A stretch of DNA of 32,000 nt from an uncultured Opitutales bacterium (GCA_934660865.1 CAKUIA010000010.1:60001-92000); one strand, 5' to 3'; positions 1 to 32,000 are shown, numbered from the stretch's first letter. The notes: a model not told the origin generated them from the sequence alone. Translations and numbers: made by a program.

Positions 1-2
1 AA

Positions 3-455
3 GACTTTAACGATATGCGCGCAAAAGAGGGCGTTGCCCTGAAAGACGATTTCCTGAAAAGGCTGGAAAAGCTGTCGAAAATGCGCGGCGACTTGGCCGA
101 TTTGTCGAAAGACTGCGTGCAGCTTCGCACCGCGCAGATTTTGGAAAGGCTAAACTCGCTAAACCTCGGCGTCGACGGGAAAGACCCCGCCGTTATGCGC
201 GAGATTGTGCTTTACGCCGACAAAACCGATATTTCCGAAGAGCTTACCCGAATTTCGAGCCACATTGCGCAGTTTAAGTCGCTGCTGGACTCAACCGAAA
301 CTGCGGGGCGAAAACTCGACTTTTTGTGTCAGGAGCTTTTTAGGGAAATAAACACGCTTTCGAGCAAGGCCGCAAAGCTTGAGTGCGTAAAAATCGCCGT
401 AGATTTTAAAAACGAACTGGAACGCATACGCGAGCAGGTTCAAAATGTGGAATAA
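3..455 (+). CDS. yicC: YicC-family protein, C-terminal part (the 5' end lies upstream of the window)
   Basis: The frame is open from base 3. It carries DUF1732-type C-terminal motifs DKTDISEELTRISSH, GRKLDFLCQELFREINTLSSKA and a terminal REQVQNVE. The stop TAA is at 453-455. Confidence 0.8.
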   Translation, partial: DFNDMRAKEGVALKDDFLKRLEKLSKMRGDLADLSKDCVQLRTAQILERLNSLNLGVDGKDPAVMREIVLYADKTDISEELTRISSHIAQFKSLLDSTETAGRKLDFLCQELFREINTLSSKAAKLECVKIAVDFKNELERIREQVQNVE

Positions 456-510
456 AAGTGTTGAAATAAGCCGATTTTTGTAGGAGTATAAATCCCGAAT
501 ACTTACAAAT

Positions 511-1710
511 ATGATGAGAGCTTTTTTAATTCTGTTTTCGGTGCTTGCGCTTTTTTGCGGTTTTGCAAATGCGCAGGGCATTTCCGGCGGCGTAGTTTCA
601 ATCGACAAGGGGCTTAGCAAGGCGCCCGTATACAACATCGCCGTTTCCTCGGATTCCCCCGAACTTAAGGCCGCGGCAACCCGCGCGTTTTCAAGCCACG
701 GTAGCTACAACATTGTGCAGGAAAAATCCTCGCAGTTTGTTTTCCACTTTACCAGCGTTGGCGTAAATGCGGTAAAGCTTTCGATTAAAGGCGGCGGCAC
801 ATTCGAGCAGATTGTTTACGGCGACAACACCTTTAACGCCCTAATGCGCGCGTGCGACTTGGCGGTTGTAAAAACCCTCGGCGGCAACGGCTATTTTGCG
901 GGCAAAATAACCTTTGCAAGCGACAAAACCTCGTTTAAGGAAATCTACGCGGGCGACTTGTTCTTTAACAGGGTTCGCCAGCTTACAAACGACAAATCCG
1001 AATCTATATTCCCCCTTTGGAGCGCCGACGGCACTAAAATTTTGTATTCTGGCTACTACAGGTCGGGCTTTATGGATTTGTACGAGCTTGATTTAAGCAA
1101 GGGCACAAGAAGGCCCTTTGCCCAATACAGGGGCGCAAACGCAGGCGGCGCGCCAAGCCCCGACGGCAGCAGGGTTGCAATGATTTTAACTACAAGCGGC
1201 AACGCCGAAATTTGGCTTGCAGACTCCAACGGGCGCAACGTTAAAAGGCTTACAAAAACGCAGGCTGTGGAATCTTCGCCGAACTGGTCGCCCGACGGCA
1301 AAACTTTGGTGTTTGCCTCCGACGCGCGCGGCGGCCCGCAAATCTACAAAATGTCGGTTAACGGCGGCAAGTTTGTAAGAGTGCCCACAAACATAAGCGG
1401 CTATTGCTCGGAGCCTTCGTTTAACCCAGTAGACCCGTCTAAAATAGTGTTTACGGCCGCAGTTGCAAGGGGCTTTCAGGTTGCGGTATACGACGCCAAA
1501 GAGCGCAAAAGCAAGTTTGTAACCTCGGGCTCGGAAAGGTGCTCGCAGCCCAAGTGGCTTGCCGACGGCCGCCACATAATATTTACAAAGGAAAAGGGCG
1601 GCAAACGCTCGTTGTGGATTGTAGACTCGGAAAGGGGCAAGCAGACTTTGCTTCACTCGAAGTCTATAGGCAACTGCTGCGAAGCAAGCTACTTTTACCC
1701 CGTACGATAA
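511..1710 (+). CDS. tolB: TolB-like periplasmic beta-propeller protein
   Basis: The N-terminal signal peptide is MMRAFLILFSVLALFCGFANAQG. Repeated TolB/WD40-like blade motifs are present (WSADGTKILY, PSPDGSRVAM, GNAEIWLADSNG, PNWSPDGKTLVFASDARGGPQIY). No tolQRA or pal genes are adjacent. Confidence 0.75.
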   Translation: MMRAFLILFSVLALFCGFANAQGISGGVVSIDKGLSKAPVYNIAVSSDSPELKAAATRAFSSHGSYNIVQEKSSQFVFHFTSVGVNAVKLSIKGGGTFEQIVYGDNTFNALMRACDLAVVKTLGGNGYFAGKITFASDKTSFKEIYAGDLFFNRVRQLTNDKSESIFPLWSADGTKILYSGYYRSGFMDLYELDLSKGTRRPFAQYRGANAGGAPSPDGSRVAMILTTSGNAEIWLADSNGRNVKRLTKTQAVESSPNWSPDGKTLVFASDARGGPQIYKMSVNGGKFVRVPTNISGYCSEPSFNPVDPSKIVFTAAVARGFQVAVYDAKERKSKFVTSGSERCSQPKWLADGRHIIFTKEKGGKRSLWIVDSERGKQTLLHSKSIGNCCEASYFYPVR

Positions 1711-2322
1711 ATGAATATTTTTACCTTAGACTTGGAGGGGGTTTTAATTCCCGAAATTTGGATACGCTTTGCAAAGTCGGTTGGCATTGCCGAGCTGGAG
1801 TGCACCACCCGCGACGAGCCCGACTACGACAAGCTTATGCGCTATAGGCTGGAAATTCTCGACAAGCACAACCTTAAAATGCCCGACATAGAAAAGGTGC
1901 TGTCGAAAATAGAGCCGCTTGAAGGCGCAAAAGAGTTTTTAGACTGGCTTAAAAGCAGGGGCCGCGTTGTGATTTTGTCGGACACTTTCGAGCAGTTTGC
2001 AAACCCCATTATGAAGCATTTGGGGTATCCCACATTGTTTTGCCACTCGCTTGTGGTGGAAAAATGCGGCAGAATATCGGGCTATAAACTGCGCATGGCC
2101 GACCAAAAACGCAAGTCGGTGGAGGCTTTCCGCTCGCTTAATTTCAACGTTATTGCCTCGGGCGACTCGTACAACGACTTGTCCATGCTAAGGGCGGCAA
2201 ACAGCGCGGTTTTGTATAGGCCGACGGCAAAATTCGCCGCCGAAAATTCGGATTTACCCGTAGCCGAAAACTACGCACAACTAAAACAAAAATTTGAGGA
2301 ATTGGAAAAAATTTATGGCTAA
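1711..2322 (+). CDS. thrH: Phosphoserine phosphatase / homoserine phosphotransferase, ThrH type (HAD superfamily)
   Basis: The protein is colinear over its full length with my recollection of Pseudomonas ThrH ([58 protein letters not shown]). Its ATG directly abuts the stop of the upstream gene (TAAATG). Confidence 0.85.
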
Positions 2323-3511
2323 CAACAAGGGAAGATACGCACAGCGCGGCGTTTCGGCAGGCAAGGAAGAAGTACACTCGGCGGTAGACAAGCTGGACAG
2401 GGGCATATTCCCATCGGCATTCTGCAAGATTACCGAAGACTACCTTACCGGCTCGCGCAAAAAGTGCAATGTAATACACTCCGACGGCAGCGGAACAAAA
2501 TCCATAATCGCCTATTTGTATTATAAGGAAACGGGCGACGCTTCGGTGTTTAAGGGCATTTCGCAAGACTCTATTGTAATGAACATAGACGACCTGCTTT
2601 GCATTGGCGTATACGACAGGATTTTGTTGTCGAACACCCTAAACAGGAACGCCAAGAACATAGACGGCAAAGCCCTTGCCGCCCTTATAAACGGTGCGGA
2701 GGAATTTTTGGCGACGCTTAGGAAATACGGCGTGAAAATCTACGGCGGCGGCGGCGAAACCGCCGACACGGGCGACATAACGGGCACCGTTGCGGTAGAC
2801 TCGTGCGCGGTTGCCGTTATGGACAAAAAGTCGGTAATTAGCGGCGATGCGATTAAGCCGGGATTGGCTATTGTAGGGTTAGCTTCGTTTGGCAGGGCCA
2901 CTTATGAAACTTTCGAAAACAGCGGCATAGGCTCGAACGGGCTTACAAGCGCGCGCCACGATATGCTTTGCAAATACTACGCAAAAAAATATCCCGAAAC
3001 ATTCGACAAAAACATCGACAAAAAATTCGTATACTGCGGCCCCTACAAGTTTGCCGACAAGCTGCCCGATTCGGATATGACGGTAGCCGAGGCGATATTG
3101 TCGCCGACAAGAACGTATGCACCCGTAATTGCAAAGCTTGCAAAAAAGCACAAGAACCTGATTAAAGGGCTTGTTCACTGTTCGGGCGGCGGGCAGACAA
3201 AATGCCTGCGCTTCGGCAAGGGGGTGCACTTTGTAAAAGACAATCTTTTCGAGCCTCCCGCGGTTTTCAAGGCCATTCAAAACGCCAGCAAAACCACGCT
3301 AAAGGAAATGTACGAAGTCTACAATATGGGGCACAGAATGGAAGTTTACTGCGCCGAAAAAGACGTAGACAAAGTTATTGCCGTGGCCAAAAGCTTTAAG
3401 ATTGCGGCTCAAAAAGTGGGCTACACCGAAAAGACGCAGCGCGCCGACGGCAAAAACCATCTAACAATTAAACTCGGTTCCAAACGCATAGAATACGGGC
3501 CGAGAGACTAG
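2315..3511 (+). CDS. purM: Phosphoribosylformylglycinamidine cyclo-ligase (AIR synthase), long Bacteroidetes-like form
   Basis: Motifs seen are [74 protein letters not shown] and [10 protein letters not shown] prefer the ATG at 2315 (MANNKGRY), which overlaps the thrH stop by 8 nt, over the ORF-track start at 2294. Confidence 0.85.
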
Positions 3512-3523
3512 TATTTTCGCAAA

Positions 3524-4627
3524 ATGTTAAAAGCAGGTATAGTAGGTTTGCCGAATGTCGGCAAAAGCACTTTGTTCAACGCGCTGACACGCTCAAGAAA
3601 AGCCGAGGCCGCAAATTATCCCTTCTGCACAATAGAGCCCAATGTCGGCGTTGTGGAAGTTCCCGACTCCAGGCTGGAGCCTTTGGCGAAAATCGCAAAA
3701 ACGTCGGTAATAGTTCCGGCGGCGGTAGAATTTGTAGACATTGCCGGTTTGGTTGCGGGCGCCTCAAAAGGCGAGGGCTTGGGCAATAAGTTTTTGGCCA
3801 ACATACGCGAGGTAGACGCAATCGTTCAGGTTGTCCGCTGCTTCGACGACGACGATATACTTCATTCGGTAGGTTCCGTAGACCCCGTAAGGGATATTGA
3901 AATTATTTCGACCGAGCTTGCCCTGGCCGATTTGCAAAGCTGCGAAAAACAGCTTGAAAACAATATCCGCAAGGCAAAGGGTATGGACAAGGAAGCCATA
4001 AAGAACGTAGACCTGCTAAAGCGTTTGGTAGACCACCTAAATTCGCTTAAGCCCGCAAGCACTTTGGATTGCAACGACGACGACAAAGAGCGCATGAAAG
4101 GCTACTTTTTGCTTACGGCTAAGCCCGTTATATATGCCTGCAACGTTTCCGACGCCGACATTGCCGACCCCTCGCAAAACGCGTATGTGGAAAAGGTAAG
4201 GCAATTTGCCAAAACCGAGCACAATGCCTCTACATGCGTAATTTGCGCAAAGCTTGAAGAGGAGCTTTCGGAATTGTCGAAAGAAGAGGCAAAAAGCTAC
4301 ATTCAGGAAATGGGCGCAAAAGACAGCGGCGTTTCGGAGCTTATTAGGGCAACCTATTCGCTGTTGGGTTTGGCAAGCTATTTTACCGCGGGCGAAAAAG
4401 AGGCCAAGGCCTGGACATTTGTAAAGGGAATGACAGCCCCGCAGTGCGCTGGCGTAATACACACCGATTTCGAAAAGGGCTTTATAAAGGCCGAAGTTAT
4501 TTCGGCAAAAGACCTTATAGAATGCGGCTCGTTTGCCGCCGCCAGAGAGGCGGGCAAATACAGGCTTGAAGGCAAAGACTATGTTTTTCAAGACGGAGAT
4601 GTTGCCGTCTTTAGATTCAACAACTAG
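3524..4627 (+). CDS. ychF: Ribosome-binding ATPase YchF (Obg-family GTPase fold)
   Basis: It has the [16 protein letters not shown]-loop, [19 protein letters not shown], and C-terminal TGS/YchF motifs ([23 protein letters not shown]). The length is 367 aa. Confidence 0.95.
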
Positions 4628-4638
4628 CCGCTTTTGCT

Positions 4639-5388
4639 ATGAAAATTAGGCCGGCCGCCATATTGACGTCGCCGAAATTGGCGGTTGCCCTAATGCTGTA
4701 TTCGGCATTTTTTGTTTTTGTGCTTACTGTAGACCAAACGCGCTTGGGCGTAGACGGCGCGGTCGAAAAGTATGTGCAGTCTTTTTTTTGCGCAGTAGAT
4801 TTGCCGTTTTTTCCGTATAAAATTCCCCTGTTGGGCGGTTTTTTTGTGGGGGCGGTGTATGTTGCGGTTTTGTCGGCAAGCCTAATAACCTACAAAAAGG
4901 GCAAAATGCAAGCCTTCGGTTTTGCGATGGTGCACGCCTCGTTGGTGCTTTTGGTAATATCGGGTTTTTTGCAGTGTTTTTGGCGCAAACAGGCATATCT
5001 AACCCTTTCCGAAAACCGGACGGCAAACCAACTAACCCTGTATTCTCAAAACGGCAAAGCCGCAGGCAATATTCCACTTTTGTATTCTATAACGCTAAAA
5101 AAATTCGAAACTAAAAACTGGCAAAATAGCGATATTGCAAAGGAATATTCCAGCACGTTGGCATTCGAAAAAGACGGCGTAATAGACATAAAAACGGTTA
5201 AGATGAACGAGCCCGTGCAGTATGGCGCCTGGACATATTTTCAAAGCGGGCACCTAAACGACGGCAAAACAACGGTGCTTTTGGCGGTTAAAAACCCCGT
5301 AAAGATATTGCCGTATTTGGCGCTTATACTTGTGGTTTTAGGGGCGCTTATAATGTATTCGCAAAAACTTTTCGCCGCCCGAAAATGA
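4639..5388 (+). CDS. resB: Compact ResB/Ccs1-like cytochrome c biogenesis protein (system II)
   Basis: The layout is an N-terminal TM segment, a TM segment with a conserved His (MVHASLVLLVISG), a soluble segment ending in MNEPVQYGAWTYFQSG, and a C-terminal TM segment. Its stop overlaps the ccsA start (ATGA at 5385-5388). Confidence 0.65.
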   Translation: MKIRPAAILTSPKLAVALMLYSAFFVFVLTVDQTRLGVDGAVEKYVQSFFCAVDLPFFPYKIPLLGGFFVGAVYVAVLSASLITYKKGKMQAFGFAMVHASLVLLVISGFLQCFWRKQAYLTLSENRTANQLTLYSQNGKAAGNIPLLYSITLKKFETKNWQNSDIAKEYSSTLAFEKDGVIDIKTVKMNEPVQYGAWTYFQSGHLNDGKTTVLLAVKNPVKILPYLALILVVLGALIMYSQKLFAARK

Positions 5389-7145
5389 AAAAGTTTGATT
5401 CTATTTTTGTTTTGTTTTTGTGCTTTGTGTGGCTCTTTTACCCGTACATTGCAGACTATGTTTTCGGTTCGAATGCAGCCTATTCGGGCATGGGGGCGCT
5501 TTGCGTGCAAAAGGAGGGCCGAAATATGCCGCTTTCTTCGGCGGCAAACGACGCTTTGCGAATGATTGGCGGCAAAAGCGCCGTTGTTGTAGACGGCAAA
5601 AAAGTTTCGGCAACGCAGTTTGTTTTAATGCTAAATGCGGCCCAGCCGCAGGCATACCAAGCCGACGTTTTCAGGGTAGACGACCCCGCTTTGCGCAAAG
5701 CCCTAAATTTAAAAGGCCGCTATTGCTCGTACAACTTTTTGGCTGAAAATGCGCAAAAACTTTCGGGCAACGCCGCCTTTTTAAATCTTGCCCGAAATAT
5801 TTTGGCGTTCGAAGCTTTGGGCGAGACTTTTGTATATTCGCCCGACAATGCCGATTTTTCGCCGTCTAAGTTTTACGACTACTGGCAAAGGGAGGTTGCA
5901 ATAGCGCAGGGCGAAATTTCGCGCTCGAGAGTCGAAAACAGGAAAGTGGACGATTCTAAAATATACAACGCGGGCAAAATTTTGGCAATGCTTAGGCAAA
6001 AACAGGCTACGTTCGACTCGCATAAAGATTTTTCGTTTAAGCCGCTGTATGCCGAAAACCGCCCCATGGGCGCGTTCGATTTTTTGTTGGAACGCAATCC
6101 CGACGGGCTTTCCAAAAAAACAAATTCGGCATATTGCAGGTATTTTGAGGCTTTAAACAAAGGCGATATTTCGGCGGCAGCCAAACTAAAACGGCAGTTT
6201 TTGTCCGACATTGCCTTTAAAATCGGGTTCGAAAATTTCGCCAACAACCTCGACATATTTTACAAGGCCTTTGTGCTGTTTTGCGCGGCCGCAATATGCG
6301 GTTTGCTGTCTTCGTTGGCGGGCAAAAAGGGCTTTTTGCATACGGCCTTTATTACGGCGTTTGCCGCTGCAAGCGTGTTTTGCTGCTTTGCGCTGGCAAT
6401 GCGCTGCTACATACAGCTAAGGCCGCCCGTTACAAATCTGTATTCTTCGGCGGTGTTTACGGGCGCAGTTTGCGCGTTGGTGTCGCTTGTTTTGTGGTGC
6501 GCAAAAAGAAATTCGATATACGCTTTTGCGGGCTGCATTATAGGCGCCGTTTCTTCGCTGGTGGCGCTAAACTTGCCGTATAGCGGCGACACAATGGGGC
6601 ATATGCGCGCCGTGCTAAACTCGAATTTTTACCTTACAGTGCATGTTGTTACCATTATGCTTGGCTACTGCGCGGCATTGCTGGGGGCCGCGGTTGCGTC
6701 GCTAAAGCTTGTAGGCAATGCCGTTTTCATAAAAAAATCCTCAAGGGGGCAAACGGCAAAATGCGCAGCAACGGTTGCCGCAATTATGCGCTGGGCTTTG
6801 CTTTTTGTGTTTGCCGGCACAATGCTAGGCGGCATTTGGGCCGACTTTAGCTGGGGTCGTTTTTGGGGGTGGGACCCAAAGGAAAACGGCGCCTTGATTT
6901 TGCTTTTATACCTGGCCGTTTGCGTTCATTGCAGGTCGTTTGCGCTGCTTTGCGACAGGGCTTTTTTGGGAATGGCAAGCCTTGCTTTTATTGCGGTTTT
7001 GTGGGCGTGGTTCGGCGTTAATATGCTGGGTATCGGCCTGCACAGCTACGGCTTTTTTAGCGGTAATTGGCCTGCGCTAATAGGTTGTGTGGTTTTGCAA
7101 ATATTTGTTGCCGCGCTTTGCAAAATCAACGAAAGAAACGAATAG
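5385..7145 (+). CDS. ccsA: Cytochrome c biogenesis protein CcsA with a long N-terminal periplasmic extension
   Basis: The Trp-rich heme-handling motif is WADFSWGRFWGWDPKENGAL, flanked by His residues (MGHMRAV, GIGLHSYGF). There are multiple TM helices in the C-terminal half, and the N-terminal region of about 290 aa carries QKEGRNMPLSSAANDALRMIGGK. Confidence 0.85.
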   Translation: MKKFDSIFVLFLCFVWLFYPYIADYVFGSNAAYSGMGALCVQKEGRNMPLSSAANDALRMIGGKSAVVVDGKKVSATQFVLMLNAAQPQAYQADVFRVDDPALRKALNLKGRYCSYNFLAENAQKLSGNAAFLNLARNILAFEALGETFVYSPDNADFSPSKFYDYWQREVAIAQGEISRSRVENRKVDDSKIYNAGKILAMLRQKQATFDSHKDFSFKPLYAENRPMGAFDFLLERNPDGLSKKTNSAYCRYFEALNKGDISAAAKLKRQFLSDIAFKIGFENFANNLDIFYKAFVLFCAAAICGLLSSLAGKKGFLHTAFITAFAAASVFCCFALAMRCYIQLRPPVTNLYSSAVFTGAVCALVSLVLWCAKRNSIYAFAGCIIGAVSSLVALNLPYSGDTMGHMRAVLNSNFYLTVHVVTIMLGYCAALLGAAVASLKLVGNAVFIKKSSRGQTAKCAATVAAIMRWALLFVFAGTMLGGIWADFSWGRFWGWDPKENGALILLLYLAVCVHCRSFALLCDRAFLGMASLAFIAVLWAWFGVNMLGIGLHSYGFFSGNWPALIGCVVLQIFVAALCKINERNE

Positions 7146-7177
7146 CCCGTTTTATAGCCCAAGTTTGCCGAAAATTT

Positions 7178-8233
7178 TTACCTGTCGCAAAGTTCAAGCG
7201 ACGGCCTTACAGGCATAGCGCCTTCGGGGCAAATTGTGTTTGCTTCGTCGAGCCAGGCCGCAAAGGCTATCATCGAGGCGTTGTCGCCCCTGTGCTCTTT
7301 TTTTGCCGAAAAGAATTTGCAGCCCAGCCGCTTGGCCATTTTTTCGAACTCGTTTCTTAAAAGCGAGTTGTTCGAAACCCCGCCGCTTATGCCTATGCTT
7401 TTATAGGGCTTTTGCTTTGCAAATATAAGCGTTTTGCGCTTTAGCTGCTCTACAACCGCGCGCTGGTACGAAGCGCAAATGTCGGCGTAGTTTTCTTTTA
7501 TTTGCCCGTCGCTTAGCTTTTCCAAAAAATACCTTAAACTTGTTTTCAGCCCCGAAAAGCTGAACGAAATATCGCCCTTGTGCCCCATTGCGGTGGGAAA
7601 TATATATTTTTTCGGGTTTCCGTTAAGGGCGTTTTTTTCCAGCAAAGGCCCGCCGGGATAGGGCATTCCCAAAAGCTTTGCCCCCTTGTCCAGGGCTTCG
7701 CCCGCGGCGTCGTCTAAAGTTTCGGCAAGTATTTTTATTTGGCGGTCGGTTCCTATTTCCACAAGAATTGTGTTGCCGCCCGAAACTATAAGCGAAAGGT
7801 TGGGCAGCAAATCGGTAAAGTTTTTTTCGAAATTTACGGGGTTGCTTTCGTGAAGCGCAATAAAGGGCGAATGGCAGTGCCCCCTTAGATGGTTTACGCC
7901 GTAAAGGGGTTTGTTGTAGTACAACGCCAGCGCGCTTGCCGCGCACACGCCCATTGCCAAGCAGTTCGGCAGCCCCGGCCCGTAGGTAACGGCAATTTTG
8001 TCTACGCGGTTTATGTCGAATTCGCGGCATACCTTTTGGCACAAAAAGGGCAGCTTTTTAAGGTGCTCGGTGCTGGCCAAGTCGGGAACAACGCCGCCGT
8101 ACAGCGCGTGCAAATCTATTTGCGAGTGTATTATTTCGCTTATAAAGCCCATTCGGGAATCGAATACGGCCAACGCCGATTCGTCGCACGAAGATTCCAC
8201 CGCCAAAATTATTTCGTTTTTTAGAAAGCTCAT
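7178..8233 (-). CDS. tsaD: tRNA N6-adenosine threonylcarbamoyltransferase TsaD
   Basis: Motifs seen are ILAVESSCDESALAV, YGPGLPNCL, NHLRGH, SGGNT, DEAGEALDK-like DDAAGEALDKGAKLLG and GGVSNNSLLR. Its start overlaps the radC stop (ATGA). Confidence 0.95.
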   Translation of the reverse strand: MSFLKNEIILAVESSCDESALAVFDSRMGFISEIIHSQIDLHALYGGVVPDLASTEHLKKLPFLCQKVCREFDINRVDKIAVTYGPGLPNCLAMGVCAASALALYYNKPLYGVNHLRGHCHSPFIALHESNPVNFEKNFTDLLPNLSLIVSGGNTILVEIGTDRQIKILAETLDDAAGEALDKGAKLLGMPYPGGPLLEKNALNGNPKKYIFPTAMGHKGDISFSFSGLKTSLRYFLEKLSDGQIKENYADICASYQRAVVEQLKRKTLIFAKQKPYKSIGISGGVSNNSLLRNEFEKMAKRLGCKFFSAKKEHRGDNASMIAFAAWLDEANTICPEGAMPVRPSLELCDR

Positions 8234-9006
8234 TGTATGGTAAGTTTTTTAGATGCCACGTTCGACGATTGGTATTCGGGCAAAGACGAGTCGTACAGCT
8301 TGTCCATAAGCCCGCCGCGCCTGAACGAAAAGCTGTCGTTTTTGCCCACAATAATGTGCTCTATTAAATCCACATTTATTGTGCGGCATGTTTGCGCAAG
8401 TGTTTCGGTAAGGTATATGTCGTTTTCCGACGGCGTGCAGTTGCCGCTGGGGTGGTTGTGCGCCAAAACTATGCTCGACGCCGAAAGCCTTATTGCGTGC
8501 TCTACAATCTTTCGCGCGTCTACCGAAGCCGCCGAGGCCGAGCCCGTAGAAATTCTTATCGCGCCGCCGCCGAGCATTTCCAGCTGTGAATTTAGGCATA
8601 CTATTTCGAAAACCTCGTAGGGATACTGGCAAATTCTGCTTTTAAAATATTTTATAAGCGAATCTATTGTTGCGGGTTGTCCGTTTTCGCCCGTAAGGTT
8701 TTGCCTGTTTGCGGCTTCTATGCAAAGCCGAAGAATTTTTACCGAGCTTAGCGCTGCAAGCCCAAAACCCTTTACTTCGAGCAGGTCGTTGTCGCTTGCA
8801 AAGATTACGCCGCCAACCGAGCCGAAGCGGTTTATCAGCGCCTTTGCAAGCGGCTTTACGTCTATTCTCGGTATGCACAGCATAAGAAAAAGCTCCATAC
8901 ATTCGTAGTCGGCAATGTCGTTTAACTTGCCGCTTAAAATGCGTTCGCGCAGGCGTTGCCTGTGTCCGCTTGCGGAGTTTTCCATGTCGAACGGTTGGCT
9001 TTTCAT
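8230..9006 (-). CDS. radC: RadC-family JAB-domain protein
   Basis: The N-terminus has GHRQRLRERI, followed by a helix-hairpin-helix-like region (LLEVKGFG), and the C-terminus has the JAMM-like motif LAHNHPSGNCTPSENDIYLT. Its start overlaps the thiD stop (ATGA at 9003-9006). An internal alternative start is at M8. Confidence 0.85.
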   Translation of the reverse strand: MKSQPFDMENSASGHRQRLRERILSGKLNDIADYECMELFLMLCIPRIDVKPLAKALINRFGSVGGVIFASDNDLLEVKGFGLAALSSVKILRLCIEAANRQNLTGENGQPATIDSLIKYFKSRICQYPYEVFEIVCLNSQLEMLGGGAIRISTGSASAASVDARKIVEHAIRLSASSIVLAHNHPSGNCTPSENDIYLTETLAQTCRTINVDLIEHIIVGKNDSFSFRRGGLMDKLYDSSLPEYQSSNVASKKLTIQ

Positions 9007-9788
9007 TTCTTATGGGGAAAGTGGTTTATAAAATTTTCGCCTGCAACTAAAACGGGGTTTTGCATTCCCTTTAAAAGATATTTTCGGGCGTTTTCAACCG
9101 AAGTTTCAAGGGAAAAGCCCTTTGCAAAATTTGCGCAAATTGCCGCGCTTAGCGTGCAGCCGCTGCCGTGCGTATTTATGCGGGGTATGCGCCTTGTTTG
9201 CCACGAAAATGTTTTGCCGTTTTTAGTGCACAGAACGTCGGTTAAAATGTCGTCCTTTAAATGCCCGCCCTTTAGCAGTACGGCAGTATCTACTATTTTA
9301 GAAAGCTCTTTTGCCGCCGCAAATATGTCTACAACGGGCTTGCCAAGCAAAAACTGCGCTTCGTCCAAATTGGGGGTTATAACTTCGGCAAGGGGCAAAA
9401 GGCGGTTTTTTAACGCGTCTACGGCGTTGTCGCTTAAAAGTTTTGCGCCGCTGGTGGAAATCATTACGGTGTCGGCAACAAACCTTATTTTAGGGTGAGC
9501 TTCGGCAAAGTCGGCAAGGGCGTTTATGCAGTCGGCGTCGAACAACATTCCGCACTTCATGGCTTTTGGCGCAAAAAATTTTGCAACGGCGTTTAGTTGT
9601 TCCGACAAGAATTGTGCCGACACCTTAAAGACGCCGCAAACTTTGCCGGGATTTTGCGCGGTTAGCGCCGCAATCGCCGAAGTGGCAAAAACGCCGTTTG
9701 CCGCAAAAGTAAGCATGTCGGCCTGAATGCCCGCGCCGCCGCCCGAATCGCTGCCTGCAACGGTTAAAGCTGTGCATAATCCCGTCAT
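9003..9788 (-). CDS. thiD: Hydroxymethylpyrimidine/phosphomethylpyrimidine kinase ThiD
   Basis: The homologous region begins at MTGLCTALTVAGSDSGGGAGIQADMLTF (ATG at 9788-9786). The C-terminal motif is GSGCTLSAAICANFAKG. The ORF-track start at 10364 adds 192 implausible residues that lie antisense to rarA. Confidence 0.85.
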   Translation of the reverse strand: MTGLCTALTVAGSDSGGGAGIQADMLTFAANGVFATSAIAALTAQNPGKVCGVFKVSAQFLSEQLNAVAKFFAPKAMKCGMLFDADCINALADFAEAHPKIRFVADTVMISTSGAKLLSDNAVDALKNRLLPLAEVITPNLDEAQFLLGKPVVDIFAAAKELSKIVDTAVLLKGGHLKDDILTDVLCTKNGKTFSWQTRRIPRINTHGSGCTLSAAICANFAKGFSLETSVENARKYLLKGMQNPVLVAGENFINHFPHKK

Positions 9789-9811
9789 ATTGCCAAAAGA
9801 TAATGCACTAT

Positions 9812-9842
9812 TTGACAAAACTTTCAAGATTTGCTTTAGTAT
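9812..9842 (+). promoter_or_regulatory. Putative sigma70-type promoter for rarA in the 72-bp divergent thiD/rarA spacer
   Basis: There is a perfect -35 TTGACA at 9812-9817. The -10 candidates are TTTAGT (17-nt spacer) or TAGTAT (19-nt spacer), about 18 nt upstream of the ATG at 9861. Confidence 0.35.
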
Positions 9843-9860
9843 CCGAAAATTTTTAGTTTT

Positions 9861-11204
9861 ATGGATAGTCCTGTAAACAGCGTGTTCGACTTTGGCGAAA
9901 ATTCCGAAAGCAAAGGGCGCCCCGTATTGCAAAGCGCGCCCCTTGCGGTAAGAATGCGTCCGCGCAATTTGTCGGAGGTTGCGGGCCATAAAAACATTTT
10001 GGGCGACGACTGCCTTTTGCCGAGGCTGATTAAAAGCGACACATTCGGCTCGATAATATTCTACGGCCCCCCCGGCTGCGGCAAAACAACGCTTGCCAAC
10101 GTTATTGCGCAAACTACAAAAAGCAGGTTTGTTAAGATAAACGCGGTGCTTTCGAACGTAGCCCAGCTTAGGGATGAGCTTAAAATGGCAAGGCTGCACG
10201 GCTCCGAAAAGACCATTTTGTTTATAGACGAAATACACCGTTTCAACAAATCGCAGCAAGACCTTCTTTTGCCGGATGTAGAAGACGGCAACATAAGGCT
10301 TATAGGGGCAACAACGCACAACCCCGGCTTTTTTATAAACGCGCCGCTGCTTTCGCGCAGCCACCTTTTTAAGCTTGAACCGCTTTCGGTTGGCGACGTT
10401 GTTTTGGTTTTAAACAGGGCGCTAAACGACACCGAAAGGGGCCTGGGCAACTACAAGTGCACTTTTGCAAAAGACGCAATGACATCGCTTGCAAACATAT
10501 GCGACGGCGATTTAAGGCGCGCCCTAAACGCCCTGGAAACCATTGTGTTGGCAAAGGGCGCAAACAAAACTATAGACGAAGCCGACATTAAGGCATTTGC
10601 CAAAGAGCGCCAAATACGCTACGACGCCGACGAAGACGAGCACTACGACACAATAAGCGCCTTCATAAAAAGCATGCGCGGCAGCGACCCGGATGCAGCC
10701 TTGTATTGGCTTGCAAAAATGCTAAAGGGCGGCGAAGACCCTCGCTTTATAGCCAGAAGAATGGTGATTTTTGCCTCCGAAGACATAGGCTTGGCGGATT
10801 CGCGCGCGCTTTTGCTTGCAAACGCCGCCTTCGACGCCTGCGAAAGGGTGGGCCTGCCCGAATGCGAGCTTAATTTGGCGCATGTTGTCATCTTTTTGGC
10901 AACAGCCCCCAAAAGCAACAGCGCAACCGAGGCGATTTTTGCCGCAAAAGAGGAGGTGCAAAACAAGCCCGTTCAAAAAGTGCCCGTATATTTAAGGGAT
11001 TCGCACACGGCGTTCAACCGCAACTTGGGCAACGGAGCCGAATATATCTACCCGCACATGTGCAAAAACCACATTAGCGGGCAGGACTACACCGAAAAGC
11101 CCGTGCATTTTTACAACCCCAAACCTTACGGCGCCGAAAGACAGATTGCCGAACGGCTTGACAACTACAAAAAAATCAAGGAGAATTTGCGCAATGAGAA
11201 ATGA
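9861..11204 (+). CDS. rarA: Replication-associated recombination protein A (AAA+ ATPase RarA/MgsA)
   Basis: It has the Walker A motif GPPGCGKTTLA, Walker B motif ILFIDEIHRFNK and GATTHNP. The C-terminal MgsA domain is present (HYDTISAFIKSMRGSDPDAALYWLAKML, GEDPRFIARRM, IGLADS). Confidence 0.95.
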   Translation: MDSPVNSVFDFGENSESKGRPVLQSAPLAVRMRPRNLSEVAGHKNILGDDCLLPRLIKSDTFGSIIFYGPPGCGKTTLANVIAQTTKSRFVKINAVLSNVAQLRDELKMARLHGSEKTILFIDEIHRFNKSQQDLLLPDVEDGNIRLIGATTHNPGFFINAPLLSRSHLFKLEPLSVGDVVLVLNRALNDTERGLGNYKCTFAKDAMTSLANICDGDLRRALNALETIVLAKGANKTIDEADIKAFAKERQIRYDADEDEHYDTISAFIKSMRGSDPDAALYWLAKMLKGGEDPRFIARRMVIFASEDIGLADSRALLLANAAFDACERVGLPECELNLAHVVIFLATAPKSNSATEAIFAAKEEVQNKPVQKVPVYLRDSHTAFNRNLGNGAEYIYPHMCKNHISGQDYTEKPVHFYNPKPYGAERQIAERLDNYKKIKENLRNEK

Positions 11205-11658
11205 TATGCAAGACCCTAAAGACGATTTTACCCGTTTTGTGATAACAAGGCGCATAGAACTGCATTTTTGGAAGAATTGCGCCATTATAGGTTTCGGCAT
11301 TTTGGCGGCAAGCTACATTTCGGGCGGGGCGGTAAGCTTTGCAAACATATTTTCGTATGCGGCGCTGGTTGTGGCGGTTTGGCTTTTCAATTTTATAATA
11401 CGCCCCGTGCTGGTGGTGTTTACATTGCCTTTTATAGTGCTTACTTTCGGGGTGGGCATGCTGTTTATAAACGCCCTTGTTATATGGATAGCGGCGGGGG
11501 TAATACCGGGCATAAAATTTACATCGTATTTTTGGGCGCTGCTTGCCGCCTTTATAACCGACGCCGTTTTTTGGCTGGTTGCAATGTTCGAATCGGAACG
11601 CACATTGCGCAGGGGCAAAAAACGCCGCAATAATGGCGACGATACAATAGACATTTAA
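11194..11658 (+). CDS. Small integral membrane protein, PF04020-like (phage holin family 4 / YvlD-like)
   Basis: It has four predicted TM helices with IIRPVLVVFTLPFIVLTFGVGMLFINALVIW and a basic C-terminal tail. AAGGAG lies about 10 nt upstream of the ATG at 11194, and the gene overlaps the rarA stop by 11 nt. An alternative ATG is at 11206. Confidence 0.6.
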   Translation: MRNDMQDPKDDFTRFVITRRIELHFWKNCAIIGFGILAASYISGGAVSFANIFSYAALVVAVWLFNFIIRPVLVVFTLPFIVLTFGVGMLFINALVIWIAAGVIPGIKFTSYFWALLAAFITDAVFWLVAMFESERTLRRGKKRRNNGDDTIDI

Positions 11659-11664
11659 CCTGCA

Positions 11665-12297
11665 ATGGGCGGCTTTTTAAAGATTGCGTTTTTTGCGCTT
11701 TTTTCGGCATTGCTTGCCGCAAAGGCTGCGCTTTTTGCCAATTCGCCGTTTGTCTTCGATTTTGCGTTTACAAACGCCTACGGCGTTTTGTCGGCGTACG
11801 AGGGCAGGTGGCAGGGGCGCGAAACCCTGTGCATAATGCAAAAGCCCTTTATAAATTTCGAAACCGAAAACGCCTATGTGCGCAAAGACAAAAAAACTTT
11901 GGTGGGCCGCGGCGTTGTAAGCAGCAGGGGAATTCCCGTAAAAGTCTCTTCGGTAATGGAGGTTAAAGACGGACGCCTTACGCTGAAAATTAAATCGGGC
12001 AATTCCGACAAAACGGTGGAATATGCAGGGCAAATATCTTTCAACAAAGTACTTTGGTATAGACCCCAAAAAATATTTATGCTCGAATTTACCGAAGACG
12101 TATTTTTCAAAAAAGACGGTTTTGTTGTGGTAAGCAGCTACGGCGTTCACCCCTATATAACAAAAAACGGCGGCGGAGTTTACATAGAGTCGTATTCGCA
12201 AATATCGCGCAAAGACAATGCGGCTTTGCCCGCCGGCAAAAAAAGCGGCGAATTAAAAGAGCTTTCGCCCGCCGATTTGGGCGATTTAATGCTTTAG
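11665..12297 (+). CDS. Secreted hypothetical protein (predicted beta-rich, no family recognised)
   Basis: The ORF encodes 210 aa with signal peptide MGGFLKIAFFALFSALLAAKAALFA. It sits 6 nt after the preceding gene, and its codon usage looks like that of its neighbours. Confidence 0.5.
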   Translation: MGGFLKIAFFALFSALLAAKAALFANSPFVFDFAFTNAYGVLSAYEGRWQGRETLCIMQKPFINFETENAYVRKDKKTLVGRGVVSSRGIPVKVSSVMEVKDGRLTLKIKSGNSDKTVEYAGQISFNKVLWYRPQKIFMLEFTEDVFFKKDGFVVVSSYGVHPYITKNGGGVYIESYSQISRKDNAALPAGKKSGELKELSPADLGDLML

Positions 12298-12396
12298 CTT
12301 TGCCGGGCTTAATGCAAACGGTTTAACGCGGGCTTTGCCCTTCGCCGAAAAATAGTGTTGAAAAAATAAAATAAATATATTGGATATTACCGCAAT

Positions 12397-13419
12397 ATGG
12401 CAGTTCCAGTATCACAAGTTTTAACAGTAGCAAAATACGCGATATCAAACGCAATTAAGGGCAAAAAAAAGTACCCTTTGGTTATGATGATAGAGCCGCT
12501 TTTCCAGTGCAATTTAAAGTGCTCGGGCTGCGGTAAAATACAGTATGGTGTAGACGTTCTTAAAAAGAGAATGACCCCCGAAGAAGCCTGGGCTGCGGTG
12601 GAAGAATGCGGAGCGCCCATGGTTAGCATTGCGGGCGGCGAGCCCCTTTTGCACGACGAAATGCCCCGCATGGTAGAGGGCTTTATAAAGCGCGGCAAAT
12701 ATGTGTATTTGTGCACAAACGCGCAAATTTTGCTCCGCAAAATAGATTTGTACAAGCCCAGCAAATACCTTTCCTTTAGCGTTCACCTAGACGGTACAAA
12801 GGAAATGCACGACGGCAACGTAAACAAACCCGGCGCCTACGACATTGCAGTTGAAGGCATAAAGGAAGCCTTAAAGCGCGGCTTTAGGGTTACTACAAAC
12901 ACCACTATCTTCAACAACGCAAACCCCAACGACGTGCGCCGCTTTTTCGACGATATGACCGACTTGGGCGTTGAAGGCATGATGATTTCCCCCGGTTTCC
13001 CCTACGAAAAGGCGCCAAACCAAGACCAGTTTTTGGAAAGAAACAAAACAATTAAGCTGTTTAACGAAATTTTGTCGAAGCCCTCAAAGAAATGGGTGTT
13101 CAACCATTCGCCCAGCTTTTTGCAGTTCCTAAAGGGCAAACAGGTTTACGACTGCACTCCGTGGGGCAACCCCTGCTACTCGATATTCGGCTGGCAAAAA
13201 CCCTGCTACCTTATAAACGACGGCTACTGCAAAACCTATAAGGAATTGATGGACGCCATAGAGGGGTATTCTTTGGGCGTAAACGGCACGCAAAAGGAAT
13301 GCAAAGATTGCATGTTGCACTGCGGCTACGAACCGAGCGCGGTTTGCGACACATTCGGCAGTTTTGGCGGGTTGGTAAGGGCTGCGAAAAACTTCTTCGC
13401 TTTCAGAAAAGGCGAATAG
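12397..13419 (+). CDS. hpnH: Radical SAM enzyme of the HpnH (adenosylhopane synthase) family
   Basis: The radical SAM motif is CNLKCSGCGK. The protein is HpnH-like along its whole length (YPLVMMIEPLFQCN, ECGAPMVSIAGGEPLLH, YVYLCTNA, SVHLDGTKEMHD). The C-terminal DUF3463-type motifs are CTPWGNP, FGWQKPCYL and CKDCMLHCGYEPSAV. Confidence 0.8.
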   Translation: MAVPVSQVLTVAKYAISNAIKGKKKYPLVMMIEPLFQCNLKCSGCGKIQYGVDVLKKRMTPEEAWAAVEECGAPMVSIAGGEPLLHDEMPRMVEGFIKRGKYVYLCTNAQILLRKIDLYKPSKYLSFSVHLDGTKEMHDGNVNKPGAYDIAVEGIKEALKRGFRVTTNTTIFNNANPNDVRRFFDDMTDLGVEGMMISPGFPYEKAPNQDQFLERNKTIKLFNEILSKPSKKWVFNHSPSFLQFLKGKQVYDCTPWGNPCYSIFGWQKPCYLINDGYCKTYKELMDAIEGYSLGVNGTQKECKDCMLHCGYEPSAVCDTFGSFGGLVRAAKNFFAFRKGE

Positions 13420-13430
13420 CATAAAAAACA

Positions 13431-15503
13431 ATGATAGCTCCGAGCCAATCGGAAAGAATGGATTTGCCCAATACGAGCGAATCCATTTTTTGCAAGGGGG
13501 GCCTGCTTGAAAGCACGGCTTGTATGCGCCACCGCAGCCAGCAGGAGAATATGGCGTATTTTTGCGCCCAAAGTTTCGAAAGCGATTCTCCCCTTTTGTT
13601 CGAGGCGGGCACGGGTGTGGGCAAAACCCTTGCGTATTTGATAAACGCCGTAATTTTTGCCAAAAAGCACGGCCGCAAGCTTTATGTTTCCACCCACACA
13701 ATGGCGCTGCAAGAGCAGATTGTAAAAAAAGACCTGCCGTTTATAGAAAAGTTTTTTGCCCAAACGCCGGAATTGGCCGAATATGCCGACTTTAAATACA
13801 CCGTGCTATACGGCAGGCGCAACTACTTGTGCTCTACGCGTCTAAAAAAGGCGCTGGCCGAAAAGGGCGACTTGTTTATGCAAAGCGAAATATCGGAGCT
13901 AGAGCGCATTGCAAACTGGGCGTTGAAAACGAAAACGGGCTTAAGGGACGAGCTGGTTCCCCCGCCCGACGAAGAGGTTTGGAGCTGGGTAAATGCCGAA
14001 AGCGGTTTGTGCACGCCAAACGAGGGCGACGACTGCTTTTACCAGAACGCAAAAAAGCTGTTCGACAAGGCCGATGTTGTCGTTCTAAACCACAGCCTAG
14101 TGTTTTCGCTTATGGCGTCGGCGCAGTCGGCCGACAACTCCACAAAGGGCATACTTACCGCCGACGATTTTTTTGTTTTCGACGAAGCCCATTTGGTTGC
14201 AAAGGTTGCCGAGGAAATTTTCGGAATGGAACTTAGCGACTACGGCATTTTGCGCGAGCTTAAAAGAATTTACAACCCGCGAACAAAAAAGGGGCTGCTT
14301 AAAAAAATCAAGTATGCAACGCAGTACGACATAGATTCGGTTTTGCAGTGCATTTCGGCTGTGTCGGAATTTTTTGCGCAGGCTTCGGCAATGTACCTTA
14401 CGGGCAAAGACATTGCAAGGCTTGCCGCCGAAGAGTGGCTAAATTCCGGCATTTGCGAAGATTTAAAATCGCTAAAACAAAGGCTCGACGCATTGGCTTC
14501 GAAAGCCACGAGCCAGTCGCAAAAGGCCGACATAGACGACTGCGCAAGAAGGATATTTTCGATAGCCCTGTCGCTTGAAGACGCCCTTTATTTAAGCACG
14601 CCAAAGCAGGTTTATTGGCTTGAAACTTCGGGCAAAAACAAAGACTATACAAAAATCTGCTCGGCTCCGCTAAGCGTAGCAGGCATATTAAGGCAAAGGC
14701 TTTTTGCAAAGGGAACAAGCGTTGTAATGACATCGGCAACGCTGTCGCTAAACGGAAACGACTTAAACGACTTTGCCGATTCTGTCGGCGGCGAAATCGC
14801 ACAGCAGGGAATAGAAAAGTCGCCCTTTAACTACCGAAAAAACTGCAGGCTTTTGCTTTGCAAAGACGCCCCGAATATGGGCGACGACAAGAAGATGGAC
14901 GCGGGATTTTTGGCCGACGCAATAGGGCGCTTGATTTCGGCGAACAAATACGGGGGCACGCTTGTTTTGTTTACAAGCTATTACGAGCTTAACAAAACGC
15001 TTAAAATTTTAAGGGAAAAATTCCCCAAAAGGGAAATATTTGCGCAGGGCGAAATGTCGCCTAAAGAGGCATTGCAAAGCTTTAAAAATTCGGGCAACGG
15101 CGTGCTGCTTGGCACCGATGCCTTTTGGACGGGCGTAGACATTGCGGGCAACGCCCTTAACTTGCTTGTAATAACAAAGCTGCCGTTTGTTAACCCCGAC
15201 CACCCTTTGGCGGCGGCCAAATGCGAAATGCTTGAAAGCCTGGGCGAAAATCCCTTCCAAAAACTTTCGCTGCCCGAGGCCGTGATGAAGTTTAGGCAGG
15301 GCTTTGGCAGGCTTATACGCTCGGAAAGCGACAGGGGCGTTGCCGTTGTTTTGGATTCCAGAATTTTAAACAAGCCCTACGGCAAGAACTTTTTGTCGGC
15401 AATAGCGCCGAAAGATTGGGACGAATTTAACCTAAAAACGCTCGACGCAAAAATAAAAGACGCATTTTCGCAATTAGATTTTGACAAAACACCAACGCAA
15501 TAA
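13431..15503 (+). CDS. dinG: DinG/Rad3-family ATP-dependent DNA helicase
   Basis: Motif I is EAGTGVGKTLAYL and motif II is VFDEAHLV. The C-terminal helicase motifs are VLFTSY, WTGVDIAG and FRQGFGRLIRS. Only three Cys (NYLC, GLC, DDC) lie in the region where XPD/DinG proteins usually carry four Fe-S ligands. An alternative start is at M10 (13458). Confidence 0.85.
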   Translation: MIAPSQSERMDLPNTSESIFCKGGLLESTACMRHRSQQENMAYFCAQSFESDSPLLFEAGTGVGKTLAYLINAVIFAKKHGRKLYVSTHTMALQEQIVKKDLPFIEKFFAQTPELAEYADFKYTVLYGRRNYLCSTRLKKALAEKGDLFMQSEISELERIANWALKTKTGLRDELVPPPDEEVWSWVNAESGLCTPNEGDDCFYQNAKKLFDKADVVVLNHSLVFSLMASAQSADNSTKGILTADDFFVFDEAHLVAKVAEEIFGMELSDYGILRELKRIYNPRTKKGLLKKIKYATQYDIDSVLQCISAVSEFFAQASAMYLTGKDIARLAAEEWLNSGICEDLKSLKQRLDALASKATSQSQKADIDDCARRIFSIALSLEDALYLSTPKQVYWLETSGKNKDYTKICSAPLSVAGILRQRLFAKGTSVVMTSATLSLNGNDLNDFADSVGGEIAQQGIEKSPFNYRKNCRLLLCKDAPNMGDDKKMDAGFLADAIGRLISANKYGGTLVLFTSYYELNKTLKILREKFPKREIFAQGEMSPKEALQSFKNSGNGVLLGTDAFWTGVDIAGNALNLLVITKLPFVNPDHPLAAAKCEMLESLGENPFQKLSLPEAVMKFRQGFGRLIRSESDRGVAVVLDSRILNKPYGKNFLSAIAPKDWDEFNLKTLDAKIKDAFSQLDFDKTPTQ

Positions 15504-15518
15504 AAAATATACGCTACT

Positions 15519-15890
15519 ATGGATAAACTGGAAGAAATCTTTAAGGAACAGTACGAACTTAACAAGCGCATAGGCATAGACACCGCGAATATGACCGACG
15601 AAGAGCGCGTTAAGTGGGTTTTAAACTACAGCCGCGCCCTGCAGCAGGAATGTGCCGAGCTTATAGATTCGGTTCCGTGGAAGTGGTGGGCAAAATACCA
15701 GAAATTCGACGCGCAAAACGCCAAAGTTGAAGCCGTAGACATTCTGCACTTTTTGGTGTCTATAGCCCAAGTTTTGGGTATGTCGGCGCAGGACTTTTTC
15801 GACGCGTACACAAAGAAAAACTCGATAAACCACAAAAGGCAGGACAGCGGCTACAAAACTAAAGACGCTTCGGACTGCCGCGGCATATAA
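15519..15890 (+). CDS. Compact all-alpha dimeric-dUTPase-family nucleotide pyrophosphatase
   Basis: ECAELIDSVPWKWW, EAVDILHFLVSIA and KKNSINHKRQDSGY match the conserved blocks of Campylobacter/phage-type dimeric dUTPases as I recall them. At 123 aa it is much shorter than those enzymes. Confidence 0.65.
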   Translation: MDKLEEIFKEQYELNKRIGIDTANMTDEERVKWVLNYSRALQQECAELIDSVPWKWWAKYQKFDAQNAKVEAVDILHFLVSIAQVLGMSAQDFFDAYTKKNSINHKRQDSGYKTKDASDCRGI

Positions 15891-16797
15891 GTTTTAGCAC
15901 GATAATTCTGTGGTCGCTTGCGCCTTTTGTATCGCATACAAGGGCGCATTTTTGTGCGCTGTTTTCGGCGGCTTCGCTTAAAAGGAAAAAGTCGAACCTG
16001 CCGCGCTTTTTGCCGTTTTGCCAAGTCAGTGTATGGCTTTCGCCGTTGTCGTCGGCCTGCGGCAAAACAAAAAGGCGGGCCGTGTTTTTAAATTCGTCTA
16101 TACATGCGTCGTTCGGCTCGCTGTTAAAGTCGCCGCAAACAAGCAGCTTTTGCCGGGAAAACGCCGCAAGCTTTTTTGCGATTTGCGAGGCTTCGGCCTT
16201 TCTGAAAATCCCGCAATGTTTGTCGGTGTTTTTTGCCCTGCGCCTGCTTTTTAGGTGTGCGGTAAAAAGATAAAAGCCGCCGACTTTTACGCCAAGCAAA
16301 CCGCGCGGGCTTTTTGCGGGCTTGCCCATATACGCAAATTGCAGGTTGTCGAATTTAAATGTTTTTTCGAACGGCAGTTTAGAAACTACCGCCAAACAGC
16401 GCGCATTGTCGGCATTTTGCAGTATCTCGCAATAGGGGTAGTAAATGCCGGCGTTTTTTAGTCTGTCTAAAAATTCTCCGAAATTTTCGGCGCCCATTTC
16501 CTGCACAAACAAAATGTCGGGGTTTATTTGGCAAACGATTTGCGCAATGCGGCTTTTTTCGCTTTCCGTTTTAGGGTATTTTGGGGCGAATTTGCCGTCT
16601 ATAATTCTCGAAGCCGAAGAGTAGTTGCCCAAATTCCAGCTGGCTATTTTTATTTCGCTTGGCGTTTCCTGCAGGGCAAAATCGCCGGCGTTTGTTTTGC
16701 CCCGTTTGCCCGACTTTGCCGCGCAAAAAAACAGGGCGGCAGATAGCGCCGCCCATAAAAGCAACAAAATTGTAAACTTCAGATTTTTGACCGCCAT
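15859..16797 (-). CDS. Exported endonuclease/exonuclease/phosphatase (EEP) family protein
   Basis: It has an N-terminal hydrophobic signal or anchor. EEP motifs are IASWNLGNY, DILFVQEM, GDFNSEP and SDHRIIV. Its 3' end overlaps the convergent upstream gene by 32 nt. Confidence 0.75.
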   Translation of the reverse strand: MAVKNLKFTILLLLWAALSAALFFCAAKSGKRGKTNAGDFALQETPSEIKIASWNLGNYSSASRIIDGKFAPKYPKTESEKSRIAQIVCQINPDILFVQEMGAENFGEFLDRLKNAGIYYPYCEILQNADNARCLAVVSKLPFEKTFKFDNLQFAYMGKPAKSPRGLLGVKVGGFYLFTAHLKSRRRAKNTDKHCGIFRKAEASQIAKKLAAFSRQKLLVCGDFNSEPNDACIDEFKNTARLFVLPQADDNGESHTLTWQNGKKRGRFDFFLLSEAAENSAQKCALVCDTKGASDHRIIVLKLICRGSPKRL

Positions 16798-16803
16798 ATA
16801 AAA

Positions 16804-17403
16804 CTATTTGCGGTCTGCAAGGGCGATTTTTTCGACGTACTTTGCCAGTATGTCGAATTCGAGGTTTACGATGTCGCCCGCCTTTTTTTGCGAAAGGTTT
16901 GTTGCCTGCAATGTGTGCGGGATAATCCAAACCGCAAGGGCGGGGCCGTCAACTTCGGCTATTGTAAGCGAAATGCCGTCTATGGTTATAGAGCCTTTGT
17001 AGACGGCCCACTTGCCGAAGTTTTCGGTAAAGGAAACTTTTAAATAATAGTTTTTGCCCCTTTGTTCGAAAACCTCTATCTTGCCGCGCGTGTCTACATG
17101 CCCGCTTACAAAATGCCCGCCCAAGCGCGCGTTTGCAGCCAGGGGGCGCTCTACGTTGACAAGGTCGCCCCTTTTTACGAACTCGAAAGACGTAAGCCTT
17201 AGGCTTTCCTGCAAAAGCTCGAAATCGGCAAGGTTGCCGTTTTTCGACACAACCGTAAGGCAGCACCCGTTGCACGCCAAAGAGTCGCCGATTTTCAGAT
17301 CGCTTGCAACGTTTTCGGGGATTTCCAAACGCAGCAAATAGGCGTTCTTTTGCTCGCAAAATTCTGCAACTTTTGCCGTGCCTTCAACTAAACCCGTAAA
17401 CAT
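16804..17403 (-). CDS. ribE: Riboflavin synthase (alpha chain)
   Basis: Motifs seen are MFTGLVEGTAKV, GDSLACNGCCLTV, and the duplicated lumazine-binding repeat GSITIDGISLTIA with HTL..TNL. The length is 199 aa. Confidence 0.9.
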   Translation of the reverse strand: MFTGLVEGTAKVAEFCEQKNAYLLRLEIPENVASDLKIGDSLACNGCCLTVVSKNGNLADFELLQESLRLTSFEFVKRGDLVNVERPLAANARLGGHFVSGHVDTRGKIEVFEQRGKNYYLKVSFTENFGKWAVYKGSITIDGISLTIAEVDGPALAVWIIPHTLQATNLSQKKAGDIVNLEFDILAKYVEKIALADRK

Positions 17404-17404
17404 A

Positions 17405-18685
17405 CTAGCACTTCTTTAAAGCTTGTTCAAAATCGGCGATTATGTCGGCGGGGTTTTCTATGCCTACCGAAACTCTTATCAATTCGGGCAAAATGCCCGT
17501 CTTGGCCTTTTCCTCGTCGCTAAGCTGCCTGTGCGTTGTGCTTGCGGGGTGCAGCACGCATGTTCTTGCGTCTGCAACGTGTATAACCTGGGCCGCCAAT
17601 TTAAGCGAATCCATAAACTTTACGGCTTTCTTTAAGCCGCCTTTTATGCCGAATGTGAATACGCCGCTGCATTGTCCGTTTAGATATTTTTTTGCCATTG
17701 CATTATACGGCGAGCTTTTCAGCCCCGGGTAGTTTATCCACGCAACTTTTTTGTGCTTTTCCAAAAAGCTTGCCAAAGCCAGCGCGTTAGACGAATGTTT
17801 TGCCATTCTAAGGGGCAAAGTTTCCAGATTCATATTGGTAAGCCACGCGTTCATGGGCGACATAACAGCCCCCGTGTCTCTTAAAACGTGGGTGCGCGCC
17901 TTTGTTAGAAAGGCGAATTTGCCGAAGGCCTTTGTGTATACCAGGCCGTGGTACGATTCGTCGGGCTCGCTTAGCCCCTTAAACTTGCCGTTGGCAAAGT
18001 TGTAGTCGCCCTTGTCTACAATAATGCCGCCCGTGCTGCATGCGTGCCCGTCGGAATATTTTGTAAGGCTGTGCAGCACAATGTTCGCTCCAAATTCGAA
18101 GGGTCTGCACAAGGCGGGAGTGGGGAATGTGTTGTCTATAGCCAAAGGCAAGTCGGCCTTTTTTGCAATGCGCGCAAATTTTTCTATGTCCAAAACCTTA
18201 ACGCTTGGGTTCGACAATGTTTCGCCGAATATAAGCTTTGTGTTGGGGCGTATGGCCTTTAATATTTCCCTTTCGGGGGCTTCCTGGTCTACAAAAGTAA
18301 CTTCTATGCCTAGCTTTTTCATTGTATGGCCCAATAGGTTGAATGTGCCGCCGTATATGGTGCCAGCGCTTACAATGTGGTCGCCAGCCTCGCATAGGTT
18401 CATTACCAAAGCGGTAGACGCCGCCTGGCCGCTCGAAAACGCAATGGCGCCAATGCCGCCTTCCAGGGCGGCCATTTTCTTTTCGAGAATTTCGGTTGTC
18501 GGATTGCTTAGGCGCGTATAAAAGTGCCCCGCAACTTTCAGGTCGAACAAATCGGCAAGGCTTTGAGCCGAGTCGTATTTAAATGTTGTGCTCATTGCAA
18601 TGGGCGCAACTCTCGGTTCGCCGTTTTTGGGTTCGTAGCCTGCCTGAACGGCTATTGTGTCGAGTTTTAATTCGTTCTTTTTCAT
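17405..18685 (-). CDS. metY: O-acetylhomoserine/O-acetylserine sulfhydrylase (PLP-dependent, Cys/Met metabolism family)
   Basis: Motifs seen are YTRLSNPT, FSSGQAA, the PLP-lysine context HSLTKYSDGH, and PASTTHRQL plus IRVSVGIE at the C-terminus. The length is 426 aa. Confidence 0.9.
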   Translation of the reverse strand: MKKNELKLDTIAVQAGYEPKNGEPRVAPIAMSTTFKYDSAQSLADLFDLKVAGHFYTRLSNPTTEILEKKMAALEGGIGAIAFSSGQAASTALVMNLCEAGDHIVSAGTIYGGTFNLLGHTMKKLGIEVTFVDQEAPEREILKAIRPNTKLIFGETLSNPSVKVLDIEKFARIAKKADLPLAIDNTFPTPALCRPFEFGANIVLHSLTKYSDGHACSTGGIIVDKGDYNFANGKFKGLSEPDESYHGLVYTKAFGKFAFLTKARTHVLRDTGAVMSPMNAWLTNMNLETLPLRMAKHSSNALALASFLEKHKKVAWINYPGLKSSPYNAMAKKYLNGQCSGVFTFGIKGGLKKAVKFMDSLKLAAQVIHVADARTCVLHPASTTHRQLSDEEKAKTGILPELIRVSVGIENPADIIADFEQALKKC

Positions 18686-19632
18686 TATTTGTTCAACTCC
18701 TTTAATTCGTTTATCAAATCAATAAAATCCTGCGGTTCTTTTGCCTGAAGCTCCAAATGCCTGCCCTCTATTACGGGGTGGTCGAATGATATTTTTTTTG
18801 CGTGCAGCATAACCCTTTTCGGGGGTGTAAGCTCTTTGAATTTGTTTTTTTGGAAAGAGTAGGTGTAATCGCCCATAATGGGGTAGCCCATATCGGTCAT
18901 GTGCACCCTGATTTGGTGGGTGCGCCCCGTGTGTATGCGGCAGCGCACAAGGGCGGCCATATTGCCGAAGCTTTGCTCTACAACCCAGTCGGTGTGCGCG
19001 TCTCTGCCCGATTTGGCGTCGCATACGCACATTTTTGTCTTAAATGCGGGGTGCCTGCCTATGGGCTTTTTTATAGTTCCGCTGCGCACGGTGGGCACTC
19101 CCGAAATTATCGCCAAATACTCTTTTTTTACCTGCCTGTTCGAAAACATTTCCACAAGCCTAAAATATGCTTCGTCGGTTTTTGCCAAGATCATAATGCC
19201 CGAAGTTTCCTTGTCGAGCCTGTGCACAATTCCCGGTCGCATTGCGCCGCCTGCGCGGCTTAGGTTGCCCTTTGTGTAGAACTGCATTGCGTGTACCAAT
19301 GTATCGTTGCCCGTTCCGCTGCCGGGGTGCACAACCATATAGGGGGGCTTGTTTACAACAACAATATGCTCGTCTTCGTAGACGATTTCTACGGGAATGT
19401 CTACCCCCTCTATTTCGGTGGAGGGCGGAGGCGGAAGCTCTACTAAAACTTCGTCGTTGGGGTTTAATATAAACTTTTTGGGTATGGGTTTGCCGTCGAA
19501 AAGCACCTTGTTTTCGTCGAACTGCCTTTCGAGCTTTGTCCTTGAAGTTTGCTGCTTAAAATATTCCGCCAACGCCTTGTCGGCGCGCGCGGGGGCGGCG
19601 TCTTCGGGGTGTATGTAAACGGTTTTGTCCAT
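18685..19632 (-). CDS. rluD: RluA/RluD-family 23S rRNA pseudouridine synthase
   Basis: It has an S4-like N-terminal domain, the catalytic motif HRLDKETSGIMILAKT, and GRTHQIRVHM. It shares TAATG junctions with both flanking genes. Confidence 0.9.
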   Translation of the reverse strand: MDKTVYIHPEDAAPARADKALAEYFKQQTSRTKLERQFDENKVLFDGKPIPKKFILNPNDEVLVELPPPPSTEIEGVDIPVEIVYEDEHIVVVNKPPYMVVHPGSGTGNDTLVHAMQFYTKGNLSRAGGAMRPGIVHRLDKETSGIMILAKTDEAYFRLVEMFSNRQVKKEYLAIISGVPTVRSGTIKKPIGRHPAFKTKMCVCDAKSGRDAHTDWVVEQSFGNMAALVRCRIHTGRTHQIRVHMTDMGYPIMGDYTYSFQKNKFKELTPPKRVMLHAKKISFDHPVIEGRHLELQAKEPQDFIDLINELKELNK

Positions 19633-20744
19633 TATCTTTTAAGCAAAGAGTCGGGGTTTAAGCCCAAAAGGCTCTTTTCGACAAAAAGGCCGTTTTTGCG
19701 TATAAGTTTGTCGTCGAAATATATTTCGCCGCCGCCGTATTCGGGCGTTTGTATGCAAACTAAATCCCAGTGAATTTTAGAGCGGTTGCCGTTGTCGGCC
19801 TCTTCGTAGGCCTGGCCGGGGGTAAAGTGGAACGACCCCGAAATCTTTTCGTCGAAAAGAATGTCGAGCATTGGCTTTTTTATGTAGGGGTTAACTCCCA
19901 GCGCAAATTCGCCCACATAAGAGGCTCCCTCGTCGCACGAGAAAATAGAGTTTAGCTTTTTGTTGTCGCCCGAGCATGTTGCCTTTACTATTTTGCCGTT
20001 TTTAAAGGTAAGGCAAACGTTTTCGAACGAAGTTCCCTGATATATGGAGGGGGCCGTGTAAAAAACCGTTCCGTTTACGCTGTCTTTTACGGGGGCCGTA
20101 TACACCTCGCCGTCGGGAATGTTGTACTGGCCGCCGCATGGAATTGCGGGAATGTTTTTTATCGAAAAGCTCAAGTCGGTATTTTTGCCCGTAATCCTGA
20201 CCTTGTCGGTTTTTTCCATAAGTTTTTTCAATGCCTGCATTGGCTTGTCGAACTTGGAATAGTCGAATGTGCAAACCTTAAAATAAAAGTCGGCAAACTG
20301 CTCGGTAGACATTCTTGCCTGCTGTGCCATTGCGGGGGTGGGCCAGCGCAATACAACCCACTTTGTTTTCGAAACGCGCCAGTCGCAAACCGCCTTTAAT
20401 GCCGACTGCACTTTCGACATTTGCCTGGGGCTAATAAGCGAGCTTTCGTAGATATTGTTCGAGCCCCTTATCGCAATGTAGGCCTGCATGTTTTTCATTC
20501 TGAACATTTCGAATGCGCTGCGAGCCTTAAGCTCTTCGTCGGAGGCTTGCGCGTTTAATTCGGCGTTTATGCGCTCGTCGTTTATGTTTACAAACGCGTT
20601 TGCCTTGCGGCGGCGAACCTCTTTTATAAGAGCCTTCACCATTTCCGGCGGTGTTTCGAACATATCCAAAAGGACGTTTTCGCCCTTTTTCAGATTAACC
20701 GAATGCCCGCAAAGTGTCTTTGCCAAATCTTCGTATTCGCCCAT
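19632..20744 (-). CDS. M29-family (AmpS/PepS-type) aminopeptidase
   Basis: The 370-aa protein carries VNLKKGENVLLD, the NIPDGEVYTAP metal-site context, and GVNP....DILFDEKISGSFHFTPG. Confidence 0.85.
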   Translation of the reverse strand: MGEYEDLAKTLCGHSVNLKKGENVLLDMFETPPEMVKALIKEVRRRKANAFVNINDERINAELNAQASDEELKARSAFEMFRMKNMQAYIAIRGSNNIYESSLISPRQMSKVQSALKAVCDWRVSKTKWVVLRWPTPAMAQQARMSTEQFADFYFKVCTFDYSKFDKPMQALKKLMEKTDKVRITGKNTDLSFSIKNIPAIPCGGQYNIPDGEVYTAPVKDSVNGTVFYTAPSIYQGTSFENVCLTFKNGKIVKATCSGDNKKLNSIFSCDEGASYVGEFALGVNPYIKKPMLDILFDEKISGSFHFTPGQAYEEADNGNRSKIHWDLVCIQTPEYGGGEIYFDDKLIRKNGLFVEKSLLGLNPDSLLKR

Positions 20745-20751
20745 AATGCGC

Positions 20752-21579
20752 CTAAAGTTTTTTCAAGTTAAACGTTGTGTTTGCTTCTTTGCCCAAATTT
20801 TCGGGCTTAAAAATATTATCGTCCAGATTTTCGTTTAAAGCCGCCCTTATTATCGAAAACTTGTCGCGGTCGCGCGAAATCTCGTCGCGTATTTCGGCGT
20901 TTTTCATAATCCAATAGTCGCCTATTTTCTTTACCGAGCCGAGTGTAAAGCTGCGCTGGACAATGCCGCTTTCGTCTAAAATTTGCGTTAAAACGGGGTG
21001 GTTAAATTCGCGGCTAAGCGCAATTTTTACGTCGGGCAAAACTCCCTTTTTGGGGCTTTTTGCAAGGAATAGATACGCCGCCTGCCCGATTCTTACGGGT
21101 TCGATATACTCGCCCTCCCAAAACTTATACGGGGTAAGTATGTCGAAATATGTATAGATAAGGCCGCTTTTTATGGGGCTGTTAAGCGCGCTTTCGGGTA
21201 TTTTTGCAAGGGCATTGTCTGCAAACTTGTATGCGCAAATGTTGTTGGCGTTGTCTCTTAAAAAAAGGTAGTCGCACGTTTTGCCGCCGCCTTTTAGCGT
21301 AAGCCTTATAAGCGTTTGGCCCGAAAATTCCCTGCCGTACATGGTGCCGAAATATTCCATTTCTTCGGCCTGGCGGGGGTAGTGCGTAAGCTTAAAGTCG
21401 AAAACAAAGGTTTTTGCCTGAACCGACTGCGAAAATGTTGCCCACCTTTGCGCCGCGCTTTCGGCCGAAATTTTTTGCACTTTCGGGTTAAGCGAAGCCG
21501 ACGGCAACGCTTCAAGCGCCTGTGTGCAGACAAAAATGAGCGTCAAAAAGACGCCCACAAGATGTCGAAAATTTTTCAT
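20752..21579 (-). CDS. Exported LolA-like / outer-membrane lipoprotein-sorting-like protein
   Basis: It has a signal peptide (MKNFRHLVGVFLTLIFVCTQALEA). The C-terminal half resembles the LolA_like (PF17131-type) pattern (YLFLAKSPKKG, IGDYWIMKNAEIRDE). I assigned it from memory of the family profile only. Confidence 0.5.
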   Translation of the reverse strand: MKNFRHLVGVFLTLIFVCTQALEALPSASLNPKVQKISAESAAQRWATFSQSVQAKTFVFDFKLTHYPRQAEEMEYFGTMYGREFSGQTLIRLTLKGGGKTCDYLFLRDNANNICAYKFADNALAKIPESALNSPIKSGLIYTYFDILTPYKFWEGEYIEPVRIGQAAYLFLAKSPKKGVLPDVKIALSREFNHPVLTQILDESGIVQRSFTLGSVKKIGDYWIMKNAEIRDEISRDRDKFSIIRAALNENLDDNIFKPENLGKEANTTFNLKKL

Positions 21580-21588
21580 AAAAAATTT

Positions 21589-21996
21589 TTATTTTTTTGG
21601 CGCCTCTTTTGCGGGAGCTTGTGGCTTTGCCGCATTTTGCGTGTCTGCCTTGTTTTCGACAGGGGCGGTTTTAGGCATTGCGGGCACTGCCGGCTGCGTT
21701 TGCGTTACGGCCTCAAGCGTGGGGGCTTTAACCTGGGTTGGCGTTGCGCTGGAGGCATATATGTAGCCCAAATACAGGCACAAGCCCAAAATGAAGTACC
21801 AAACAATGCACTTTACAGTTACTTTTGTTAAGATGTTCGACGTTTCGCCGCCGAAAGCCGATTCTGCCGCGCCGCCGCCGAGGCTTGCGCCCATACCCGC
21901 GTCGGCATTGGGCCTTTGCATAAGTATTACAAATACAACGAATATGCAAAGAAGCACCATTATAAAAGAGAATATTCCTAAAAGTATAGCTGCCAT
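21589..21996 (-). CDS. secG: Preprotein translocase subunit SecG with a low-complexity C-terminal tail
   Basis: The SecG core has two TM helices flanking MQRPNADAGMGASLGGGAAESAFGG. It is followed by about 55 aa rich in Ala, Pro, Thr, Lys and Gln. Confidence 0.8.
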   Translation of the reverse strand: MAAILLGIFSFIMVLLCIFVVFVILMQRPNADAGMGASLGGGAAESAFGGETSNILTKVTVKCIVWYFILGLCLYLGYIYASSATPTQVKAPTLEAVTQTQPAVPAMPKTAPVENKADTQNAAKPQAPAKEAPKK

Positions 21997-22004
21997 ATTT
22001 ATAT

Positions 22005-22033
22005 TATATAGTTATCTGTTCAATACAATACAA
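22005..22033 (-). promoter_or_regulatory. Putative sigma70-type promoter of the secG operon, apparently leaderless
   Basis: On the minus strand this reads TTGTAT, a 17-nt spacer, TATATA, then 8 nt to the secG ATG at 21996. No Shine-Dalgarno motif is present. Confidence 0.3.
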
Positions 22034-22054
22034 GTTTTGCACGATAGGCAACAT

Positions 22055-23521
22055 TTATTTTTCAAAATTCGCATCGGAAACAACCGCGCTTTCGGGCGGC
22101 ACAACAAGCCTGTTTAGCCCCAGCGGATTCGGATATTGCGAAAGCATTGCGCTGAAATCCGAATCGCGGGCTTTGCCGAAGAAATTTTGCCTGCACAAAA
22201 ACCCGGTTTTTGCCAGGCGCCCCGCGTATGCGCCGCCGCCTGAAAGCCTTTTTATGTCGGCTAAAACCTGGCGCAAAAGCCCGTTTGTAGAGGGCACTTC
22301 GTTGTCGGTGCAAATGTATGCGTTTATCGTTTTGTACAAAGGCGATTTTTCGGAAAGCTCAAGCCAAAGGGCGTTGTCGGAAAGGAACAATTCGTCGCCT
22401 TTGTCCAAAACTTTTAGCGCGCAGGCCAATATGTCTTTGCCGTTTAAGGCAATGGCGGCGTCCGTCAACGCCCTGGCGCACAGCGCATATTCGTTTGCCC
22501 CCGCAAAAGTTTTGCTGTCGAAATTTGTCTTAAGCGAATTAAACTGGCATTTTTGCGAAAGATTGCGGCATATTGCCCTTGCAAAATTTGCGTATTTTTC
22601 GCCGCCGCCAAGCTTATATGCCGTTGCCTGCACGCTTAATGCCAGCGCATTTTCGGCCACAAGGTTTTTGCTTTCGGGCGGGGTAAATACACCGTTTTCG
22701 TCTATAAAGGCCGAGCACTTTTCGGCAAAGCGCATGAATATGTCGCGCGCCTGCCGCGAGTCGAACAATATGGCAAATTCGCCTATTGCAAGGGCGTATT
22801 GCGCGTGTTCTATAAAGTTTTCGCTTTTCAACACAAAACCGTTTAGCAGCTGCGATTTTGCAAGAAGCGCACTTTGCGCGCAAAAGGGGTTGTTTGCGTC
22901 GAAAAACGCCGTTCTAAACGACACTTTTTCCGCGTTCGCCAAAAGCGCGGCTTTGTGTTTGGTGTTTGCCTGCCCCGACATAAAGAACGAGAACAGTGCG
23001 CCGCCGTCGTCCTTAAACGGGCCAAGCTGCGTGAAATTTCTGTCGAAAAACACCCTTTTGGGAAGCTTGTCGAAATGCTTTTTGTTTGTTTTGTAGGCGT
23101 TTAGCGCGCCCGAAAGAGCCGTCTTTAGCGAGGGGGCAAAGAAAGTGTCGTAGCCGCCCAAATGGCCGCTTAAAAATACGGGAAGCATTTTGGGTGTTAA
23201 AACGCCGTATGCCAGTTTGCCGTTTAGCCCGCCGTTTTTTGCGGCGCATTGCAATGCCCTATAGTCGGCGCCAAATTCGTCTATTTTTGCCGACACAAAG
23301 TTTTCGGATATTATTTGCCTTGCGGTATTGTCTATATTGCCGATGTTTTCGGTATGGAAAAATACGGGCATATCCCTTTCATTTGCCGCGGCGAAATTGC
23401 CCCAGTTTGCCGAATTTGCCCCGTCTATAGTTTCGGGTTTTTTGCCCAGCACGGCCTTTAGCGCAAAAAATACGCTAAGAACCGCAAAACCGGCCGCCAA
23501 GAATTTTCTTAAAAAACCCAT
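22055..23521 (-). CDS. Membrane-anchored YyaL/DUF255-like protein lacking the thioredoxin-type cysteines
   Basis: It has an N-terminal TM anchor. The blocks DMPVFFHTENIG and ISENFVSAKIDEFGADY align by eye with the KPVLVSIGYS and LNENFVSIKVDREERPD blocks of YyaL. The CHWCH segment between those blocks is missing. The rest is Ala/Leu-rich and helical, consistent with an alpha/alpha barrel. Confidence 0.45.
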   Translation of the reverse strand: MGFLRKFLAAGFAVLSVFFALKAVLGKKPETIDGANSANWGNFAAANERDMPVFFHTENIGNIDNTARQIISENFVSAKIDEFGADYRALQCAAKNGGLNGKLAYGVLTPKMLPVFLSGHLGGYDTFFAPSLKTALSGALNAYKTNKKHFDKLPKRVFFDRNFTQLGPFKDDGGALFSFFMSGQANTKHKAALLANAEKVSFRTAFFDANNPFCAQSALLAKSQLLNGFVLKSENFIEHAQYALAIGEFAILFDSRQARDIFMRFAEKCSAFIDENGVFTPPESKNLVAENALALSVQATAYKLGGGEKYANFARAICRNLSQKCQFNSLKTNFDSKTFAGANEYALCARALTDAAIALNGKDILACALKVLDKGDELFLSDNALWLELSEKSPLYKTINAYICTDNEVPSTNGLLRQVLADIKRLSGGGAYAGRLAKTGFLCRQNFFGKARDSDFSAMLSQYPNPLGLNRLVVPPESAVVSDANFEK

Positions 23522-23604
23522 ACTTGCTAAGACACTTGATTCGCGTATTTGTGCCCGACTTTTTTAGATTGCTTGACTTGCCAGTTTTTTTCGGGGAAAT
23601 TCGT

Positions 23605-24993
23605 ATGTATATGAATTTTATATTGTCGGCTTTGGGAAGAATTTTTGCGATAACGCCCGATTTTATATTGAGGGGCTTGTGCCTGTTTTCGGCGGAATTT
23701 ATTTGTGTGTTTATGCCGCGCCGCAAACGCGTTTTGTATTCGAACATAAAAAAGTGCTTCCCGCACATACCGTTTAAAAAGGTAAGGGCAATAGCAAAAG
23801 AGTCGTCGGCAAGAACGGTTGAAATGGCGCTGTTTGTTTTGGCGAGCCCGTATTTGTCGGACAGCGAGCTGCGCAAAAGGTTTAAGCTTTCGGATATGGT
23901 TGTGCAAAACCTGAAAAGATATGCCGAAAATCCGAAGCCGCTTGTTTTGCTAGTTCCGCATTTTTGCATGATGGAGGCCATTACAATGCTGCCCGTTTTG
24001 CACGACGGCAAAACCCCTAAAACGGGGGTGTTTTACCGCCCATTTAATTCTGCGGGGCTGGAAAAATGGATTAAAAAAAGCCGCTCGCGCTTCGGCATAA
24101 ATTTGATTTCGCGTCGAAACGGATTCGGCAGGGCGTTCGAAATTTTGGGCGAAAACGGCTGCATGGCGGTGCTGTTCGACCAAAACCCGCTAACTGCGGG
24201 GTATCTTACCTGGTTTTTCGACATGGTTTGCTATACCTCGCATTTGGCGGGTATGCTGGTTAAAAAAAGCAATGCCGACTGCGCCGTGTTTTACGCGCGG
24301 CGCACGGGCTTTTGGCGGGCAACCATAGACGGCGAGTTTTTAAACGCAACCGAGGTGGAAGACGTTGTAAAAGAATCGAATCTATGGCTGCAGTTGCACA
24401 TGAAGGCCGACTTGAGCACCGCCGAAGACTGGCTTTGGCTGCACAATAGATGGAAGTGCAAGCGCAACATAGGCGAATGTCTGAACCTAAAACACTCTAA
24501 AGACTTGCTGGACTATACGTTGCCCGAAAAATTCAACGGGGTGTATCCGCGCAAGCTAAAATATTTTATAACAATGCCCGACAGCGCAAGCGATGCAACA
24601 GCCCTTTTGCCGCTTGTCGAAAAAATGTACAATTCACGCCGAGACGCCGACATTGTTCTTTTGTGCCGAAAGGGCGTATATTACTCCTTAAAAGACGCAA
24701 AAATAGAATTCGACCTGATTAAAATGCCCGAAAAGCGCGGCGGCATTTTAAGGTATTACAAGGGGCTTATCGCCCTGCGCGACACATTCCCCGACGTGCA
24801 TTTTGTATTCGATACAAGCGGCAAAAGCGATTTCGAAACATGGCTGATAGGGGCGTTTGTTACTGTTGGAATATCCGAAACGGGAAAGAACAAAAAGCTA
24901 AAGTGCCCCTTTGTTTTAAAAGAGGGCGACCGCGATTTGCCTTTGTACGGCAAGATAGAAAAAATGCTTTTGTTTTGCGGCCTAAAAGAATAG
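23605..24993 (+). CDS. Fusion protein: LpxL/HtrB-type lipid A late acyltransferase joined to the N-terminal half of a GT9 (heptosyltransferase-like) fold
   Basis: The acyltransferase part has the HX4E motif (PHFCMME) and the family-typical end WLWLHNRWK. The C-terminal 170 aa or so (KYFITMPDSASDATALLPLVEKMYNSRRDADIVLL, RDTFPDVHFVFDTSGKSDFETWLIGAFVTVGIS, LPLYGKIEKMLLFCGL) resemble only the N-terminal Rossmann domain of GT9. The start is ambiguous between 23605 and 23611. The ORF-track start at 23524 would leave 2 nt to the divergent gene. Confidence 0.7.
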   Translation: MYMNFILSALGRIFAITPDFILRGLCLFSAEFICVFMPRRKRVLYSNIKKCFPHIPFKKVRAIAKESSARTVEMALFVLASPYLSDSELRKRFKLSDMVVQNLKRYAENPKPLVLLVPHFCMMEAITMLPVLHDGKTPKTGVFYRPFNSAGLEKWIKKSRSRFGINLISRRNGFGRAFEILGENGCMAVLFDQNPLTAGYLTWFFDMVCYTSHLAGMLVKKSNADCAVFYARRTGFWRATIDGEFLNATEVEDVVKESNLWLQLHMKADLSTAEDWLWLHNRWKCKRNIGECLNLKHSKDLLDYTLPEKFNGVYPRKLKYFITMPDSASDATALLPLVEKMYNSRRDADIVLLCRKGVYYSLKDAKIEFDLIKMPEKRGGILRYYKGLIALRDTFPDVHFVFDTSGKSDFETWLIGAFVTVGISETGKNKKLKCPFVLKEGDRDLPLYGKIEKMLLFCGLKE

Positions 24994-25030
24994 CGGCGCT
25001 TTTTGTATAAGGCAAAAAATCGGTAAAACA

Positions 25031-25070
25031 AAAAAGCCCTTTCCAAAGCGGGAAGGGCTTTTTGTATTTT
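25031..25070. terminator. Bidirectional rho-independent terminator between convergent genes
   Basis: A 9-bp stem pairs GCCCTTTCC (25036-25044) with GGGAAGGGC (25050-25058) around a 5-nt loop. An A-tract lies upstream and TTTTTGTATTTT lies downstream, so either strand gives a hairpin followed by a U-run. Confidence 0.7.
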
Positions 25071-25083
25071 GCGTATTTGCAGC

Positions 25084-26379
25084 CTACGCCTTTGCGCCTA
25101 CTTTGTCTTTTAGCGCCTTTGCCGCAGTAAGAACAAGCGTTGTAAGGTTTGCGCCGTATTCGAACGGGGCCGAAAGCTTGCCTTTGCCGCAGATTGCGTT
25201 AAGCCAGTTAAGGTGGTGGTTGTCTTTTTCTATCTTTTCGCCGAATTCGCTATTAAGCTCGTCGGCGTATTTTTTGCCGAATTTGCGCGGCAACAACACG
25301 GGCTTGCCGCCCAAGTGCATTGCGGGCGAATACAGCACGCCCCTTGTGCCTATAATAAGCTGGCCGTCGCCGCAAAGGCGGTTAAAGGGCAAGTCTATGT
25401 CGTCGGGTATTATCGGCAGCAGGTCTTTTTGTATTTGCTCGTAGTATTTTTCGCCGGGCTTTACGTTCTTAAAGCCGGCGTACCAGTCTATCTGAACGGG
25501 GCTGTTTTTCTGGAATTTGCTGTTTGCGAACATTCTTATATGGTCGCACATGGGAATGGAAATTTCGTTGCCGCCAACCTGGTTTACGCAAATTGCGCTA
25601 AAGGGGCCTTCAAGCTCCAAAGCGTAGAATGGTATGTCGAGTATGTGCGACGAAATGTCGCCTATAGCTCCGTTCGAAAAACGCCAAAACGGCCTCCAAA
25701 ACTGGTCTACATATTTATGGTTGTAGGGTATGTATTCGGCGTTTTCGCCGAGCCAGCCCTTCCAGTCTAGCCCCTGCGGTATGGGTTCTTCGGGATAGTA
25801 GCTTTGCATTGCGCAGCCCGCCCACGATTTAGACCTTATTGCGATAACCCTTTTTATGTCGCCTAAAATGCCCTTGCGTATTACGTGCGAGCAAATTCTG
25901 ATGCCGCGTCTGGAGTGCGACTGTATGCCTAGCTGCAGGCAAAGATTGGGATTTTCGGCTCCAAGCTGTTTTAGGGCCTTTACTTCGTCTAAAACGCGGC
26001 ACATCGGCTTTTCGAGGTAGACGTGCTTTTTTTGCGATATGGCGTATTTTGCTATGGGGAAATGCTGGTGGTCGGGCGTGGAGATTACAACGCCGTCTAT
26101 CTTGTCGCCCATTTTGGCGAACATTTCCCTATACGATGTAAAAAACGGGATTTTCTGCGCCGATTCTATTTTTGCCGTAACTGCGGGGTTGATGTCGCAA
26201 ACGGCGACAATGTTGCAGGGCAGCTGGCTGAATATATTGTAGTTTACCTTGCCTATAACGCCCAAGCCTATAAGCGCAATGTTTGGCTTGTTTTGCGCCT
26301 GCGCAAACGCCTTGTACGACATTGCCGCCATTGCCGAAAACGCAGTTGTTTTTATGAAGTTTCTCCTGTTTATTTCCAT
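25084..26379 (-). CDS. Tat-exported Gfo/Idh/MocA-family NAD(P)-dependent oxidoreductase (possibly a GH109-like or glycoside-oxidising enzyme)
   Basis: The twin-arginine signal is MEINRRNFIKTTAFSAMAAMSYKAFAQA. It has the Rossmann motif IALIGLGVIGK and the family EKP motif (VYLEKPM). A strong SD (AGGAGG, plus-strand 26390-26395) lies 10 nt upstream of the ATG. Confidence 0.85.
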   Translation of the reverse strand: MEINRRNFIKTTAFSAMAAMSYKAFAQAQNKPNIALIGLGVIGKVNYNIFSQLPCNIVAVCDINPAVTAKIESAQKIPFFTSYREMFAKMGDKIDGVVISTPDHQHFPIAKYAISQKKHVYLEKPMCRVLDEVKALKQLGAENPNLCLQLGIQSHSRRGIRICSHVIRKGILGDIKRVIAIRSKSWAGCAMQSYYPEEPIPQGLDWKGWLGENAEYIPYNHKYVDQFWRPFWRFSNGAIGDISSHILDIPFYALELEGPFSAICVNQVGGNEISIPMCDHIRMFANSKFQKNSPVQIDWYAGFKNVKPGEKYYEQIQKDLLPIIPDDIDLPFNRLCGDGQLIIGTRGVLYSPAMHLGGKPVLLPRKFGKKYADELNSEFGEKIEKDNHHLNWLNAICGKGKLSAPFEYGANLTTLVLTAAKALKDKVGAKA

Positions 26380-26414
26380 TTTTTCTGTTCCTCCTAAAAA
26401 ATGCCTGTTGCCTA

Positions 26415-27182
26415 TTATAGTTTTTGAATGGTCATTCCGCCGTCAACCTTAAAAATCTGCCCCGTGCTGTAGTCGAAGTCGCCGCGGGCTACGGCGGCTG
26501 CAACCTTGCCTATGTCGTCGGGAAAGCCCCAGCGTTTTGTAACGCAAAGGCCTTCGGATATAAGGCGGTCGTACTTTTCGGTTACGCACTTTGTCATGTC
26601 GGTTTTAATTACGCCGGGGCGTATTTCGAACACTCCTATGCCGTATTGCCCAAGGCGCGAGGCGAAAAGCTGCACCGCCATGGAAAGCCCCGTTTTGGCT
26701 ATGCAATAGTCGGCGCGGTTTTCGGAAATTACCTGGGCTGAAACCGAGCTTACAATTATTATGTTCGCCTTAAAGTCGGGGTTCTTCTCCTTTTCGGCAA
26801 TCATTGCGTTTGCAAAGGCCTGCGTAAGGAAAAAGGTTCCCTTTAAGTTTGTGTTTAAAAGCCAGTCGAAATTTTCCTCGGTCATTTCCAGCATGTCGGC
26901 ACGAACTTTCGGGGCAACCCCCGCGTTGTTTACAAGCAAATTCGGCACGCCTACGGCCTTTATGGTTTTTTCGACAATGTCGGCGCGCGAGGCCTTGTCG
27001 GCAATGCTGCCTTGAATGTAGTGCGCCTTTTTGCCGCTGATTTTCGAAATTTCGTCTACGGCGTCTTGGCAAAGCGAAATATCCCTTGTGCCGTTTAACG
27101 CCATTTCAAAGCCGAGCTTTGCAACGTTTTTTGCAATGCCGAAGCCTATGCCCCTTGTAGAGCCCGTTATAAGTGCCTTCAT
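26415..27182 (-). CDS. Short-chain dehydrogenase/reductase (3-oxoacyl-ACP reductase-like)
   Basis: It has TGSTRGIGFGIA, NNAG and the catalytic S...YCIAK. I prefer the ATG at 27182 (MKALITG), which lies 1 nt after the stop of the upstream gene, over the ORF-track start at 27209. Confidence 0.85.
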   Translation of the reverse strand: MKALITGSTRGIGFGIAKNVAKLGFEMALNGTRDISLCQDAVDEISKISGKKAHYIQGSIADKASRADIVEKTIKAVGVPNLLVNNAGVAPKVRADMLEMTEENFDWLLNTNLKGTFFLTQAFANAMIAEKEKNPDFKANIIIVSSVSAQVISENRADYCIAKTGLSMAVQLFASRLGQYGIGVFEIRPGVIKTDMTKCVTEKYDRLISEGLCVTKRWGFPDDIGKVAAAVARGDFDYSTGQIFKVDGGMTIQKL

Positions 27183-27183
27183 T

Positions 27184-28536
27184 TTACGCCAATCCTTTCG
27201 ATTTTGCAAATTCCCTGCCTTGCCTGTATTCTGGCAGATAAACTTTCGAGTCGAACATAACGCAGCCCGAGCGCGATTTTAAATCTTTCATAATCTGCGA
27301 GCATTTCGAGCACGTTATGCAGCATTTTTTGCCGTCTATTTCGCCGAACTGTTTCAGGTCGTTGGGTATGTTCGGATACGCCAAAAGCCCGCGCCCGAAA
27401 CCCGCAAGCGTGCACATTTTGTTTTTCAGCATTTCGGCCGCCACATTAACGCAGCACTTGCCCAGCCACGAAGTTCCCGCCGAAACTACGACGGTGTCGG
27501 GGTTTGTTTTTTGGATTTTTTCGACTACGTCTATAAACCTTTTTACGCCCAAAATAGGGTGCTCGGGCGAGGCGGGGGCTCCCGCAACATTCATATTGTA
27601 GGGTCTGTTCCAGTGGGGGCTGGTTCTGGGGTAGCCTATCGAAACGCCGAGCAAATCTATGCCCATTGTCTTTAGCTCGGAAATTAGTTTTAAGGGCTCT
27701 GTCATATCGAACTGAATGGAGCCTTCCTCCTCTTTGACGCCCCAGCCGTAGGGGAAGGGCGATGGCTCGTAAACCGTAAGCCTTGTGCATACAAAGGTAT
27801 TTTTTGAAAGCGCCTGCTTTATGTATTTTACGCAGTCTTTGTAAAAGCGGGTTCTGTTCTCGTACGAGCCGCCGTATTTGCCGGGGCGCAGCCTTGCCTT
27901 GAAAAGCTCTGCAACCAAATAGGCGTGCACCGACTTCATATCCACGCCGTCAAAGCCCGCCTTTTCCGCCAAAACGGCGGCCTGCACAAACTTTTCAACC
28001 AAAGCGTCAAGCTCGTCGTCCGAGATTATTTTTGCGTTGTCGTCCAGCGGCTGTATTTTTTCCAAATCGGGTATTCTCTGCGCTATTACGGGGGCGTTTA
28101 CGCCGTAGGGGCGGCTGAACCTGCCCGAATGTGTAAGCTGCAAAATCATTGTGGGGGCTTTGCCGTTTTTTGCAAGTCCCGCCGCCTTGGTTTCGTCTAC
28201 AAGCTTTTTATACGAGTCTACATTGCCGCTTGAAATGTAGAACTGCTTCGGGTTCGACTTGCCCTCGGGCACAACGGCGCAGGCCTCCGCCCAAATAAGC
28301 CCCGAGCCGCCCTCTGCCAGGCGCCTGTACCTTCTTAGCGAAAAATCGGTTATTGCCCCGCTTTCGGGGTCGGCGTCTACGCCCTCCATTGGCATCGAAA
28401 CAATGCGGTTTGGCAAGTCCAGCGTTTTGCTTTTAAAAGGTTCAAGCAAAATGTCGGTGTTGTCGCTAAAGGGCAAGCTTACATTCTGTTCGGCCTGCAC
28501 CCTAAAAAGATCGTCTTTAGACAATATTCTATCCAT
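27184..28536 (-). CDS. Old Yellow Enzyme-family FMN oxidoreductase with a C-terminal Cys cluster (2,4-dienoyl-CoA/enoate reductase N-terminal module only)
   Basis: OYE TIM-barrel motifs are LPNRIVSMPME, AEGGSGLIWAEA, LQLTHSGR, AGFDGVDMKSVHAYL, GKYGGSYENRTRF and GFGRGLLAYPN. The protein then carries CITCSKCSQIM...SGC and ends about 25 aa later. Confidence 0.8.
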   Translation of the reverse strand: MDRILSKDDLFRVQAEQNVSLPFSDNTDILLEPFKSKTLDLPNRIVSMPMEGVDADPESGAITDFSLRRYRRLAEGGSGLIWAEACAVVPEGKSNPKQFYISSGNVDSYKKLVDETKAAGLAKNGKAPTMILQLTHSGRFSRPYGVNAPVIAQRIPDLEKIQPLDDNAKIISDDELDALVEKFVQAAVLAEKAGFDGVDMKSVHAYLVAELFKARLRPGKYGGSYENRTRFYKDCVKYIKQALSKNTFVCTRLTVYEPSPFPYGWGVKEEEGSIQFDMTEPLKLISELKTMGIDLLGVSIGYPRTSPHWNRPYNMNVAGAPASPEHPILGVKRFIDVVEKIQKTNPDTVVVSAGTSWLGKCCVNVAAEMLKNKMCTLAGFGRGLLAYPNIPNDLKQFGEIDGKKCCITCSKCSQIMKDLKSRSGCVMFDSKVYLPEYRQGREFAKSKGLA

Positions 28537-28554
28537 ATTAAAACAGCTTTTTAA

Positions 28555-29910
28555 TTATATGCAAAATTTGTAGTAGGGTTGTTTGTCGAGCTCTCTTTGA
28601 AGCAAAAGGGCAAGCTCTGCAAGGTGGTAGTCGCCCCACATGCTAGATTCGCCGTAGGGGGCGAGATTTTTGTCGGGCGCGTAGTCCCAGTTGTTGGGGC
28701 GGTGGTATATGGAGTGCAGCAAAAGCCCCTGGTGCCTTTTGTTTAGCGAAACATAGTCGTCGCTTAAAAGGCGCTTCGAAACAATTAGGGCATACCTTGT
28801 GTATTTTTCGTCTTTTAAGTATTTGCCGAGCCTGTATAGCCCCTGGGCCGCTATCGCGCTTGCCGACGAATCTACCGGTTCGTAGGGGTTTTTTATTTGG
28901 GCGGGTTTGTCCAGATAGTCGTCGCCCAATTTGTAGAGGTTTGGCGCGCCCGTGTCCCAATAGCAAATGCCGTCGCTTGGGGTATATTTAATGTAGAAAT
29001 CGCAAACGGCTTTTGCGGCTTTAAGCATTGTTTGCATTACGGTTTTTTTGGGGGCTTTTGGCGAAAATTCCCCTGCGTCTATTTCGCTTAGGGCTTCAAG
29101 CTCTTCGGCAAAGCCGAGCATTGCCCAGGCCAGGCCCCTTGTCCAGGTGGTAAACGCGCAATAGCCCTGCTGCGAGTTCGGGCACCTGTAGTTGCCGTCG
29201 TTTGTGTTGAAAACCGATTCGTGCGCAACCCTGCCTTTTATGTCGTAAAAGTCGCGGTTTGTGCCGTACCAAACATTGTATTTTGCCGTGGTTAAAATGT
29301 GTTGGCACGCCCTTTCCAAAAGGCTTATTTTTTTGTCGTTTTCGCCCATAAGCGAATGCCCAAGCTTGTGGGCAAGCACCAATGCCCTGCAGCTTCTTAT
29401 TGTGTCTATAAAAAGCGATTGGGGGCCGTTAAACGAGTATATGTATGGGTTTTGCGCGAAGTTGCTCCAGCGCGAAGCCTGTATGGCCCCGCTTGTTTTA
29501 AGCGCAAGCTCGCAAAAGTTTAAAAGCCATTCGTCGCGCTTTATCTTTTTTTCGACAATAAGCCTGCGCAGATTGCCGTAGGTTGAAACGTTGTTAAAGC
29601 CGTGGTCGTGAACGCCTATGTGCGAAACGTGCTGCGCCATATTTTTCAATATGCCGTCGCTTGCGTATTTAAGCGAAAATTTGTCCTTTGTAATTTCGTA
29701 GTGTATAAGGGGCATTCCGTACATGAAGCCCTGCGTCCATTCCGTCCAGCCGCGGGTTGTATATTTGCCCTTGACGGTAAATACCGGCGAGCCTTTTGCC
29801 GTGTCGTATTCGTTCGCCAAAAGTTTTATTTTTTCGCCCAATAAAGACCAAAGGCGTTTTAAGTCGCCCTTAAGGTCTTTTAGTTGAATAGACGGGTTGT
29901 CTTTTATCAT
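28555..29910 (-). CDS. Glycoside hydrolase family 88-type unsaturated glucuronyl hydrolase (cytoplasmic)
   Basis: GH88 blocks recognised are WTEWTQGFMYGM, VHDHGFN, QQGYCAFTTWTRGLAWAMLGF, CYWDTGAP, DSSASAIAAQGL and QGLLLHSIY....ESSMWGDYHLAELALLL. No signal peptide is present. Confidence 0.8.
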   Translation of the reverse strand: MIKDNPSIQLKDLKGDLKRLWSLLGEKIKLLANEYDTAKGSPVFTVKGKYTTRGWTEWTQGFMYGMPLIHYEITKDKFSLKYASDGILKNMAQHVSHIGVHDHGFNNVSTYGNLRRLIVEKKIKRDEWLLNFCELALKTSGAIQASRWSNFAQNPYIYSFNGPQSLFIDTIRSCRALVLAHKLGHSLMGENDKKISLLERACQHILTTAKYNVWYGTNRDFYDIKGRVAHESVFNTNDGNYRCPNSQQGYCAFTTWTRGLAWAMLGFAEELEALSEIDAGEFSPKAPKKTVMQTMLKAAKAVCDFYIKYTPSDGICYWDTGAPNLYKLGDDYLDKPAQIKNPYEPVDSSASAIAAQGLYRLGKYLKDEKYTRYALIVSKRLLSDDYVSLNKRHQGLLLHSIYHRPNNWDYAPDKNLAPYGESSMWGDYHLAELALLLQRELDKQPYYKFCI

Positions 29911-29912
29911 AA

Positions 29913-31712
29913 TTACAGATTCCTTTCCGACCAGGTGGGTTTAACGGTTCCCCTTATTTTCAAATCCTTCCACAAAACCGATATTGCATTGCCGTTTTCG
30001 TCTATTTCGGGCTCTTCGGCGCTGGTGTTTTTCGGGTTAAGCTCGAAGCCGAAAACAAAGCCTGCCTTGTCCATTTTTTGCAGGTTGAATTTGCGCGGGC
30101 TGCCCGAATATATAATGTAGTCTATATATGTTCCCTTTTTGTCGAATGAGGTTTCCCACTTGCCTTTGGGCAAGCCGTCGAATTCGGCATACATTAGCGC
30201 CGCCGAAAACAGCTGGTTGCCCGCCTTGAAAAACACGGGGCTGTTCCATTCTTTTGGTGCGTTCCACTCGGCCTTGTTGCAGTTTTCCAGCGCAAACCTA
30301 ATCCTTATGTCTTTGGCCTCGAATATGCCGTCTTTTAGGCAGCCAATCCACGGGTGTTTAACGCCGTAGTTCTTTATGAAATTTATGAAAGACAGGGTTT
30401 TTTCTCCGCGTCTTTCGGTGAACATTCTGCCGCACGAAAAGTCGTAGAAATCTACATACATTCTCACCGTCATGCAGGCGGCTTTGCCCTCGCTTAAAAA
30501 GTATACCGAAAAGGGCCTGCGCTGGTTCCACATAAGCGAGCGGTTTAGCGTGCCGAATGCGTAGTCGTTTGTAAGCGAGCATACGCCCGTCATTTGGGGC
30601 TCTTTTTTCACGAAAATATCCCTTTCAACGCGCGGATATTTCGGGTCTAAAAAGTAGCTGTGGAATTTTTCGGGCACTTTGCAGTTCGAAGAAAGGCTGT
30701 ATCCGTAGCGGCGCAGTCCCGTCTTTAGTTTGCCGTCCAGCGCCTTGTCGATGAAAGCGAGAACATAGTTGCCCGATATGCTGCTGTACGACCTGCTGTT
30801 TGGGCCTGCCCACTGCATTGTGGGTTTGTGCCAGTGGCGCGCAATCATGCTCCAGCCGTAGTCTACAAGCTCGTCCACCTTTTTCGAGTCTTCGGGGTCT
30901 GTAATTCTTTCCTTCAGGCGCGCAAGCTCCTCTAAAGCCACTATTGTGTAGGTTGGGCTGTTGAATTCCTCAAAGCCGTTGTTTTCGCGGGTGAAATTTA
31001 AAAATGCGTTTAGCTTTGCGTTTGAATATTCCTTTATGTCGGGCAAGTCGAAAAGGCGCGAAGCCGTATACGTCAAATATGTGCCCATAATTGCAATGTT
31101 TGTGTAGCTAACCGAAACATTGCGCTTTTTTACGGCTTGGCACGCCTTTATTATCGATTCTTTCATTACAGACTTTGTCTTGTCGCTTAGGCGGCCGTTA
31201 AAATCTATGTATATTTCAAGAAGCGATACCCCGCAAAAGTCGGCCCAGTTGTAGTCTATGGGAGATTTTTTTGTGGCCAGCGGCTCTTCCTTATAATACG
31301 GCCACACGCCGTAATAGGGTTTTGTTGCGTCTTTTTCCTGCAAGGCGCAGGCGTTTTGTATGCACTTTTCGGCCAGCGGCAAAACCGAGGGGTCGTTCGA
31401 GGCAAGAAGCACCCACGCATAGCTAAGCGAGTCTCTTACGGGGTGGTAGTTTGCCGCCTTTTGTGCGTCGGTATGGTAGTTCCAGCCGTTTATTTTCGAT
31501 ACAAGCATATTTTCGCTTGTGTCGAACTGGTGTATTGAGCGCTTAACCTGGTCTTTAAGGCTTGCAATGTCGTCGGCCGACAAAACCCTTTCGGCGCAGC
31601 GAATACCGTCTTTTTCGAAAAAGGCCCTGTTTTGGGCATTGCAACAAAACGAAAATACCGACGACAACAGCGCCGCCGATACCGCAAAGGTAGACATCAT
31701 ATATTTTAGCAT
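29913..31712 (-). CDS. Secreted 599-aa protein of unassigned family (helical N-terminal half, beta-rich C-terminal half); candidate glycan-active enzyme
   Basis: The signal peptide is MLKYMMSTFAVSAALLSSVFSFCCNAQ. The ORF is long and clean and sits 2 nt upstream of the GH88 gene. The segment GFEEFNSPTYTIVALEELARL is reminiscent of the toroid domains of heparinase II/III-like lyases, but I cannot assign a family. Confidence 0.6.
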   Translation of the reverse strand: MLKYMMSTFAVSAALLSSVFSFCCNAQNRAFFEKDGIRCAERVLSADDIASLKDQVKRSIHQFDTSENMLVSKINGWNYHTDAQKAANYHPVRDSLSYAWVLLASNDPSVLPLAEKCIQNACALQEKDATKPYYGVWPYYKEEPLATKKSPIDYNWADFCGVSLLEIYIDFNGRLSDKTKSVMKESIIKACQAVKKRNVSVSYTNIAIMGTYLTYTASRLFDLPDIKEYSNAKLNAFLNFTRENNGFEEFNSPTYTIVALEELARLKERITDPEDSKKVDELVDYGWSMIARHWHKPTMQWAGPNSRSYSSISGNYVLAFIDKALDGKLKTGLRRYGYSLSSNCKVPEKFHSYFLDPKYPRVERDIFVKKEPQMTGVCSLTNDYAFGTLNRSLMWNQRRPFSVYFLSEGKAACMTVRMYVDFYDFSCGRMFTERRGEKTLSFINFIKNYGVKHPWIGCLKDGIFEAKDIRIRFALENCNKAEWNAPKEWNSPVFFKAGNQLFSAALMYAEFDGLPKGKWETSFDKKGTYIDYIIYSGSPRKFNLQKMDKAGFVFGFELNPKNTSAEEPEIDENGNAISVLWKDLKIRGTVKPTWSERNL

Positions 31713-31721
31713 AATATGCAG

Positions 31722-31750
31722 ATACTAAGGAAAATCGCCTTTTGTGTAAA
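31722..31750 (-). promoter_or_regulatory. Sigma70-type promoter of the five-gene glycan operon, apparently leaderless
   Basis: On the minus strand this reads TTTACA (31750-31745), a 17-nt spacer, TAGTAT (31727-31722), then 9 nt (CTGCATATT) to the ATG at 31712. No SD is present. Confidence 0.45.
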
Positions 31751-31783
31751 GATTTTTTTGAAAGGGCTGTTTCCTTGAAACGC

Positions 31784-31808
31784 AAAAAAAACCGCACAAA
31801 TTGTGCGG
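31784..31808 (-). terminator. Rho-independent terminator of the upstream minus-strand gene
   Basis: The minus strand reads CCGCACAATTTGTGCGG (a 6-7 bp stem) followed directly by eight T. It lies 24 nt after the TAG stop at 31834-31832. Confidence 0.65.
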
Positions 31809-31831
31809 CGTTAAATCTTTTCGGGCAAAGG

Positions 31832-32000
31832 CTATTTGTATAGATAAAACTTTTTTGCCCACAGGGCGTATTCGGCGTTTTGGGCGTCCCACATTCTTAT
31901 GAATTTGCCCACATAGGCGTTTTTGCCCTTTGACGAAATTTCGTTCCACCAGGCCTGCGAGCCGGTGTGTTTGTTGAAAAGCAGTGCGTCGTTTGCCTTT
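31832..32000 (-). CDS. C-terminal fragment of an unidentified protein (the 5' end lies beyond the window)
   Basis: This is my own translation of the minus strand and is not in the ORF track. It gives 55 sense codons, KANDALLFNKHTGSQAWWNEISSKGKNAYVGKFIRMWDAQNAEYALWAKKFYLYK, then TAG. The sequence looks protein-like and a clean terminator follows. Confidence 0.6.
   Translation of the reverse strand, partial: KANDALLFNKHTGSQAWWNEISSKGKNAYVGKFIRMWDAQNAEYALWAKKFYLYK

Follow-up and report, generated by a model that had tools for sequence, protein, structure and literature searches.

The question raised by this locus, which lies in a 32,000-nucleotide stretch of DNA from a gut Opitutales bacterium (the window), is which chemistry could unite in one operon an exported protein of 599 residues (U599), a GH88-like protein (GH88L), an OYE-family flavoenzyme, an SDR and a Tat-exported Gfo/Idh/MocA oxidoreductase (Tat-Gfo), when neither the operon nor the window contains a KduI (cupin) or DhuI (RpiB-like) isomerase gene. 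Most likely the operon processes unsaturated uronic acid sugars by a non-textbook route, the chemistry of which we infer. More specifically, and tentatively, we favour the possibility that its three modules form a lineage-specific set for the use of a uronic-acid-containing glycan, comprising a lyase, GH88L, the OYE with the SDR, and an accessory Tat-Gfo.

The five-gene minus-strand operon is genuine, with its spacers and both flanking terminators (Table 1). The spacers measure 2, 18, 1 and 35 nt along the operon, an identical gene set is called in the same order on the public contigs, and two Opitutales MAGs (L004 and L005) carry the five genes in this order with 94-98% protein identity. The SDR gene was taken from its ATG; an alternative TTG at 27209 would overlap the preceding gene. 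The terminator downstream of the operon is usable from both sides because an A-run precedes and a T-run follows its stem, and it is kept in L004 and L005, as is, with loop changes, the hairpin that terminates the upstream gene. The latter gene is of the NamZ type (PF07075, from public contigs) and runs off the end of the window. The tight spacers, the two terminators and a promoter block conserved in both relatives agree with the preliminary description of a discrete transcription unit. Its "near-consensus" promoter survives only in part: sites of this grade are no more common than in shuffled sequence (7 found versus 7.6 expected), but the block of A-tract, -35, -10 and ATG is almost invariant in the two MAGs, whereas the sequence just 5' of it has diverged. 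Elsewhere in the window, gene tables and profile searches revealed no KduI, KdgK, Eda, transporter or regulator, and scanning the window for Rfam families and tRNAs gave no match. Horizontal transfer is unsupported by composition (GC 0.47-0.50 throughout).

Table 1. Features of the operon and its flanks, in window coordinates.
Feature	Position	Strand	Basis or remark
U599, exported 599-aa candidate lyase, sequence-orphan family	29913..31712	-	lyase-type fold, neighbours
GH88L, cytoplasmic divergent GH88-like hydrolase/hydratase	28555..29910	-	fold and HDHGF motif
Short Fe-S type OYE-family flavoenzyme	27184..28536	-	FMN barrel and CCxTCxxCx12C, without NAD(P)H/FAD domain
Classical SDR (PRK12745 family), most constant GH88L partner	26415..27182	-	NF009386
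Tat-exported Gfo/Idh/MocA oxidoreductase, glycoside 3-dehydrogenase type	25084..26379	-	RRNFIK twin-arginine signal
Intrinsic terminator of the upstream gene	31783..31809 (hairpin 31809-31791)	-	8 bp stem, 5 GC pairs, T8 tail
Promoter-like site TTTACA-17-TAGTAT, 10 nt before ATG	31722..31750	-	9/12 matches; putative function
Bidirectional intrinsic terminator, common to the operon and the convergent gene 23524-24993	25031..25063	.	14 bp stem

The first gene product, U599, possesses an N-terminal signal peptide and has no match in Pfam, NCBIfam or the PDB sequences; its family profile retrieves only noise from the PDB. The earlier statement that the operon encodes no recognisable lyase is therefore true at the sequence level, but does not hold for the predicted structure. 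A Foldseek search with the AF2 model (pLDDT 82.6) gave lyases or dermatan sulfate epimerase as all of its best 22 matches (E 2e-11 to 3.5e-5), the lyases being members of PL35, 15, 17, 12/21, 8 and 33 and chondroitinase ABC. Like the polysaccharide lyases of PL8, PL12, PL15, PL17, PL21, PL33 and PL35, the U599 model combines an (alpha/alpha) toroid with a beta-sandwich in two domains, and the protein shares with them the export signal and the genomic pairing with unsaturated-uronyl hydrolases and SusC/SusD; it differs from them in a sequence similarity that is undetectable even by profile and in TM-scores of merely 0.41-0.49. The family is large (1240 clusters at 50% identity, covered by no Pfam model) and numerous Tyr, His, Asn and Arg positions in it are invariant. 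Its relatives in Bacteroidota usually neighbour SusC/SusD and GH105-type hydrolases, and a GH105-type unsaturated-uronyl hydrolase lies within four genes of U599, mostly directly downstream, in 26 of 78 other loci. A fusion with a PF07470 domain is seen in one of the relatives, P0067, and pectin-type GH28, GH106, GH127, GH95, GH141 and DUF4861 genes also occur in U599 loci. Given the lyase-type architecture and these neighbours in SusC/SusD loci, U599 is likely a lyase, probably a polysaccharide lyase of a new kind, and its fold fits the earlier guess of an extracellular depolymerase.

GH88L, encoded next, is a less typical GH88 protein than the preliminary description had it. Its Pfam score (PF07470, 25.3 bits) is below the gathering score of 26.6 bits, and many of its relatives have no precomputed PF07470 match; the GH88 fold and the HDxGF catalytic motif, however, support a GH88-like assignment. 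By sequence, GH88L matches the UGL structure 1vd5 at E 2e-9 in the C-terminal half only (family profile E 6.5e-13). The best fold matches of its model are the GH88 UGLs 3wiw, 1vd5 and 2zzr (E 1e-12 to 1e-10, TMt 0.73-0.79), with the next fold group at 1e-4, eight orders of magnitude behind, and its (alpha/alpha)6 barrel is closest to these solved UGLs, from which it differs in being only about 20% identical and some 70 residues longer. The HDHGF motif (invariant VHD102HGF) aligns with the catalytic HDLGF of 3wiw, 2zzr and 3anj; the first catalytic Asp lies in this motif, as D88 of the Bacillus UGL and D115 of the S. agalactiae enzyme. The second one (D149/D175) is not mapped on GH88L because hhalign with the GH105-type neighbours yielded nothing usable. 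HMMER leaves residues 105-229 unaligned, and by position alone the invariant D169 in SLF(V/I)DT is a candidate. Members of the family share 55-62% identity across Bacteroidota, Verrucomicrobiota and Kiritimatiellota, and the close relatives number at least 8000.

The flavoenzyme comprises an Oxidored_FMN TIM barrel (E 1.7e-33, residues 30-354), followed by the cluster motif CxxCxxCx(11-12)C (CCITCSKCSQIMKDLKSRSGC), which is kept in relatives at 45-53% identity; both elements of the OYE/Fe-S assignment are thus present. The C-terminal FAD/NAD(P)H domain is missing: the chain stops at residue 450, and Pfam shows nothing of the Pyr_redox type in it. In its barrel and succeeding CxxCxxCx12C it resembles FadH, 2-enoate reductase, BaiCD/BaiH and BilR, and its short form recalls the N-terminal architecture of BilR, of which model positions 2-356 of 363 are matched. 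It is nevertheless distinct from these enzymes: the scores against the NCBIfam equivalogs (NamA, BilR, BaiCD, FadH-like) are 84-104 bits versus cut-offs of 425-1078, that is, 4 to 10 times too low, the first substrate-binding His is replaced by Lys (an active-site stretch K-x-x-H-x-Y in the alignment), and the genomic context is carbohydrate rather than bile acid, bilirubin or fatty acid. Its relatives at 45-53% identity belong to Kiritimatiellales, Victivallales and Spirochaetes. A second OYE subfamily, a 481-aa type with 32-34% identity and three of the four Cys, occurs in Bacteroidota-type loci. Members of both are placed between GH88L and SDR, a slot to which they may have been recruited independently, which we count in favour of the uronate reading.

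The SDR scores 321 bits against NF009386, over the equivalog cut-off of 250, and fails the KduD models (TIGR01832, 119.6 versus 338.85; NF005390, 106 versus 369). The family is named 3-ketoacyl-ACP reductase, a putative activity, and the closest solved structures are uncharacterised structural-genomics entries. An SDR homologue with 45-57% identity is present in 46 of 82 GH88L loci.

How constant is this association? That the linkage of OYE, SDR and Gfo to GH88 might fail in relatives had been set beforehand as a refuting test. For OYE and SDR the linkage withstands that test, the trio being neighbours in about ten unrelated loci, but it does not extend to the last gene: beyond the Opitutales relatives, Tat-Gfo was seen with the cytoplasmic trio at a single locus, L092, where the gene order is kept. 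All five genes together were seen in just one narrow Opitutales group. Nor is OYE the typical partner of GH88L. Among the loci with at least 3.5 kb downstream, 23 carry an AP_endonuc_2 protein and a cytoplasmic Gfo (Gfo383), with SDR too in 21, while OYE is found in nine, eight of them with SDR; others carry a small cupin and a Gfo. Three high-GC loci (L162, L167 and L168) had no partners by simple ORF calls. OYE and AP_endonuc_2 never occur together, and in the GH88L tree the OYE loci are scattered among AP_endonuc_2 clades, a distribution suggesting that the two may have been swapped repeatedly. The OYE-SDR and cupin-Gfo pairs are not strictly exclusive because L088 holds both. The small cupin bears no specific sequence likeness to KdgF or KduI. 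A KDPG aldolase gene forms part of the cassette or adjoins it in L095, L124, L125, L166, L175 and L176, and in L084 a KDPG aldolase and a PfkB kinase adjoin the OYE-SDR pair; the 78 non-Opitutales U599 loci, which served as a control, contain neither OYE nor KDPG aldolase, and weak SDR matches in two. MtaA-like URO-D genes accompany OYE-SDR in L084 and L088, and a cassette-adjacent AraC regulator is closest to HpaA. The literature that we searched yielded no account of either the cassette or the U599 family.

These data can be compared with the pathway in which UGL (GH88) acts with KduI/KduD or DhuI/DhuD to convert its product DHU to KDG, and in which the isomerase is already known to have been replaced non-homologously, KduI versus DhuI (PMC12838403). 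The operon resembles that pathway in that a lyase product would be opened by a GH88-type enzyme and passed to an SDR reductase, and the cassette in its occasional link to KDPG aldolase; it differs in the lack of KduI or DhuI, in an SDR that remains below the KduD cut-offs, and in the middle slot, which OYE occupies here and which other loci fill with AP_endonuc_2 or a small cupin, alongside an additional Gfo. As fold and neighbours suggest, exported U599 would cleave the glycan by beta-elimination, so that the newly formed non-reducing end carries a 4,5-unsaturated uronate. GH88L would act after the lyase and ahead of the conversion of the 4-deoxy-5-keto-uronate (DHU), which OYE and SDR, if the gene slots are a guide, may convert towards 2-keto-3-deoxygluconate (KDG) in place of KduI/KduD. 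The SDR would provide the reductase step from DHU, OYE would fill the step given elsewhere to the isomerase-like AP_endonuc_2 protein or the small cupin, its Fe-S cluster drawing electrons from, or returning them to, a partner encoded elsewhere, and Tat-Gfo may be an accessory enzyme of the periplasm, a glycoside 3-dehydrogenase that acts on the glycan or on fragments of it. To our knowledge no OYE acts as a ketol-isomerase, we know of no convincing mechanism for one in an isomerase slot, nor of an OYE with the type of reaction needed between GH88 product and reductase. A dehydration and ene-reduction route from DHU was rejected, as it would remove the hydroxyl needed for aldol cleavage. Further points against the uronate reading are that U599 resembles no lyase in sequence, that the second GH88 Asp has no aligned counterpart in GH88L, that L088 combines the OYE-SDR and cupin-Gfo pairs, that the operon contains no transporter, kinase or aldolase, and that U599 was seen linked to GH88L only in the Opitutales relatives and in L073, hence rarely outside the lineage.

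It is unlikely, though less so than the other alternatives, that the substrate catabolised by the GH88L cassette is a small carboxylic acid in free form and not an oligosaccharide, U599 being merely placed upstream in this lineage. Candidate substrates would be a monomeric unsaturated uronate or hexenuronate, 4-O-methylglucuronate that has lost methanol, or a pyran or furan carboxylate. The transporters beside the cassette elsewhere resemble small organic-anion carriers (lactate/oxalate-formate, aromatic-acid and pantothenate carrier-like) and not oligosaccharide carriers, which also counts against the uronate reading, but all these matches are far under the family cut-offs. The cassette is usually a stand-alone small operon outside SusC/SusD loci, the best structural matches of U599 include exolytic, monomer-releasing PL15 and PL17 enzymes, and 8 kb upstream the contig encodes a CE15 glucuronoyl esterase; the HpaA-like regulator and the MtaA-like genes would likewise suit a free acid. 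On the other hand, U599 and GH88L are only 2 nt apart, L073 also joins U599 to the cassette, and the elimination of methanol has no candidate enzyme.

Oxidative glycoside cleavage through a 3-keto intermediate, of the Nasseri/Withers type, appears less likely still. [quoted passage not shown] The order put forward in the preliminary description (oxidation, elimination, ene-reduction, keto-reduction) is one option among several, and nothing that we found shows it. Tat-Gfo has the RRNFIK signal ascribed to it (the public-contig gene caller starts the gene 16 codons later, but the long form is conserved over 431 residues in relatives) and matches GFO_IDH_MocA (PF01408) and its C2 domain (PF19051). 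Its best PDB matches, 8tdf and 8tdh (E 1e-29), are periplasmic glycoside 3-dehydrogenases, and its best NCBIfam match is BT_2158_fam (NF058561), at 177 bits under a cut-off of 750. The published AL/BT2156-2160 pathway consists of a Tat-Gfo, an AP_endonuc_2 lyase and a DUF1080 lyase/hydratase (bioRxiv 10.1101/2024.03.25.586180; PDB 8tdf, 8tdh, 8tdi); it includes no OYE, SDR or GH88-like protein. AP_endonuc_2 and Gfo proteins recur beside GH88L, in its commonest cassette, and beside U599, which Tat-Gfo adjoins in six of 78 loci, three of them with a secreted AP_endonuc_2, and a DUF1080 gene lies about 5.5 kb upstream of the operon on the same contig, on the other strand. However, the operon itself includes no periplasmic lyase/hydratase partner (AP_endonuc_2 or DUF1080), and nearly all GH88L loci are without Tat-Gfo. 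The cytoplasmic Gfo383 weakly matches IolG and levoglucosan dehydrogenase, not BT_2158 or BT_2159, the xylose-isomerase-like AP_endonuc_2 of the cassette weakly matches epimerases and isomerases, the cupin variant has no lyase-type TIM barrel, and the linkage to KDPG aldolase points to an acid sugar.

Direct ene-reduction, the second option of the preliminary description, is improbable. As an electron sink in a fermenting anaerobe, the Fe-S OYE would reduce C4=C5, either in the unsaturated uronate itself, which is an alpha,beta-unsaturated carboxylate, or in the 3-keto derivative, and the SDR would then reduce a keto group. The Fe-S flavoenzymes FadH, 2-enoate reductases, BaiCD and BilR do reduce conjugated C=C bonds, and OYEs of the present type occur in anaerobic lineages, often adjoining a fumarate-reductase-like FAD_binding_2 protein. 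Such a reaction, however, would destroy the vinyl ether needed by a GH88-type enzyme, so that GH88L and OYE would compete; moreover, the 481-aa variant lacks one Cys of the cluster motif, and the linkage to KDPG aldolase suits a product that is a keto-deoxy acid rather than a 4-deoxy uronate. That the five genes share a transcript but serve separate pathways is highly improbable: the narrow distribution of the whole set and the very numerous Tat-Gfo paralogues in this phylum would allow it, but GH88L, OYE and SDR recur jointly in unrelated lineages with two OYE subfamilies, the order GH88L-OYE-SDR-TatGfo is repeated in L092, and U599 is paired with unsaturated-uronyl hydrolases in other phyla.

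Within the favoured reading, the use of a uronic-acid-containing glycan, a bolder version is doubtful as a whole: that U599 founds a large new lyase family, acting on pectin-like or other fucose- and uronate-bearing glycans, and that OYE, whether or not it has its Fe-S cluster, is the third non-homologous solution after KduI and DhuI. AP_endonuc_2 and the small cupin would then be further alternatives for the step between GH88 product and reductase.

The GH88L cassette is widespread and its enzymes are uncharacterised; solving it would fill a gap in the use of uronic-acid sugars by soil, water and gut bacteria, and could reveal new flavoenzyme chemistry. The U599 family occurs unannotated in many polysaccharide utilisation loci, and if U599 is a lyase, it would constitute a new CAZy family and supply an activity still lacking for complex pectic or algal glycans. 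The operon, in which U599 and the GH88-like cassette are translationally linked, provides a compact test case for both.

The five minus-strand genes listed in the table are well supported by their sequence context as one predicted transcription unit. The spacers computed from the ORF coordinates (2, 18, 1 and 35 nt) equal those of the preliminary description, and the terminators it had placed on either side are both found in the window as hairpins. Both hairpins also persist in two Opitutales MAGs, whose own copies of the five-gene set encode proteins 94-98% identical to those of the window; the window accordingly comes from an uncultured gut Opitutales bacterium (Verrucomicrobiota). Its near-consensus promoter fared less well: promoter-like sites of this quality are no commoner in the window than in shuffled sequence (7 found versus 7.6 expected), but in the two MAGs an A-tract, both hexamers and the rest of the sequence down to the ATG are near-invariant, the immediate 5' sequence having diverged. 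GC content is even along the whole window, the gene upstream of the operon encodes a NamZ-type muramidase, and no uronate genes were found elsewhere in the window, the remainder of which is housekeeping.

Features of the operon and of neighbouring genes in the window
Feature	Position	Strand	Description
U599 gene	29913-31712	-	ORF, 599 aa
GH88L gene	28555-29910	-	ORF, 451 aa
OYE-type gene	27184-28536	-	ORF, 450 aa
SDR gene	26415-27182	-	ORF, 255 aa counted from ATG
Tat-Gfo gene	25084-26379	-	ORF, 431 aa
Terminator of upstream gene	31809-31791	-	hairpin and T8 tail
Terminator common to operon and convergent gene	25031-25063	both	14-bp hairpin, A-run before, T-run after
Promoter-like site	31750-31722	-	TTTACA-17-TAGTAT, 9/12 positions matching
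Lipid A acyltransferase-family gene (PF03279)	23524-24993	+	~480 aa
ORF beside SecG	22055-23521	-	488 aa
PD40 beta-propeller gene	511-1710	+	TolB-like

Several neighbouring genes deserve mention in their own right. The lipid A acyltransferase-family protein, whose gene runs convergently into the bidirectional terminator of the operon, is far longer than the usual domain, and the 488-aa ORF next to it, which has an N-terminal hydrophobic segment and is conserved beside SecG on related contigs, has no Pfam match. The PD40 protein partially and weakly matches the oligogalacturonate lyase (PL22) model (23 bits versus a 30-bit cut-off), which is probably repeat similarity only. On the same contig, 5.5-8 kb past the window end (L002:1848-4458), lie a CE15 glucuronoyl-esterase-like gene (PF22244) and a DUF1080 gene of the 3-keto-disaccharide hydrolase family (PF06439); succinyl-CoA ligase, sigma factor and NamZ genes stand between the operon and this upstream pair.

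The product of the first gene, U599, carries a signal peptide and has no sequence match in Pfam, NCBIfam or PDB, even with a family profile. The family forms 1240 clusters at a 50% identity level, and multidomain proteins occur among them. The AlphaFold model of U599 (pLDDT 82.6) has two parts, first a helical toroid and then a beta-sandwich. When the PDB is searched with Foldseek, each of the 22 top-ranking structures is a polysaccharide lyase (families PL35, 15, 17, 12/21, 8 and 33), chondroitinase ABC or dermatan sulfate epimerase (E 2e-11 to 3.5e-5; TM-scores of the top matches 0.41-0.49). The U599-anchored comparison covered 80 genomic loci, 78 of them non-Opitutales. In Bacteroidota, genes for an ECF sigma factor, FecR, SusC and SusD accompany the homologues; a PF07470 hydrolase of the GH105 type is encoded at most four genes from U599 in 26 loci, mostly immediately downstream, and one relative (P0067, 934 aa, locus L022) carries a PF07470 (GH88/GH105) domain as a fusion. 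GH29, GH95, GH141, GH92, GH28, GH106, GH127, GH43, DUF4861 and sulfatase genes also occur in these loci. Polysaccharide utilisation loci in which a lyase-type fold is encoded next to an unsaturated-uronyl hydrolase bear the classical mark of a lyase, and because U599 combines this fold with such neighbours, we read it as the putative depolymerase of the operon. Further multidomain relatives of 840-1200 aa with extra domains are P0374 (1202 aa), P0390, P0400, P0409, P0432, P0452 and P0475.

The association of U599 with the rest of the operon is confined to few lineages: among the 78 non-Opitutales loci none contains OYE, SDR gave weak matches in only two, and GH88L occurs in one (L073), at a distance of 4.6 kb. 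A Tat-signal Gfo enzyme adjoins U599 in six loci, three of which also have a secreted AP_endonuc_2. In Prolixibacteraceae (L017:7469-9781, L025:7462-9760, L031:3614-5906) a Tat-signal Gfo/Idh/MocA protein (444 aa) and a signal-peptide AP_endonuc_2 (316 aa), the pair of the oxidative glycoside-cleavage pathway, stand directly 5' of the U599 homologue and thus adjoin a candidate lyase.

GH88L, the cytoplasmic GH88-like product of the second gene, scores slightly under the Pfam GH88 cut-off. Its alignment to UGL covers the C-terminal half. An invariant VHDHGF aligns to the catalytic HDLGF of GH88, and the solved structures nearest to the GH88L model are three GH88 hydrolases (E 1e-12, TMt at most 0.79), the next fold group following at 1e-4. 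The family is very conserved, with at least 8000 matches and 55-62% identity between phyla. Comparison of 80 metagenomic loci and some further ones, all anchored on GH88L, with types counted where at least 3.5 kb of downstream sequence was available, reveals a recurrent cassette of three types. Type A (23 loci) combines GH88L with a 277-aa AP_endonuc_2 and a 383-aa cytoplasmic Gfo, type B (9 loci) has an OYE-family protein immediately 3' of GH88L, and type C (several loci, including other Opitutales and Kiritimatiellales) has a 150-aa cupin and Gfo. An SDR like that of the window (45-57% identity) is present in 21 type A and 8 type B loci, and none was seen in type C. OYE and AP_endonuc_2 never share a GH88L locus, and OYE loci are dispersed among AP_endonuc_2 clades in the neighbour-joining tree of GH88L, which suggests that the two have been swapped repeatedly. 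The Bacteroidota-type OYE (481 aa) is homologous to that of the window over its full length at 32-34% identity and keeps three of the four Cys. Only L088 has both the OYE-SDR pair and cupin plus Gfo; in its otherwise contiguous OYE-SDR-URO-D set a PDDEXK_3 gene (L088:6802-7527) separates OYE from SDR, and AAA_14/DUF4143 genes nearby suggest mobile or defence-type insertions. Transporters near the cassette resemble organic-anion MFS or SSF carriers, and the regulators there are of the AraC (HpaA-like) or HTH-cupin type.

In the OYE of the operon an FMN barrel of the OYE type precedes a CCxTCxxCx12C motif, whose Cys residues are spaced like the 4Fe-4S ligands of FadH and trimethylamine dehydrogenase. 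No NAD(P)H/FAD domain is present, and against every named equivalog model the protein stays far under the cut-off. At residues ~195-201 a Lys stands where the substrate-binding pair H-x-x-H/N usually has its first His; this K-x-x-H-x-Y is common to both GH88L-linked OYE subfamilies in our alignment and would suit an anionic substrate. The SDR, of the classical type, passes only the uninformative PRK12745 model, fails that of KduD, and has uncharacterised proteins as its nearest solved structures. The last gene encodes a Gfo/Idh/MocA enzyme with the Tat signal RRNFIK, whose nearest solved relatives (8tdf, 8tdh) are periplasmic dehydrogenases of the oxidative glycoside-cleavage pathway and whose best NCBIfam model is BT_2158 (177 bits versus a 750-bit cut-off); it is best seen as a predicted accessory periplasmic glycoside 3-dehydrogenase. 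The linkage of OYE, SDR and Gfo to GH88 proposed earlier thus holds in part: OYE-SDR with GH88L recurs in eight of the nine type B loci, but Tat-Gfo is weakly tied to the cytoplasmic trio, since apart from this lineage only L092 has it; there the genes run GH88L-OYE-SDR-TatGfo and an MFS transporter comes next.

Fe-S OYEs of the window type (45-53% identity) also occur in Kiritimatiellales, Victivallales and Spirochaetes, often arranged as OYE-SDR-(MtaA-like)-FAD_binding_2. In Kiritimatiellales, Spirochaetes and others (L084:8001-13311, L174:8001-12162, L086:8001-12309) the MtaA-like protein is a URO-D member, the FAD_binding_2 protein is a 650-aa fumarate-reductase-like flavoprotein, and GH88L is absent from all three clusters. 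These are possibly a separate anaerobic acid-sugar module, in which the flavoprotein would be the electron partner of OYE. The L084 cluster is flanked by a PL6-like beta-helix protein and an SSF transporter on one side and by PfkB and KDPG aldolase on the other. KDPG aldolase likewise lies in or beside the GH88L cassette in six loci, and in none of the 78 control loci.

The operon, the folds, the motifs and the counts of gene neighbours are direct results of the analysis. Going by what is known of the families, U599 would leave 4,5-unsaturated ends, and GH88L would hydrate the vinyl ether to 4-deoxy-5-keto-uronate (DHU). Judged by slot comparison only, the isomerase slot would then be held by cupin, AP_endonuc_2 or OYE, one per cassette type, at least one reductase (Gfo, SDR or both) would act in each type, and the keto-deoxy acid product would pass to KDPG aldolase. 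Non-homologous replacement of the isomerase, KduI versus DhuI, is already known in the unsaturated-uronate pathway (PMC12838403). For OYE in this slot no convincing mechanism could be written, and direct ene-reduction, a Nasseri-type 3-keto route and a free-acid substrate are less likely alternatives.

With a lyase-to-reductase sequence of this kind, the system would work like the known route of lyase, UGL and KduI/KduD. Its proteins fall outside KduI, KduD, BT_2158 and the named OYE equivalogs, GH88L lies partly within GH88, and a full-text literature search turned up neither the cassette nor the U599 family. The operon holds a candidate for a new family of lyases and, possibly, flavoenzyme chemistry of a new kind.
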